From an uncultured Desulfobacter sp. (GTDB taxonomy: Bacteria > Desulfobacterota > Desulfobacteria > Desulfobacterales > Desulfobacteraceae), in contig OY762069.1 of the NCBI GenBank assembly GCA_963665095.1, forward strand, positions 4,512,001 to 4,576,000: 64,000 bases of DNA, read 5' to 3'. Made by a program: the position numbers and the translations under genes. Shown here piece after piece: positions 1 to 64,000 of the stretch (the first letter of the stretch is position 1; every line of letters starts with the position of its first letter). Below the pieces are notes generated by a model. It did not search any database. It was not told the DNA's origin and saw only the letters and a list, made by a program, of their open reading frames with translations.

Positions 1-586
<586 letters not shown>

Positions 587-620
587 ACTATTAATTCCAC
601 AAATAAGTTTAAACGCTTTG

Positions 621-747
621 ATGTTTTTTGAAAATTTTGTGAAATTCGGCGTTGCAGTCTTTATCTCCTTCGATCGACGACCATAAGGTCGACTCACTCA
701 GTCGAAAAGTCTGCGCCTTGACTTTCACTAAAATTTTCAAAAAACAT
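621..747. repeat. Long imperfect palindrome (REP/MITE-like element) in the 16S-23S spacer
   Basis: Arms ATGTTTTTTGAAAATTTT...AAAATTTTCAAAAAACAT enclose nested stems. On the minus strand it reads AAGGCGCA...CAACGCCG, the same internal signature as the element at 12038-12161. Confidence 0.7.
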
Positions 748-907
748 ACCTGTTTCGAAACTTTAGTTCGTTCAAGCGCCATTTCACAATATTTTCTTCA
801 ACATAGCATGGGATGGTTGATTTTCATCTTCCATACCATTTTTATATTTAGTTGATTCAGCACCCTACGGTACTTTATCAACAACGCTATTGATATTTAC
901 TACAACA

Positions 908-922
908 AATTGTCAAAGATCG
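908..922 (-). promoter_or_regulatory. boxA-like antitermination sequence in the rRNA spacer
   Basis: Minus strand GATCTTTGACAA; matches the leader copy GATCTTTGAAAA at 2666-2680. Confidence 0.55.
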
Positions 923-1011
923 AATGAGAGTACGACTACTTGATTCATCGGTTTGATCTCTCAAAGTTGGCCAGTGAAGCCGAAAAAAGCTTTTATTTAT
1001 TCTTTCCTTTG

Positions 1012-2571
<1,560 letters not shown>

Positions 2572-2665
2572 TAATCCTTTACTAAAACTTTTTAAGGTCT
2601 ACGCTTAAAGCTGTTAAGCTTGAAAGCGTATTGTCATTGACCCGCTCTTTTCTTTTTCACTGACC

Positions 2666-2680
2666 AATTTTCAAAGATCA
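2666..2680 (-). promoter_or_regulatory. boxA-like sequence and 16S processing-stem arm in the rrn leader
   Basis: Leader GATCTTTGAAAATTGGTCAGTGAA can pair with post-16S TTCACTGGCCAACTTTGAGAGATC (about 955-978), the usual RNase III stem. Confidence 0.6.
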
Positions 2681-2766
2681 AACTTAATTTTTCTTGCAAA
2701 CTATCCGCAAAAAAAATCTTTCCGAAGAACACTTGGCTTTGCTTGTCCCCTCGGAAAGACCCGCGG

Positions 2767-2820
2767 AATATGCCTGAAAATTACAACGCTGTCAAACAGT
2801 TTTTTAATTTTTTTTTATCG
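2767..2820 (-). promoter_or_regulatory. rrn sigma-70 promoter with UP element
   Basis: Minus strand: A-tract, TTGACA (2795-2790), 17 nt, CATATT, then the GC-rich discriminator CCGCGGG. Confidence 0.7.
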
Positions 2821-3063
2821 ATTTGATGTTAAAAACAAATTCGCACATTATTCCAACAAATTACACCATTATTTTTTTTGGGGTTAAATCTAAAACTTTA
2901 CTGACATCGTCAAATATTGGATGCATCCATGCTCTGACTGCTCCTGTAAAAAATTAAAATTTTTTTATTTTTTTGGTGATACTACGCGCATGTTTGACTA
3001 TCCATTCTCTTCCGAATTAAATTTTTTTCATACCGGTACATTCAGATCGTTCTTCAACCAGGG

Positions 3064-3915
3064 TTAATAGCACTTCATGATGCCAAGCGCCCGCTCAAGC
3101 CTCTGACAAAAAAACCGGATACACTCCTTGCGAAATGCCAGGCCCTTGAAAAACTCCTGATCACCGGAGGAGATGGTGGGGCAGTCCACCGCCATTCCCA
3201 TCTCTTCAAATGCACATCGCCAGCTGTCTTGATTTCCCATGAGGTCGTCTTCCACATGAATACCGGCCAGAAACATCATGGGGATCAGACGGATGCGGGT
3301 AAAATTGTTTTGAGCATGATCTTTACGGATCTGACTGACAATACTGTTAAAATTGGGAATACCTTCCACCGTGGCGGCATACACATTGTCATACCAGCCG
3401 GATACAAGATGGTTGATGCCCATATAAACCATGTTTACCGGGTCTGAAGCCAGAGGCGTTCCGTGAAGGGCCAGAAGATTAATCTCCTTTTCCCCGGTCA
3501 GAAAATCTTTGGAAACCACCTCCAGCACCTCTTCAATGAAATCCCAGCGGTGGCACAGGGTCTCGCCCATCACCACCCGCAGTCCCGGAAAATACAGGGA
3601 AGACTCCTTTACCTGCTGATATTCTGTCCCCGGAAACACATGCAGCGGCTGGACAACCGCTTTCCGGTATCCGTCGGCCTCCACTTTCCCCAATGTTTCC
3701 AGAAGACTTGGCAGCCCTTTTTTCCTGCGGATGATCTCCGAGGTATAGGCCCAGTATATGTCATAATCGGCAAATTTTTCGGCAAGCCGGGCTTCAACCG
3801 CATCGATGGCCGCCTGGCCACGTGAAGAGGTGCCAAAGGTGGCAATGACAATGGCCGGCTGTTCCTTGAGTTTGGGCTGGCGCATTTTTCGACCGATATA
3901 TCCGTGCTGATGCAT
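3064..3915 (-). CDS. cbiK: Sirohydrochlorin cobaltochelatase (anaerobic CbiK type), no signal peptide
   Basis: AIVIATFGTS, WAYTSEIIR, QPLHVFPGTEY, LHGT and PMMFLAGIHVEDDL motifs, including the metal-binding histidines. Confidence 0.88.
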   Translation of the reverse strand: MHQHGYIGRKMRQPKLKEQPAIVIATFGTSSRGQAAIDAVEARLAEKFADYDIYWAYTSEIIRRKKGLPSLLETLGKVEADGYRKAVVQPLHVFPGTEYQQVKESSLYFPGLRVVMGETLCHRWDFIEEVLEVVSKDFLTGEKEINLLALHGTPLASDPVNMVYMGINHLVSGWYDNVYAATVEGIPNFNSIVSQIRKDHAQNNFTRIRLIPMMFLAGIHVEDDLMGNQDSWRCAFEEMGMAVDCPTISSGDQEFFKGLAFRKECIRFFCQRLERALGIMKCY

Positions 3916-3982
3916 AGTAATATCCTTCTATTAAGGTTAAATGTGTTTGTTATACTGTTGTGTTGACATGCCGGTCAAATCC

Positions 3983-4744
3983 TCAGTCACACAGAGTGGC
4001 GCCCAGGGCCACGGTGAACTGCGGGAACCGGGTCACTTCAATGTCGCATAATAAAGCATCTTCCAGGGCTTCCACAAGGCCCCGGTTGGATGCGGGTCCC
4101 CCGTCCGCGAACACCTTTTCCTCCAGGGGCGCACTGCCGGCAAGCTTGGCAATACGGGCGGCCACGGAATTATTGATCCCCTTAATTATGGCCCGTTTGT
4201 CCACGTCATCCGCCATGAGAGAGACGATCTCACTTTCGGCAAATACCGCACAGGTGGCATTGATGCTCATGACCTCCACCTCGTCACCCACAGCGAACTC
4301 GGACAGGGGGGTGTCCAGGATATTGGCCGCAATTTCAAAAAACCGCCCTGTGCCGGCGGCACATTTATCGTTCATACGGAAATCTAAAATCCGACCGTCA
4401 TCCCCCAGCCGGATCACTTTGACGTCCTGGCCCCCGATGTTGATCAGGGTGCGGGCTTCTCCGCCGGTAAGGGCATGGATGCCCGCGGCATTGGCGGAAA
4501 TTTCATCCACCACATGGGTGCCCGAAGGGATGAGGTGACGACCGTATCCGGTGACGCAGATTTTTTCAATATCCGACGATCCCGCGATCAGGGCGGAAAG
4601 CCCCTCTGCCAGAAGATCATCCACCAGGGCTTTCTGTCCCGGCCGTGTGGGCACCACCTTTTTCCACAGGATCTGTGTGTCATTCTCTGCAAACACAATT
4701 TTTATGCCGGTGCTGCCGACGTCAATGCCAACTTTCATTTTCAT
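3983..4744 (-). CDS. ASKHA-family ATP-dependent activator (HgdC/BadF/BcrA-D-like; DCCP-R-like) with [4Fe-4S] ligands
   Basis: GIDVGSTGIK, VTGYGR, NIGGQDVK, MNDKCAAGTGRF and INATCAVFAESE motifs. Confidence 0.9.
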   Translation of the reverse strand: MKMKVGIDVGSTGIKIVFAENDTQILWKKVVPTRPGQKALVDDLLAEGLSALIAGSSDIEKICVTGYGRHLIPSGTHVVDEISANAAGIHALTGGEARTLINIGGQDVKVIRLGDDGRILDFRMNDKCAAGTGRFFEIAANILDTPLSEFAVGDEVEVMSINATCAVFAESEIVSLMADDVDKRAIIKGINNSVAARIAKLAGSAPLEEKVFADGGPASNRGLVEALEDALLCDIEVTRFPQFTVALGATLCD

Positions 4745-4778
4745 GTCCTTTCTTGCACTTCTTTCACTGCTCTTTTTC

Positions 4779-4844
4779 TAATTTGAAAGACACAACACTT
4801 AATTACTTGCGAGCAGATAATTACGTGTCGTGTCCGCCAAATTA
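4779..4844. repeat. Intergenic palindromic element
   Basis: TAATTTG-aaa-GACACAACACTTAATTA...TAATTACGTGTCGTGTC-cgc-CAAATTA inverted repeat between the reductase and activator genes. Confidence 0.6.
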
Positions 4845-4877
4845 TGTACGTTCCAAGTGATGGTCCCTGGCCGAACA

Positions 4878-6164
4878 TCACCCCAGGCTTCGCGAAAACG
4901 CTTCCAGGCGCGTGATGATATTCTGTTCATCCGACACCACATAATCAGTTTCAATCTTCAGCACTCTGATGCCCGCCTTTCCTAAGTGCTGCTCCACAAG
5001 ACCCGCCTCCATATCAAAAGGATGGCACCCCTTGAGTACATGAAAAATCACCCCGCGCATACCGCTGTTCCGGACGTCTGCCACCAGGCGGTCCAGCCGC
5101 CGCCGGTTATCTGCAAACGTGGGGCAGGCACATGCCTTGTGATGGCGGTCGGCCAGGGCATGCAGCAGGCTGTACTCGGACGGATCCCGAAAGGCCGCAG
5201 CCCCGGGAAAGCCCCGTTCAAGGGTACAGATGTCATCACCTGTAACTGCCATACCGGCATTTTCAATGAGCCGGATCATCTTGTCATTGGGAAAGGCCAC
5301 GGGGCTGCCGCTTAAAAAAATTGGAATTTTCAGCCCATTGCAGGGGAGGGCACTCTCAACATAGACTTTTACCCCTTGAACCCACGCCTCAAGATCCATC
5401 AGGGAGAAAGCATTCATGATCAAAAAAAAGTCAATGCCCGGCACAGCCTGAGCCCGACGCAGGGTACAAAGGGTGTCAAACAAGGTCGCTGCCCGGTTGA
5501 ATATTTTTACGGATGCCAGAAGGGCTTTTCTTGAAATGGCCTGCCCGGTGATCGCCTCCAGCCAGGTCTTAAGGGCCTTTATCTCCCCCAGCCACCGGTT
5601 GCAGGCCCCTTCACCCTCCCGCAGATGTGGCAGTTCCATAAAATGCAGATTCGCGGTCTGGTCCAGCCCGGAAAGGGCGGCAAACTTCACCACCCAGTCG
5701 CAGGTGGTGGGAACAACAAGATTTAAAGGACCGCTATCCCTGCCCAGGCCCAGAAGTCCGGTTAAAGATTTCACCATGGGGCAGGAGAGGGCAGGAAGAT
5801 GCCCGGGGGCTGCATCCTTTGCCGCAAAAGAGCCGCAAGCCAGACGTTTCAGGCTCAGCCCCGCAGCATGAAACAGCTCCCCCGGGACCTGGACGCACAG
5901 GGAGAAGACGGTTTTCTTAGGCGTTCCAGGCGAGTCGCCGCCGGACAGGACATCTTTGGGGAAGGCCTCCAGAACCGCCAGAAAAGGAGCCAACCGCTCC
6001 GTCTCTTCCGTGGTCAGCCGCTGCCTGATCTCACCGGCCTCCTGGCCCAACCGGGTCCGGGTTCTTTTAATCAGCCGCTCCTGGCGGGCGCTGAGCCTGC
6101 TCGCCCCTGCAGCCGCCGGGTTTTTCGCTGTTTCTTTGGCCAAATCACTGGTCTTTTCTTCCAT
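4878..6164 (-). CDS. 2-hydroxyacyl-CoA dehydratase-family protein, single-chain double-cubane (DCCP/YjiM-like) type
   Basis: LC90VQVPGEL, C110, LSC128PMVKS, TTC155D, DDIC313T, C345AC347P, LKGC380HPF and the C-terminal LKIETDY...TRLEAF; adjacent to an activator gene. Confidence 0.8.
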   Translation of the reverse strand: MEEKTSDLAKETAKNPAAAGASRLSARQERLIKRTRTRLGQEAGEIRQRLTTEETERLAPFLAVLEAFPKDVLSGGDSPGTPKKTVFSLCVQVPGELFHAAGLSLKRLACGSFAAKDAAPGHLPALSCPMVKSLTGLLGLGRDSGPLNLVVPTTCDWVVKFAALSGLDQTANLHFMELPHLREGEGACNRWLGEIKALKTWLEAITGQAISRKALLASVKIFNRAATLFDTLCTLRRAQAVPGIDFFLIMNAFSLMDLEAWVQGVKVYVESALPCNGLKIPIFLSGSPVAFPNDKMIRLIENAGMAVTGDDICTLERGFPGAAAFRDPSEYSLLHALADRHHKACACPTFADNRRRLDRLVADVRNSGMRGVIFHVLKGCHPFDMEAGLVEQHLGKAGIRVLKIETDYVVSDEQNIITRLEAFSRSLG

Positions 6165-7100
6165 TTACTGCTTCTCCCATTTCCGGGTCTGATAACTGCG
6201 GGATGAGGTGAACAAGGGAAATCCCAACCATTTAAATGAGAGGGTGTCGTCCGAAGGGCAATTCTCCACACAGGCCATGCAGCCTGTGCAATCCTGGCTC
6301 ATCACGTTCTTTTGATCCTTTTCAAGATAGGTGTCGCTGATGGTCATGGGGCAGGTGCGCTCGCAGTTGCCGCACCCGGAACAGGTCTCCACCTTTTTTT
6401 CAAACCGCACCGGGCTTAATTTTGCAAACAGATGCATCAGACCCAGCATGGGACAGAACATGCAGAAAAACCGTTCTTTAAAAAAGATCCCCACCAGAAA
6501 CCCTGCGGTAAGCACCATGGAGACCAGGGTAAAGCCCATGGTCACGCCATTGGTGAAGTTGATATGCACATGGGAAAAATCCCCGGCAAACATGGGCAGG
6601 ATCACCCGGCCCGGGCAGATCTGGCAAAAAGGGACAATCCAGTCCGGATGCAGTCCGAAATTCGCGATGGACAGGGGCAGAATCACCATGAGCGCCAGAA
6701 AGATATATTTTATGGGTTTCAGGGCATTGCGCTGTTTCCGGGTCATGATCATGGGCCGGACGCCCAGTTTTTTGCGTATCCAGGTCACCCAGTCCTGGAA
6801 CAGACAGAAGGGGCAGATCCAGGCGCACCACATTTTGGACAGGGGCAGAAACCAGAGCAGGAACAGCCCGAAAGGGATCAGTATCCCCATCACGCCCGAT
6901 GAAAAAATGACAGCAAAAGGGGTCTGAAACCCGGCAAAGGGGCGCTGGAACGCCATGAGATAACAGTTGCCCGCGCACCCGCTGACAAAGGGGCAGGAAA
7001 AACAGGGCAGGGACATGCCAAGGTCAATTCCCCACCTGCCGCCGTACATGAGGATCACAAAAAAAATGTGCTGGGAAATCTGCCTTAACCGCGCCACCAT
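6165..7100 (-). CDS. Membrane-bound 4Fe-4S binding protein (NapH/MauN/CcoG-like polyferredoxin)
   Basis: Several TM segments, CxxxCP motifs (WCAWICP, FCQICP, FCMFCP) and two CxxCxxCxxxCP motifs near the C-terminus. Confidence 0.85.
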   Translation of the reverse strand: MVARLRQISQHIFFVILMYGGRWGIDLGMSLPCFSCPFVSGCAGNCYLMAFQRPFAGFQTPFAVIFSSGVMGILIPFGLFLLWFLPLSKMWCAWICPFCLFQDWVTWIRKKLGVRPMIMTRKQRNALKPIKYIFLALMVILPLSIANFGLHPDWIVPFCQICPGRVILPMFAGDFSHVHINFTNGVTMGFTLVSMVLTAGFLVGIFFKERFFCMFCPMLGLMHLFAKLSPVRFEKKVETCSGCGNCERTCPMTISDTYLEKDQKNVMSQDCTGCMACVENCPSDDTLSFKWLGFPLFTSSRSYQTRKWEKQ

Positions 7101-7981
7101 GGCTGCCTCCTTTTCATCACCACCCAGCCGGAAAAAAAGACCGTGGCCCCAGCCAGAATGGACCAGCCGTACACCGCACTGTTCTGGGCAAATCTGGATC
7201 TGTGGACCATGAAGGTGTATGCGGCACTGATGCAGGTTCCCATAGTTTCCGTATTCATGGGCGTATCTAAAAATACAATATCTTCCCGAAAGGCCACAGC
7301 ACCCGTTCGGTTGAGTTCCCGGTCATGGCCTGGAACATGGGTCCAGTTTGTCTCTGAATCCTTTGTGCCATGACCTTTTGTATATGGGCTTTGGGTCAGC
7401 GCCCGGATCAGTTCTCTTTCCTTAACCTTCAAAGGCGCTGTCCGGGCCGGGGGCACGGTATCATCCAAACCTTTGTAAACAAAAAAATCAAAGGATTCAC
7501 CTGTCTGGGGCCAGAACCGTGTATGGAACATCTTAACCCCCACAAAGGGCACCCCCTTGAGCATGGCAACCTCTTCCGGTGCTGCCGGTGTCCTTGGGAC
7601 CGGCTCCTTTGAATTGCCCCACAGGTAGAATGAGGTGGATGCCGTCATCAAACGGCCACTGACGTTGGCAACGGCAAAAATGTTAAAAAACGCCCTTTGC
7701 CCGGAAACCAGATCCACCCGGCCCTGGTCCGGAACGGCTTTAAAAACAGTATCCGTCCCCGAGTGGGTATAAAAAACTTTTGCTGATAAGACCGCCTGGG
7801 AAGGCCCTTCCAGGATCAGCGTCCGTATAAACCGGCCATCTTTCTGTTTGACCACGGGCTGACATTTAAAATAAAACAACGGCACGGCCGCTTCCGGCAA
7901 CGCCTGGGCCTGCAATGGAAACGACAGGACTGCCAGCAGGAAAAACAAGGCCGGCAAAAGAACAATACGGTTAGAGTTCAT
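7085..7981 (-). CDS. Hypothetical exported protein with C-terminal membrane anchor
   Basis: Probable start MNSNRIVLL (7981) overlaps the CobN stop; signal peptide ending AQA; C-terminal hydrophobic helix followed by KRR. Confidence 0.7.
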   Translation of the reverse strand: MNSNRIVLLPALFFLLAVLSFPLQAQALPEAAVPLFYFKCQPVVKQKDGRFIRTLILEGPSQAVLSAKVFYTHSGTDTVFKAVPDQGRVDLVSGQRAFFNIFAVANVSGRLMTASTSFYLWGNSKEPVPRTPAAPEEVAMLKGVPFVGVKMFHTRFWPQTGESFDFFVYKGLDDTVPPARTAPLKVKERELIRALTQSPYTKGHGTKDSETNWTHVPGHDRELNRTGAVAFREDIVFLDTPMNTETMGTCISAAYTFMVHRSRFAQNSAVYGWSILAGATVFFSGWVVMKRRQPWWRG

Positions 7982-10900
7982 GAAGCTTCTGCCTTTTGTA
8001 AAATCCCAAAGAGACCAGGGCCAGCACCGCAAGCACAGCCAAAAGCCCCATCCACTCCATGCCCGAGGTACTCATCTTGGTGGTTTTATCTTTCATCTTC
8101 TTTATCTCTTCCATCTTAAACCCTTCCACGGTCTCCTGTTCCCCGGCACCGGTGTCCCCGGGCTTTGACGGACGCCCCATGTCGGCCCGGGAGCCGGGTG
8201 CGGTCAAGCTTTCCAGCAGCTCCTGCCGGGCCTTGACCTGATCTGTAAGCGTCTTGCCCGCCATTTCTTCCACAGCCATCTTAAAGGCATCGGCAATTTC
8301 CGGGCTCAGCACGCCGGGAATGGAGACAATGGAGACCACCATCTGGTTGAGCATGGGATTGTTGCAGGTATGTTCGCAGCAGGCAATACCCTTGGCCACA
8401 ATGCTTTTAGCATAATCTGCCGCCAAAGTTTCAAGCTTTTTCTGATCTGCTTTCCAATACCCTTTGCGATGGGTCTCCAGCATTCTGGCCGTGATGGACT
8501 GGAAGGCCCAGGGAGAGGCCTTGGCGAAAAATTCATCCATTTCCAGGCCGTATTTATCCGCCACATAGACATCATAGGTTTCGTTCCATTTGGACTCATC
8601 CACCTTGTCAGGCGTGGTCAGGTTCCACCCCCACAGGTACTCCACAAAATCGGCCATGGCCCTGGCCCCGGCATAGCCTTCTGCCTTCATGCCCTTTATC
8701 CACTTGGGGTTGAGGTACCGGGCCCGCATCTCCATGCCGATGCTTTGGGCAAGGTCTTCCACGGCCACGGTGGTCCCTTTGGTCTGTTTGGTGACAAGAG
8801 TCTCAGGGGACTTACCCGCCTCCTTGCGTACGGCCATGGCAAGACCGCCTAAGTACTGGAACATATCGTCGTTATCCATGAGGCCATATACATTGGATGA
8901 TTTGGAGTGGGTCACGGCATCCACCTGGGCAAGCTGGGCCTTCAGGGCTTTTTGGGCCGGGATCCCCCAGCTTTTGCCGGTACCGGTCTTGCCGAAGGCG
9001 TATCCTGTCCGGTTTTCCCACACTTCAGCCACCCGGTCGGGATCATCCCACAGGCTTGAGCCGGACGCCATCTCGCTCACCCCGTTGCCATAGGCCCCGG
9101 GCGGCTCGCTGAACACCCGAAACCGGGACACCTCTTCGGCCTCGTCCGGGTCCATGCCCTCTTTTATCAGCCGGGTCTTGGTCTCCTGGTTGTGCCGGGC
9201 AATGAGATTTTCCACATCGGTCTGGCGGGCAGCCAGGCGAACGGCTTCGTCTAAAAAGAGCATTTTGTCCGGAAACAGATCCCGGTAAAGCCCGGATGCA
9301 TTGATCATCACATCAATTCTTGGCCGGTTCAGTTCCGCCTTTGTCATCAGCTCAAGTCCCAGAACCCGTCCGGCCTTGTTCCATTTCGGCTTCACCCCGA
9401 TGAGATATAAAATGGTACACTCGTTCATGCCCTCGTTGCGCAGGGACTCTGTGGCCCAGAGGACCACTGCCACTTTATGGGGATACCCGCCTTTGTTTTT
9501 AAGGTGGTTGGCAATAATCTGGTCGCCGGCTTTTACCCCCAAAGCCCAGGCAGCCGGGCTTGGCATCTTTCCGGGGTTAAACCCGTAGAAATTTTTCCCC
9601 GTGGGAATGGCGTCCGGATTCCTCACCGGGTCATTGCCCGGGCCAGGCGCCACATACCCGCCATTGAGCCCGTGGATCAGCGCGGCCATCTCCGAAGGGC
9701 CGCAAGCCTTAAGGGCGGATTCAAATCCGTTGGCGTTTTTATTCTGGCTCGCCTCAGGATCCCAAGTTTTGATGGCGGCTGTCATCTCCTTAGCCGCCTC
9801 TGGAACCGGCGACACCCCAAATGTATGCATGCCATAGGGAATCAAACTCTCTTTGACCGCTTCCAGGTAATGCCCCAGAACATGGATCTTTTCATCTTCA
9901 TTTTCAGGCAGATGGGGAAGGTCTTTAAAGATCCCTGTCTTTTCAGCCAAGGCAAACAGCTCCACCTTTTTCTCCTCTATGGCCTGGCTGCCAATGGTTT
10001 CACCCTGTTCAATTTCCCCTGCCAGGTCCGCCATCCGCGCATACTCTTCGTCAATATCCGCGGATTTCAGCACCGGGGTGAGATGGGAGATGATCACACC
10101 ACGGCCCCGCCGCTTGGCCTGGATGCCCTCGCCCACATCATCCACAATATAGGGGTAAAGGTTAGGGATGTTTGTGGTCAGCACCTCGGGGGAACAGGAG
10201 GGGGAGAGTCCTGCCTGTTTGCCGGGCGTCCACTCATAGGTGGCGTGCGTCCCCAGATGAATCACGGCATGGGCCTTGAAGTTTTTCTGGAGCCAGAGGT
10301 AGACCGCCAGGTACTGGTGGTGGGGGTAAAGCGTGGTGTCATGGTAGAGCTTCATGGGGTCATCCCCCCAGCCCCTGGAGGGTTCCGGCAGCAGAATCAG
10401 GTTTTCGGTCCGGGCGGCAGGGATAATAAAGGCGTTGTCCTGGATCATGATTTTGGAATCGTCCACAGTTCCCCACTGCCGGATCACATTTTCCCGGAAA
10501 TCTTTTGGCAGGGTGGCAAACCAGGATCGATACTCATCCAGGGGCACCCGCACCACTTCTCCTGAAGCTGTCAGTTTATCAAGCTCCCCCGGGGCCCAGG
10601 AACCGATATTCCTTGCCGATGTGAGTAAAAGCGCTTTGACCTCATCTTTGCTTAAGGATTTTCCTGCCTGGTAACCCTGCTTATCCAGAGCATTCTGGAT
10701 GGCGGCAATACTTTTAAACACATTGAGATAGGACGCCCCGATATTCTGCTTGCCCTGGTGGTGGTTGTAGAACATGATGGCCACTTTTTTGTCCGGGTTG
10801 GCCGCCTTTTGAAGCCGGTCCCAGCCCTTGATCCGGTCAATGAGGCGGTCCAGGTTGGCCGAAGCCAGACTGCCGATATAATAGGTCTTTCCCGTACCCT

Positions 10901-11945
10901 CATCCTTCACCTTTTTCTTGCCGCTGAGTACCGTGGGCTCCGCAGCACCGGAGATCTCAGGCACAGCCATGGTCCAGGTCACCTGGAGGCTTTCCACCCC
11001 TTCCATGCTCTGTTCCCACTGGTCCAGGGTCTTGGCATACAGATTCACGGCATTGAACACCGGCACATCTAAAGCCGCCACCTGACGGGCCAGGTTGTCG
11101 GTCAGGGAACTGTTGAACTTTAAAGAAAAGGAGACCAGCATTTTGATGCGTGCCTGTTTATTCTTATCCAGAAAATAGGTGGGGATCACCTGTTCCTCCC
11201 GGCCAAAACAGGGCATTACATTGAATCCTGTTTCTTCAAACCGGCGGATGATCTGATCCATGATGGGCTTCTGGCCCGGTGTGAGATATGAAGGGTAAAA
11301 CAACAGGCCAATGGGTGTTTTTTTTGCATCAAACCCAGGGCGCCCCGCCTGCCAGGCAAGATAAGGTTCAGCTGTGGGAAAAGAGGCTTTTGCATCGGGG
11401 TGATACACGCCCATTTCCGGCTGCTTTTTCACAGGGCCATAGGCAATGGTGGAATCAATATGGCGATGGGCCACCAGACGCAGCATGTTCCGGATATTTT
11501 CAACATAGGTCTGACGGTAATATTGGGCCACCTCATCGTCAAAGAGATACCCCATCTTCTTTAAGGAGGCATCATCCAGGGAGCCGCGCAGGGCATACAC
11601 CGGTTTCCCCTTAAGCCCGTCACAGCCGGCCAGAAAATTTAATAGTTCCTTTCCCATGACATCGGCCACAACAACCTTTGCCCGGGCCACGGTCTGCCGG
11701 GCCGCTTCCGGCCGCTCCCGGGTCTGGCCCACTGAAATGGCCGACACCTTTACCTCCGGCTCAAGCCCCTGCAGCGCCAGATCCACGACATAGGAGTTCT
11801 GGTCCAGCACCAGGAAGGCGATATCATGGGATGATGCCGCATGGGCCCAATGCACGGCGCCCAGCAGCACCCAAAATACAGCCAGACCGTGTAACCGACA
11901 ACGGCGTACCATATTCTTTCCATATTTTTTATTGCTAAATTTCAT
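7971..11945 (-). CDS. CobN/magnesium-chelatase-H family protein, copy 1 (exported, C-terminally anchored; HmuS/BtuS-like)
   Basis: 1324 aa; PHHQY, HLGTHATYEW, PYIVDDVGEG.QAKRRG, PTGKNF, RPRIDV, SGLYRD and RYLNPKWI motifs; signal peptide (…WAHA|ASS) and C-terminal TM. Alternative start at 11912. Confidence 0.92.
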   Translation of the reverse strand: MKFSNKKYGKNMVRRCRLHGLAVFWVLLGAVHWAHAASSHDIAFLVLDQNSYVVDLALQGLEPEVKVSAISVGQTRERPEAARQTVARAKVVVADVMGKELLNFLAGCDGLKGKPVYALRGSLDDASLKKMGYLFDDEVAQYYRQTYVENIRNMLRLVAHRHIDSTIAYGPVKKQPEMGVYHPDAKASFPTAEPYLAWQAGRPGFDAKKTPIGLLFYPSYLTPGQKPIMDQIIRRFEETGFNVMPCFGREEQVIPTYFLDKNKQARIKMLVSFSLKFNSSLTDNLARQVAALDVPVFNAVNLYAKTLDQWEQSMEGVESLQVTWTMAVPEISGAAEPTVLSGKKKVKDEGTGKTYYIGSLASANLDRLIDRIKGWDRLQKAANPDKKVAIMFYNHHQGKQNIGASYLNVFKSIAAIQNALDKQGYQAGKSLSKDEVKALLLTSARNIGSWAPGELDKLTASGEVVRVPLDEYRSWFATLPKDFRENVIRQWGTVDDSKIMIQDNAFIIPAARTENLILLPEPSRGWGDDPMKLYHDTTLYPHHQYLAVYLWLQKNFKAHAVIHLGTHATYEWTPGKQAGLSPSCSPEVLTTNIPNLYPYIVDDVGEGIQAKRRGRGVIISHLTPVLKSADIDEEYARMADLAGEIEQGETIGSQAIEEKKVELFALAEKTGIFKDLPHLPENEDEKIHVLGHYLEAVKESLIPYGMHTFGVSPVPEAAKEMTAAIKTWDPEASQNKNANGFESALKACGPSEMAALIHGLNGGYVAPGPGNDPVRNPDAIPTGKNFYGFNPGKMPSPAAWALGVKAGDQIIANHLKNKGGYPHKVAVVLWATESLRNEGMNECTILYLIGVKPKWNKAGRVLGLELMTKAELNRPRIDVMINASGLYRDLFPDKMLFLDEAVRLAARQTDVENLIARHNQETKTRLIKEGMDPDEAEEVSRFRVFSEPPGAYGNGVSEMASGSSLWDDPDRVAEVWENRTGYAFGKTGTGKSWGIPAQKALKAQLAQVDAVTHSKSSNVYGLMDNDDMFQYLGGLAMAVRKEAGKSPETLVTKQTKGTTVAVEDLAQSIGMEMRARYLNPKWIKGMKAEGYAGARAMADFVEYLWGWNLTTPDKVDESKWNETYDVYVADKYGLEMDEFFAKASPWAFQSITARMLETHRKGYWKADQKKLETLAADYAKSIVAKGIACCEHTCNNPMLNQMVVSIVSIPGVLSPEIADAFKMAVEEMAGKTLTDQVKARQELLESLTAPGSRADMGRPSKPGDTGAGEQETVEGFKMEEIKKMKDKTTKMSTSGMEWMGLLAVLAVLALVSLGFYKRQKLHEL

Positions 11946-12037
11946 TTCAAGCTTTCAACTCTGATATAAAGTTAAAGCAACTTGCCAGTTAGCTTTTTAA
12001 ATTCACCCATCGGATATGCCAATTAATCCGTTATGGA

Positions 12038-12161
12038 CGTTTGGGGTAAGATTTATCCAGATGCAAGGCGCAAGAAAAGTTAAAACCGGAGCAACCTGAA
12101 GGTTGTGAGGATTTTAACTTTTTGCACCAACGCCGCAGGTGGATGAATTTTAGCCCAAACG
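12038..12161. repeat. REP/MITE-like palindromic element directly after the DUF2149 stop codon
   Basis: Terminal arms CGTTTGGG...CCCAAACG, inner arms ATTTATCCA/TGGATGAAT and AAAAGTTAAAA/TTTTAACTTTT; internal AAGGCGCA...CAACGCCG signature. Confidence 0.75.
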
Positions 12162-12497
12162 CTAGTCGGGAATATATATCATGGAGCCATCTTCGAGTTT
12201 GTAAGCAGTACCCAGACGCTCGCCTTTACCCTTGGCCTTAGCCTCAGTCACCTTCATGGCGGTAATCTTCTTGCCCTTTTTCTCAATGATCTCCACCTGG
12301 CCGTTGTCCGATTTTTTCATCAGGGTGATGTTACTCTCCTGGGAGAGCAGATCCTCCAGGTGAAAGGCCCCGAAAATAGCAATGAGCAGCCCCACGATAA
12401 AGACAAGCCCTAGGTCAAAAAGGTTGGCCACCCCGGACATGGGGTCGTTGTCGGAAAAGCCCGTACCCCGGTTCTGACTGACTTTAAGATACCGCAT
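12162..12497 (-). CDS. DUF2149 family membrane protein (HmuV-like), copy 1
   Basis: DPMSGVANLFD + TM, GERLGTAYKLEDG.MIYIP; start MRYLK overlaps the upstream stop. Confidence 0.88.
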   Translation of the reverse strand: MRYLKVSQNRGTGFSDNDPMSGVANLFDLGLVFIVGLLIAIFGAFHLEDLLSQESNITLMKKSDNGQVEIIEKKGKKITAMKVTEAKAKGKGERLGTAYKLEDGSMIYIPD

Positions 12498-13095
12498 GAT
12501 CGCTGTCCTTGTCCGTGAGCAGTTCAGCAGCCAGTTCCATGGACTTGACATCGGCTTCCACCCACCGGCGCTGCACCGTAAACAGGCAATAGGCGATAAG
12601 CGTTAGGGCCATGCCCACAACGGTGGTGGTAAAGGCCACCACCAGATCCTGGGAGAGCTGGTTCAGGTCCCCCTGGCCCAGGGCGGCCAGACCCGTTCCC
12701 ATGGGGATCAGGGTGCCGATCAGCCCTAAGCCCGGGCCCAGCCGGATGATCATCTTCAGGGAATCCAGCGACTTCCACATCCGGTGTTCCTCATCCTGCA
12801 AAAGGCTGACAATGCGGATATGGTCACGATGGGTATCAAATCCGGCAAGCGCCCGGATAACTCTGGCCACAGAGCCGGGGAACAGCCCGTCGATCTTTTG
12901 TGCCACGATCTGGTCCGGCAGATCCCCGCCTGTTTTGGCACGCGTCACCGCAACTTTGCGCCTCTCAAGGAGAGCGCGCAAAAACCGCCCCAGATAAACC
13001 AGCATCCACAGGGACAGGCCTGACAAAATCAGGAGAACCGGCAGAAATAAAGATGAAGAGATCAGGTAAATCAGGGTCTTTAATACAGCAATCAT
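12484..13095 (-). CDS. MotA/TolQ/ExbB proton-channel family protein (HmuU-like), copy 1
   Basis: GPGLGLIGTLIPMGTGL and AFTTTVVG motifs; three TM segments. Confidence 0.9.
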   Translation of the reverse strand: MIAVLKTLIYLISSSLFLPVLLILSGLSLWMLVYLGRFLRALLERRKVAVTRAKTGGDLPDQIVAQKIDGLFPGSVARVIRALAGFDTHRDHIRIVSLLQDEEHRMWKSLDSLKMIIRLGPGLGLIGTLIPMGTGLAALGQGDLNQLSQDLVVAFTTTVVGMALTLIAYCLFTVQRRWVEADVKSMELAAELLTDKDSDHAVS

Positions 13096-13097
13096 AA

Positions 13098-13898
13098 TTA
13101 TTTACTCTCTTTTTTATAAATTTTTGGCCAGACAAAACCAATGACCACGGCAGCAAGAGCACCGCAGGCCAGCATCAGGCCTTTGGTGGAAATAGATCCC
13201 GCTTGCGCATCCGGCAATGAAATCCTGTAAATTTTATCCAGATCTGAAAATGCCGGTACCATGAAGATGGTGAGCAGAAAATAGGCAGACAGGTAGAGCA
13301 TCAAAGTGCCCAGCATCGGCTCCGGCGAAAACCGGTCCATGGCAAAAGATAGCGGCCAGGCCACGCCCAGGCTGACCAGAACAAAAAACAGGTACAGGGC
13401 CCATAAAAGGCCGGGGTGCCCGGGGTAAAGGATGTGCAGGAACGCCACGGACAAAAGGATCACGGTAAAACAGACCGGACAGGGGATCACCAGAGGAATC
13501 CAGCCCCGGGTGGTGCTGTGAGGTTCGCCAGGGGCGGCACTTTTTGTCCCCCTTTTATCCTGGCGCACACCTTGCAAAGCGTTTCCGCTTTTACCCGGTG
13601 TGGACACCAGGCGCGCCCCCCAGATGATCAGCAGCAATGCCAGGGCAAAATGCATGAACATGCCGCTTTTAAAAAAGGTCTGAAACTGATCCATGTGTGC
13701 GGTGAGATCAATTCCGGACAGAATCAGGCCTGCCAGAAAAAAAACCAGGGCATAAACCAGAGCAAAAAGTGCTGCGGCAAATGCTCTGTCCTTTGCCGTT
13801 TCCCGGGTGGAAAACAAGTAGGCAAGTCCGCCCCCGGCCTTGAGCGCAAAGGCGGCAAAGGAGACAAACAATCCCAGTATCAGTGTTTTTAATTCCAT
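13098..13898 (-). CDS. DUF2162 family multi-pass membrane protein, copy 1
   Basis: About 7 TM segments, F.lK.G.G motif and intramembrane PCPVC; precedes the MotA and DUF2149 genes. Confidence 0.8.
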   Translation of the reverse strand: MELKTLILGLFVSFAAFALKAGGGLAYLFSTRETAKDRAFAAALFALVYALVFFLAGLILSGIDLTAHMDQFQTFFKSGMFMHFALALLLIIWGARLVSTPGKSGNALQGVRQDKRGTKSAAPGEPHSTTRGWIPLVIPCPVCFTVILLSVAFLHILYPGHPGLLWALYLFFVLVSLGVAWPLSFAMDRFSPEPMLGTLMLYLSAYFLLTIFMVPAFSDLDKIYRISLPDAQAGSISTKGLMLACGALAAVVIGFVWPKIYKKESK

Positions 13899-13900
13899 GA

Positions 13901-15799
13901 CTAAAAATTAATACTCAAACCCGCCTCAAACCGGATCCCGTCATCCGGGTATCCGTAATGGGAGGAGTAATCTTTATCAAAGAGGTTGCGGATGTTGAAA
14001 AAGACCAGGCTCTTTTTGGTAAAAATAGTCACCGGCTGGGTCAGTTTGATATCGGTTGTCAGATAGGGATCAAGGGTCTCGTCTTCGGTGTTTTCATTGT
14101 CGGAGTATTGTTTGGAATACCCCCGGGTAATCCACTCAAACCGGGTTTTGGTCTTAAACTCGGTTTTAAAGATCATTTTTCCGGAGTGGGTGGGTGCATA
14201 GCTTAACCTGCAGCCATTGTCTTTGTTTTCCGTCTCCTGGAGGATGTAGTTGAACTCCAGATCGGTCTTTTTGGAAAAAGAATATTTATAACTTAGCTCA
14301 ACGCCCTGTTTATAGGCCTTGTCAACGTTTTCAGGGGAACTTACATTAAAACTGTCACGCTCGTATTTGATCAGATCCCGGGAGTCGGTTCTGAACAGGG
14401 AGGCAGACAATTTCTGATTGTCCCTGATCTTCTGGTCAAGGCCTAGGCTCATGCTGATATTTTTTTCCTTGTCCAGATCCGGATTTCCCCGCACCTGGTC
14501 AATGGCCCCGTGGCTGGGCTGGTAGAGCTGGCTGAAGGTGGGGATATGCTCGCTGTACCCGGCATTGAGCCGGATCTGGGTGGCATCGGAAAAGTTGTAG
14601 CTCACCCCGGCGTGTCCCCCGGGGCTGAAGTGATAATCATTGGTGTAATCCGCCCTGGCACCCAGGGTATAGGTGCAGGGTTTGGTGCGGATGTTGTATT
14701 CTGCGTGCCCGCCCGCACTGCTGCGGTTGTGCTTGCCGGACAGGGTATGGTCCACCCGGTTGCGTTCCAGCTGGAGCCCCACCCGCAGTTCGTCATCATC
14801 GTTCTCTTTGGGGGTGAAAAACAGATCCGATCCCAAACCTGCGGTAAAGGTATCTAAGGTAGACTTATCACCGTTATTGGCGGTTTCATCCAGCTTTTTG
14901 ATATCTGTCCATGCCTTTACGGTATAATCGGCGAAGCTTGCAAGATCTGAGTATTTGACATCAAGACTGCCCTTTTCATACCGCTGGGTGGCATTGGGCG
15001 TGGGGTTGTAGGTGGGGCCTGCCACACCATGGTCAGATATATACGCCTTCCCGTTCACCTGGAGCGCCCGGGTGCCTTTTTTCCAGTTATAGCCCAGGTT
15101 CAAATTACCCTGATCCTTCTGACTGTTGGTGCGTTTTCCGTCTTTGTGGGAGGCGCCGCCGGAGATGGTATACTGGCTTTTATCCTTGTCCATCTGGGCG
15201 GTGGCGCTTAAAGCTGCCAGGCCATAGGAGCCGCCTGTGGCCCGGACTTTTCCCTTTATTCCGGTTTTTGTTTTGGCTTTTTTCTGCTTGGTTTCAATGT
15301 AAATAGCCCCGGCAGCACTGTCCGGGCCCAGCCACACGGGTACGGGCGGCTTGAATACGGTAATTTTTTTAATGAGATCTATGGGGATACTGCTTAAATC
15401 CACGCCTCCGTACTGCATGGTGGAAGCCGGGCGGCCGTCAATAAGTACCAGTACGGAACCGGACCCGCCCCCGCCGCGGATGGAAATCCGTGTGCCCATG
15501 CCGGCCCCGCTGTCCTTGACATCCACGCCCGGCATGGCGCCAAGCACCTCCTGAACCTGAAGAAAATTGCGCTGTTCAATCTCCTTTGCCTCCATGGTCA
15601 CCACCTGGGAGGGGTTCTGCCGGGAAAAATCCTCTATCTTATCGCTGATGATGACCATCTCGCCAAGCTGTGTTCCCTGGCTTTGGGTGCCGCTGTCATG
15701 TCCCTGGGCAATTACGGATGGCACAGGCACACAAAAAGAAAAAATACATGCGAAATATCCGATTAACATCCAATGGCCCGTGAAGGGTCTCTTTTTCAT
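13901..15799 (-). CDS. TonB-dependent outer-membrane receptor, copy 1
   Basis: AAGGAG RBS before MKKRPF; TonB box GEMVIIS, plug motifs (ISIRGG, VLVLIDGRP, IKKITVFK), GNPDL.KE and C-terminal Phe. Confidence 0.92.
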   Translation of the reverse strand: MKKRPFTGHWMLIGYFACIFSFCVPVPSVIAQGHDSGTQSQGTQLGEMVIISDKIEDFSRQNPSQVVTMEAKEIEQRNFLQVQEVLGAMPGVDVKDSGAGMGTRISIRGGGGSGSVLVLIDGRPASTMQYGGVDLSSIPIDLIKKITVFKPPVPVWLGPDSAAGAIYIETKQKKAKTKTGIKGKVRATGGSYGLAALSATAQMDKDKSQYTISGGASHKDGKRTNSQKDQGNLNLGYNWKKGTRALQVNGKAYISDHGVAGPTYNPTPNATQRYEKGSLDVKYSDLASFADYTVKAWTDIKKLDETANNGDKSTLDTFTAGLGSDLFFTPKENDDDELRVGLQLERNRVDHTLSGKHNRSSAGGHAEYNIRTKPCTYTLGARADYTNDYHFSPGGHAGVSYNFSDATQIRLNAGYSEHIPTFSQLYQPSHGAIDQVRGNPDLDKEKNISMSLGLDQKIRDNQKLSASLFRTDSRDLIKYERDSFNVSSPENVDKAYKQGVELSYKYSFSKKTDLEFNYILQETENKDNGCRLSYAPTHSGKMIFKTEFKTKTRFEWITRGYSKQYSDNENTEDETLDPYLTTDIKLTQPVTIFTKKSLVFFNIRNLFDKDYSSHYGYPDDGIRFEAGLSINF

Positions 15800-15809
15800 G
15801 GTCATCTCC

Positions 15810-17387
15810 TTATTTGGCAAGCAGTAAATCAAAATCAACCCGGTCATAAAATTTCTTTGACCGGGTTTCATGGGTATCCAGCTCAAGCTTACACAACGCC
15901 CCTTTTTCCGCCTTTTTCACTATTGCCTGGCCGTGAACCACAGGCAGGTGCGCAATAATGGCGCGGTGGTTCCCGGCGGCTGCCACGGCCACATTATCAA
16001 TGCTTCTAACGCAAGCGAACCGCAAATCCGCATCAGACAGGGCCTTTTCAGAAATCAGCACCAGGTCACAGCCCAGTTTTGCCAGTACTATGGCTGTTTC
16101 AGGCTGACGCAGATCTGCCATGGGCACCATGGCCACGCAGGCCGGGCCAAAATGGAGCAGTTGATACGGTATCTCCCCGGTTTCAGCCTGGAAGAAACTT
16201 GATCCGTTCCGGGAAATCAGCAGAAAAGAAGGGGCGTTATTTTTTTCAATTACAGATAGGGCAAAGGCGCAGTTCTTTTTTTCAGCAAGGGTCTGCAACC
16301 GGGCTGTGTCCAGGGCCTTTTCCGTCATTTGTGGCAGCAGCCAGAGGATGGGCATGGACGATGGCGCTTCTGCAGTCTGGTGTTCAATTGCAGCCATATC
16401 CAACTGCTTTGATGATGTGGTCATCACCCGGACAGACAGCGAGCCTGGCTCCGGCAGTTTATAATACCGGGTCAAATCGTCTGTCCACGGTTCAAGATAG
16501 AGGGGCCGGTAATTGTCCACCTTCCGTTCGTCCAGCTTTTTCAGACGCGGACCACTGTCTAATTTGCCCTTTGGGTTCAAGGGGATATCGGCAAACAGGA
16601 GCGTGGAATCATCCGATCTCTTTATAAACATCGGGGTACCGTCGGGTTTGACAACCGTAGACACAGCCTTGCTCAAATCCATGACCCGGTCCATTCCGGT
16701 CCGGTTGCAGGCGGCGATATATACCCCGTTCTCCTGGGCCCGGGTCTGCCAGACATCCTCGGGCGGCATGGTCCCGCCCGGCGGCCAGTTGGCCGGCACC
16801 CAGATCAGATCCGCGCCTTTTAAAGCCAGCATTCTGGGAATCAGGCTGAAATAGCTGTCCGCACAGATGGCAATGCCAATGTTTCCCCAGGGCGTTGAAA
16901 ACACCCCCTTCTGATAAGCCCCCCCGCTTCGGGCCCAGCGGATCTCCCCCCAGGTTTTGCGGTATTTGCAGACCAGCTGCCCTGCAGGAGAATAAACAGC
17001 CGCGGCATTATAAAAAATGTCTGTGGCAGGGTCCCGTTCCGGGAAGGTAATGCCGATGTATACGCCGAGCTCCTTTGCCAGGGCCGCCACTCTTTTCAGG
17101 GAAGGGCTCTCCATGGTCAGGGTGTAGGGGCGGACGTCATCCCGGGAGGTAAACGAATAGCCGGAAATGGCAAGCTCTGTATTAAAAATAATTTTTGCAC
17201 CGGCGGCAGCCGCCTGCCGGTGAAGCTGTTCAAGGGCGTCCAGGTTTTTTGCAGGCTTTTTGTAGGTTGCCTTGAAATGGACCAGGGCGATTTTCAGGGT
17301 TGAATCTGCTGCCCCGGCCGGTCCCGGCATAAAAAACAGAATCAGGACAGATAAAACAAACCCAATGGTCCGGATGCGCCTTTTCAT
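15810..17387 (-). CDS. Exported carbon-nitrogen hydrolase (nitrilase superfamily) with a degenerate second domain
   Basis: Signal peptide (…PAGA|ADS); catalytic triad context NTELAISGY, YRKT, IAICAD; ACNRTG; the C-terminal half repeats the fold without the Cys. Confidence 0.85.
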   Translation of the reverse strand: MKRRIRTIGFVLSVLILFFMPGPAGAADSTLKIALVHFKATYKKPAKNLDALEQLHRQAAAAGAKIIFNTELAISGYSFTSRDDVRPYTLTMESPSLKRVAALAKELGVYIGITFPERDPATDIFYNAAAVYSPAGQLVCKYRKTWGEIRWARSGGAYQKGVFSTPWGNIGIAICADSYFSLIPRMLALKGADLIWVPANWPPGGTMPPEDVWQTRAQENGVYIAACNRTGMDRVMDLSKAVSTVVKPDGTPMFIKRSDDSTLLFADIPLNPKGKLDSGPRLKKLDERKVDNYRPLYLEPWTDDLTRYYKLPEPGSLSVRVMTTSSKQLDMAAIEHQTAEAPSSMPILWLLPQMTEKALDTARLQTLAEKKNCAFALSVIEKNNAPSFLLISRNGSSFFQAETGEIPYQLLHFGPACVAMVPMADLRQPETAIVLAKLGCDLVLISEKALSDADLRFACVRSIDNVAVAAAGNHRAIIAHLPVVHGQAIVKKAEKGALCKLELDTHETRSKKFYDRVDFDLLLAK

Positions 17388-17749
17388 TTTTTGTCTCCCT
17401 GTTTGCCGGATTCGCTGGGGATATAGATTACCCGGCCGTCTTTGAGCTGGTAGGCCGTGCCAAGCCTGAACCCTTCATCCCCGCCCACGGTTTTGTCCGT
17501 CACCTTTTTTACCTTTACCTGTTTACCCTTTTTAGTGATGATCTGCCACTGGTCCTTGACCTTCTTCATCACCGTGATCTCGCTGTCCGGGTTAAAGAAA
17601 TCAAGAACCTGGAAGGTGGACATCAAAGAGAGCAACAGGGCCACAATAAAAACCAGGGCCACATCAAACAGGTTGGCCACCCCGTTCATGGGGTCCTGGG
17701 AGGTGGTACTTCTGGCCCTGGCCGGCCGGGAACTGCTCATGAATCTCAT
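17384..17749 (-). CDS. DUF2149 family membrane protein, copy 2
   Basis: DPMNGVANLFD + TM, GFRLGTAYQLKDG.VIYIP. Confidence 0.88.
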   Translation of the reverse strand: MRFMSSSRPARARSTTSQDPMNGVANLFDVALVFIVALLLSLMSTFQVLDFFNPDSEITVMKKVKDQWQIITKKGKQVKVKKVTDKTVGGDEGFRLGTAYQLKDGRVIYIPSESGKQGDKK

Positions 17750-18363
17750 GGGTTCAGATCCTTTACCATGGCCTCGGACAACAGGTTGATCTGGCGAAGG
17801 TCATCCAGCACCCACAGCTCTTTGGTCACGGCAAAATAGTGGGCTGAAATTCCTAAAGCCAGCCCCACCACTGTGGTGGTAAAGGCCAGGATCAGGCTGG
17901 AGGAAAGTTGCGCCATATTACCCTGGGTGAGCCCGGCAAGACCGGTTCCCATGGGGATCAGGGTCCCCATCAGGCCAAGGCTTGGGCCTGCCCGGACAAT
18001 AAGTTTAACCCGGTCCACCTCTTTGAACATGGCAAGCTGGGCTTTCTGGTTGCAGGATTCGATTTTTTCCGTGAGAAACGGATCATTTGTCCGGCTGAGG
18101 TCTGAAATGGTTTTTGCGTACTCAACCACGCTGTAGGGCAGCTCTTTGGCCAGATCTCCGGGCAGGTGTTTTTCCTTGTGAATAAAATCCATGGCATCTT
18201 CCACATTGCCGGAAAGCCTGCGGCGTTTGATCCATTCGGCAAAAAAACCGCCGGTGTAGACCAGTAGCCACAGGCACAGCAGGATAAGACAGATCACCAC
18301 CGGATAGAGCAGTGCTGTTGAAATGGTATATAAAACCGTTTGAAAGGCGGGAAACAGGTTCAA
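17746..18363 (-). CDS. MotA/TolQ/ExbB family protein, copy 2
   Basis: GPSLGLMGTLIPMGTGL and AFTTTVVG motifs. Confidence 0.9.
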   Translation of the reverse strand: MNLFPAFQTVLYTISTALLYPVVICLILLCLWLLVYTGGFFAEWIKRRRLSGNVEDAMDFIHKEKHLPGDLAKELPYSVVEYAKTISDLSRTNDPFLTEKIESCNQKAQLAMFKEVDRVKLIVRAGPSLGLMGTLIPMGTGLAGLTQGNMAQLSSSLILAFTTTVVGLALGISAHYFAVTKELWVLDDLRQINLLSEAMVKDLNP

Positions 18364-19109
18364 GAGCGTTCTCCTTTTTGTGCATATAGTTTTTTAATGA
18401 AACCAAACCCTGCCAGGACAATACAGCAGGCCGCCAAAATCAGCATGGCCCGGGTATCGGTGCCCTGTACCGGGTTATTGGAAACCGCCATGGCAAAGGC
18501 GGGTTTGATCTTAGGGTATATGGGGGCAATGAGCACCGTGGCAAGGAAATAGACCGAGATCAACACCATGGCGGCACCCAAAAAGCCGTTGTCCATGCCG
18601 GTTTGCCGCCGGAACAGGGCCAATCCCCCAAGGGTGACAAGAATGATCCCCCAGAAGATTCCGAAAAGCACCAGGGTGGTGGCCCACGGGGCCATTTTTG
18701 ACAAAGACAGGGCCATGGTCAGATTCAGCAGGATCACGGTGGCGCACACCGGACACGGCAGCATGAGAAAGAGCCCTGCCGAAGTGTGCTGGTGCCCGCC
18801 GGCCGGTGCAAGCAACAGCTTAAGCCCCCAGACAAACAGCCCCAGAGCAATCGCCATATGGATGTACATGCCAAACTGCATCATGCGCACAATCCGGTCC
18901 AGAAAGGCCAGAAGATCCAGCCGGGTCACCACCAGGAAAAGAACGGCAAACAACACCACATAGGTCAGAAGCGTGCCAAAGAAAAAGGCCAGGCCCGACT
19001 TCCGGGAGACCCCGGGATTGAACACCCGGGAGCCGATTCCCATGCCCGCTTTAATGCCAAAGGAGAGAAACGCCATGATCACGCCGCTCATCCATAATTG
19101 CTTAACCAT
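18360..19109 (-). CDS. DUF2162 family membrane protein, copy 2
   Basis: FGIKAGMG and PCPVC motifs; multi-pass. Confidence 0.8.
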   Translation of the reverse strand: MVKQLWMSGVIMAFLSFGIKAGMGIGSRVFNPGVSRKSGLAFFFGTLLTYVVLFAVLFLVVTRLDLLAFLDRIVRMMQFGMYIHMAIALGLFVWGLKLLLAPAGGHQHTSAGLFLMLPCPVCATVILLNLTMALSLSKMAPWATTLVLFGIFWGIILVTLGGLALFRRQTGMDNGFLGAAMVLISVYFLATVLIAPIYPKIKPAFAMAVSNNPVQGTDTRAMLILAACCIVLAGFGFIKKLYAQKGERS

Positions 19110-22100
19110 CAGATCTTCCTCCTTTTCCAGCCAAAGACCAGCAGGGCAAGGCCCAGGGCCACGATCACCATCACGGCCCAGGAGGAGCCCGAGGAGGTCA
19201 TCTGGGTCTTTTCAGCCTTTTCCTCCACCATCTCATAGCCTTTGATCTTTTTGTCGTCCTCTTTCCTGGCCGTCATCTTTTCTTCTTCTTTCAAAGGCTC
19301 AACCTTCTCCTCCTGCCGGTTCTTGGCCGAGGCATCTGCCAGCTCCTTGCGCATTTCCTGATGAGCCGCCTCATGTTCAGCCTGGGTTTTGCCCACAGCC
19401 TTGGCAACGGTCATCTTGAACTGCTCAATCTGTTTGGGGGTGAGCAGACCGTAAAGGGAGACAATATTGGTGACAAACTTCTGGAGCATGGGGTTGTTGC
19501 AGGTATGCTCACAGCAGGCCACGCCCTTTTCAATGACATCCAGGGCATATTCCCGGGCCAGGTCCTTTTTAACCTCTTCCGGGGCTTTCCAGTAGCCTTT
19601 GCGGTCGGCCTCCAGCATACGTGCGGCCATGGACTCCCGGGCCCAGGGGTTATTTTTGTCAAAGAACTCCTTGAGCTCCATGCCATACTTGTCCTGGATA
19701 TAGACCTCATAGATCTGCTGCCATTGGGTACCGTCCACGGCAAAGGGGGTGACCACCTGCCATCCCCAGAGATGTTCGGTGAACCGGTTCATCTCCCGGG
19801 CACCGGCGTAGTTCTCCTTTTTCATACCTTCAATCCATTTGGGGTTAAGGTATCGGGAGCGCAGCTCCTTACCGATGGCGGTTTCAATGTCCTCCACAAA
19901 GGCGTTGTCCGGATCTGCCTGGTTGGAGAGCACCACCTCGGGATAGCTTCCCTTGACCCGTTTGACCGCCAACGCCAGCCCCCCGAGCTCGGAAAAGACC
20001 CCGTCCGTATCCAGGCTTTTAAAGATGTTGGAAGAGCGGCTGTGCATGGTGATGTCCACCCCTTCCAGGTTCTTCTTGTATGCGGATTTTAAAGGCTTGC
20101 CCCAGATGCCTTTGCCATAGCCGAAAGAGACGAAATTGATAAAGACATCGGCTATTTCATCATCATTTTCCCAGGTGCCCGAGGCCGGTACCAGGTCTTC
20201 AATGGTGTTACCGTAGGAGCCGGGCTCGTTGGAGAAGACCCGCAGTTTTTTGAGCCGGTCGGCATCTTCCTTTGAATAGCCCTTTTCCACCAAATATTTT
20301 CCAATGGTCTCGTTGTGAAGGGCGATGAAGTTTTCCACATCTTTAAGCTGTCCCGCCTTTTGCACGGCCTCGTCCAGCAGCAGGATCAGGCTGGGAAAGT
20401 TGTCCCGGAAAAGGCCTGACACCTGCATGTGAACGTCAATGCGGGGACGCCCCAGCACCTGGCCCGGGATGGGTTCAATACCCCTGACCTTGCCGTTTCC
20501 GTCCCACACCGGCTCCATACCCAGCAGGTACAGGGCAGTGGCCACCTGGGTGCCTTCGTTGCGCTGCAGCTCAATGCTCCAGAAGACCAGGGCAATTTTT
20601 TCCGGAAATTTGTTGTGTTCCTTTTTATACTTGTCAATAAGCTGTTCAGCCTGTTCTTTACCGATCTGCCAGGCATCCCGGGAAGGTATCTTGGCCGGGT
20701 CAAATCCGTAGAAATTGCTGCCCGTGGGAATGGCTTCAGGGTTGCGCAGGGGGTCGTTGGCCTCGCCGGCCGGCACATAGCCGCAGGAGAGCCCGTTAAC
20801 CAGATGATTGATCTCCCGGTCGCACTGGCCCAATTTCTCTTTGACCCCGGCAAGTTTGAGTTCCGGGTTGCGCTCCACAATCAGGTCGGCAAACTCATCC
20901 AGGGCCTCTCCCTGGGGTGAATCTCCAAAGGTGTGCAGGCCGTAGGGCAGCATGGATTCATTGATTTCCAGCAGATAATGCTCTACCTTTTCCACAGCTT
21001 CCTCATCAAAAGCCTCAATCTTGAGATCCTTTAACAGGCCCAGCTTTTCCACCATATCCTGGATACGCACCCGTTTTTTTGCAGCCAACTCCGGATTGTT
21101 CTCCATGGTCTGGCTGTATTGGGAGATGAGATCGGACAGCTCTGAATACTCGGCATAAGACCCTGCCTTTTTCATGGGCGGAATGAGATAATCAATGATC
21201 ACAGCCCTTCCCCGGCGCTTGGCCTGGACCCCTTCGCCGATATCATCCATGACATAGGGGTAGATGTTGGGCAGATTCTGGATCAGCACCTCGGGGCAGT
21301 CGGACTGGCCCAAGCCTGCCTGTTTGCCCGGCAGCCACTCATGGGTGCCGTGGGTGCCAAGGGAGATCAGGGCATCGGCCCTGAACCCCTTGGTCAGCCA
21401 CAGGTAAAAGGTGGTGTACTGGTGATGGGGCCACAGCGTGGTGGAGTGATACAGCTTGGTGGGTTCGTCGTGCCATCCCCGGTTGGGCTGGGGCACCAGC
21501 ACCACGTTGCCAAGCGTGACGCCGGGCAGAATAAACTCACCGTTCTTTTTCATGATCTTGCCCTGTTCGGGCGTTCCCCAGTCCGCTTCAATCTCACGCC
21601 GGTATTCAGGGTCAAGCCCGGCATACCACTCTTTGTATTGGGACACGGGCAGACGCACCACCTGGCCCTTGGCGATCATTTTGTCCAGCTCGCCAGGCGC
21701 CCAGGAGCCGATGTTGCGGCCCGTGGAGAGAATCAGCTCCTTGATATCCTCTTCCGTGGGCATCTTCCCTGTGACGGTGTAGCCTTCAGTTTTGAGACGT
21801 GCCAGGATCTTTTCAATGCTTCTGAACACATTCAGGTAAGTGGCCCCGACATTCTGCTTGCCCGGGGTGTGGTTCCAGAACATGATCACCACCTTTTTGT
21901 CCTTATTGGCCTTGGCTTTAAGGTTGAGCCAGGCCTGGACCCGGGTGATGAAGAAATTTAGGTTTTCATCAATGGCGTCATAGGTGTACAGATCTTTCCC
22001 GGTGAGTGCATCCTTTTGAACCACTTTGCCCCCGATGGCCGAAGGCTCGATCAGTCCGTACATCTCAGGATTTGCCATGGCATAGCTCACCTCCATGGGG

Positions 22101-23077
22101 CCTAGGCCCTGGGCATCTTTCCGCCACTCAGGCACTGTCAAAAAATGTACCCGGAAAGGACTTAACACCGGCACATTGAGCCGGGAAAAGAGCTCTTTGG
22201 CAAAGGCTGCGTCATGGGGAGAAAACTTAAAGGCCATGGAGGCCACCAGATCCACCCGGGAGAGTCCGGTTGCCGCATCCATGAAATAGGCATTTACGGA
22301 TTTGGACGCAGGGTATGAATAGACCGAAAGGACATTCAGACCGGCAGCCTCCAGTTTATTGATCAGTTTTTCCACCACTGCCCCGGTCTCCCCGGGGTAA
22401 ACATAGGTGTTCATCTCGGGAATGCCGATCCAGTAACCTTTTGGGTGATAATTCCCGCTGGCTTTGTACCACTTAAGATACGTGTCAAAATCAGAAAAAA
22501 CCGTTTCACTTTTTGGGTGAAAAATGCCCTGGGCAGGGACAATCTGGGGCAGAGCATAGGCGATATCGAGTTTCAGTTCCCGGTGCATGAGAAAATAGAG
22601 CAGGTTGCTTAAATTCTTCTGTGTCAAAGGATGGGTGTACCCCTTGACCTTTGGATCGGAAATAATTTTATCCGGATCATTGGGAACTGTGGAAAGCCCG
22701 AAAAGTTTGGTGCGGGAAAAATCCACCTCTTTAACGGCAAACTCCCGCAGGGTTCTGAACATGTCATCCACAAGAACGATTTTAGACTTTTTAATAACGT
22801 CCACATCAATGCGGTCGGCGGCCAGGTCTTCTTCCGTATAATACCGGACATCCACAGTGGCCGCATCCGGGTTCTGGCGGACCTGTTCCAGGGCGCGGCT
22901 TATTTTCCAGGAATAGGTGGAGCCGCCCAGAAAGGTGATTGTGTCTGTCTTTTCATTGGCCTGGGCTGCCGTCATGGCGGTGCTCGCCAGTATGCAGATC
23001 AGGGATAGTTGGAACAGTGTCAGGCCCCAAAAGACCCGGTGGAAAAAAACACGTACCAAATTTTGAAAGGATTTCAT
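19109..23077 (-). CDS. CobN/magnesium-chelatase-H family protein, copy 2 (exported, C-terminally anchored)
   Basis: 1322 aa; PHHQY, SLGTHGTHEWLPGK, QAKRRG, PTGSNF, RPRIDV and RYLNPKWI motifs; signal peptide (…AAQA|NEK) and C-terminal TM + KRRK. Confidence 0.92.
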   Translation of the reverse strand: MKSFQNLVRVFFHRVFWGLTLFQLSLICILASTAMTAAQANEKTDTITFLGGSTYSWKISRALEQVRQNPDAATVDVRYYTEEDLAADRIDVDVIKKSKIVLVDDMFRTLREFAVKEVDFSRTKLFGLSTVPNDPDKIISDPKVKGYTHPLTQKNLSNLLYFLMHRELKLDIAYALPQIVPAQGIFHPKSETVFSDFDTYLKWYKASGNYHPKGYWIGIPEMNTYVYPGETGAVVEKLINKLEAAGLNVLSVYSYPASKSVNAYFMDAATGLSRVDLVASMAFKFSPHDAAFAKELFSRLNVPVLSPFRVHFLTVPEWRKDAQGLGPMEVSYAMANPEMYGLIEPSAIGGKVVQKDALTGKDLYTYDAIDENLNFFITRVQAWLNLKAKANKDKKVVIMFWNHTPGKQNVGATYLNVFRSIEKILARLKTEGYTVTGKMPTEEDIKELILSTGRNIGSWAPGELDKMIAKGQVVRLPVSQYKEWYAGLDPEYRREIEADWGTPEQGKIMKKNGEFILPGVTLGNVVLVPQPNRGWHDEPTKLYHSTTLWPHHQYTTFYLWLTKGFRADALISLGTHGTHEWLPGKQAGLGQSDCPEVLIQNLPNIYPYVMDDIGEGVQAKRRGRAVIIDYLIPPMKKAGSYAEYSELSDLISQYSQTMENNPELAAKKRVRIQDMVEKLGLLKDLKIEAFDEEAVEKVEHYLLEINESMLPYGLHTFGDSPQGEALDEFADLIVERNPELKLAGVKEKLGQCDREINHLVNGLSCGYVPAGEANDPLRNPEAIPTGSNFYGFDPAKIPSRDAWQIGKEQAEQLIDKYKKEHNKFPEKIALVFWSIELQRNEGTQVATALYLLGMEPVWDGNGKVRGIEPIPGQVLGRPRIDVHMQVSGLFRDNFPSLILLLDEAVQKAGQLKDVENFIALHNETIGKYLVEKGYSKEDADRLKKLRVFSNEPGSYGNTIEDLVPASGTWENDDEIADVFINFVSFGYGKGIWGKPLKSAYKKNLEGVDITMHSRSSNIFKSLDTDGVFSELGGLALAVKRVKGSYPEVVLSNQADPDNAFVEDIETAIGKELRSRYLNPKWIEGMKKENYAGAREMNRFTEHLWGWQVVTPFAVDGTQWQQIYEVYIQDKYGMELKEFFDKNNPWARESMAARMLEADRKGYWKAPEEVKKDLAREYALDVIEKGVACCEHTCNNPMLQKFVTNIVSLYGLLTPKQIEQFKMTVAKAVGKTQAEHEAAHQEMRKELADASAKNRQEEKVEPLKEEEKMTARKEDDKKIKGYEMVEEKAEKTQMTSSGSSWAVMVIVALGLALLVFGWKRRKI

Positions 23078-24984
23078 TTGCTTGTCTCCTTGGAGGATTC
23101 GATGCCGGCGATGAGCGCCCCAAGCCCTTTGGCAACGGCCGGAGGAATTTCATCACAGGTACAGGGTGCCGGCGCAAGTTCCCTGCCGCAGATGGCAGCG
23201 GTAACTTTTCGGCAGGTTTGATCCCAGAACGGGCTGTCCGTGATCAGATCCTTTTCACGGGCATCGGCCACAGCCAGGGCAGATTCTAAAAACGAGGCAT
23301 ACCAGGGGTCGTCCATGAGCTGTTCAAGGCGTGCCACAAGGGGCCTAAATGCCATGGTGGTCTGAAATTTTCTGACCAGGGCTTCCAGGCTTAGGCCCCG
23401 CTCATCAAGCCGCTGAAAAACCGTTCTGCCGGGCAGGATACCATTCTGGCCGGCAATGGCCCGGGTGACGCCTTCATGAACCGCTTTTGCCATAAGCTCG
23501 GCAATCTTGCTGTGCCCGCCGGCATAGGCCACGTCCAGGCCGTCTCCCTGGATGATCAGCATATTGTCCGTGCCGGTTCCTGTGGCAGGATTGCGCCACC
23601 CGGTATAGGTGCTGCGGATATCCAAGTCTTCAAGCGCTGCGGTTTTACCCTCGGTGGCGGAGATAATGGCCCTGGACATGGCGGCAACGGAAAGTTTTCT
23701 GTTGACTGCCAGGATAATGTTAATGGTGCCGTGGGAGAAATAGTACCCCTGGTCCTTGGAAAACCGCATGGCATTGCCCCGGACCCCGGCTGTTACAAAG
23801 GCTGTCACCGAAAGGTCTTTAAACCGTTTCGTTGCCACGGCCAGATTATCCATATCAGCCCCTGTCATAAGTCCGGTAAATTTGCCTTTGCCAAAGCCTA
23901 AGTTTTTTTCGCACGTCTCCTGGACTCTTTTTACCCCGGTGCGCATATGCCCGAGACTTGCAGCCATGGGAATATAGGTGTTGCCGCACCCGTCCAAATC
24001 GGTTTGAAGACCGTTCAGGGTGGAAAGAACCGTCTGAGGCGTCTTAAAGCGGAGGACGAGACTCTTATATGGGGTGTCTGCCACCCGGTGGCCGACCACT
24101 TCAGCATCGGAAAGATAAGGCAGGCTGTCCGGTTCAATTGACACCGTACGATGCCACAATTTTTTATCCTGGGTCACAGCCCGGTCAGGATCGGCAAACA
24201 CCTCGGGATAGAGCATGGCAGAAAGCCACTGAACAAAATCCCCGGTGGCAGTTGAGACCCGGCAGGTCAGCTCGCAGGGAAACATGTAGATCCGGCCGTT
24301 TTTTACGGCATCCACAGTTTTAAAGTCATCCGTGGCCAGCAGTTCCCGAACCGCATCCGCATTGGCATTGCAGCCGTACACCACCTGAGGGTTAAACTTT
24401 TTCCAGGCCTTTGCATCCATCTGAACCCAGGAGCCGCTTTGCCCCCACTGGGGAGCAATGCCGCCGGCCGACCGGATCATTTCATTCTGAAAAGAATCAT
24501 CCCCGGGGCAGCTCAGAGACGTCCCACTGCCGATCACCCGGGCCACCCGAACCTTATGCAGATCCTTTTCCCGGGCCTGGTCAAAGGAATTCGTGGTAAT
24601 GGGCAGCACCTTAACGCCTTCGCCTACCGCTTTTTTGATCTGTTCGACTTTTTTCAAAGGACAGATCACCAGATCGGGTGCGAATGTTACGATTGCCGGG
24701 AGATCAAGGTTAAAATAACCACCAAGACTTTCGGCCTTAAGTGCGGCATGGTACATTAGATCCTGCCGGGTTACCGCCACGATTCTGTCTTCTCGGCCCA
24801 TGGCAGCAAGCATCTGAGTCACCCCGGGCGCAAGGCAGACGATGCGTTCCGGGGGACTGGAAAAGCTTATTTCCCGGCCGTCAGCTCCTTGAATCAAGGT
24901 TGAAGCGTTCCCTGCAAAACAGACCTGGCCTGCGCAAAGGAAGAAAGCAACACTAAAAACAATCAAAAAAATTCTGGTTTTCAT
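23074..24984 (-). CDS. Periplasmic cobalamin-type binding domain (BtuF-like) fused to adenosylcobinamide amidohydrolase (CbiZ-like)
   Basis: Signal peptide; PERIVCLAP, PDLVI and DAVKNGRIY (class III binding protein); then GLMTGADMDN, VTAGVRGNA, GTINI, TEGKTAAL.DL and ATGTGTD (CbiZ). Confidence 0.85.
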   Translation of the reverse strand: MKTRIFLIVFSVAFFLCAGQVCFAGNASTLIQGADGREISFSSPPERIVCLAPGVTQMLAAMGREDRIVAVTRQDLMYHAALKAESLGGYFNLDLPAIVTFAPDLVICPLKKVEQIKKAVGEGVKVLPITTNSFDQAREKDLHKVRVARVIGSGTSLSCPGDDSFQNEMIRSAGGIAPQWGQSGSWVQMDAKAWKKFNPQVVYGCNANADAVRELLATDDFKTVDAVKNGRIYMFPCELTCRVSTATGDFVQWLSAMLYPEVFADPDRAVTQDKKLWHRTVSIEPDSLPYLSDAEVVGHRVADTPYKSLVLRFKTPQTVLSTLNGLQTDLDGCGNTYIPMAASLGHMRTGVKRVQETCEKNLGFGKGKFTGLMTGADMDNLAVATKRFKDLSVTAFVTAGVRGNAMRFSKDQGYYFSHGTINIILAVNRKLSVAAMSRAIISATEGKTAALEDLDIRSTYTGWRNPATGTGTDNMLIIQGDGLDVAYAGGHSKIAELMAKAVHEGVTRAIAGQNGILPGRTVFQRLDERGLSLEALVRKFQTTMAFRPLVARLEQLMDDPWYASFLESALAVADAREKDLITDSPFWDQTCRKVTAAICGRELAPAPCTCDEIPPAVAKGLGALIAGIESSKETSK

Positions 24985-25000
24985 TCACTGCCTGTTCATC

Positions 25001-25083
25001 AAAAAGGTGGGGGCGGCGTCAACGCCGGGTGGCATTGACGCCTTTCTAAAGCGGTGTGAGTGAACTTTTTCACCCACACCTTT
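25001..25083. other. Structured intergenic stem-loop between the receptor and BtuF-CbiZ genes
   Basis: AAAGGTG...CACCTTT outer arms enclose the hairpin GGCGTCAA...TTGACGCC. Confidence 0.45.
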
Positions 25084-25106
25084 GTACTAATTTCAAGCTG
25101 TTTCGA

Positions 25107-27083
25107 TTAAAAAGAGTAGTTCAGGCCCATGTACATGGTTCTGCCGGGGGCCGTATATCCCTGGACCATGGCGTAATCCCTGTTAAACAGGTTTGTAATT
25201 TCACCTTTAAGCGACATCTTTCCAGATTTTTCAAAGGCACACAGAACCTTGGAGAAGGAGATATCGACAATGGTATCGCCGCCAAGCCGGGTTTCGCCTG
25301 TTCCCTCGTAGTCTGTAATATCATGTTTGCCATAGTAGGTAAAAGTCAGGCAGGAGGTAAACTCCAAGGCCTCATTATTCAGCTTGAGTCCCCAGGAAGC
25401 ATTCCAGTGCTGGACATAGGAAAGGTCTTCGCCAGTAGCGTCATCTTCATACTTGGTCATATAGGTAATAGATCCGTAAGGAATCAGTTCCGTATTCCAG
25501 CCAAGCATAGCCCCCATGTCAAACTGCATGTTACCTTCAAAGCCTTCAAAGGTAGCACCTTCTACATTTTCGTACTGGGTTACGCCCAGATCGGAATTAT
25601 ATGAATAACTGATCTTGTTTTTATATTTGGTGTGAAAACCGGTCAGGCCGACAGTGACGCTATTTTTGATATAGTCAATTCCCATTTCATAGGTCTTGCT
25701 GCTTTCAGGGTCCAGATCCTCGTTCCCGGACCAGATGCCGAAGCCCCAGGCACTGTAATCAGTGTACATGTAAAGCTGTTCAGCTGTGGGCATTTTAAAG
25801 GCTTCAGCATAATTGGCGCGCACTGAAAAACCGGCCGGCAGCTTGTATACAGCACCTACACTCTTAGACCAGTTGTCGTTTTCCTTGCTTCTGCCGTCGT
25901 CACCTTCCACTTCGTACTCATCATAGCGGCCGCCCAGGGAGAGGATCAGTTTGTCATCCAGCAGAAAGGTTTTGGCCAGCAAAAAGAATGCGGGGTTGTC
26001 ATAGGTGTTGTCTTTACCCTCATCCGTATTTGTGTTGACAATGGAATAACTGGTCCAGTCAAAACCGCCGGTAAGATTCAGGAAGTCCCACTTGGCGGTA
26101 ACCTGTGCCTGGGCGCCCTTATGCTCTGTATTTCTGAAATAGGAAGCTTCTTCGCCGGGAGCGTCATAGGTTTCGTATTCATCTTTTCCCTGGAAGTAGC
26201 GCAAAGACCACAACAGAAATCCATCCATGGCCTGGCCGTCATAGAACATATCGGCAGACCGCAGGGCATGCTCAATACAACCTTCCAGATCATTATCGCT
26301 TAAATAATCAGGGGCCCCGATCTGGTTGCCTTCGTAATCGGAAAAAGAGAAACCGATCCGGTTCTTGGGCATGAAGGTATACCCCGCTGTGATATCGAAC
26401 TTATCCTTGGAGTCGTATCCGGTGTTGTAATAGTGGAGCCCGTCACCGGTATCATAATCACCCTGGGATGCTTTGGATGCACTTACGCTGAAATCAAAAT
26501 TGGCAACATCGCCGGAAAGATCCACCTGGCCTTTTTTGTAATCCCAGCTGCCAAGGGTGCCTTCAACAGATCCGTGAACTCCGTTGGAACCGCGCTTGGT
26601 GATGACGTTAATGACCGCGCCCATGGCGGACGCCCCATACTGGACAGATCCGGGACCCCGGATAATCTCCACCCGCTCCACATTGTCCATGGAAATTTTG
26701 GCCAGGTTGCCTGTGCCGGATCTGCGCCCGTCAATAAGGATCAGCACAGAGCTTGACAGGTCATTACCGTGGGTTTCGGTGTTAAACCCCCGGGCATACA
26801 CTGAAATAGTGGAATTCGGATATTCCCGAATCAGCAGCCCTTCTTTGGCAAGAACGTCGCTTAAGTCATCCGCAGAGAGCACTTCAAGCTCTTCGGGTCC
26901 ATACACCGTTACATTGGTGCTGACATTTTGTTTTTTTTCAAGAATTCTACTTGAAGTGACCACCATGGTCTCCTGGACCACAGTTTCGGTTTCGTCATTT
27001 GTCTGGTTTTCTGAGGCTGCCGCAGATTGAACAAAGGCCAGCAGAACAAAAGATACAGCAAGGAAAATCAGCTGCTTTTTCAT
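25107..27083 (-). CDS. TonB-dependent receptor, copy 2 (BtuB-like, riboswitch-proximal)
   Basis: AGGAG RBS before MKKQL; TonB box ETMVVTS, LILIDGRR, NVERVEIIRGPGSVQYG, GNEDLDPE and C-terminal YSF. Confidence 0.93.
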   Translation of the reverse strand: MKKQLIFLAVSFVLLAFVQSAAASENQTNDETETVVQETMVVTSSRILEKKQNVSTNVTVYGPEELEVLSADDLSDVLAKEGLLIREYPNSTISVYARGFNTETHGNDLSSSVLILIDGRRSGTGNLAKISMDNVERVEIIRGPGSVQYGASAMGAVINVITKRGSNGVHGSVEGTLGSWDYKKGQVDLSGDVANFDFSVSASKASQGDYDTGDGLHYYNTGYDSKDKFDITAGYTFMPKNRIGFSFSDYEGNQIGAPDYLSDNDLEGCIEHALRSADMFYDGQAMDGFLLWSLRYFQGKDEYETYDAPGEEASYFRNTEHKGAQAQVTAKWDFLNLTGGFDWTSYSIVNTNTDEGKDNTYDNPAFFLLAKTFLLDDKLILSLGGRYDEYEVEGDDGRSKENDNWSKSVGAVYKLPAGFSVRANYAEAFKMPTAEQLYMYTDYSAWGFGIWSGNEDLDPESSKTYEMGIDYIKNSVTVGLTGFHTKYKNKISYSYNSDLGVTQYENVEGATFEGFEGNMQFDMGAMLGWNTELIPYGSITYMTKYEDDATGEDLSYVQHWNASWGLKLNNEALEFTSCLTFTYYGKHDITDYEGTGETRLGGDTIVDISFSKVLCAFEKSGKMSLKGEITNLFNRDYAMVQGYTAPGRTMYMGLNYSF

Positions 27084-27114
27084 CTTACACATCTCCTAAA
27101 TAGAGCCCGGGCAT

Positions 27115-27151
27115 AAAAAAACCCGGACTTTAAAAATAATTAAATCCGGGG
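27115..27151 (-). terminator. Intrinsic terminator of the riboswitch expression platform
   Basis: Minus strand CCCGGATTTAA-ttattt-TTAAAGTCCGGG followed by T7, between the aptamer and the start codon. Confidence 0.75.
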
Positions 27152-27216
27152 ATTTCCCAAACTATCCTTTAGGATCTGTTGCGCACGCGCCCCCAGTCCA
27201 CGAGGGTGCCGGCTTT

Positions 27217-27402
27217 ATGCTCAGACAGGTCTTCTGACTCCCGAGTCATCCTTGCCCTGCCCCTTCCCGGCAGTGACTGCCAGTGGTTTTTGCAGAGAAA
27301 GTCTTCGGTTACAGCGGCGGGCCCGTTCCTGACTTTAACAGGATTCCCTTGGACCGTCCATCCCCATGGAACGATCAAGCGGTTTTCACGCACCTGAGCA
27401 AA
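27217..27402 (-). ncRNA. Cobalamin (B12) riboswitch 1
   Basis: Minus strand GCTCAGGTGC...AAGGGAATCCTGTTAAAGTCAGGAACGGGCCCGCCGCTGTAA...CCACTGG...GGGAAGG...GAGTCAGAAGACCTGTCTGAGC (B12 box, closed P1). Confidence 0.93.
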
Positions 27403-27410
27403 TAATTTTG

Positions 27411-27443
27411 TAGGTTATTATTCCCTTTTGTCTGTATTGTCAA
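27411..27443 (-). promoter_or_regulatory. Sigma-70 promoter upstream of riboswitch 1
   Basis: Minus strand TTGACA (27443-27438), 17 nt, TAATAACCTA; the same layout occurs upstream of riboswitch 2. Confidence 0.6.
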
Positions 27444-27527
27444 TGGCGGAACAAAAACAGACCCGGTTAATTATTTGGGGGTCACCCTCCCTTTTACCAG
27501 CCGGTTAAATCTATTCCATATAAAAAA

Positions 27528-30500
27528 TTATACATCGGTTAATTTATATCCTGCAAACAGGAGCAGCAGGATGCCGGCGGCAATGACCATGACCTGCCAG
27601 GCAGAGCCCGAGGAGGTCACGGATGTCTCTTTTGCCTTTTCCTCCACCATTTCAAAGCCTTCGATATTTTTTTCTTTGGTTTGGGCCTGGGAATTTTCCG
27701 GCTGCTCAATCTCCTTGATCACCTTTTCAAGGCCCTGGCGGGCCTGTTTGTGCGAAGCGATTCTCTCTTCCAGGGGTTTGCCAGCTGCCTTGGCCAGTGC
27801 TATTTTAAATGCGTCCATCTGTTTGGGGGTTAAAAGGCCTGCCAGGGAAAGATAATTGGTGACATACTGCTGGAACATGGGGTTGTTGCAGGTGTGCTCG
27901 CAGCAGGCCACCCCTTTTTCAATCACGTTCATGGCAAAGGTTCTGGCAATATTTTTCTTCATCTCCTCCGGGGCTTTCCAGTAATCTTTCCTGTCCGCTT
28001 CAAGCATACGGGCCGTGATGGACTGAAGTGCCCATGGGTTATTTTTGTTAAAAAAATCGTTGAGGTCCTCTCCGTATTTATCCTGGACATAGACATCGTG
28101 AATCTCTTCCCAGTATTTACCGTCCACGGCCCAGGGGGAGGTAACCTGGAATCCCCACAGGTTTTCCACAAATTCGTCCATGGCTTTGGCACCGGAATAG
28201 CCTTCCTGTTTCATGCCTTCAATCCATTTGGGGTTGAAGTACCGGGTCCGCAAGGCCTTGCCAATGGCCTTGGGAAGATCGTCTATGTCCACATTTTTTC
28301 CGTCCTGCATCTGTGCCACAACTGTTTCCGGAAAAGCACCGGTCTGCTGCTTGACCGCCAGAGAGAGTCCGCCCAAAAATGCAAACATATCGTCATTGTC
28401 CAGCAAGTTATATACATTGGATGACCTTGTGTGCATGGTCATTTTGACATCTTTGAGGTTGGACAGGTAGCCGCTTTTTAAAGATTTCCCCCAGATCCGG
28501 CTGCCATAGGCATAGGAGTAATGATGGATAAACACATCTGCGATCTCCTTTTCATTCTCCCAGACCCCGCTATTGGGGATCAGCTCCTGCATTGCATGGG
28601 AATAGGCCCCGGGCATGGGGGCAAACACCCTGGCCCGGCTCAGGTCCCTGGCCTCTTCCGGGGCGTAGCCATTCTCAAGCAGGGCCGCCTCAATGGTCTG
28701 ATTGTGAATTGCCACAAAATTTTCCACATCCTTCAGGTCCGATGCCATGCGGACGGCCCGGTCCATGAGCTTGATCAATTTTGCATAGCTGTCCCTGAAA
28801 AGACCGGATGACTGGACAAGTACGTCAATTCTGGGCCGGTTAAGCACCTGGCCAGGGATGGGCACGATGTCCACCACCTGATCTTTTTTATCCCATACAG
28901 GCGTTATGCCTAACAGGTGAAACACGGCAGCCACACTGGCCCCTTCATTTCTCTGGAGCTCCGTACTCCAGAGAATCAGCCCCATTTTTTCCGGATAAAC
29001 CCCATGCTTTTCCCGGTAGGTGGCGATCATCTCATCTGCCAGCTGTTTGCCCATGGACCAGGCTTCCTTTGACGGCACCTTGTCAATATTGAAGCCGTAA
29101 AAATTTTTCCCGGTGGGCACGGCATCGGGATTTCTGACAGGGTCATTGCCTTCAGCCGCTGCTATGAAGCCGCCGTTCAGGGCCTTGACAAGGGAAGCCA
29201 GCTCATTTCCCCCGCAGGCAGTGAGCCGGACTTTCATGTTTTCCAGTTTTATTTCAGGGCTGGCATCACAGATGGCATGGGCCAGGTCATCCAGGGCATC
29301 TCCGTCCGGGGAGACTCCGAAGGTGTGGAGACCGTAAGGAATCATGGTTTCCTGAAGCTCAAGTATATAGTGTTCCACCTCTTCAATGGTGTCATGGTCA
29401 AAGGTGTTAATGCCAAGATCATTATGAATGCCCAGCTTTTTTATCAGGGCTTCAACGCTGGAAAGTTTTTCTGCAGCAAGGGCGGAATCGGTCTTAAGGG
29501 CGCCATGGTAAGCATCAATCAGTGCGGTCAGTTTTCTGTATTCCATGTATTTCCCGCCTTTTTTCAGGGGGGGAATTAAATGGTCAATAATGACACCTCT
29601 GCCCCGTCTTTTGGCCTGGATGCCTTCACCCACATTGTCCACTATATAAGGATAGATATTGGGGATGTCCTGGAGCAGTATGTCGGGCGGGTCCGTGATG
29701 GACAGGCCGATCTGTTTTCCGGGCAGCCATTCATGGGTACCGTGCTTGCCCAGGCTGATGACGGCATCTGCCCGGAACTCTTTTTTCAGCCACAGGTAAA
29801 AGGCAATGTATTGATGGTGGGGGAAAAGTTTGGGGTCATGGTATAATTTTTCCGGGTCTTCCCCAAATCCCCTGGTCGGCTGGGGCATGAGTAAAAGATG
29901 TCCCATTCGGATGCAGGGAATGATGAAATTCTTATCCTTCATCATGATATCGGTGGATTCCGGTGTGCCCCACTGCTCAACCACATGGCGTTGAAAATCA
30001 GGCGGCAGCTCTTCAAACCACGCCTTATACCGGGGCAAAGAAATTTTTACAACGCTGTTATTGGCAATCAGCCTGTCCAGTTCGCCCGGTGCCCAGGAGC
30101 CCACGTTCCGGGCACCGGAAAGAATCCTTTTCTTGACCATCTCTTCGGTGAGTTTTTTGTTTTCAATGGTGTACCCCTCTTCTTTGAGCCGGGAGATGAT
30201 CGTGGCAATGGATCTGAAGCAGTTCATATAACTGCCCCCGATATTCTGCTTACCGGGTGGATGGTTCCAGTAAAGCATGGCAATCTTTTTGTCACAGTTG
30301 GATTTTATTTTCAGGTTTTGCCAGGCCTGAATCCGTTTGACCAGATAATCAATCTGGTCCGGTAAAGGCACCCTGTCGTACAGGACATCGGTCATGCCTT
30401 TAAGGCGCACCGATGTTTTGCCGCCCACCACCATGGGCTCGATGCCGCCGTTTTCCTCAGGAATGCAGACCTGCCAGGCTGTCCGAAGGGTGGAAATTCC

Positions 30501-31430
30501 CTGATCTGATTTTTTCCACTGGTCTATGGTGACCCCGTGGGCCTCCAAGGGAATGAACACCGGTGCATTGATCCGGGATAAGGTCTGTATGGTTTCCTCG
30601 GGATATCCTCTTAAAAAACGAAAGGAGAATCCGATCAGGGCATCCACCCGGGAGTTCCCCTTCTGATCCAGGAAACAGGACTCAAGGGATTTATGATAGG
30701 GTGGTTTCCCAAATGCCGGAAGGACATTGATGCCGTTTTTTTCAAGGGCTGCAATGATGCCGGCTTCCAGTTTGCCGTTTTCTTTCACGGCAGAGGACCT
30801 GAATGTGTGAATCCCCACCCAGAACCCCTTGTCCGTATAGTGGTTGGTATTTTTGTACCATTTCAGAAAGGTGTCATAATCTGTGAACAGATGGTCTGCA
30901 TCGGGATGGAAAATGCCCTTGTCCGGCAGGACAAAGGGTTTTGCATAGGGCATGCTGATCCCCTTGAACGACAACACCATGAAAATCAGATTTTTTAAAT
31001 TCGCCACTGTGGGCGGCTGGTAATAGACTTCCGTGCGTAAATCCGGAATAAATCCAATTTTTTTTAATTTATCTGCCAGGTAGCCGCAGCGCAGACTGTA
31101 GATCTGTGTATTTTTATTCTTAAGGACTGAAGAGAGAAAATCATCAGATTCCCGTTTCATGAAATCCGCCAGAATGATATCCGCGGTATTTACATCCTCC
31201 GTCCCCACCCGCTTATTCCGGATTTCCCGGTCCGTAAAAAACCTTAAACGGCACAGGCCTGCAACTTCAGGCATGGCTGACAGCTCCCTGATGGCCCTGG
31301 CCGTAACAATACTGTCCCGGGCACTGACGGTAAAAACAATGTCCAGTCTGTCCGGAGCACTGTGGACAAAGGATGGTAATAAAAGGCCTGAGACCAGCAG
31401 GCACAGCCCCAGAAGCCTAATCAATTTCAT
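27528..31430 (-). CDS. CobN/magnesium-chelatase-H family protein, copy 3 (exported, C-terminally anchored)
   Basis: GGAGG RBS before MKLIRLLG (signal peptide); PHHQY, SLGKHGTHEWLPGK, QAKRRG, PTGKNF, RPRIDV and RYFNPKWI motifs; C-terminal TM. Confidence 0.92.
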   Translation of the reverse strand: MKLIRLLGLCLLVSGLLLPSFVHSAPDRLDIVFTVSARDSIVTARAIRELSAMPEVAGLCRLRFFTDREIRNKRVGTEDVNTADIILADFMKRESDDFLSSVLKNKNTQIYSLRCGYLADKLKKIGFIPDLRTEVYYQPPTVANLKNLIFMVLSFKGISMPYAKPFVLPDKGIFHPDADHLFTDYDTFLKWYKNTNHYTDKGFWVGIHTFRSSAVKENGKLEAGIIAALEKNGINVLPAFGKPPYHKSLESCFLDQKGNSRVDALIGFSFRFLRGYPEETIQTLSRINAPVFIPLEAHGVTIDQWKKSDQGISTLRTAWQVCIPEENGGIEPMVVGGKTSVRLKGMTDVLYDRVPLPDQIDYLVKRIQAWQNLKIKSNCDKKIAMLYWNHPPGKQNIGGSYMNCFRSIATIISRLKEEGYTIENKKLTEEMVKKRILSGARNVGSWAPGELDRLIANNSVVKISLPRYKAWFEELPPDFQRHVVEQWGTPESTDIMMKDKNFIIPCIRMGHLLLMPQPTRGFGEDPEKLYHDPKLFPHHQYIAFYLWLKKEFRADAVISLGKHGTHEWLPGKQIGLSITDPPDILLQDIPNIYPYIVDNVGEGIQAKRRGRGVIIDHLIPPLKKGGKYMEYRKLTALIDAYHGALKTDSALAAEKLSSVEALIKKLGIHNDLGINTFDHDTIEEVEHYILELQETMIPYGLHTFGVSPDGDALDDLAHAICDASPEIKLENMKVRLTACGGNELASLVKALNGGFIAAAEGNDPVRNPDAVPTGKNFYGFNIDKVPSKEAWSMGKQLADEMIATYREKHGVYPEKMGLILWSTELQRNEGASVAAVFHLLGITPVWDKKDQVVDIVPIPGQVLNRPRIDVLVQSSGLFRDSYAKLIKLMDRAVRMASDLKDVENFVAIHNQTIEAALLENGYAPEEARDLSRARVFAPMPGAYSHAMQELIPNSGVWENEKEIADVFIHHYSYAYGSRIWGKSLKSGYLSNLKDVKMTMHTRSSNVYNLLDNDDMFAFLGGLSLAVKQQTGAFPETVVAQMQDGKNVDIDDLPKAIGKALRTRYFNPKWIEGMKQEGYSGAKAMDEFVENLWGFQVTSPWAVDGKYWEEIHDVYVQDKYGEDLNDFFNKNNPWALQSITARMLEADRKDYWKAPEEMKKNIARTFAMNVIEKGVACCEHTCNNPMFQQYVTNYLSLAGLLTPKQMDAFKIALAKAAGKPLEERIASHKQARQGLEKVIKEIEQPENSQAQTKEKNIEGFEMVEEKAKETSVTSSGSAWQVMVIAAGILLLLFAGYKLTDV

Positions 31431-31776
31431 CGATCTTTTCCTCCGGTATATAGACAATCCTGCCGTTTTTCAGCTGGTAGGCCGTGCCCAGCCTGAAGCC
31501 TTCATCCCCGCCGATCTTATGATTTGTCACCTTCTTGACCTTGATCTCTTCTCCTTTTTTGGTGATGATCTGCCACTGCTCCTTCACCTTTTTCATGACA
31601 GTAATTTCACTGTCCGGATTGAAAAAATCCAGCACCTGGAAAGTGGACATCAGGGTGAGCAGCAATGCCACAATAAAGACAAGGGCCACATCAAAAAGAT
31701 TGGCAACACCGTTGAGCGGTTCTTCATGCCGGGACTTCAGCAGATGGTCGGACCGGCTGTTTTTTAAATAATTCAT
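31417..31776 (-). CDS. DUF2149 family membrane protein, copy 3
   Basis: EPLNGVANLFD + TM, GFRLGTAYQLKNG.IVYIP; nearly identical to copy 2. Confidence 0.88.
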   Translation of the reverse strand: MNYLKNSRSDHLLKSRHEEPLNGVANLFDVALVFIVALLLTLMSTFQVLDFFNPDSEITVMKKVKEQWQIITKKGEEIKVKKVTNHKIGGDEGFRLGTAYQLKNGRIVYIPEEKIDEID

Positions 31777-32420
31777 GGCGCATCCGCAGGGTGTGGGCCT
31801 TTGGAAAGGCCGTTTGCCATGGCTTCGGTGATCAGGTTGATCCGGCGCATGTCTTCAAGCAACCACTGCTCTTTGACCACGGTAAAAAAATAGGCACTGA
31901 TGCCTAATGCTATGCCCACCACCGTGGTGGTAAAGGCCAGGATCAGGCTGGAGGATAACTGTGCCATGTTGCCCTGGGTCAGCCCGGCCAGGCCTGTGCC
32001 CATGGGAATCAGGGTGCCCATGAGGCCGAGGCTCGGGCCAATGCGCACCACCAGGCGGATTCTGTCCACCCCTTTTAAAAGGGCGTTCTGTTTTTTCTGG
32101 TTCAGGTCTTCCACTTTTTCCGTTTTTAAAATTCCCGGCTGTTTCAGGATGCTTTCCAGTTCCCCGGCGTAGGTCACGATATGATTCGGCAGCATGGCCC
32201 TGACCGGTTCGGGCAGGGTGCCGGCCTGACTGATATCATCCAGAAATCCCGACAGGGGCGTGTTTGAGCGTTTTTGTCTGCGTTTAATCCATTCACCTAA
32301 AAAACCGCCGGTATAGACGAACAGCCACAGGCAAAGAAGGATTAACAACGCCACAACCGGGACCAGCAGTGCGGTTGAAATCGTGTACAAAATGGTTTGG
32401 AAAACAGAGAAAATATTCAT
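31773..32420 (-). CDS. MotA/TolQ/ExbB family protein, copy 3
   Basis: GPSLGLMGTLIPMGTGL and AFTTTVVG motifs. Confidence 0.9.
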   Translation of the reverse strand: MNIFSVFQTILYTISTALLVPVVALLILLCLWLFVYTGGFLGEWIKRRQKRSNTPLSGFLDDISQAGTLPEPVRAMLPNHIVTYAGELESILKQPGILKTEKVEDLNQKKQNALLKGVDRIRLVVRIGPSLGLMGTLIPMGTGLAGLTQGNMAQLSSSLILAFTTTVVGIALGISAYFFTVVKEQWLLEDMRRINLITEAMANGLSKGPHPADAP

Positions 32421-33166
32421 TATTGTTCTGCCTTGTAAAAATAGGACCAGAAGAATCCGGCTGCACCGAGTACCAGAATTGAGGCAGCCAGTGCCCAGAA
32501 GGGTGCTGCGTCAAATTGCCCCACCGGGTTATTGGACAGAGCCATGTGATAGGCTGCCTTGATTTCAGGGTAAATCGGTGCAATGAGAATGGTCAGTACA
32601 AAATATAGTGAAATCAACACCATGGATATGCCCAGAAAGCTGTCCATGGATGTGATATAGCGTCTGAACAGGATGATCACGGCCAGGGTTAACAGAATGC
32701 ACGCCATAAAACAGGCAAACAGAACCAGGGTGGTAACGGCCGGGGACATGGGGAAAAAGGAAAACGCCAAAGACAGATTAAGCAGAATCACTGAAGCGCA
32801 TACCGGGCAGGGAAACACCAGCAAAATGCCGGGTGCAAGGGTTGCATGCGCCTGATCCTGCCTTGATCCCAGCAGAATCACGCCCCAGACAAAAAGTCCC
32901 AACGCCAGGGCAAAATGAAGCAGCATGCCGTATTGAACGGCTTTGGCCAGGCGGTCCAGGTAATTAAACAGGTTCAGGCCTGTGACCAGGGCATACATCC
33001 CCCAGAACAGCACCATATAGGCAAGCAGGCTCCCGCCTGCAAACAGCCCTTTTTTTACCCCGGGGATGGACGGATGGTTTATCCGGGCGCCCAGTCCCAC
33101 TCCGATTTTAATGCCAAAAACCAAAAATGCCGCAAGGATGCCACTCATCCATAATTGCCTGAGCAT
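32420..33166 (-). CDS. DUF2162 family membrane protein, copy 3
   Basis: FGIKIGVG and PCPVC motifs; multi-pass. Confidence 0.8.
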   Translation of the reverse strand: MLRQLWMSGILAAFLVFGIKIGVGLGARINHPSIPGVKKGLFAGGSLLAYMVLFWGMYALVTGLNLFNYLDRLAKAVQYGMLLHFALALGLFVWGVILLGSRQDQAHATLAPGILLVFPCPVCASVILLNLSLAFSFFPMSPAVTTLVLFACFMACILLTLAVIILFRRYITSMDSFLGISMVLISLYFVLTILIAPIYPEIKAAYHMALSNNPVGQFDAAPFWALAASILVLGAAGFFWSYFYKAEQ

Positions 33167-33256
33167 GACGCGCTCCAGTTTGATAAACTAAGGTTGAAAC
33201 GTGTATTTGTTTTTTACAGGCAGACCCGTTTTGGTCGCTGCCTGGCTGCAGAAGAA

Positions 33257-33286
33257 CCGCCCCGGGCCGATATGCTCCCGGGGCGG
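33257..33286 (-). terminator. GC-rich hairpin after receptor 3 (weak terminator or mRNA stabiliser)
   Basis: CCGCCCCGGG...CCCGGGGCGG 10-bp stem followed on the minus strand by TTCTTCT. Confidence 0.5.
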
Positions 33287-33301
33287 ACAATGCCCGGCCG
33301 A

Positions 33302-35395
33302 TCAGAAATGATAACTGATTCCGGCCTCTACGTATCTGCCGTTTTGAATGTAGTACGCGTTGTTGGGCTCGCCATCCGAGTTCAGCTTGCCGGATGAGTT
33401 GGATGCATATTCAAGATCTTCATCAAAAATGTTTTTACCTAACACCCAGAACTTCCATTGTTTCCAGGTATAGGAAGCCCTTGCGTCAAAGGTGGTCTTG
33501 GAAGGGTATTCAATCTGGTTCAGGTAATCCACATACCGTTTCCCAATGTAGTTCATGTCAAAGCTGATTTTAAGGTTGTCCATGGGATAGAAATCAAGGC
33601 CGGCAAGGGCACTGATCTTGGGAACCCAGTATATCTGCTTTCCTGAAATGTCTGCATTGTAGTCATGGGTGTTATCCGGATGAATGTAAGCAGAGGCCGT
33701 ACCCGAGGTCCACTCAATTTTCTGGTAGGCACCGGATAACCGGTATCCGAAATACTGGCACAGCCTGCCGTCCGCCTCAAGTTCCAGGCCCTTGGCCTCG
33801 GCATCTCCGATATTTCCCTGGCCGCAGGAGTCATCGTTTTCGTCGTAAACCGATCCGAATTTATCTTTATACTCTGAATAATAAACCGTGGCGTTGACAT
33901 TGAGCATTTTGCTGAAGAGATGCTTGTACCCCAGTTCATATGTCATCACCTCTTCGGGTTCAAGATCTTCAACCGGGTTCAGTGTACCGCCTTTTTCCAC
34001 GGCCCAGGCATAATACCGCGGCGTGGGAAACCAGTAATTTTTCCCCACGGACGCATAGACCATGGCCTTGCCATTGAAGTGATAGGACGGGGCAATGGAA
34101 TAACTGAACATATCCTTTTCTTCATCAACAATGGTGGGAACCTTGTCCTCAAAATTGACTTCGGTTCTGTCCAGGCGGATGCCGGCATCCAGCCCCCATT
34201 TTTCGTTGAAGCGCAGTTCATTGTCCCAGAAAATACCATAGGTTTTTTCCTGGAGGTCAAAATTATATGCATCTGTATTTTTAGTGGCATAGTACGGATA
34301 GGTTCGACCTACCGTATTATCGATGTCTTCGTAGTTTATACCAAACGTGGGGGTATAACTGACCGAACCAAACATAAAATTGTACCCGCCTGACATGGTC
34401 AAGGCATAGGTATCCTGCTCAGAATTTTCATAGTAAACACTTCTGGGGCTGTCATAAATGGCATACAGGCGTCTGAAGTCTTTTTCATAGGTAGTCCAGG
34501 ACAAAGAGGCATCAAAAAATTTTTTCGAATCTTTATGGGAGAACTCCAGAGCAACAGTGGTGTTCTCTTCATCTTTTTCGTTGTGCCAGAGCAGGTCTGA
34601 ATCGGTTTCACTTTTGGGGAAATGGAGACTGCGGCGGTAATTGTCCAGTTGCCACTGGTATTTTTTCAACCCCTCTGCCGTCTTATTATCGTAATCCACA
34701 TGGCTTAACCGCAGGCCGATGCGGGACTGGTCAGACAGGTTGTACCCAAGCCGTCCCAAAACGGACTTACGGTTTTCTTCCTCTTCCTCATACCCGTCTG
34801 TATGGTAATTTTCGGCATTTATCAGATAATCAAACTTATTTTTCATGCCGTTGAGTGACACATTTTCGTCATGGGTGCCCCAGGAACCATAAGAGACGGA
34901 AACATCACCGTGCACACCCTGGTCTTTGCTTTTCTTGGTGATCACGTTGATCACACCCCTGGCTGAGCCGGGGCCATAGGCAATTCCGGCGGACCGCAAC
35001 ACCTCAATCCGTTCAATCTGGCTCACCGGAATAAAATCAAACTCACTGTACCGGTAGTCCCCCATTTTCAAAGGAACCCCGTCAATCAAGATCACCGGGC
35101 CGCCGGCCATGGCACTTTTGTTTCCACGGATAACAACAGACTGGCTTTTTGAACTGCTGTCAGTCACCCCGGGAATTTTAGACAGTGCTTCAACAATGTT
35201 TTTAGCGCCCATCTCCTCAAGCTCTTTACCGGTAATGATGGAAAGGCTGGCGGGTGTGTCAACTGCCTTGGTTTTCTGGGTTGAAGTAATAACGATTTCG
35301 TCTAGTTTGTGGATTTCTTCCTGGTCATTTTCGGCAAAAACAAGTGCCGGAAAAATACATAGAAGCGATACAAAAGCTACTAAACCGGATTTCAT
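33302..35395 (-). CDS. TonB-dependent receptor, copy 3 (riboswitch-proximal)
   Basis: AGGAGG RBS; signal peptide, TonB box DEIVITS, VILIDGVP, IERIEVLR, GVINVITKK and C-terminal YHF. Confidence 0.93.
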   Translation of the reverse strand: MKSGLVAFVSLLCIFPALVFAENDQEEIHKLDEIVITSTQKTKAVDTPASLSIITGKELEEMGAKNIVEALSKIPGVTDSSSKSQSVVIRGNKSAMAGGPVILIDGVPLKMGDYRYSEFDFIPVSQIERIEVLRSAGIAYGPGSARGVINVITKKSKDQGVHGDVSVSYGSWGTHDENVSLNGMKNKFDYLINAENYHTDGYEEEEENRKSVLGRLGYNLSDQSRIGLRLSHVDYDNKTAEGLKKYQWQLDNYRRSLHFPKSETDSDLLWHNEKDEENTTVALEFSHKDSKKFFDASLSWTTYEKDFRRLYAIYDSPRSVYYENSEQDTYALTMSGGYNFMFGSVSYTPTFGINYEDIDNTVGRTYPYYATKNTDAYNFDLQEKTYGIFWDNELRFNEKWGLDAGIRLDRTEVNFEDKVPTIVDEEKDMFSYSIAPSYHFNGKAMVYASVGKNYWFPTPRYYAWAVEKGGTLNPVEDLEPEEVMTYELGYKHLFSKMLNVNATVYYSEYKDKFGSVYDENDDSCGQGNIGDAEAKGLELEADGRLCQYFGYRLSGAYQKIEWTSGTASAYIHPDNTHDYNADISGKQIYWVPKISALAGLDFYPMDNLKISFDMNYIGKRYVDYLNQIEYPSKTTFDARASYTWKQWKFWVLGKNIFDEDLEYASNSSGKLNSDGEPNNAYYIQNGRYVEAGISYHF

Positions 35396-35513
35396 TTAAT
35401 CCCTCCTTTGCAGGCCCATGAATAACACCCCGTGTATCAGGATTTTATTCAAAGATGAACCTGAGCTGCGCCGGGTCCGGAATCAGTAGATGTCTAAACA
35501 GCACTTTCAAAAT

Positions 35514-35549
35514 AAAAAACCCCAGACCCTTGGTTTGAATTGATCTGGG
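35514..35549 (-). terminator. Intrinsic terminator of the riboswitch 2 expression platform
   Basis: Minus strand CCCAGATC...GGTCTGGG followed by a T-tract. Confidence 0.65.
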
Positions 35550-35609
35550 ATTCCCTGATTTTTCCTCAGTCATGGTATACTTTCCTTTTCCACGGGAAAT
35601 ATACGCCAC

Positions 35610-35768
35610 ATTCCCAGGCAGGTGTTCTGACTATCGGATCATCCTAGTGGCTGCGCCTTCCCAACATCACGTCAGTGGCTAAGAGCAGCGGTCGTCCCCG
35701 AATACAGCGGCGGGCCCGTCCCTGACTTTCACAGGGTTCCCTTTTAAGCATGTGAGCACCTGAAAACT
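35610..35768 (-). ncRNA. Cobalamin (B12) riboswitch 2
   Basis: Minus strand TTCAGGTGC...TAAAAGGGAACCCTGTGAAAGTCAGGGACGGGCCCGCCGCTGTA...GCCACTG...GGGAAGGC...AGTCAGAACACCTGCCTGGG. Confidence 0.94.
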
Positions 35769-35771
35769 GGT

Positions 35772-35803
35772 TAGGTTATTTTCCATAATTCGGCAAATGT
35801 CAA
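35772..35803 (-). promoter_or_regulatory. Sigma-70 promoter upstream of riboswitch 2
   Basis: Minus strand TTGACA (35803-35798), 17 nt, AATAACCTA. Confidence 0.6.
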
Positions 35804-35911
35804 GATTTATCGACGGCAGCGCTGAGCAGGATAAATATATTTCTACCATCAGTCTAATAATTTTAACCTCTTCCCCCTAAATCATTTCACCACGAAGCAT
35901 CGGGTGGCAAT

Positions 35912-35943
35912 TTGACTCCCTGCCACACAGGATTTGCTATAAT
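35912..35943 (+). promoter_or_regulatory. Candidate extended -10 promoter for the TonB operon
   Basis: TGCTATAAT at 35935-35943 with TTGACT upstream; a second TTGACA lies near 35996. Confidence 0.4.
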
Positions 35944-36287
35944 ATAACAATCAATAAGCAGCCAAACTTTTAATGGGCATTACTTTGAATTCATCTTGAC
36001 ATTCTTTTTTTGCTCTTGTACCACAGGGATGATTCAGTGGCCTGCCCTGTGATCATGGCAGAAAATCATCAGTAGGATTTTTTTGCGATATCGCAAAGTC
36101 TGCTGAATTAAATTACCTGAAATCATTCAGAACCGTGTATGAAAAACACCGATACTAGGCTGCAATGAAGGCAGCAAATTCGAAAAAGATTACTGGTTCA
36201 GATTTTCACCGGATTTTCACCGGACGTAACCCCGATCACCAATAAAATCTCAGGTTCGGGCGTCCAATGCTGATGAAAGGGAAGATA

Positions 36288-37118
36288 ATGGAAACGGAAA
36301 CAAACAAGATCGTCCGGCGCTTGAAGCGTGCCGGAACCGGTCTTGCTGCAGCTTTGCTGATCTGCGTGCAGATATTGATATGGGATGCCTCCCTGGGCCA
36401 TGCCCGGACATCGGTGACAAAGGATATTGAAGCGCCTGTAGACAAGGCGGTTGATACCCGCCAGGCCACCCAGGAAGCCAGAGAAAAATGGGATACCGAA
36501 CGTCAGAAACTGGCAGAGGAATATGACCGGCTCAAGGATGAAAATGGGCAGCTTGTCTTTACCAACAAAAATCTAACCGGAAAGGCCGTATCCCTTGAAA
36601 AGGAAAATGCCGGCCTGACAGCTGAAAAAGAAGAGGCCTTGAGGATCAGAACCGAACTCTCTCCGTTTCTAAAAGAGACGGTGGCCCGTCTGTCCACTCT
36701 GGTTGCCTCTGACGCCCCGTTTCTGAGAGAAGAACGTAACGCCAGACTCTTGCGTCTTGATGCCATTCTGAACGATGATGATATCACCGTGGCTGAAAAA
36801 TACAGGAAAGTAATGGAAGCTCTGCTTGTGGAAGCAGAGTACGGCAACACGGTTGAGGTATATCGGGAAAAAATCAATATGGACGGATCTGAGGTGCTTG
36901 GCGATATCTTTCGCATGGGCCGGGTCTCACTGTTTTTTCTGACCCTGGACCGGGAAAGCGCCGGGATCTTTGATGTTGCCAAAAACCAGTGGCGTCCCCT
37001 GGACAAAATTCAGGTGCCGGCCATTGAGGCGGTTGTGGAGATGGCCGCAAAACACAGACCCATGGAAGTGGTTCCCCTGCCCATTGGCGGCCTGGCCCGG
37101 GAAGGGGGGCAGCAATGA
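36288..37118 (+). CDS. DUF3450 family periplasmic coiled-coil protein (TtpB-like)
   Basis: Signal peptide, coiled coil, DAPFLREER..RL, AEKYRKVMEAL.VEAEYG and FRMGRVSL motifs; first gene of the TonB cluster. Confidence 0.85.
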   Translation: METETNKIVRRLKRAGTGLAAALLICVQILIWDASLGHARTSVTKDIEAPVDKAVDTRQATQEAREKWDTERQKLAEEYDRLKDENGQLVFTNKNLTGKAVSLEKENAGLTAEKEEALRIRTELSPFLKETVARLSTLVASDAPFLREERNARLLRLDAILNDDDITVAEKYRKVMEALLVEAEYGNTVEVYREKINMDGSEVLGDIFRMGRVSLFFLTLDRESAGIFDVAKNQWRPLDKIQVPAIEAVVEMAAKHRPMEVVPLPIGGLAREGGQQ

Positions 37119-38635
37119 TACCGGTAAAATTTTTCATAAAACCCCTTCTGAGCGGCCTGATCCTGACCCTTGCCGTGTGCCTTGTTCCGGTTGGAACGGT
37201 TCATGCCGGGGATATGCGCAAAGCCTATGCCGATCTTGAAAAAAAACGGGAAGAGATCGCAGCCCAAGCTGCTGCTGAGCTATCCAAAGCACAGGCCGAA
37301 GCCCGTGAGAATGCCAAGGCCATTAAGCAGGACAAAGAAGCACTGAAGGCGGCCATTACTGAGCTGAAAACAAAAAATGCCAACCTGGACAAAGAGAATT
37401 CAGCACTGCAAAGCAAAATAGAAACACTGGCAGAAGAACAGGTCAAATTAAGGGAAAGCCTGGAAGAGTCCCGCATGGTGAACAAGGAGCTGGCAGGATT
37501 TGTCCGAACCTGTGCCAAGGATTTGAACAGTCTTCTGGTCCAGAGCCCTCAAAGCGCGTTTGACAAGGACCGGAGCGTATTTTTAAGCCCGGTAATGAAC
37601 CAGGAGCGGTTCTGGTCCATGGATGATATCCGGCAGATGACCGATGCCCTGTTTAATGAGATCCTGGCCTCGGGCCAGGTAACCCTGCAGCAGGGAGAGG
37701 TGGTGGACCGTCAGGGCAAGGACCGCACGGCGCAAATTTTGAGCATCGGCAATTTCACAGCGGTTTATGTGCTGGATGATGACGGCGACAGCCCGTCGGA
37801 AACCGGTTTCCTGCTCTATTCCGACCAGAGTTGCCGTTTTTTTGCCCTGTCCAGACTGCCTTCTGCCAAACTTACAGAACAGCTTTGTGCCTATATTTCC
37901 GGTAACAGCGATACCGTACCCGTGGACATCTCAAAGGGCGGGGCACTTCGGCGGTTTACCCATGAGCTGAATCTTGTGGACCAGGTGCCCAAGGGCGGCC
38001 CCCTTGTCTGGCCCATTGTTGCGCTGTTGGGCCTGGCACTTTTGATCCTTCTTGAGCGTGTGATCTTTTTCCTGCGGCATGGGTTGAGGGTTTCTCCCTT
38101 CATAGCAAAATTAACCACCCTGGTGGAAAAGGAAAACTGGCAGGGGTGTGAAGCGCTGATGCAGAAACACAAAAATGGATTTATCCCCAAGGTCCTGCTC
38201 AAAGCCCTGCCGTTCAGGGAGCATACCCGTACAGACATGGAAAACGCACTTCAGGAAGCCATTCTGGCTGAAATTCCTTCCATTGAAAGATTTCTGTCCA
38301 CCCTGGGAATGCTTGCAGCCATCGCTCCGCTCATGGGGCTTTTGGGCACTGTAACCGGCATGATTAACACCTTCCATGTGATCACCTATTACGGCACAGG
38401 CGATCCCAGAATGATGTCCGGCGGTATCTCCGAAGCCCTGGTCACCACCATGCTCGGATTGACAGTGGCCATTCCCATCATGCTGTTCCATACCTTTTTG
38501 TCCCGGAAGGTGGAGACCCAGATCAGCAGCATGGAGGAGAAGGCCGTGGCCTTTGTAAATTTGATATTCAAGGCCAGAAACGAATGCCGGCCAGGTGCGC
38601 TGCCTAGCGACAGCGGCACCACGGACCAGTCATAG
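37115..38635 (+). CDS. Long ExbB/MotA-family protein with periplasmic coiled-coil N-terminus (TtpC-like)
   Basis: Signal peptide, coiled coil, VPVDISKG, then APLMGLLGTVTGMI.TF and GGISEALVTT. Confidence 0.88.
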   Translation: MIPVKFFIKPLLSGLILTLAVCLVPVGTVHAGDMRKAYADLEKKREEIAAQAAAELSKAQAEARENAKAIKQDKEALKAAITELKTKNANLDKENSALQSKIETLAEEQVKLRESLEESRMVNKELAGFVRTCAKDLNSLLVQSPQSAFDKDRSVFLSPVMNQERFWSMDDIRQMTDALFNEILASGQVTLQQGEVVDRQGKDRTAQILSIGNFTAVYVLDDDGDSPSETGFLLYSDQSCRFFALSRLPSAKLTEQLCAYISGNSDTVPVDISKGGALRRFTHELNLVDQVPKGGPLVWPIVALLGLALLILLERVIFFLRHGLRVSPFIAKLTTLVEKENWQGCEALMQKHKNGFIPKVLLKALPFREHTRTDMENALQEAILAEIPSIERFLSTLGMLAAIAPLMGLLGTVTGMINTFHVITYYGTGDPRMMSGGISEALVTTMLGLTVAIPIMLFHTFLSRKVETQISSMEEKAVAFVNLIFKARNECRPGALPSDSGTTDQS

Positions 38636-38648
38636 GAAGGATGCTTCC

Positions 38649-39272
38649 ATGAACGACTTGCTATACCAGATGGCGGCCTATCTCAGGTCCGGAGGGGTGG
38701 TCATGGTGCCCATCCTGTGTGTCTCCTTTGTGATGTGGGTGCTGATCTTCAACCGTCTGCTTTTTTTACGCCGCCTGTACATCAAAAACATGCCACGGGC
38801 CATGGCCGGAGAGCTGGTCCGGGAAAATCAGTGGCCCGCCTCGAAATATCAGGGCGCCAATGCCTCTCTGGTCCGGGAGTTTTTATCCCGGCGCAGCCGC
38901 AATCCGGACCCTGACCTGGACGAGAATATCCTGGATGAAACGGTCATGGCCATGAATGCCTCTTTGGACCGGTACCTGGCCTTTATTGCGGTGCTGTCCG
39001 CGGTGGCCCCGCTCATGGGGCTGCTCGGCACGGTGGTGGGGATGATGCAGACCTTTGATGTCATCACCGTATTTGGTACGGGAAACGTCCGGGCCATGGC
39101 CTCGGGCATCTCCGTAGCCCTGGTGACCACCCAGACAGGGCTCATGATCTCCATTCCCGGGCTTTACATGAGCGGGTGGCTGAGACGGCGGGCCTCCAAT
39201 CTCAAACACCGCATTGCATCCACAGCCATGTATCTGAAACCATTTATCCGGCAAAGGAGTATTCCATGCTGA
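38649..39272 (+). CDS. exbB: ExbB proton-channel protein
   Basis: GGVVM.PI, APLMGLLGTVVGMMQTF and GISVALVTT motifs; RBS upstream of the ATG at 38649. Confidence 0.88.
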   Translation: MNDLLYQMAAYLRSGGVVMVPILCVSFVMWVLIFNRLLFLRRLYIKNMPRAMAGELVRENQWPASKYQGANASLVREFLSRRSRNPDPDLDENILDETVMAMNASLDRYLAFIAVLSAVAPLMGLLGTVVGMMQTFDVITVFGTGNVRAMASGISVALVTTQTGLMISIPGLYMSGWLRRRASNLKHRIASTAMYLKPFIRQRSIPC

Positions 39273-39685
39273 ACATATCCGCAGCCAGACGGGCGGGGAA
39301 AAAAGACCTTGAACTCAACATCGCCCCGCTGATTGACATGGTGTTTATCCTGTTGATCTTTTTTCTGGTCACCACTTCCTTTGTCAAGGAAACCGGAGTG
39401 GACATTTCACGCCCCACAGCCAGTACGGCTGTGGCAAAAACCAAATCCACCATCCTCATCGGCATTACCCGGGACAACACCATTCACCTGGACCGGCGGG
39501 AAATTGATGTCAGGGCCGTGCGTTCCGGTGTTGAACGGGCCATGGCGGAAAACCCCGAAGCCAGCGTGGTTATTGTGGCGGATAAAGACAGCAGAACCGG
39601 CCTTGTCATATCCGTGATGGATTCGTGCAAACTGGCCGGCGCAGAGAACGTGGCTTTGGCGGCCAGCCTGCCTGAAGGTGGATGA
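39266..39685 (+). CDS. exbD: Biopolymer transporter ExbD
   Basis: AAGGAG RBS; LNIAPLIDMVFILLIFFLVTTSF and VIVADK motifs. Confidence 0.92.
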   Translation: MLNISAARRAGKKDLELNIAPLIDMVFILLIFFLVTTSFVKETGVDISRPTASTAVAKTKSTILIGITRDNTIHLDRREIDVRAVRSGVERAMAENPEASVVIVADKDSRTGLVISVMDSCKLAGAENVALAASLPEGG

Positions 39686-40407
39686 TGACCACGACTGCTG
39701 ATCCCTCATATCCGGGCAAAAAGCCTGGAAGCTTTCGCCCCGGAACCATCCTGGGCTGGAGTGCGGCCATTGTTCTGTCTTTGGGGCTGAACCTGTTTAT
39801 TTTCGGCATTATGCCCGGATTTATCCAGAGTGTTCCTGAAGGCCCTGAAGATTTAGAGGCTGTCAAGGCCATCCAGGTGGTCCGGGTCAAGCGGCCGGAA
39901 ACCCCGCCCCGCAAAAAAGAGCCCAAAAAGCCACCGGAACCACCCAAAGAGGTGAAAACCGCCGCACGCATGGTGCAGCAGCAGATGAAACAACCATCTG
40001 TTGTCAAACCCCGGTTGCCCATGGAGCTTAACCCCCGGCTGCCCAGCCTGCCCAACAGCATTAACCTGGGGCCGCTAAGCGATTTTTCCATGAAAGCTGA
40101 AATGCCCCAGGGGATTTTTTCAACCTCGGACCTGGACCAGCCTTTGCAGGTAATGGTCCGGCTGCCGGCGGCCTATCCCATGCGGGCCAGACGCTTAGGC
40201 ATTGAAGGCTGGGTAAAGGTGCAGTTTGTTGTCTCCAAGGAAGGCCGGGTAAAGGAGTTGGAAATTGTGGAGGCAGAGCCCAAAGGCATGTTTGAATCCA
40301 GTGTCACCCAGTCCGTTTCCCAGTACCGGTTCAAGCCGGGAACCGTGGACGGCCAGGCCGTGGAGGTGCGTGTAATCACCACCATCCGGTTCCAAATGGA
40401 GGAGTGA
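39682..40407 (+). CDS. tonB: Energy transducer TonB
   Basis: N-terminal TM, Pro/Lys-rich linker, and the TonB C-domain YPMRARRLGIEGWVKVQF.V...G.V. Confidence 0.9.
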   Translation: MMTTTADPSYPGKKPGSFRPGTILGWSAAIVLSLGLNLFIFGIMPGFIQSVPEGPEDLEAVKAIQVVRVKRPETPPRKKEPKKPPEPPKEVKTAARMVQQQMKQPSVVKPRLPMELNPRLPSLPNSINLGPLSDFSMKAEMPQGIFSTSDLDQPLQVMVRLPAAYPMRARRLGIEGWVKVQFVVSKEGRVKELEIVEAEPKGMFESSVTQSVSQYRFKPGTVDGQAVEVRVITTIRFQMEE

Positions 40408-41888
40408 TGATCAGATTTATGTCCATCCCAGGCGGCTCTAAAACTACTTTTGATAATTATTGGGTCCTGAATTTTATGATTTCTGTTTTTCGAATCGCCC
40501 CTTTTCTGATCTTAACTTTTATGGCCCTGGCCTTTTCCACCCTGCCTGTGTCTGCCAAAAACAGCAATCAGACCGGCAACCAGGAGGGAGACGCCCTGCC
40601 GTTAGCCGCCGGCATGTGCGCCAACAGGGCGTCTGCATTCATAGAGAAAAAGGATTATGCCGCTGCCGTCAAAGAGCTTGAACTATTCCAGGCCAAGGCC
40701 GCCACGGTTGACGCTGAAACAGCGGATAAAAAAGGGTATACCCATTACTATCTTGACTTCATGCTGGGCAACTGCTGCATGATGATGGAAAACCAGGGCC
40801 AAAGTGTTTTTAAAAAAGCGGCCGCCGCCTATGAACGGGCTGTTAAAAAATTTGACGGGCTGTACCAGGGCTGGCTCAATTTAGGCATGTGCCGGTATAA
40901 TCTAAAGCAGATGGACAAAGCGGCTCATGCCTTTATTAAAGGCTATGACACAGCGCCTGAAAAAAAAGCCGTCTATCTCTACCAGGCAGCGGCCTGCTAT
41001 TATTATAATTCAGACTACCAAAACTCCCTGACAACCTTTAACCGCCTGATGAAAAGCCACCCGACCGACGTCACCCTGGAGTGGAAAGAGGTGCTGGTCA
41101 ATATTCTGTTCGCCCTGAAAAAAAACAGGGAGGCCCTGCCATGGCTTGAGGAGCTGGCGGCCAAATCCAAAGGGGATAAAAAGAAGACCTGGCAGGAGAT
41201 GCTGTTGTACCAGTACATGGAGCTGGGCATGGATAAAAAGGCACTGGCCTATGCCAGGCAACTGACCCGGGAAACCCCGGAAGAGCCCAAATGGTGGAAG
41301 GCCCTGGCCCATATTCACCTGGAAAAAAACCGGATGGAAAAAGGGTTGGAAGCGTTTATGATCTACAGCTTTACCACGCCGCTGTCAGTGTCTGAAACAA
41401 AACTTCTGGCAGATCTTTATGCCGGGTGTAACATCCCCCTGGAAGCAGCCAGGGTGTATGAGGCATGGATTGAAAAGCTTCAAAAAGATCCCAAAAGTCA
41501 GGCAAAAGCGGGAAAGAAAAAAATGACCGACCGCTTTCTTGCCATTGCCAGGGCTTATCAGCAGGGAAAGGACGATGCCGCTGCGGTGGGATGGGCGGAC
41601 AAGGGACTGGCTCAGGGCGGAGATGCCAGGCTCCTGGAGTTTAAAGCAGATATTCTCTTCGGACAGAAAAAATACAAGGCCGCTTATACCGCATACAAAG
41701 ATCTTGCGGCCCAGGGCCATTCAACCGGCCGTTCCTGGCTCATGGCGGGCTACTCGGCATTGAGCTGCGAAAACCTGGACGGGGCAAAGAACGCCTTTAC
41801 CTTTGCCTGCAAACACCCCAAAGAAAAAAAAGCCGCCGCCAGTGCCCTTAAACAGGTAAAGGCCATGCAGGCGGCAACACAGATGTAA
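40404..41888 (+). CDS. Exported tetratricopeptide-repeat protein (TtpD-like)
   Basis: Hydrophobic signal segment and repeated TPR-like helical units (WLNLGMC.Y, WWKALAHI, WLMAGY); the true start may be downstream. Confidence 0.8.
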   Translation: MMIRFMSIPGGSKTTFDNYWVLNFMISVFRIAPFLILTFMALAFSTLPVSAKNSNQTGNQEGDALPLAAGMCANRASAFIEKKDYAAAVKELELFQAKAATVDAETADKKGYTHYYLDFMLGNCCMMMENQGQSVFKKAAAAYERAVKKFDGLYQGWLNLGMCRYNLKQMDKAAHAFIKGYDTAPEKKAVYLYQAAACYYYNSDYQNSLTTFNRLMKSHPTDVTLEWKEVLVNILFALKKNREALPWLEELAAKSKGDKKKTWQEMLLYQYMELGMDKKALAYARQLTRETPEEPKWWKALAHIHLEKNRMEKGLEAFMIYSFTTPLSVSETKLLADLYAGCNIPLEAARVYEAWIEKLQKDPKSQAKAGKKKMTDRFLAIARAYQQGKDDAAAVGWADKGLAQGGDARLLEFKADILFGQKKYKAAYTAYKDLAAQGHSTGRSWLMAGYSALSCENLDGAKNAFTFACKHPKEKKAAASALKQVKAMQAATQM

Positions 41889-41898
41889 CCGGACGTTT

Positions 41899-42402
41899 AT
41901 GAAAAGCAAAAAAAACATTGCCTTAATCGGCATGCCTGCCGTTGGCAAAAGCACCGTAGGTGTCCTTCTGGCAAAACAACTGGGATATGCATTTCTCGAT
42001 ACGGATATCCTGATCCAGACAAAAGAAAATTTGACCCTTGCCCAGATTATTAAACAAAAGGGGCTGGCGCACTTTCTGGATATTGAAAAACATCACCTGC
42101 TTTCCCTTGAAGGGGAATGTCAGATTATTGCCACAGGCGGATCCGTGATTTACCGGGAACAGGCCATGGCCCATCTTGCCTCAATGGCCACCATCATCTA
42201 TCTCTACGTTGAGCTGGGCATCCTTTTAACCCGGCTGTCGGATCTTGAGTCCCGGGGGGTGGCCATTGATCCTGGCCACAGCATTGACGAGCTTTACACA
42301 GAAAGAACCCCGCTTTATGATAAATATTGTGACATCAAAATTGACTGCGGACGGATGATTCCAGCCCAGGTGGCAGCCCAGGTGGCAAATGCAATCATTT
42401 AG
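41899..42402 (+). CDS. Shikimate-kinase-like P-loop kinase
   Basis: NIALIGMPAVGKST, FLDTD, IATGGS and ERTPLY motifs. Confidence 0.8.
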   Translation: MKSKKNIALIGMPAVGKSTVGVLLAKQLGYAFLDTDILIQTKENLTLAQIIKQKGLAHFLDIEKHHLLSLEGECQIIATGGSVIYREQAMAHLASMATIIYLYVELGILLTRLSDLESRGVAIDPGHSIDELYTERTPLYDKYCDIKIDCGRMIPAQVAAQVANAII

Positions 42403-42418
42403 CCGAACAGTGATTTTT

Positions 42419-43279
42419 TTAAATGGCCCGGGCCATGACAGGCAGGCTTTCTGCTGAATATAGCTTAAAAACATTTTCCACCAGGTCAGGCGCCTGGCCT
42501 TCGGACTTTTTGCGTGTCTCTTCATAGGAGAGATCAATGACATCTGAGTCTGCCACAAAAAAGAAATGGTGAAGGTTTTTTTCCATGGGAGCCCGGCTAT
42601 AGGCCTTTTCATACGCCTCTACCATGGTATTCAGGTCCAGGCGCAACGCCACGGCAGGATTCCCGTTTACATAGGAATAGGAGGACATCCAGCCAATTTT
42701 TTCAAACAACAGGATATCTTCATAAATGTTAAGATACTTGGGATGAACCGTGATCAGCAGATCATCTGCCTTCAGATGCCAGGCAGCATAATGCAGGATC
42801 AACCGGTTGCCCAGCATGGGAAGATTTTTATTTCCTTTTCTGAATGCCGGATTTGAAGCCAGACAGCCGGCCTCCACAACGCGACGCCCCTGATTTCTTA
42901 AAGTATCCACTTCCTTTTGAAAAGCTTCGTCCATGGGAAGCCCCAGTTCGTTGTCAGAAAACAGACTGATCGTATATAGAGGCATCTGCATGGCCTGATC
43001 ATCCCGGAGGCATCCCATAAACACTCTGGATTCCGGGTCTTTGTGGTGGGGAACAACTCTGATGGGGACGCTGGACGGGTTTGAAAAACCGGCTTCCACA
43101 TAGACGTCGTGGAGGAGTCTGAAGCACCGGATATAATCCTCAACCGTTACAGCCGGACGCAAAACAATCTCTTTAAGGTCTGTATGAAGTGCCGGCAACC
43201 CGGCGCGAACGGTTTTTTTTCTGAAGTCTGCCGGAAGGCAGTGCATTAATTTTCTTTTCAATCGTTCCGGTATCTGCAT
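42419..43279 (-). CDS. N-acyl amino acid synthase FeeM-like (GNAT-fold) protein
   Basis: FRLLHDVY...G, D...GLPMD..F..EVD.LR.QGRR.VE.G.LA, ITVHP....Y...L.F and NPAV.LRLDL pattern. Confidence 0.65.
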   Translation of the reverse strand: MQIPERLKRKLMHCLPADFRKKTVRAGLPALHTDLKEIVLRPAVTVEDYIRCFRLLHDVYVEAGFSNPSSVPIRVVPHHKDPESRVFMGCLRDDQAMQMPLYTISLFSDNELGLPMDEAFQKEVDTLRNQGRRVVEAGCLASNPAFRKGNKNLPMLGNRLILHYAAWHLKADDLLITVHPKYLNIYEDILLFEKIGWMSSYSYVNGNPAVALRLDLNTMVEAYEKAYSRAPMEKNLHHFFFVADSDVIDLSYEETRKKSEGQAPDLVENVFKLYSAESLPVMARAI

Positions 43280-43519
43280 AATCTCCTTTTTTATAACCGC
43301 TGTGCAATAAATCTCATTTTGTCAGGCCGGCCTTTGTCCCCGTTTCAGCCCGGGAACAGGCACCCCGTCTTCCAACAATTCAGATGAAAATACCAGATTT
43401 ATATCACCATTCTGTTATCAGACTATTTGGAAATAATCAAAGAATACTCTTGTTGATCCAAACCTTTTTTATAACTTCTGTGCCACGGTTATAATTTTAT
43501 TTGTTTCATAGTGAAATCT

Positions 43520-43535
43520 ATCAACTTGTGTGCCA
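43520..43535 (-). promoter_or_regulatory. Candidate sigma-54 (-24/-12) promoter for the FeeM-like gene
   Basis: Minus strand TGGCACACAAGTTGAT (GG-N10-GA; the -12 C is mismatched). Confidence 0.35.
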
Positions 43536-43900
43536 GGCCAAAAACTTTTTAACAGGGACTAAGGGCTCACCCTAAGAATCCTGTTGTTGAAGCATTTTTC
43601 CGAAATCCATGCAAATGGATTAACTTCCAAAGTTACAAAAATTGCATCCGGTTACATAAATTGCACTAAAAACCCCTTTGACATTGATAGAGATTCCGAT
43701 GCATCTGTCTGTGCCGGATATTTTTGACGACCCGGTTCTTTTAATGTATACTTTGTGTTAATTCATATTCAAACTGACTTCTCCTGAACCGTTTTTTTAA
43801 TCGCTGGAAATTCCTTGTGCACCTGTACAGATGCGACATCTTTACCCGTCTAAAACCTTTGCATCTTAATTAGTCCGTCATTGACACGAAAGGAGCAGAT

Positions 43901-44872
43901 ATGAACGATCAGGCGTCCCGGGTACTTCTTCAACGTGCCAGATTTTTCACCATTCTCAGGCGGTTCATGCGCGTGATGATTGTCCTGGTGATATGTTATT
44001 CCCTGGCGGCCATTGTCTATTCCACCCATGTGATTTACAAGGTCAAGCTCAATTACGCCGTTATTTTAGAGCAGTTTGGCGGAAAACGCAGTGTGGTGAC
44101 CGATGTGGGCTGGCATTACCGGCTGCCGTTTTTCACCCGCCTGGAAAAAGAGGTGCCTTTGATGAACCAGAACCTCAACCTCGGCGGATCACCCGACCCC
44201 ATAAAAATTATCTCCAAAGAGAACGTGGCCCTGTGGACCTCCGCGGTGATGACGTTTAAGATCAGGGACCTTAGGAGATGGGGGATTGAAAATCTTTTCC
44301 CTGAAATTCTGCTACAGGGCGATTTTGACGGTATTGCCAAAGATATCCTTCAGGGCAAGGAGGTCAACCGGCTTATCTCGGAGAGAGAAATCATCAAAGA
44401 AGAGATTTTTCAGGCCATGAAACACCGCCCCATCAATACCGATGGCCCTACTCTGGAGAAAAAGTACGGTATTGAAGTCGTTTCGTTTGTTCTCAATGAA
44501 ACCCGGTTTGGCGATAAACTGGTGGAGGCCACGGAGGAGAAGAAACGCCGCCAGCTCATTGCCGAGGCGGACAATTATGCTGCGGATCAGGAAGCGGACC
44601 GGATTCTGAAGCTTTACAGGGCATATCTTAACGGCATCCAATCCCTTCATCTGGCACTGGGGGGCCAAAAAGATCAGCCGGTGAGCCCCGATCTCCTGGA
44701 GTTTTTATCCCAGCAGAAATGGGCGACTGCCTATGAAAAAAGCCAGAATGACCAGAAGACATTCGTACTCCATGCCTCAGGGCAGATGCCTGGGTTGACC
44801 CTGCCGACTTCCCGGCCCCGGGTCATCACTGCTGGAGACCAAAAGCAGGATAAAAAAGCCGGACAGGAATAA
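43901..44872 (+). CDS. SPFH/band-7 (HflC/HflK/stomatin-like) membrane protein
   Basis: AAGGAG RBS; one N-terminal TM, EQFGGKR.V..DVGWHYRLPFF, ISKENV, KYGIEVVSF and an Ala/Glu-rich coiled coil. Confidence 0.85.
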   Translation: MNDQASRVLLQRARFFTILRRFMRVMIVLVICYSLAAIVYSTHVIYKVKLNYAVILEQFGGKRSVVTDVGWHYRLPFFTRLEKEVPLMNQNLNLGGSPDPIKIISKENVALWTSAVMTFKIRDLRRWGIENLFPEILLQGDFDGIAKDILQGKEVNRLISEREIIKEEIFQAMKHRPINTDGPTLEKKYGIEVVSFVLNETRFGDKLVEATEEKKRRQLIAEADNYAADQEADRILKLYRAYLNGIQSLHLALGGQKDQPVSPDLLEFLSQQKWATAYEKSQNDQKTFVLHASGQMPGLTLPTSRPRVITAGDQKQDKKAGQE

Positions 44873-44877
44873 TACCC

Positions 44878-47800
44878 ATGGCCAAACGCACTACAAAGCA
44901 GAAAACCTATATTACCCTGCCCGAGGGAACCATCAAAAAGATTGACTCCATGGTCTCCTTGTGGACTTACGACACCAAGGCCTTTGTCCGGTCCCGTCTC
45001 AATCAGTTCAGGCCTCCCAACCGGTTTTTCTCCTCTTTCAGATCATTCTTATATCTGATGGTCTTCATGCGTCGGGAAAAAAAGCGGATGAAAGTGCTCA
45101 ATGATCCGGCCATTCTGCGGGACTGGAAAAAGCGGTTCCTCTATTCAGGCGAGACCAACCCGGGTGCCTCCTGGAACAAGGTGATTGAAAAAGAGCTGAC
45201 CAAAGCGGAACTACACTACCTGATTGCCGTGCTGGACCGGGAACTGACCGATCTTCATGTGCCGGTGGAACTTGAAAAGATTTTTGATAAAATCTTTAAG
45301 GTCCATTTGCGAAAAGATCATATTGAAGATCCGGATGTCCCCAAGGCGCCGATCATGCTGGTGGAAGGAGCTTCGGGTTCCGGAAAAAGCGCCACTGTCA
45401 GGGAGGCCCTGGAAAAAGTGGTCTTTAAAAATGAAGTGGTTCCGGCTGTGGACTGGCGGCAGAAAAAGGAAAAGCTTCTGGCCAGATACAGCATTTTTAC
45501 CCCCCTTGAAGAGGTGGACCCGGAGTTTGCCCTGGAAGTTGCCAGGAAAAAACGGCTGGTATTCTACCGGCGGCTGGCAGGAATCCCGGTCCTGCGCCGA
45601 ATTTTTAGAAAAAGGATTATGGCCAGTCTTACCAGTTTTGAGGAGCAGGGTATTACTGTGGATTTTTCCGTAATCACCCCCAATGATTACCAGACGGCCC
45701 TGTCCGGAGAGCCGGGCAATTACTTTAAGCGGGCCATGGGTAACCCCAAAATGACATCCATCCGCCACGTTGAAGAGGCCCACTCCGCCTTTGGGAAATC
45801 CGACAACAGTCCCAGCGGCGGAATCGAAAAGCAGCAGCGCACCCTGATCGACACCACCAATATTGTGCTGGATGAAATCATTGACGGGCGGCGGGACTGC
45901 TTTCTCATTGCCACCACAGACCAGGCCCACCGGTTTGACTCGGCCATATACCGGCGCTTTGTGGAAAAAGGCTGCATCATTGACATTTCAAAATACTGGT
46001 CAAACAAAGAAAACCTTAAGCGCATCATTTTCCTTGAAATCCGGCGTCACCAGATCCCCACCGCCTATAGCCCTGATGCCGAGGCGCTTGACAGGGCTGC
46101 GGAAAAAATATTTGACGTTTTCAAAGAGAGAAGTCTGAAAATCAGCCCGGCCTATGTCAGAAAGCTGGTTGATTCCATCATCAACATACGAAGTGATTTT
46201 ACCCCTGAGCTCCTGGACAACACCATCCTGGTCCGCTCTGCCTTTGAGCTGGTGGCAAAAAACGTCTATGGAGAACTCTACTCCAAAGTGGTGGACCGCA
46301 TGGAACGAAACGTGGCCTGGGACGAATATGTGGGCGCCATTAAGGATAAATTTTCAGAAATGGCCAACAACTGCTTTAACTATGGGGTCAGCGAGGACAA
46401 GGGTGTGGTACTCACAGGGCCCCCGGGCTCGGGGAAAACATTTCTTGTGAGAACCTGGCTGGCTGCAAACACCAAGGTCCATGACATTGCCACAAGCCCG
46501 TCAGCCCTGCAGGACCCCTCCTCTCCGGTCCACGGGGCTGTGGCCAACCTGGAAAAGGTGTACGACATTGCCAAGATGATCGCACCCACGGTGATTTTCT
46601 TTGATGAGGGAGATGCCCTGGCTCCCCGGCGTTCTGCCACCGGTGGCCAGCCTTCGGATGCCCTGACCAATAAATTCCTGAACATCATTGACGGCGAAAT
46701 TCCGCTGAACAAGGTTTTCACCGTGCTCACCACCAACCGGCTGGATATCCTGGACCCGGCACTCATCCGGTCAAGGCGTCTGAAAACCCTTGAAATAACC
46801 GGTCACATGCGACAGAAGGATATTTTTGACATCATTAACAAGCTGCTGGATGCCCAGCCCCACCCAAGAAATTTTGAGGTGGAAAGGATCATTGAAACCG
46901 CCCAGCCCATCTGCAATACCCCGGCCGATTATACCTCCTTCACCCAGAAGGCCATTGCCCTTTGTTCCACAGAATTCAAGGTGGTGCAGAAACTGCGGGA
47001 TCTTGAAAAATCCACCCATACGGAAAAATTTGATTTTGTAAAACTCAACTTTAAAACCATCCTGGGTATTCTGGATGCAGTAAAAGCACCGCCCCTTCTT
47101 AAGTCCAATATTAAAAATGATCTGAAAAATTTTGTCTCCCACTATGACCGGATTCTTACCTGTGTGGCCCACGTCTTTGCTGAAAAAGAGTATCCCCTGA
47201 CCCTGACCCACCTGGAATCCGCCCGGCGGGAAATCTCCCAGAGCCCCATTCGGAAAGGGTCTGTCCAGGTTAATGAATTCCTGGAAACCGAACTGAGCCA
47301 GGAACCCCAGGTGGGATTTATCATTGGTGTGGGTGCCAATGATACGGCCGGCATGCTTCTGCCCATTGCCACCAGCCTCACCACCCGGATAGAAGGCCAG
47401 ACCATTATTGTCACCGGTGCCGTATCTTCATCCGCACCAGATGCGGCCCAACTGGACATGGCCGTCCAGATGACCCTGCAGTCGGCCCAGGAGGCCCTGA
47501 CCATGGTGAAAAACTATATCCAGGGACTGACTCCGGATATCAGTATTCCCTGGCTGCTTGGGGATTTTCTGCGCCGCCGCACCATACATCACCAGCTATT
47601 ATCCACCTCCTACAACGTAGGCGGTCCCTCTGCCGGTTATGCCCTGGCCCTGAACACCCTGTCGGCCCTTTTGCGCCTTCCTTTATGCATTGATTTCGGC
47701 ATCACGGGCGCCCCCTGGACCAAAGGTGTCACAAAAAGTGAAGTGGGGGGATCCGTGATCATTGGCGGCCACAGAAAAAAAACGGAAAAGGTGCTGCTCC

Positions 47801-48195
47801 ATCTGCGGCGCATGTTCATGCCCCTTCAGAATTACAAAGACCTGGAACCGGAATTCCTCATTGGCTACTGGCAGCGGCAAAAGGATATCATCGCTGTCAC
47901 CCATTTTGCAGATCTCATGCCTGAAATCCTCTACCTGGGCGATGAACACGAGAAGGACCTTGAGACCCTTGTGGAGATGCGGATAAAATCTAACGTTGCA
48001 GACTATTTTGCCGAAGAACAAAACCCGGATATCCAGAATGAAATATCCGTACTCAAGACAAAGATGCGGCAAAGAGCGGAAAATGAAATCCTTGGCCGGG
48101 TGCAGGCCATCTGCAGATACCTGCAGGACCCGGACCGGGAAAAATACATTTCCCATGAAAAAATTTTCAGAACCTATATGAGGCTCACGCTTTAA
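44878..48195 (+). CDS. Tandem AAA+ ATPase fused to a C-terminal Lon-type (S16) protease domain
   Basis: Walker A GASGSGKS (164-171) with IRHVEE and FDSAIYRRF; Walker A GPPGSGKT (514-521), VIFFDE, TTNRLDILDPALIR; Lon-like PQVG.I.G, IIVTG, GGPS918AG, ITG and GGHRKK968. Confidence 0.85.
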   Translation: MAKRTTKQKTYITLPEGTIKKIDSMVSLWTYDTKAFVRSRLNQFRPPNRFFSSFRSFLYLMVFMRREKKRMKVLNDPAILRDWKKRFLYSGETNPGASWNKVIEKELTKAELHYLIAVLDRELTDLHVPVELEKIFDKIFKVHLRKDHIEDPDVPKAPIMLVEGASGSGKSATVREALEKVVFKNEVVPAVDWRQKKEKLLARYSIFTPLEEVDPEFALEVARKKRLVFYRRLAGIPVLRRIFRKRIMASLTSFEEQGITVDFSVITPNDYQTALSGEPGNYFKRAMGNPKMTSIRHVEEAHSAFGKSDNSPSGGIEKQQRTLIDTTNIVLDEIIDGRRDCFLIATTDQAHRFDSAIYRRFVEKGCIIDISKYWSNKENLKRIIFLEIRRHQIPTAYSPDAEALDRAAEKIFDVFKERSLKISPAYVRKLVDSIINIRSDFTPELLDNTILVRSAFELVAKNVYGELYSKVVDRMERNVAWDEYVGAIKDKFSEMANNCFNYGVSEDKGVVLTGPPGSGKTFLVRTWLAANTKVHDIATSPSALQDPSSPVHGAVANLEKVYDIAKMIAPTVIFFDEGDALAPRRSATGGQPSDALTNKFLNIIDGEIPLNKVFTVLTTNRLDILDPALIRSRRLKTLEITGHMRQKDIFDIINKLLDAQPHPRNFEVERIIETAQPICNTPADYTSFTQKAIALCSTEFKVVQKLRDLEKSTHTEKFDFVKLNFKTILGILDAVKAPPLLKSNIKNDLKNFVSHYDRILTCVAHVFAEKEYPLTLTHLESARREISQSPIRKGSVQVNEFLETELSQEPQVGFIIGVGANDTAGMLLPIATSLTTRIEGQTIIVTGAVSSSAPDAAQLDMAVQMTLQSAQEALTMVKNYIQGLTPDISIPWLLGDFLRRRTIHHQLLSTSYNVGGPSAGYALALNTLSALLRLPLCIDFGITGAPWTKGVTKSEVGGSVIIGGHRKKTEKVLLHLRRMFMPLQNYKDLEPEFLIGYWQRQKDIIAVTHFADLMPEILYLGDEHEKDLETLVEMRIKSNVADYFAEEQNPDIQNEISVLKTKMRQRAENEILGRVQAICRYLQDPDREKYISHEKIFRTYMRLTL

Positions 48196-49523
48196 CGATC
48201 CAGCACCACCTGGCTGCCGTTCAGGAACAATCTTTCCTGTCTGAGCTGCATATCAAGGGAAAACCGGTCCTGGCCGGCAATAAAGAGTCCAGTAGCCATT
48301 CCCGGGATCAGGGGTTCCGTCAGCCAGGTGTTTCCGGTGACAAGTTCAGCCGGGACCTTAAGCACAACATCCAGGGAAAAAGAGGAAAATATCTTTTCCG
48401 GGCGTAGGACAAACAGATAAATCAGGGAGGTGTTGATATCTTTTTCCAGGTTTACATCCAGACTTCCTGTGACCTTTCCCTGGGGCAGTTCAATGTCCAG
48501 CTGGGAAATCTCAAGCCCTGCACCTTTTTTAAGAAGCCCGTTGAGGGCAGATATCGCCCGGGACCTGTTCCGGGTCATCTCATCTTTTAAAACGGGCTGA
48601 AAGTCTGACAGGCTCCCCCCCTGGCGGTCGAGTCGCTGCCCGGCCCTGGCTAACATATCTGAATATAGGGCCAATATCCGTTCAACGCCCTGAATATCCA
48701 CCTGCTTCAGCTTCAGGCCTGCGGACCATGCCGACAATGGCCTGCGGTTCAGCGTCACCCCGTCTGCATGCAGGTCCAGGCGAAGGTTCATCTGTTTCTT
48801 GTTTTCCAGAGCAGTTGTGTCACATGCCCAGGAGACGTTCTGTAGGTCCAGGGAGGCCTGGCTGCTCTTGTCCATTTTGAGCCGTTCAAGAATAAAGGTG
48901 CTTTGCCCCTCCCAGACCAGACTGGTGAGCCTGTGCAGATCCAGTAAAAAGGAGACAGGACCCAGTTTAAATTCAGGGCTGTCAGAAGCCCCCTGCCAGT
49001 TTCCGTCCGCCTTGAGTGTAGCACCCCCTTTGTCTGATGAGATATCTGCATCCATGGCTCCCACCTGAAAATTTTTCCCCTGGTCTTGAAAGGAAAATCC
49101 ATCCAGGTGAATGTTGGATGCAATGGTGCCTGTGACGGAAACCCGTGTCCGGATGGCCAGAGGGTCTTTTCCGTTCAGACGGGTGTTCACCCAGTCTGTG
49201 TACCAGGGATTTTTTTCAAGACTTGTCCTGGATGTTATACTGAAAAGTCCGTGTGTGGCGCGGTCAACCAGGATAAGACGGGGCATATCTTTCCCTGGGA
49301 AACGGGTTTGGGCTTCAATCTGCCAGGTGACACAGGAGGAATAGAGCTGCCGGTCATAATCAACTATTTTGATCCTGTAATATAATCCGGGATGTCGTTT
49401 CCTCTGGCTCTGCTTTTCAACCGCGTTTTTTACCATGCGTTCCATGATAATACCGTTGGCAACAGGCAGGCCGGCGCCAATGACGCCAACTAGGCAGATA
49501 AGGACAATCATCCATCTTTTCAC
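48192..49523 (-). CDS. YdgA/DUF945 family protein
   Basis: N-terminal anchor, YDRQLYSS motif, beta-rich body, LPQGKVTGSL and terminal LFLNG. Confidence 0.7.
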   Translation of the reverse strand: MKRWMIVLICLVGVIGAGLPVANGIIMERMVKNAVEKQSQRKRHPGLYYRIKIVDYDRQLYSSCVTWQIEAQTRFPGKDMPRLILVDRATHGLFSITSRTSLEKNPWYTDWVNTRLNGKDPLAIRTRVSVTGTIASNIHLDGFSFQDQGKNFQVGAMDADISSDKGGATLKADGNWQGASDSPEFKLGPVSFLLDLHRLTSLVWEGQSTFILERLKMDKSSQASLDLQNVSWACDTTALENKKQMNLRLDLHADGVTLNRRPLSAWSAGLKLKQVDIQGVERILALYSDMLARAGQRLDRQGGSLSDFQPVLKDEMTRNRSRAISALNGLLKKGAGLEISQLDIELPQGKVTGSLDVNLEKDINTSLIYLFVLRPEKIFSSFSLDVVLKVPAELVTGNTWLTEPLIPGMATGLFIAGQDRFSLDMQLRQERLFLNGSQVVLDR

Positions 49524-51673
49524 AGACTTTCCTCCAGACAGTCCGTCAGCCGATCCTTGAGTCCGGACCGCCGCAGCGCAGTCCTGTTATTTTCAAAAGC
49601 AGTTTCAAACGCCCGGGTGGCGCCCACAATAATGACCAGATGGCGTCCCCGGGTCATGGCCGTGTACAGCAGGTTTCGCTGCAGCAATGGGAAATGGGCC
49701 GTGGTCAGGGCGATGATCACGGCATCATATTCCGACCCCTGAGATTTGTGAACCGATACCGCATAGGCCAGGGTCAGCTCATCCAGTTCAGGCAGGTCAT
49801 AGGGAACCGTGCGGCCCTCGTAGTCCACCAGTACAACCCCCTTGGCTTTGTCCGCTTCAACCACCCGGCCGATGTCCCCGTTAAACACCTCTTTTTCATA
49901 GTTGTTTTTCAGGTGCATCACTTTGTCGCCGGCTTTAAAGGTGTGGCCGTGGGTGTCAATACCTGAGGGTTCGTCGTTGAGGACAGCCTGCAGTCGCTGG
50001 TTCAGGTTGATGGTACCGGCCTCCCCCCGGTGCATGGGGGTGAGGACCTGGATCTCCTGCACATGGGGAAAGGCTTTGGGAATTCTTTTGGCGCACAGCT
50101 CACAGATGGTATCAGCCACTCTGGACGGCGCACCGGTCTCTATAAAATAGAACTGGGACAGTTTTTCCGGCAACGCGGTTTTTATATCCGGCATCTCTCC
50201 GTTACGGATACTGTGGGCATGCATGATAATGGGGCTTTTCCGGGCCTGGCGAAAAATCCGGGTTAAAGAGAAGACCGCCACCCGGCCGGACTCAATAATA
50301 TCCGAGAGAACATTGCCCGGCCCCACTGAGGGCAGCTGGAAGGTGTCACCGACCAGAATCAGACCGGCCCCTGCCGGCAGGGCCTCGGCCAGCCGGTACA
50401 TGAGCATGGTATCCACCATGGAGGCCTCATCCACCACCAGCAGATCCAGGTCCAGCGGGTTGGTAAAATCATGTTCAAAGGTCTCTGTCTCCTGGTTATA
50501 CCCCAGCAGCTTATGAAGGGTTTTGGCCTTTCGCCCGGTTACCTCAGCCAGGCGCCGTGCGGCCCGGCCTGTAGGCGCTGCCAGCATCACCTTGAGGCGC
50601 AGGATTCTGAATATGACACAAAGTGCCCGCACCAAAGTTGTTTTACCGGTACCGGGACCGCCTGTGATGATGGCCATTTTCTGTCCCAGTATCCGGGTCA
50701 CCACATCCAGCTGCTCTTCCGACAGGGTTACCGCCATGGCAGAGAGCACCTGCTCCTGGATCTGATCTGTATCCATCTGATAGTCGGGACAGGGCATGGA
50801 CAGCAGTGCGTTGACCCGATGGGCAATGCGGGATTCAGCCCGGTACATGGTCGCCAGATAGACCCGGTCCTTTTCCACCACCATCTCATTGTCTGCTTCA
50901 AGGCTGTCAAGCACACCTTCAAGCAGCGCCTGATCCACGCCGGCCTGCCGGGCACAGACCCGGATCAGATCACTTTTAAGTTCAAACACGTGGCCGTCCT
51001 GCTCCAGGTCTATCAGCCTGCAGATCATACAGGCGGCCAGGCGTGCAGTTTCGTCCTTCTCATAGCCCAGTCTTTGGGCCAGGTCATCCACGTCTGAAAA
51101 TCCAAGGCCGGGAATATCCCTGGGCATGCGAAAGGGGTCGGACTGAAGCACATCCAGGGCCCTGTCCCCATAGGTTTTAAGAATCACGGCCGCCTTTGAG
51201 GCGTCAATGCGGGTGTCCTGAAGCACCTCCATGACCCGACGCACCGAATGGTGGGCATTCCAGGCCTCCTCAATCATTTTCTGCTTATTTTTTCCAATGC
51301 CGTATACATCGGTGAGCCGGTCCGGCTCATTTTCTATGATCTCAAACGTCTCTTCCCCGAATGTATCCACAATCCTGTCCGCCAGCTCCTGGCTGATACC
51401 GGCAATCAGACCCGAGCTCAAGTACTTTCTGATGCCTGACAGGGTGGAGGGCAGGGTCACCTCAAAGGAAGAGGCCTTGAACTGATCCCCGTATTTAGGA
51501 TGGCTGGTCCAGGTACCTTTAAGTTTAAGCTGTTCGCCCTGGACCACACCGGGCAGGTGCCCCACCACAGTAATGGACTCAGCCACTCTGGGAATTTGGA
51601 GTCTGCCTACGGTATAATGGTTTTCAGGATTCTGGAATGTGATGCGTGACAGGGTGCCGCTGATGGTAATCAT
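49520..51673 (-). CDS. recD2: ATP-dependent RecD-like DNA helicase RecD2
   Basis: HPKYGDQF, ITGGPGTGKTT, AAPTGRAA, VDEASM, GD..QLPSVG, AYA.SVHKSQGSE and LLYTAMTR motifs. Confidence 0.93.
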   Translation of the reverse strand: MITISGTLSRITFQNPENHYTVGRLQIPRVAESITVVGHLPGVVQGEQLKLKGTWTSHPKYGDQFKASSFEVTLPSTLSGIRKYLSSGLIAGISQELADRIVDTFGEETFEIIENEPDRLTDVYGIGKNKQKMIEEAWNAHHSVRRVMEVLQDTRIDASKAAVILKTYGDRALDVLQSDPFRMPRDIPGLGFSDVDDLAQRLGYEKDETARLAACMICRLIDLEQDGHVFELKSDLIRVCARQAGVDQALLEGVLDSLEADNEMVVEKDRVYLATMYRAESRIAHRVNALLSMPCPDYQMDTDQIQEQVLSAMAVTLSEEQLDVVTRILGQKMAIITGGPGTGKTTLVRALCVIFRILRLKVMLAAPTGRAARRLAEVTGRKAKTLHKLLGYNQETETFEHDFTNPLDLDLLVVDEASMVDTMLMYRLAEALPAGAGLILVGDTFQLPSVGPGNVLSDIIESGRVAVFSLTRIFRQARKSPIIMHAHSIRNGEMPDIKTALPEKLSQFYFIETGAPSRVADTICELCAKRIPKAFPHVQEIQVLTPMHRGEAGTINLNQRLQAVLNDEPSGIDTHGHTFKAGDKVMHLKNNYEKEVFNGDIGRVVEADKAKGVVLVDYEGRTVPYDLPELDELTLAYAVSVHKSQGSEYDAVIIALTTAHFPLLQRNLLYTAMTRGRHLVIIVGATRAFETAFENNRTALRRSGLKDRLTDCLEESL

Positions 51674-51686
51674 AGTTACGGAGGTA

Positions 51687-52244
51687 TCAGGTCTTGATGT
51701 GTGCGGTTATCCAGAGTGCGGCCTCGTAGAGATCCGGGACGCACAGATCCGGAGCTATTCCCTTGTTTTTCAACTCAGCAAGGGCCTTCACCCCTTTTCC
51801 AGTCTGAACCAGGATGGTTCCGGCACAGCCGGCAGCCAAGCCGCAGGCAATGTCTTTTGCCGAATCTCCCACCATCAGGGATCTGGCCGGATCAATCCCA
51901 TGACGCGCCATGGCCTGATGAATGAGCCCGGGCTTTGGCTTGCGGCAGTCACAGCCGGCATCCGGCGCATGGGGGCAGAAAAAGATATCCCGGATCCGGC
52001 CGCCGGCCTTTTCCACCCCTTTTGTCATTTTGACAAAAATATCATCCAGGGTCTGCCGGGTGATCATTTTTCTGCCCACGGCGGACTGATTGGTAATCAG
52101 AATGACATTAAATCCATGGCGGGTTAACAGGGCTATGGCGTCAGGGCTTTTAGGGATAAAATGAAACTCGTCCGGGTGTTTGATATAGGCGTCGGAATCC
52201 TGGTTGATCACCCCGTCCCGGTCCAGAAAAACGGTAAACCCCAT
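51687..52244 (-). CDS. gmhB: D-glycero-D-manno-heptose 1,7-bisphosphate phosphatase (HAD family)
   Basis: FLDRDGVIN, ITNQS, CPH....CDCRKPKPG and MVGD motifs; start uncertain (52244 or 52292). Confidence 0.88.
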   Translation of the reverse strand: MGFTVFLDRDGVINQDSDAYIKHPDEFHFIPKSPDAIALLTRHGFNVILITNQSAVGRKMITRQTLDDIFVKMTKGVEKAGGRIRDIFFCPHAPDAGCDCRKPKPGLIHQAMARHGIDPARSLMVGDSAKDIACGLAAGCAGTILVQTGKGVKALAELKNKGIAPDLCVPDLYEAALWITAHIKT

Positions 52245-52266
52245 GGCTCCCGTGCGGGGAATACCT

Positions 52267-53076
52267 TTACTCTTCGGCAACGGCAAAGACATGGCCAAAC
52301 CCCTCTTCTGCCATGAGGCGGTCGCAGAAGGCCACGGCCTCATTCAGGTTGCTGAACCGGCCGATCCTTACCCGGTAAAACTGTCCCCGGTCATCCTCAT
52401 AGGGGACAATATGGGCATTGAGATACTGTTTTGACAGTTTGGTCCTGTACTGCTCGGCATTGGACCGGACCTTAAAGGCCCCCACCTGGACCGTAAAATT
52501 CCCCTGCCAGTAATCCACCGGCTTAAAAGTAACAGGGGTGTGGTCTTTCTTGGAATAGGCCGTGGCCTTTCCCAGGGCCGTCACCCGGACCCGGGCCGTT
52601 CCCGGCCCCACAAGATCGATGCGTTTGGCCCCGGTATAGGACAGATCAATAATCCGGCCGGAGACAAAGGGTCCCCGGTCATTGATGCGCACCGTAATCT
52701 GCCTGCCGTTATCCAGGTTTTCAACCCGCACCCAGGTATTCATGGGCAGGGTTTTGTGGGCAGCTGTCATGGCGTACATATCGTAGGTTTCACCGTTGGA
52801 GGTTTTGCGTCCGTGAAATTTTTTACCGTACCAGGAGGCCCGGCCTTTTTCCACATAACCGTGGGCAGAGGCCATGGGGTAATAGCGCTTTCCTTCAATG
52901 GTATAAGGCTTCTGGGTGGGTGCGGAAGCTGTATCATCTGTCTGAACTTTCTTTTTCGGATAGGTGGGGCGGCCATCATAAGAATTATGGGATTTTCCGG
53001 CACACCCGGCCATGGCCAGGCTGAGAATCACAACAAACATTAAGGCGCGGTTCAAAAAACTCATACAGGGTATCAT
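52267..53076 (-). CDS. rlpA: Septal ring lytic transglycosylase RlpA lipoprotein with SPOR domain
   Basis: Lipobox MAGC, G.ASWYG..FHG..TSNGE, TAAHKTLP, INDRGPF, IIDLS and C-terminal VQVGAF SPOR motif. Confidence 0.93.
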   Translation of the reverse strand: MIPCMSFLNRALMFVVILSLAMAGCAGKSHNSYDGRPTYPKKKVQTDDTASAPTQKPYTIEGKRYYPMASAHGYVEKGRASWYGKKFHGRKTSNGETYDMYAMTAAHKTLPMNTWVRVENLDNGRQITVRINDRGPFVSGRIIDLSYTGAKRIDLVGPGTARVRVTALGKATAYSKKDHTPVTFKPVDYWQGNFTVQVGAFKVRSNAEQYRTKLSKQYLNAHIVPYEDDRGQFYRVRIGRFSNLNEAVAFCDRLMAEEGFGHVFAVAEE

Positions 53077-53079
53077 CTT

Positions 53080-55431
53080 TTATTGTTGTAAGGCAAAGTT
53101 GAGGAGGTCTTCCATTTTATCGGTAAAATAGAACTCCATTGTGGACTGGATATGGTCGGGCACATCCTCCATATCCTTCTCATTCCACTGGGGCAAAATC
53201 AGGGAACGGATACCGGCCCTGTGGGCGGCAATCACCTTGTCTTTGATGCCTCCCACCGGAAGCACCTCTCCCCGGAGGGTAATCTCGCCGGTCATGGCCA
53301 GGCGGGGGCGGACCTTTTTACCGGTGATCAGAGAGGCCAGTGCCGTAAGCATGGTGACGCCGGCAGAGGGCCCGTCCTTCGGGATGGCACCTTCAGGCAC
53401 ATGGATATGGATATCATGGGTATCAAAAAAGGTATCATCAACACTGAGCTGGTCAGCATGGGAGCGGATAAAGCTTAAGGCCGTGGATGCGGACTCTTTC
53501 ATCACACTGCCCAGCTGGCCGGTCAGGGTCAGTCCTTTGTTTCCCTTCATGGCCACAGCTTCCACAAAAAGGACTTCACCCCCCACAGGGGTCCAGGCCA
53601 GACCCACCACGACCCCGGGAACCTTGATCCGGGTGGCCATATCCGGCATGTTCTGGATGGGACCCAGGTACCCGGCAACATCTTTCTGGCCGATGGTGAG
53701 GTTATCGACTTCGTGTTCGGCAATTTTAGCGGCAACGCCGCGGCACACGGCCCCAATCCGGCGTTCCAGGTTGCGCAGGCCTGACTCCCGGGTATATCCG
53801 GAAATTATCTGTTTGACCGCGCCTGTGGTGATCTTGATCTGACCGGAATTGATGCCGTTGGCCTCCCGCTGTTTGGGAATGATATAACGGGTGGCGATTT
53901 TGAGTTTTTCTTCTTCAGTATATCCGTTGAGTTCCAGCACCTCCATCCTGTCCCTCAAAGGCGCCGGAATGGTGTGCAGTACATTGGCAGTGGTCAGGAA
54001 AATAACATCAGACAGGTCAAAGGGCACATCCAGGTAATGGTCAACAAAATTCTGGTTCTGTTCCGGGTCCAGCACCTCCAGCAGCGCAGATGATGGATCT
54101 CCGTGGTAGGAAGAGCTGACCTTGTCGATCTCATCCAGCATGAATACGGGATTTTTTCTGCCTGCGGACCTCAAGTGCTGGATAATCCGGCCGGGCATGG
54201 CCCCCACATAGGTTCTCCGGTGGCCTCTTATCTCTGCCTCATCTCTGACGCCGCCCAGGGCGATACGGACAAATTCCCGGCCCAGGGCTTTGGCAATGGA
54301 ACGGCCCAAAGAGGTCTTTCCGGTGCCCGGCGGACCGAAAAAGCACAGAATCGGCCCCTTGGAATCATTTTTGAGCTTTCGTACCGCCAGATACTCAAGG
54401 ATCCGTTTTTTTGGTTTTTCAAGGCCGTAATGATCCTGGTCCAGAATTTTTCTGGCTTCGGCAATGTCCAGGCGGTCTTCGGAAAAGTCATGCCAGGGCA
54501 GGGAGGTCAGCCAGTCAAGATAGGTGGAGGCCACCACATATTCGCTGGATGAAGGATGCATCCTTGCCAGGCGGTCCACCTCCCGGTCCGCCTCCTTGCG
54601 GGCCTCCTCAGGCAAATCGTTCTCCCGGATCAGGGCCCTGTACTCACGGATCTCCACAGATTCGTCATTTTCTCCAAGCTCCTCTTTAATGGCTTTAAGC
54701 TGCTGGCGCAGATAGTACTCCCGCTGGCGCTTGTCCATATCTTCACGCACCTGATTCTGGATCTTGGAACCCATCTCAAGGATTTCGAGCTGGTCATTGG
54801 CCAGCCGGGTGACTTTTTTCAGCCGCCTTGTCACATCCAGCAGCTCAATGACTTTCTGTTTTTCATGCACGGGAGCATTAATGGTGGAGGCGACCATATC
54901 GGCAAGAGCGCTGGGTTCCTGAATGGTTTTCACCATCTGGCCCATCTCCGGGGGCAGACCGGGCGAGAGCTCCACGATTTTGCCGTACTGATCCACAATA
55001 TTGGACATCAGGGCCAGATTTTCCTTGTTCCTGTCTGTATTCCGGCTCTTCAGAACGGAAATACTGGCATGCATATACTCCCGGTTTTTAAGAAATTCAA
55101 CCACCCTGAAACGGTTCATTCCCTGGATGAGCAACTGGGCCTTTTCATCTTCCATTTTGGACAGCTTAAGAATCATGGCCACGGTGCCGATGCGGTAGAG
55201 GTCGTCTGCCGTATGTCTGGAATCAATGTCCGAACGCCTGGATAAAAGAAGCCCCAGCATCCGGTTACCGGCCATGGCATCGTCAATCAGGTCAATGGCC
55301 TCTTTCTGGATCAGCACCAGGGGCAGCACCATTTTAGGAAACAAATTGGTATCCACGATGGGAAGGATAGGAAGATTGTCCGGAATATCGTCTGTGGTGA
55401 TGGGGACGGAGGAATGTTTTAATTCATCCAT
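53080..55431 (-). CDS. lon: ATP-dependent protease La (canonical LonA)
   Basis: Lon N-domain, GPPGTGKTS, RGHRRTYVGAMPG, LDEIDK, PKDGPSAG with the catalytic Lys 43 residues later. Confidence 0.96.
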   Translation of the reverse strand: MDELKHSSVPITTDDIPDNLPILPIVDTNLFPKMVLPLVLIQKEAIDLIDDAMAGNRMLGLLLSRRSDIDSRHTADDLYRIGTVAMILKLSKMEDEKAQLLIQGMNRFRVVEFLKNREYMHASISVLKSRNTDRNKENLALMSNIVDQYGKIVELSPGLPPEMGQMVKTIQEPSALADMVASTINAPVHEKQKVIELLDVTRRLKKVTRLANDQLEILEMGSKIQNQVREDMDKRQREYYLRQQLKAIKEELGENDESVEIREYRALIRENDLPEEARKEADREVDRLARMHPSSSEYVVASTYLDWLTSLPWHDFSEDRLDIAEARKILDQDHYGLEKPKKRILEYLAVRKLKNDSKGPILCFFGPPGTGKTSLGRSIAKALGREFVRIALGGVRDEAEIRGHRRTYVGAMPGRIIQHLRSAGRKNPVFMLDEIDKVSSSYHGDPSSALLEVLDPEQNQNFVDHYLDVPFDLSDVIFLTTANVLHTIPAPLRDRMEVLELNGYTEEEKLKIATRYIIPKQREANGINSGQIKITTGAVKQIISGYTRESGLRNLERRIGAVCRGVAAKIAEHEVDNLTIGQKDVAGYLGPIQNMPDMATRIKVPGVVVGLAWTPVGGEVLFVEAVAMKGNKGLTLTGQLGSVMKESASTALSFIRSHADQLSVDDTFFDTHDIHIHVPEGAIPKDGPSAGVTMLTALASLITGKKVRPRLAMTGEITLRGEVLPVGGIKDKVIAAHRAGIRSLILPQWNEKDMEDVPDHIQSTMEFYFTDKMEDLLNFALQQ

Positions 55432-55515
55432 TCTCTTTCCTTTTTAATAACAATAATCTTTTTCATAGGTTGCTATGGGGTACCTTACGCGAAAAGTCCG
55501 AATTGCTTATGGCTG

Positions 55516-55968
55516 TTACAGGGCATCAGCCGGCAATTCCCGTTTTGGGGGCGGATTTTTTCTTGCCTGTTTTCCCAGCCTGAGCTCAAGAAATCCATTG
55601 GCATAGGATGCAGATACCTTTTCCATGTCAATGACACTGGGCAGGTAGAGTACCCGCTCAAACTGTCCAAACTGAATTTCTGCCAGCCGGTAGGTGGCAG
55701 TGGGATCCGGCTGACTGCTTTTCCTCAAGCCCGAAATTTTAACGGCCTTGTCAGACAGTTCCACAACCATATTTTCCTTGCGGACTCCGGCCATTTCAGC
55801 CTGGATAATGATCTCATCCCTTGTCTCAAAAATGTCCATCTGGGGTCGCCAGACGCGTTTTGAAAAGCAGAACATGGGATTGACGGACTGAAACATCTCG
55901 TCAAAAGATTTTTCTTCAGTCTCAGGTGTTTCAATATGGTCCCCGAACCGAATCTCTATCTGTTCCAT
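55516..55968 (-). CDS. Hsp20/alpha-crystallin small heat-shock protein
   Basis: WRPQMDIFET, AEMAGV, EIQFGQFER and ASYANGFL motifs; upstream of lon. Confidence 0.9.
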   Translation of the reverse strand: MEQIEIRFGDHIETPETEEKSFDEMFQSVNPMFCFSKRVWRPQMDIFETRDEIIIQAEMAGVRKENMVVELSDKAVKISGLRKSSQPDPTATYRLAEIQFGQFERVLYLPSVIDMEKVSASYANGFLELRLGKQARKNPPPKRELPADAL

Positions 55969-56036
55969 AAAACACTCCTGATAATGGGTCCATGCGGCTC
56001 TAAAGACGGCCGGTTCCGGCCCCTGATCATTTTTTC

Positions 56037-56065
56037 AGACTACCATCTGGCCGGAATCTTGTAAA
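56037..56065 (-). promoter_or_regulatory. Candidate sigma-70 promoter for hsp20-lon
   Basis: Minus strand TTTACA, 17 nt, TAGTCT with TG at the extended position. Confidence 0.4.
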
Positions 56066-56091
56066 GTGCAATAAAAAAAGGGCGTTATAGC

Positions 56092-57699
56092 TTATGATAC
56101 CGGGCGGTCCAACAGCGCCCGTATGGCCTTTGAAAATCTGTCCATGGAAAAAGGTTTTTGTAAAAATCCATGGCATCCCTCACTGACAAGGGCTTTCACC
56201 TCTTCATCCATAGTGAACCCTGTGAAAATCAGCACTTTTACTTCAGGATACTGTGCACGAATCCGTTTAAATGCTTCTTTACCGTCCATGACCGGCATGA
56301 TCAAATCCAGAATCACCAGTGGAATCCGGGGGGCCTTGAGTTCCAGCAAATCCAGGCACTCTTTGCCGTTTCTGGCCTGGATCACCTGATAACCCAGGGC
56401 CTCAAGGAACCTGGAACCCACCTCAATCACCTCTTCCTCATCATCCACAAGCAGAACGGTCTCCATCCCCTTTGGCATCAGATCAAATTCGTCACTTGCT
56501 TTCAAGGGGTACTCCGCATCCATGGGAAGCTCACAGGGAAGCGCCACCCTGAATACTGAGCCGACATTCTTTTCACTTTCCACCGTGATAAACCCGCCAT
56601 GATTTTTCACAATACCGAAAACCGTTGACAGCCCCAATCCACGGCCACGCCTGTCTCCAGGATCTTTGGTGGAAAAAAAGGGATCAAACACTTTTTTCTG
56701 GATGACCTCATCCATGCCGATGCCCGTATCCTTGACCAGAATCTCAACATAGGGGCCGGGTATGACTTGAAAATGAAAGCCATGGGTGTCCAGGATTTCC
56801 ATATTCCGGGTTTCAAGGGTCAGGGTACCGCCGTCCACCATGGCCTGGGCCCCGTTGACCATCAGATTGAGCAGCACCTGCTCCAGCTGGGAATGATCAC
56901 CGACGACCTTGTGAAGATCGGATGCCAGTTTTTTCTGAATAACCAGGTTTTTCCGCTCCGGCTGAAAAATATTCAGAGCCATGTTCACCACCTGGTTAAT
57001 ATCCAGTGTGTCCACCTGATACTTGCCGCCCCTGGCAAACCCCAGCAGACGGCCGGTGAGTTCGGCGGCTGTTTCCACCAGCCGGGCCATCTGCTGGATA
57101 TGGTGACCGATTTTTTCCGGCCGGTTCAAATTGATCCGCATCAGGGAGAGATGCCCCTGAAGTCCCATAAGCAGATTGTTAAAATCGTGAGAAACGCCAC
57201 CTGCCAGCACACTGACGGCCTCCATTTTCTGAATCTGATTTTCCCTTATCTGCGCAGATTTGATTTCTGTAATATCAGATACCGTCACCAGAAGGCCCTG
57301 GGAATAATCTGCGGGATCCAGCCAGCAGGCCCGGACACGGCAGTCAAACGCGGTGCCGTCAATCCTGAGCAGGCGGGTTTCAGTAATGGCTGTCCCGGCC
57401 TTTTGAATGCCGTCTGTAAAAACCTGGTCCACGCGTTTTGCCTCTTTTTCCGTAGGATACAGGGTCTGTACAGGCTTTCCTTCCAGGTGGCCGTACTCAT
57501 GTCCTGTCATGGCATAGCAGGCGGGGTTGGCCCAGTCTATAATACGGTTCTGGGAAATAATACAGATGCCCACAGGGGAGTATATCAGTACATTTTTTAT
57601 ATTTTCCCGTGAAAAAAAAGCCGTTCCGGGAATTGGGGATTCAGCTTGATCATGCCTGTGACCGGATACCCCTTTTGTACTGTAATACTGTTGCGACAT
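56092..57699 (-). CDS. PAS-domain hybrid sensor histidine kinase/response regulator
   Basis: PAS (ANPA), H-box GVSHDFNNLL, QVLLNLMVN, DTGIGM, FDPFFSTK, GLGL, and receiver LLVDDE...LDLIMP.MDG...KPF. Confidence 0.92.
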   Translation of the reverse strand: MSQQYYSTKGVSGHRHDQAESPIPGTAFFSRENIKNVLIYSPVGICIISQNRIIDWANPACYAMTGHEYGHLEGKPVQTLYPTEKEAKRVDQVFTDGIQKAGTAITETRLLRIDGTAFDCRVRACWLDPADYSQGLLVTVSDITEIKSAQIRENQIQKMEAVSVLAGGVSHDFNNLLMGLQGHLSLMRINLNRPEKIGHHIQQMARLVETAAELTGRLLGFARGGKYQVDTLDINQVVNMALNIFQPERKNLVIQKKLASDLHKVVGDHSQLEQVLLNLMVNGAQAMVDGGTLTLETRNMEILDTHGFHFQVIPGPYVEILVKDTGIGMDEVIQKKVFDPFFSTKDPGDRRGRGLGLSTVFGIVKNHGGFITVESEKNVGSVFRVALPCELPMDAEYPLKASDEFDLMPKGMETVLLVDDEEEVIEVGSRFLEALGYQVIQARNGKECLDLLELKAPRIPLVILDLIMPVMDGKEAFKRIRAQYPEVKVLIFTGFTMDEEVKALVSEGCHGFLQKPFSMDRFSKAIRALLDRPVS

Positions 57700-57777
57700 A
57701 AAAACTGTCCCCGTGCGCTTTGTCGAAAATTGACGAATACATTAATTATCTGATAAGTATACCAGAATTTTTTTTTA

Positions 57778-59352
57778 ATGGCCCGTAAAAATTTACCAAT
57801 GAAATTTAAATTTTCCTTTTCATACTTTTGTTTTCCGGCACTGGTAAGCGGCTTTCTGCTTTCCCTGGCCTTCCCTGATTCAGGTCTGTATCCACTGGCC
57901 TTTATGGCCCTGGTTCCCTTGTGGATCAGCCTTGACAATCTGACTATAAAGCAGTCCTTTTATGCCGGACTTGCTGCGGGACTGGCCTTTTATCTTCCCC
58001 TGATCTACTGGATCAGTCCAGCGATTGTCTTATATGGTGGCCTCAATCTGGCCGCCGGGTTATCCTGCCTTGCGATTTTGTGCATATATCTGGCTATTTA
58101 TACAGGAATTTTTGCTCTGGTGATGAAATGGATACCTGGGCCTTCATGGCTGAATCCCTTCTGGGGCGCAGTTGTCTGGGTGAGCCTGGCATATATCAGA
58201 ACCTATGCGTTCACCGGTTTTCCATGGGGTGTCCTTGGGTACAGCCAGTACCCCAACCTTGCGTTTATCCAGGCCGCCGACATTTTCGGGGTTCTGGGAA
58301 TCTCTTTCGTGCTGGTGCTGACAAACGGAGGCCTGACCCTTGCCTGGAAAACCTTTTTCCGGCAAAAACGGCTGGAAAAAAAACGTTTACTATCTCTGGG
58401 CCTGATTGCCCTGATTGTCAGCTCGGTCTTTCTTTACGGCCATTTCAGACTGAGAGAGGTGAGACAATGGATGGCAGATGCGCCACATCTTAAGCTCTCT
58501 GTTGCCCAGGCCAATATCCGGCAGGACCAGAAGTGGGATTCAGGATTTATCACTGCCACCATTGACCGGTATGCGGAGTTATCCCAACAGGGGCTCCCCT
58601 GCGACCTGGTGGTATGGCCGGAAACGGCCCTGCCCTTTTTTTACGGCAAGGAACCTGTTTTTTCCAGCCGGGTGGATGCGGCGGTGCGCAATACCAGAAC
58701 CTATTTTCTTATCGGTATTCCTGCGGCTGAGCCTTCAGGCAAGGGGTATCTCTATTATAACCGGGCCTGTATGCTCAACCCCCTGGCCCTGGTCTCTGCC
58801 CACTATGACAAACACCATCTGGTGCCCTTCGGGGAATATGTTCCGCTGAAGGACCTTTTGTGGTTCATGGAAAAAATAGCTGCCGGTGCCGGTAACTTTT
58901 CAAAGGGAAAAACCGGCATGACGCCCCTGGACTTTGCCAAAGGTAAAACAGGGGTGCTGATCTGCTTTGAAATTCTTTTTCCGGACATTGCAAGGCAGTT
59001 TGTACTCAACGGGGCTGATATTCTGACCACCATGACCAATGATGCCTGGTACGGACGGACATCTGCTGCCCAACAACACTTCTCCATTGCCGTATTCAGG
59101 GCCGTGGAAAACCGGCGCAGCCTTGCCAGGTCGGCCAACACCGGAATCTCAGCCTTTATTGACCCAACCGGAAAGATCCTGGGGCGTACAGAAATTTTTA
59201 CCACCTGTTCCCTGACCCGGGATGTGCCTGTACTGGCCGAAACTTCCTTTTTTACCCGCCATGGCGACCTTGGAGCCCAAGTCTGTACAGTTGCATTTCT
59301 TTTGATTCTTGTGGTAAAACCCATAAAAAAAAGATTTAGGAGAACCCTATAA
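57778..59352 (+). CDS. lnt: Apolipoprotein N-acyltransferase
   Basis: Multiple TMs; GFPW..LGYSQ, VWPETA, YDKHHLVPFGEY, ICFEI, TNDAWYG and RAVEN.R...RSANTGIS motifs. Confidence 0.95.
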   Translation: MARKNLPMKFKFSFSYFCFPALVSGFLLSLAFPDSGLYPLAFMALVPLWISLDNLTIKQSFYAGLAAGLAFYLPLIYWISPAIVLYGGLNLAAGLSCLAILCIYLAIYTGIFALVMKWIPGPSWLNPFWGAVVWVSLAYIRTYAFTGFPWGVLGYSQYPNLAFIQAADIFGVLGISFVLVLTNGGLTLAWKTFFRQKRLEKKRLLSLGLIALIVSSVFLYGHFRLREVRQWMADAPHLKLSVAQANIRQDQKWDSGFITATIDRYAELSQQGLPCDLVVWPETALPFFYGKEPVFSSRVDAAVRNTRTYFLIGIPAAEPSGKGYLYYNRACMLNPLALVSAHYDKHHLVPFGEYVPLKDLLWFMEKIAAGAGNFSKGKTGMTPLDFAKGKTGVLICFEILFPDIARQFVLNGADILTTMTNDAWYGRTSAAQQHFSIAVFRAVENRRSLARSANTGISAFIDPTGKILGRTEIFTTCSLTRDVPVLAETSFFTRHGDLGAQVCTVAFLLILVVKPIKKRFRRTL

Positions 59353-60447
59353 TGAGTGTAGAATTCAGACAGATCATCTCTTCCATCACTGCTAAAGCCA
59401 ACCGGCTTAAGGAGTATCTTTGACCTCCCTGTAAAGGAAAAACGGCTGCGGGAGCTGGAACTGCTCATTGCCAGACAGGATTTCTGGGATGATGCGGACA
59501 AGGCCACGGAACTGTTAAAAGAACGCACCACCATCTCCAGTCTCATTGACACCTGTAATGCCATATTCTCAGAAATTGAGGATGTGGAGGTGCTGTTGGA
59601 GCTGGCCAGGGAAGAAGAAGACAAGGAGAGCGAGCAGGAAGCCTGCGACATGCTGACCGAACTGGAGAAAAAAGTAAAATCCTTTTCTCTGGAAGTGACC
59701 CTGGACGGAGAAGATGATGCCAGAGATGCGATTATGTCCATCAATGCCGGAGCCGGGGGCACGGATTCCCAGGACTGGGCCGAGATGCTGTTCAGGATGT
59801 ATACCCGGTGGATTGAAAAAAAAGGGTATAAATGCCAGATCGTTGATTATCAGGTCGGTGACGAGGCCGGGATCAAAGGGGCGACCCTGCATGTATCCGG
59901 CCAGAACTGTTACGGATTCATGAAATCGGAATCAGGCGTACACCGGCTGGTCAGAATCTCCCCGTTTAACGCCGGCGGCAAGCGTCAGACCTCTTTTGCC
60001 GCCGTGTTTGTCTATCCTGAAATTAAAGATGAGATCAATATCGACGTGGATGAGGGAGACCTGCGCATTGATGTCTACCGGGCCAGCGGTGCCGGCGGCC
60101 AGCATGTCAACAAGACCAGTTCTGCTGTGCGCATCACCCACAACCCCACAGGCGTCGTGGTCCAGTGCCAGCAGGAATCCTCCCAGCACCGGAACCGGGA
60201 AATTGCCATGAAGCTGCTGAAATCCCGGCTCTACCAGCTGGAAAAGCAGAAACAGGACCAGAAATGGCAGAACCTGCACGACGGCAAGGATGACAATGCC
60301 TGGGGCAGCCAGATCCGATCCTATGTGCTGCATCCCTACCGGATGGTGAAAGACCACCGCATTGACCTGGAGATCGGGGATGTGGACCGGGTGCTTAACG
60401 GGGATATTGATCCGTTTATTGAAGGGGTTCTTTTGTCCAACTCTTAA
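59352..60447 (+). CDS. prfB: Peptide chain release factor 2, expressed by a programmed +1 frameshift (59352-59420 joined to 59422-60447)
   Basis: A 23-codon ORF ends AGGAG-TAT-CTT-TGA-C; the +1 frame continues with SPF and GGQ motifs; predicted 364 aa. Confidence 0.96.
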
Positions 60448-60469
60448 ATAAAAAAAATTCGGAGAATTT

Positions 60470-61024
60470 ATGGCGTTGGATCCAGTGGAAATCATCCGGC
60501 AGTTTTATGATCCGGATTCTGAGCTGTTTGCCATCCTGGTAGACCACAGCAGACAGGTGGCTGATAAAAGTCTTGAGATTGCACAAGGCGTTGCCCATCT
60601 GAATCCGGACATGGCATTTATTGAAAAAGCAGCCATGCTCCACGACATCGGCATATTTAAGACAAGCTCCCCTGCCATCGGCTGTATCGGCAGCTATCCT
60701 TACGTCTGCCACGGCTACCTGGGCCGGGAACTTCTGGACGGCTTAGGCCTGCCGGAAAGCGTTGGCCTTGTGGCCGAACGGCACACCGGTGCCGGGATTA
60801 CCCTTGAAAATATCATTGAAGCAAACCTGCCCCTGCCCCACAGAGAGATGGTGCCGGTCACCCTGGAAGAAAAAATCATCTGCTGCGCGGACAAATTTTT
60901 TTCTAAAAATCCAAAGAAAAAAGACAAGGTCATGACCCCGAAAAAAATCATCAAATCCCTTGGCAAACTCAATCCAGGTCATGCAAAGCGCTTTGCCTTG
61001 TGGGCCGAAACGTTCAGACTTTAA
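60470..61024 (+). CDS. HD/HDIG-domain phosphohydrolase
   Basis: H...V, AMLHDIG, HGYLG, ERHTGAG and ICCADKF motifs. Confidence 0.88.
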   Translation: MALDPVEIIRQFYDPDSELFAILVDHSRQVADKSLEIAQGVAHLNPDMAFIEKAAMLHDIGIFKTSSPAIGCIGSYPYVCHGYLGRELLDGLGLPESVGLVAERHTGAGITLENIIEANLPLPHREMVPVTLEEKIICCADKFFSKNPKKKDKVMTPKKIIKSLGKLNPGHAKRFALWAETFRL

Positions 61025-61073
61025 CAGGCATTGATCCGGATTCAATTGTTCTCATGCTTAACATGGTGGTGTA

Positions 61074-61994
61074 ATGATTGATATTGCGCATCAAAACAGA
61101 ATCGACCGGGTGGTGGATCATATCCAGGCCAACCTGGAATCCGGATTGACCGTTAAGGGGCTGTCTGAGATTGCCTGCCTTTCCGAATTTCATTTCAGCC
61201 GTATCTTTAAAGTCCGGATGGGGGAAACCGTATACCGGTTTATCCGCAGGCTGAGACTGGAAAAAGCCGCTGAGATGCTGATTTCAAGGCCTGGCTTGAC
61301 AATAACTGACGTGGCTATGGTATGCGGATTTGCCACCCCGTCCGCCTTTGCCAAAAGCTTTAAGGATCATTTCGGGGTTACTGCCTCCCAATGGCGGCAC
61401 CAGTACCGGGAAGATATAAAAAGGAGCAGTGCACAGCACTCTTCTGATCTTGTGCGGCTCTTTTTTTCCGGCAATCTTCCGGTGTGGACCTTTGAATGTG
61501 CCGGGGAAAAACGAAAAATTACCCTGGAACATATGCCGCGCCTGAAGGTGGGATATGTCAGGTATGTGGGACCTTTTCAGGAGAACGATCTCCTGTTTGA
61601 CAATCTGTATCACCGTCTGTTCCAATGGGCCATTCCCAGAGGTTTTTTAACCGGAGATCCGGTCCGGTTCAACATCTTTCACGACAATCCGGACATTACA
61701 CACGGCAAACAACTGCGGGTTATGGCGGCCATACCTGTTCCGGTATCTGTCGGGGATACGGACATGGTTGGGCTTTTCACCCTGTCCGGAGGGCCTTATG
61801 CTGTCTGCCGCAGGCAGCTTCAAAAAGGAGAGTTTATTGGGGCGTGGCAATGGATGTACACGGCCTGGCTTGCTGACAGCGGCTATGTTCAGGACAGTGC
61901 CCGGGAGATGCTGGAAAGGTACTTTGGAGAAAAAATCGTAAACGGACAGCGGGTGTATGATGTTGATATCTGCATTCCTGTCCGGGCAAAATAG
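61074..61994 (+). CDS. AraC-family transcriptional regulator with C-terminal GyrI-like effector domain
   Basis: LS.IACLSEFHFSRIF, RLEKAA, CGF.TPSAF.K.FK..FG; then YVRYVGP, HDNPDIT, GG.YAV and DICIPV. Confidence 0.9.
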   Translation: MIDIAHQNRIDRVVDHIQANLESGLTVKGLSEIACLSEFHFSRIFKVRMGETVYRFIRRLRLEKAAEMLISRPGLTITDVAMVCGFATPSAFAKSFKDHFGVTASQWRHQYREDIKRSSAQHSSDLVRLFFSGNLPVWTFECAGEKRKITLEHMPRLKVGYVRYVGPFQENDLLFDNLYHRLFQWAIPRGFLTGDPVRFNIFHDNPDITHGKQLRVMAAIPVPVSVGDTDMVGLFTLSGGPYAVCRRQLQKGEFIGAWQWMYTAWLADSGYVQDSAREMLERYFGEKIVNGQRVYDVDICIPVRAK

Positions 61995-62123
61995 CAGGAA
62001 TGGACAATCCTTTGGCAGGATTTGAAAAGACACGGAGTAATAATTTCCTTACTATCAGGCTCCATGGCCGGCCTATCCGTTCAGACCGGGCTGGAAAATT
62101 TTCAACAGAAAGGGGAAATACTC

Positions 62124-62933
62124 ATGCGCCAGGGATTGAAAAATATCATGATGCCGTTAATCTGCTACCTGTCCTACGGGAAGTGGCGGTTCCGGACCGC
62201 ATATGACACCATATACCAGGGCCAGAAAAAAAGCAGTGTGCTCCAGAACATTTTCGCTCAGGTTTTTGGGGATGAGTCTCCCCAGGATGCAGCCCCTTTC
62301 AGCTTTGTCACCCTAAGTGACCTGCACCGCATGGCAGGACTTTTACAACTGTCCCCCGGTGACTGGTTTGCTGATATCGCATGCGGCCGCGGCGGACCCG
62401 GTATGTGGATTGCCCGTAAAACCGGGGCTGGCGTTAAAGGGGTGGACATATCTGCTGAGGCTGTGGCAGCTGCAACCGCAAGGATATCTGAATTCGGCCT
62501 GGGGACCGGGGCTGTGTTCAATTTGGGCAGCTTCTACCGGACAGGGCTTGCATCTACAAGCTGCGACGGCGCCGTGTCTGTGGATGCCCTGTGGGTGGCT
62601 CCGGACAGGCGCCGGGCACTTTTGGAAGTGGCCCGGATCCTTAAACCCGGGGCAAGATTCGTTTTCACCACCTGGGACGGAAATATTCCCTTTATGCCGG
62701 CAGATCACAGAAAAAATCTTGAAAAAGCAGGGTTTGGCATTGAGGTGTATGAACAGACCCCGGGCTGGAAAGAGCGGCAACTGGCCGTCTATGCAAAAGT
62801 CCTTGAATCCAGGGAGTTGCTGATCCGGGAAATGGGAAAGGCCTGCGCCATGCCCATCATTAAAGAGGCCCGGTCAACCCCGCCGGTACTGGAAAAAAGC
62901 GCCCGGATACTGGTGTCGGCTAAAAAGCGGTAA
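62124..62933 (+). CDS. Class I SAM-dependent methyltransferase
   Basis: DIACGRGG, GVDIS and EVARILKPGARF motifs; AAGGGG RBS before the ATG at 62124. Confidence 0.88.
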   Translation: MRQGLKNIMMPLICYLSYGKWRFRTAYDTIYQGQKKSSVLQNIFAQVFGDESPQDAAPFSFVTLSDLHRMAGLLQLSPGDWFADIACGRGGPGMWIARKTGAGVKGVDISAEAVAAATARISEFGLGTGAVFNLGSFYRTGLASTSCDGAVSVDALWVAPDRRRALLEVARILKPGARFVFTTWDGNIPFMPADHRKNLEKAGFGIEVYEQTPGWKERQLAVYAKVLESRELLIREMGKACAMPIIKEARSTPPVLEKSARILVSAKKR

Positions 62934-62975
62934 GACTGGGGATCAGATGAGCATGCTGTCTGACGGCGTTCGTTT

Positions 62976-64000
62976 TTAATACCCGGCTTTCCGGCCAAAT
63001 GGAATATCCAGCTTTTTCATGCGCTTGCGTAAAGTGGACGGGTGGATATCCAGCAGGGTTGCCGCCCCTTTTTCTCCTTCGATGCGGCCCTTGCACAGGG
63101 ACAACGCCTTTCGGATATGGCCTGACACCATGGTATCAAGGGGCAGGATTTCCTGTCTCTCTTCATGGGGTCTGGGATCCGGAAACATGGGTCGCATAGT
63201 GATTTCTTTAAAAAGCAGAACCCCGTCCCGGTCCAGGATCATGGATCGCTCCACGGCATTTTCAAGCTCTCTGACATTGCCTGGCCACTGATACCTCATT
63301 AACCGGTCCATAACATGATCGGGCACAGCCGGAATGCCGGGCAGCTTCATCTCCCTTGTCTTTTTTATGATAAAATGGGCCACCAGATCCGGAATATCAC
63401 CGGTTCGCTCCCTTAACGGTGGAATGGGAATGGGAAAGACCCGCAACCGGAAAAAAAGATCCGGCCGGAACCGGTTCTCTTCCATCATTTTTTCAAGGTC
63501 CCGGTGGGTGGCGGCAATGATACGAATGTTCACCTTGATGGTTTCCGTACCCCCCACCCGGTCCACCTCCTTTTCCTGGAGTACCCGTAAAAGCCGGACC
63601 TGGGCTTCCATGCTCAACTCACCGATTTCATCCAGAAACAGGGTGCCCCCCCTGGCCCGTTCAATGCGTCCGCGCTTTCTGGCCACAGCCCCGGTAAATG
63701 CCCCCTTTTCATAACCGAAAAGCTCCGAATCAAGCAAAGACGCCGGAATAGCCCCGCAGTTGACCCGGATAAAAGGCCCCTGATTTCGAAGGGAGAGGTT
63801 GTGAATGGCATTGGCCACCACCTCCTTGCCGGTGCCGGTCTCCCCTAGCAGCAACACCGGGCTTTCCAGAGGCGATACCTGGCGAACCATCTCCATGACC
63901 GGACGCAATCCCTTTTCTGCCCCCACAACGGTTTCACCGGCCATACGGTTGAGTTCCTGCTGGAAATACCGGGAATCATCAGCCAGCATCTCTTTTAAAT
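62976..64000 (-). CDS. Sigma-54-dependent transcriptional activator (NifA/FhlA-like); 5' end lies beyond the window
   Basis: GETGTGKE, SELFGYEKGAFTGA, LFLDEIGE, WPGNVREL and C-terminal HTH. Confidence 0.93.
   Translation of the reverse strand, partial: LKEMLADDSRYFQQELNRMAGETVVGAEKGLRPVMEMVRQVSPLESPVLLLGETGTGKEVVANAIHNLSLRNQGPFIRVNCGAIPASLLDSELFGYEKGAFTGAVARKRGRIERARGGTLFLDEIGELSMEAQVRLLRVLQEKEVDRVGGTETIKVNIRIIAATHRDLEKMMEENRFRPDLFFRLRVFPIPIPPLRERTGDIPDLVAHFIIKKTREMKLPGIPAVPDHVMDRLMRYQWPGNVRELENAVERSMILDRDGVLLFKEITMRPMFPDPRPHEERQEILPLDTMVSGHIRKALSLCKGRIEGEKGAATLLDIHPSTLRKRMKKLDIPFGRKAGY

Follow-up and report, generated by a model that had tools for sequence, protein, structure and literature searches.

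An SPFH-linked protein joining tandem Cdc48-like AAA modules to a Lon protease domain in Desulfobacteraceae

The locus described here raises the question of what a Lon-type protease domain does at the end of a chain with two AAA modules, encoded directly behind an SPFH protein. The window, meaning the whole 64,000-nucleotide stretch of DNA that was analysed, was the subject of a preliminary description reporting an SPFH gene with its own ribosome-binding site, 5 nt ahead of an ORF for 1105 residues, and the coordinates, the AAAGGAG sequence and a Band_7 match all agree with that. The two ORFs lie on the same strand (Table 1), and similar ribosome-binding sites are visible in most of the homologous upstream regions. 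Chance fusion or an assembly artefact is ruled out by more than 100 full-length homologues among the matches listed. The protein is also not the housekeeping Lon, as had been argued from a canonical lon about 5 kb away; that gene is at 53080-55431, 4.9 kb from the protease gene, and the genome has six Lon_C matches of canonical strength.

Table 1. Coordinates of the features of the SPFH-protease locus, numbered from the first nucleotide of the window
Feature	Position	Strand	Basis
Sigma70-type promoter TTGACG-17-TATACT	43724..43752	+	10/12 consensus matches
Ribosome-binding site AAAGGAG	43889..43895	+	Sequence, before SPFH ORF
SPFH/band-7 protein, 323 aa	43901..44872	+	ORF, domain search, sequence
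RHH-AAA-AAA-Lon protein, 1105 aa	44878..48195	+	ORF, domain searches, structure model
Ribbon-helix-helix (RHH) domain, residues 4-46	44887..45015	+	Strand-helix-helix in model; hhalign
Basic amphipathic helix, ~47-72, candidate membrane anchor	45016..45093	+	Charge, moment
AAA module D1, 126-470	45253..46287	+	Walker A K170, Walker B H-V-E-E, pore loop T-A-L-S-G-E, arginine finger Y-R-R; p97/Cdc48 alignment
Helical insertion separating Walker A from Walker B of D1, 185-257	45430..45648	+	Model
AAA module D2, 478-790, including helical insertion in lid 701-790	46309..47247	+	Invariant residues, NCBIfam
Lon/S16 protease domain, 805-1020, A-type site	47290..47937	+	Profile alignment, dyad, model
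S918 codon	47629-47631	+	Catalytic Ser in GGPSAG
K968 codon	47779-47781	+	Catalytic Lys in IGGHRKK
C-terminal helical hairpin, 1021-1105, family-specific	47938..48192	+	Model; distant members have it too

Sequence comparison predicts that a housekeeping-type sigma70 promoter is conserved upstream of the SPFH gene. The promoter search in the window, with 3 sites against 1.9 in shuffles, is weak taken alone, and the same element occurs in 46 of 81 homologue upstream regions, mostly from related Desulfobacteraceae, against 1.5 in shuffles. In the homologue regions AT-rich words flank the promoter, with AAATA.TTT ahead of the -35 box. A TGAAnTTY-like word follows the -10 box in 14/46 regions against a shuffle control of 0.6, which overstates it since the word was chosen after the sequences were viewed, and in the window's own promoter region this word is not clear.

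Starting from the C-terminus, Pfam Lon_C covers residues 799-990 at E = 2e-4, barely above the cut-off, and the domain has sequence matches to solved Lon domains. Aligned by profile to the Lon encoded in the window (Prob 95.9), the domain has both catalytic residues in register, and the Ser918/Lys968 dyad is invariant in all 138 homologue rows covering it (106/106 bacterial, 32/32 distant). The AlphaFold2 model of the protease has a pLDDT of 82 and a pTM of 0.70; an earlier model from 32 sequences, with pLDDT 61.6 and the AAA and Lon cores unresolved, was set aside. The model matches BsLonBA 8dvh (Z = 19.1, rmsd 3.2, 181 residues), LonA 4ypm (Z = 18.8, rmsd 2.3, 181 residues), E. coli Lon 1rr9 (Z = 18.3, rmsd 2.5, 178 residues), NVL 9bji (Z = 20.0, rmsd 9.0, 474 residues) and BrxL (Z = 15.3, 10-13% identical when structurally aligned), and a viral fold library returned matches to generic AAA and Lon alone. 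Sequence and model together indicate that the C-terminal domain is a Lon protease fold with an intact Ser-Lys dyad, as the preliminary description had supposed.

The domain order, from the N-terminus, is RHH, amphipathic helix, AAA D1, AAA D2 and Lon. That the chain has two AAA modules, the second of the classical FtsH/CDC48-like kind, is upheld by Pfam AAA (residues 510-636, E = 1.5e-25) and by matches of the model to p97 and NVL. The best NCBIfam match of the protease is CDC48 (TIGR01243), at 83 bits against a cut-off of 803, and the two modules align in tandem to p97/Cdc48 over roughly 600-740 columns; in a quick tree of 55 AAA domains, D1 and D2 are both long branches of unsettled placement. 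D2 contains GPPGSGKT (514-521), VIFFDEGD (572-579) and TTNRLDILDPALIRSRR (618-634), with Walker A/B, sensor-1 and arginine fingers all intact, and K520, E577, N620, R631 and R634 are invariant over 106 rows from bacteria and 34 distant ones. The best-conserved regions of the protease are D2 (0.77) and the Lon domain (0.76). D1 has the P-loop GASGSGKS (164-171), in which K170 is invariant in the aligned homologues, and an atypical Walker B with E-E in place of D-E. Its pore loop 1 is without an aromatic in most bacterial members (Leu in 85/105 rows), and the D2 pore-loop variants listed for bacterial rows have no aromatic at the usual position. Because these aromatics are missing, strong unfolding or membrane extraction by the bacterial members is doubtful. 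The distant rows keep W/Y in the pore loop (32/35), in a p97-D2-like T-x-W-Y-G-E.

The atypical D1 Walker B and the missing aromatic pore loops go beyond the preliminary description, and so does the N-terminal domain. Aligned by hhalign to 18 RHH_1 proteins (30 minus 12 near-duplicates), the N-terminus scores 31.1 (Prob 93.6, E = 2.1e-7), where the control scores do not exceed 19.8 (102 other sequence windows) or 14.6 (100 column shuffles). With the N-terminus alone, Pfam searches gave RHH hints solely below cut-off and a PDB profile search gave 0 matches. The best 40 domains found by RHH-HMM in 429 proteins begin within the first 25 residues in 37 cases. By profile alignment and model the N-terminus is thus assigned as a ribbon-helix-helix domain, a predicted strand-helix-helix with the RHH hydrophobic pattern. 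Conservation in bacterial and distant rows is 100% and 97% for Thr6, 99% and 77% for Lys/Arg7, and 87% and 71% for Arg/Thr/Lys13. Helix B starts with E/D-T-K, with an invariant Trp at the turn, where the templates have a Ser/Arg-rich start. Region 44-72, which takes in the helix behind this domain, has a mean net charge of +3.6 and a hydrophobic moment of 0.54 over 106 bacterial rows, and a very basic amphipathic helix at 222-254 in the D1 insertion averages +9.8 in 108 bacterial rows and +5.1 in 32 distant rows. These basic helices could be DNA-binding instead of lipid-binding. The protease has no transmembrane segment, in that no 19-residue window rises above a hydropathy of 1.5.

The SPFH partner matches Pfam Band_7 over residues 48-232 (E = 1.6e-15) and is made up of a conserved N-terminal L-x-R-A tail, one transmembrane helix that is its single hydrophobic segment (~22-40), the SPFH domain and a coiled-coil region. 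Since Lys/Arg counts are higher before the helix than after it in 76 of 82 homologues, and equal in the other 6, the N-terminus is probably in and the SPFH domain out, that is, periplasmic; the call is a crude one, as the genome's other SPFH proteins, measured in this way, have no clear bias in charge. With 15 bits on TIGR01932 (HflK/HflC) against a cut-off of 134, and with stomatins as its nearest solved relatives (E = 0.03-0.3), the protein is classed on sequence as a separate SPFH subfamily, not HflK/HflC.

How firmly are the two genes tied together? A homologue survey of the adjacency finds the SPFH gene immediately upstream in 87 of 87 bacterial loci that have upstream DNA, all of the neighbourhoods being bacterial and related so that the counts are not independent. 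It is directly upstream in 72/80 GTDB loci, the remaining 8 ending at a contig edge; in 9/15 family loci from metagenomes, of which the other 6 begin within the gene; and in 6/6 genome loci at 48-57% identity. Among 142 Desulfobacteraceae genomes the protease part is found in 84 and the SPFH gene in 82, with both genes in 81, neither in 57 and 4 discordant, of which the sole complete one carries just a frameshifted protease remnant. The SPFH profile matches 5/251 genomes of the phylum, and the four beyond the centre genome share contigs with protease matches. The distance correlation between the two proteins, 0.94 over 82 pairs, is expected from shared descent alone. The protease is strictly co-inherited with one SPFH subfamily. 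It occurs in 20/22 genomes of the genus, nearly always single-copy, in 48/201 genomes in the order of Desulfospira and in 11/401 genomes of the phylum. The distant full-length relatives are labelled Woese- or Nanoarchaeota, and a metagenome scan with the distant alignment gave 63 generic AAA matches besides 15 family loci of bacterial type.

Beyond the pair, some loci have neighbours that would suit membrane quality control. A FloA-NfeD operon adjoins in 19/95 loci; it runs on the other strand and is limited to related genomes, so it may be synteny by descent. An Hsp20 gene lies 3' of the protease gene on the same strand in 4/101 loci, and hflK/C-like genes adjoin the protease locus in 1. The 30 commonest neighbour families that were scanned are metabolic or housekeeping, save one small HNH protein in 3 loci; no BREX genes are among the common neighbours, and the neighbourhood survey found no transcription factor as a conserved neighbour.

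The established SPFH-protease precedent, going by the available text of PMC12048511, is FtsH-HflK/C. Like it, and like m-AAA with prohibitins, the pair combines an AAA motor of the classical clade, joined in one chain to a protease, with an SPFH protein that has a single N-terminal helix as its anchor. FtsH, however, is an M41 zinc peptidase with one AAA module, where the present protein has a Ser-Lys Lon peptidase, two AAA modules and an N-terminal RHH domain with no transmembrane or periplasmic domain, and a single SPFH gene stands in place of the K/C pair. The idea of an SPFH-caged two-ring unfoldase-protease keeps its architecture, its dyad and its dedicated SPFH gene and loses the FtsH-like seat: without a transmembrane segment, and with the SPFH domain predicted to be across the membrane, the protease cannot simply sit inside the cage. 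Cdc48/p97/VAT share the tandem classical AAA modules and give the best sequence and structure matches, the D1 loop T-A-L-[SA]-G-E resembling S-K-L-A-G-E of p97 D1 and the distant members' T-M-W-Y-G-E resembling T-M-W-F-G-E of p97 D2. The N domain of Cdc48 is a double-psi barrel, in place of which the present protein has the RHH domain and helices; it further differs in its large insertions in D1 and the D2 lid, its fused protease, its D2 loop without an aromatic and a family score far below cut-off.

With LonA, LonB, LonC and LonBA (MEROPS S16) the protein has in common the Lon fold and the Ser-Lys dyad, and with LonA the A-type G-P-S-A-G site, which the available text of PMC9569914 defines by the Pro preceding the catalytic Ser. 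According to that text, the Ser and Lys of LonBA, like those of the LonA and LonB subfamilies, have 42 residues between them; in the present protein there are 49. Also unlike Lon proteases, it has two classical AAA modules, an SPFH partner gene, no transmembrane anchor and no LAN domain; LON_substr_bdg, present in the window's Lon, is absent from the best 25 of its 32 domain matches, and it scores 33 bits on TIGR00763 (LonA) against a cut-off of 608. Archaeal LonB has Asp before the Ser and a transmembrane anchor inside the AAA+ module, unlike the basic, non-transmembrane D1 insertion here. LonC has lost its ATPase residues, which are invariant in D2. LonBA, from Firmicutes, has one AAA+ module and an N-terminal fragment of 72-73 residues, in contrast to the two modules, 1105 residues and Desulfobacterota and archaeal labels here, and the corresponding test, TIGR02902, gave 29 bits against 723. 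BrxL of BREX likewise fuses an AAA+ module to a Lon-like domain, with one module of another clade, MCM-like. Trifunctional PutA also carries an N-terminal RHH domain on a large enzyme and offers an analogy for movement between DNA and membrane; its catalytic domains are unrelated, and DNA binding and switching are here candidate properties. That the architecture belongs to no described family agrees with these scores and with the literature covered, in which no description was found; subscription journals, MEROPS listings and supplements lay outside that scope and could mention it.

We favour, with a probability of about 0.55, the reading that the operon encodes an accessory membrane quality-control machine, a membrane-docked ATP-dependent protease under an SPFH cage, possibly autoregulated. 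The SPFH protein would oligomerise into a dome on the periplasmic face, with one anchoring helix per subunit, fencing off a patch of inner membrane. Beneath this patch the protease would dock as a cytoplasmic hexamer by the basic amphipathic helices 47-72 and 222-254, with the conserved SPFH N-terminal tails sharing in the docking. D2 would supply most of the ATP hydrolysis and D1 serve mainly as scaffold and entry ring, while RHH domains would pair at the entry end as three dimers per hexamer. The substrates would probably be membrane and membrane-proximal proteins that are damaged or in surplus, threaded into the Lon chamber and cleaved by Ser918/Lys968. By analogy with PutA, the RHH domains may also bind DNA, which would give autoregulation by enzyme that is not at the membrane. 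Against a quality-control role, the genome already has six strong Lon_C matches and two FtsH-like genes, along with several pairs of SPFH genes.

The RHH domain, kept from bacteria to the distant members, can be given more weight than this. It might direct the hexamer to sites on DNA or, through strand pairing, to regulators of the RHH type, so that the enzyme represses genes or destroys a DNA-bound regulator, with the SPFH protein sensing the envelope state and keeping the enzyme membrane-held until stress shifts the balance. Weak pore loops would suit few, poorly folded substrates, conserved AT-rich words flank the promoter, and PutA, which in the available text of PMC5293562 alternates between DNA-bound RHH repressor and membrane enzyme, is a precedent. 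Against this, the helix B start and invariant Trp differ from the RHH templates, the TGAAnTTY-like word was picked post hoc, and a conserved transcription-factor neighbour is lacking; we regard this signalling protease as possible, on the unlikely side. A related proposal, which we find doubtful, is a self-contained, archaea-derived Cdc48-Lon protease that would shuttle between two states: on DNA, as a repressor acting through RHH dimers on its own operon or on a stress regulon, and on the cytoplasmic face of the periplasmic SPFH dome, as a docked membrane-protein dislocase-protease.

The motors may instead be largely uncoupled from proteolysis, which would make the protein either a membrane-associated chaperone or an ATP-gated peptidase acting on chains that are unfolded beforehand, as in LonC and, in vitro, BsLonBA, for which the available text of PMC9569914 gives no ATPase and very weak proteolysis. 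The poorly active BsLonBA is among the top structural matches of the protease domain, the pore loops and D1 Walker B are degenerate, and motor and protease can be separate chains, because five proteins, 695-733 aa long, all end at one common point past D2, the remainder being found in a distinct 405-aa protein. Such uncoupling is nonetheless improbable given that K170 of D1, the two arginine fingers and all catalytic residues of D2 are invariant, that D2 and the protease domain are highly conserved, and that the distant members have kept the p97-D2-like loop. Defence, also raised in the preliminary description, finds little support in neighbourhoods or distribution. An anti-phage system, with the SPFH protein as the sensor of membrane breach or DNA injection and the protease as an effector that breaks down phage or host proteins, would fit the patchiness at higher ranks, the structural match to BrxL as a defence AAA+/Lon-like fusion, and one protein, P0157, that joins the protease domain of this family to a caspase domain. 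We consider it very unlikely in view of the near-universal, single-copy occurrence in the genus, the metabolic and housekeeping neighbours, a GC content of 51.3% in the locus against 48.7% in the genome, the absence of any family member in plasmids at E 1e-30, and viral contigs with 31 pattern matches and none confirmed; PADLOC matches cover generic AAA parts of the protease only, with none for the SPFH protein.

The known self-compartmentalised ATP-dependent proteases follow a handful of designs, and here a Cdc48-type double motor and a Lon chamber are in one chain with their own SPFH scaffold. The protease is a single-polypeptide test of a type II AAA motor feeding a protease, and the pair lets one ask what SPFH cages do without a membrane-spanning protease. 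The operon can be tested because it is present in the cultured, non-pathogenic sulfate reducers Desulfobacula toluolica, Desulfospira joergensenii and Desulforapulum autotrophicum HRM2. With its RHH domain, the protease may regulate its own genes; were the shuttling proposal true, an AAA+ protease would be its own transcription factor, with an SPFH cage as its switch across the membrane, and this would be a third, independently assembled SPFH-protease machine. The relatives labelled as DPANN archaea suggest a proteostasis module common to Bacteria and Archaea.

The pair formed by the SPFH gene and the gene for the 1105-aa RHH-AAA-AAA-Lon protein is real and conserved. The two ORFs and their 5-nt spacing, the RBS and every motif quoted in the preliminary description, which had proposed an SPFH protein with a tandem-AAA-Lon fusion as a protease system, are found in the sequence as stated, and the canonical lon that it placed nearby does encode a complete LAN-AAA-Lon_C protein. 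The SPFH protein has a Band_7 match (E = 1.6e-15) and a single hydrophobic helix at the N-terminus, and the 1105-aa protein has matches to AAA (residues 510-636) and Lon_C (799-990), with no hydrophobic segment found along its sequence. A TTGAC-17-TATACT promoter is kept in 46/81 upstream regions of homologues. The FeeM-type gene beside the operon is no conserved neighbour of the pair; the stop of the DUF945 gene overlaps that of the protease gene.

Features around the SPFH-protease operon and at related loci
Feature	Location	Strand	Remark
FeeM-type N-acyl amino acid synthase domain gene	window 42419-43279	-	divergent from operon
SPFH protein, 323 aa	window 43901-44872	+	
RHH-AAA-AAA-Lon protein, 1105 aa	window 44878-48195	+	
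DUF945, RecD2-like helicase, GmhB-like phosphatase, RlpA-like, canonical lon, Hsp20-like gene	window 48192-55968	-	DUF945 and lon named by domain search, remaining names read from sequence
Canonical lon	window 53080-55431	-	
FloA-NfeD	L002, L010-L013, L016, L017, L022, L029, L031, L035, L038-L040, L048, others		downstream of protease gene

The fusion gene is single-copy in the source genome, which also contains six Lon_C matches of canonical strength, two FtsH-like AAA genes and twelve Band_7 genes, the last including two SPFH-gene triplets, each with one multi-helix member of 580-600 aa. A relative is encoded in 338 GTDB stretches, and among the best 80 of these the SPFH gene is directly upstream in 72; the remaining 8 are truncated by a contig end. 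The same arrangement is found in 9/15 metagenome family loci, where the other 6 start inside the gene, and in 6/6 more distant genomes. Over 81 complete pairs, the two genes are -71 to 212 nt apart. Across 142 genomes of the host family, 81 carry the pair, 57 lack its two members and 4 contain a single one; these 4 are a complete genome with a decayed remnant and 3 fragmented assemblies. Frameshifted remnants of the protease gene were seen at L195 and L196 (genomes G866 and G867) with the SPFH gene absent nearby; G867 carries an intact pair besides its remnant. The protease is present in 20/22 genomes of the genus, 48/201 of the order of Desulfospira and 11/401 of the phylum. At 19/95 loci a FloA (flotillin-like) and NfeD operon is convergent to the protease gene, and at 4/101 (L086, L160, L161, L162) an Hsp20 gene lies directly 3' of it on the same strand.

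The AlphaFold2 model of the 1105-aa protein, from 144 sequences, has a pLDDT of 82.3 and a pTM of 0.70. Foldseek gives p97/Cdc48 as the top match with an alignment spanning both AAA modules, D1 and D2, and a structural search finds NVL at Z = 20.0 (rmsd 9.0, 474 aligned). Residues 808-1020 match the protease domains of BsLonBA (Z = 19.1, rmsd 3.2, 181 aligned) and LonA (Z = 18.8, rmsd 2.3, 181 aligned). In a profile alignment with the window's Lon, GGPSAG falls on DGPSAG and K968 on the Lon catalytic lysine. The Ser-Lys spacing is 49 residues, the same distance as in LonBA and compared with 42 in LonA and LonB, according to the available text of PMC9569914.

The N-terminus, on which the preliminary description is silent, is a ribbon-helix-helix domain, modelled as a strand (8-14) and two helices (16-28 and 31-43). 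The profile of residues 4-46 aligns ungapped over 39 columns with 18 RHH_1 proteins, the set left from 30 fetched from related genomes after removing 12 near-duplicates (Prob 93.6, E = 2.1e-7, score 31.1); control scores reach at most 19.8 for other windows (n = 102), 14.6 for column shuffles (n = 100) and 9.8 for the reversed profile. When the HMM of these 18 proteins is run against 429 proteins, 37 of the 40 top domains sit at the protein start. Pfam gives only sub-threshold RHH-type matches for this N-terminus, and a PDB search with it gives zero RHH matches. Two helices, one around residues 47-72 and the other (222-254) within a D1 insertion, are basic and amphipathic, and this character is conserved.

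The SPFH protein forms a subfamily of its own, 52-77% identical to 81 partner SPFH proteins, scoring far below the HflC cut-off and with stomatin, weakly, as the nearest solved structure. Its N-terminal tail has a conserved L-x-R-A motif. In 76/82 SPFH proteins Lys/Arg are commoner on the N-terminal side of the helix than on its far side; this admittedly crude measure suggests that the tail is short and cytoplasmic and the SPFH domain periplasmic.

Our best reading, to which we give a probability of about 55%, is that the protease is a cytoplasmic hexamer that would dock on the inner membrane beneath a periplasmic SPFH dome and there degrade membrane-associated proteins, with RHH dimers placed at its entry end and possibly involved in autoregulation. 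From gene linkage alone, we infer that the SPFH protein binds the protease. We find it rather doubtful that the protein is a signalling protease, targeted to DNA and retained by the SPFH protein. Strand residues Thr6, Lys/Arg7 and Arg/Thr/Lys13 of the RHH domain are suited to contacting DNA, but helix B begins differently from the RHH_1 templates, so DNA binding is a candidate activity only. Phage defence we consider very improbable; the genes flanking the pair vary and are housekeeping or metabolic. A motor largely uncoupled from proteolysis is likewise improbable, somewhat less so than phage defence.

S918 and K968 are invariant, as are K520, E577, N620, R631 and R634 of D2 (106 bacterial and 32-35 distant rows of the alignments). 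D1 retains K170 and R359/R360, and its Walker B is E-E in 104/105 bacterial rows, the first residue being non-acidic in 13/35 distant rows. Of 105 bacterial rows, 85 carry Leu in the D1 pore loop and 20 an aromatic residue, while 32/35 distant ones have W/Y there, then mostly Y-G-E; p97 sequences display both loop types, SKLAGE in D1 and TMWFGE in D2. Among the variants listed, the D2 pore loop has no aromatic at the usual position.

Full-length relatives were found at 31-38% identity, and the minority bearing a source label are named Woesearchaeota, Nanoarchaeota, "archaeon" or Pacearchaeota. A quick tree of 61 proteins, midpoint-rooted without outgroup and with long branches, unites the 36 bacterial rows in a single clade (support 100) and spreads the distant ones over several deeper branches. 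Transfer of the family from archaea would fit. A candidate split form comprises five proteins of 695-733 aa (P0133, P0304-P0307), whose RHH-D1-D2 part stops at one common point, and the separate P0148 (405 aa), in which the lid insertion and Lon domain are found together with the tail; Pacearchaeota is the label given to a cluster-mate of P0305. In P0157 (595 aa), a single Logan record, a caspase (C14) domain is fused to the family's Lon domain plus C-terminal hairpin, and the site has become A-T-T-S-I-G. The ESM Atlas holds two AAA + Lon_C clusters of ~910-920 aa (118 and 110 members, mostly Bathyarchaeia/Thermoproteota), which score 0.97 by features, were not recovered by sequence searches, and are perhaps a second tandem-AAA-Lon family.

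Although its peptidase domain is a member of S16, the protein as a whole does not match LonA, LonB, LonC or LonBA, and despite its Cdc48-like motors it is no Cdc48 either. FtsH-HflK/C is the closest system in mode of working, going by the available text of PMC12048511 and PMC12994072, although the protein lacks the features that define an FtsH. PutA, as described in the accessible part of PMC5293562, may serve as an analogy for an RHH-bearing protein of this kind. The 2008 survey's table of Lon architectures, in the part available (PMC2605481), has no tandem-AAA form, and our literature search, which covered neither subscription papers nor supplements, found no description of RHH-AAA-AAA-Lon. 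The pair is apparently undescribed: it adds a variant to the ATP-dependent proteases associated with SPFH proteins and, by architecture, a new subfamily to Lon.
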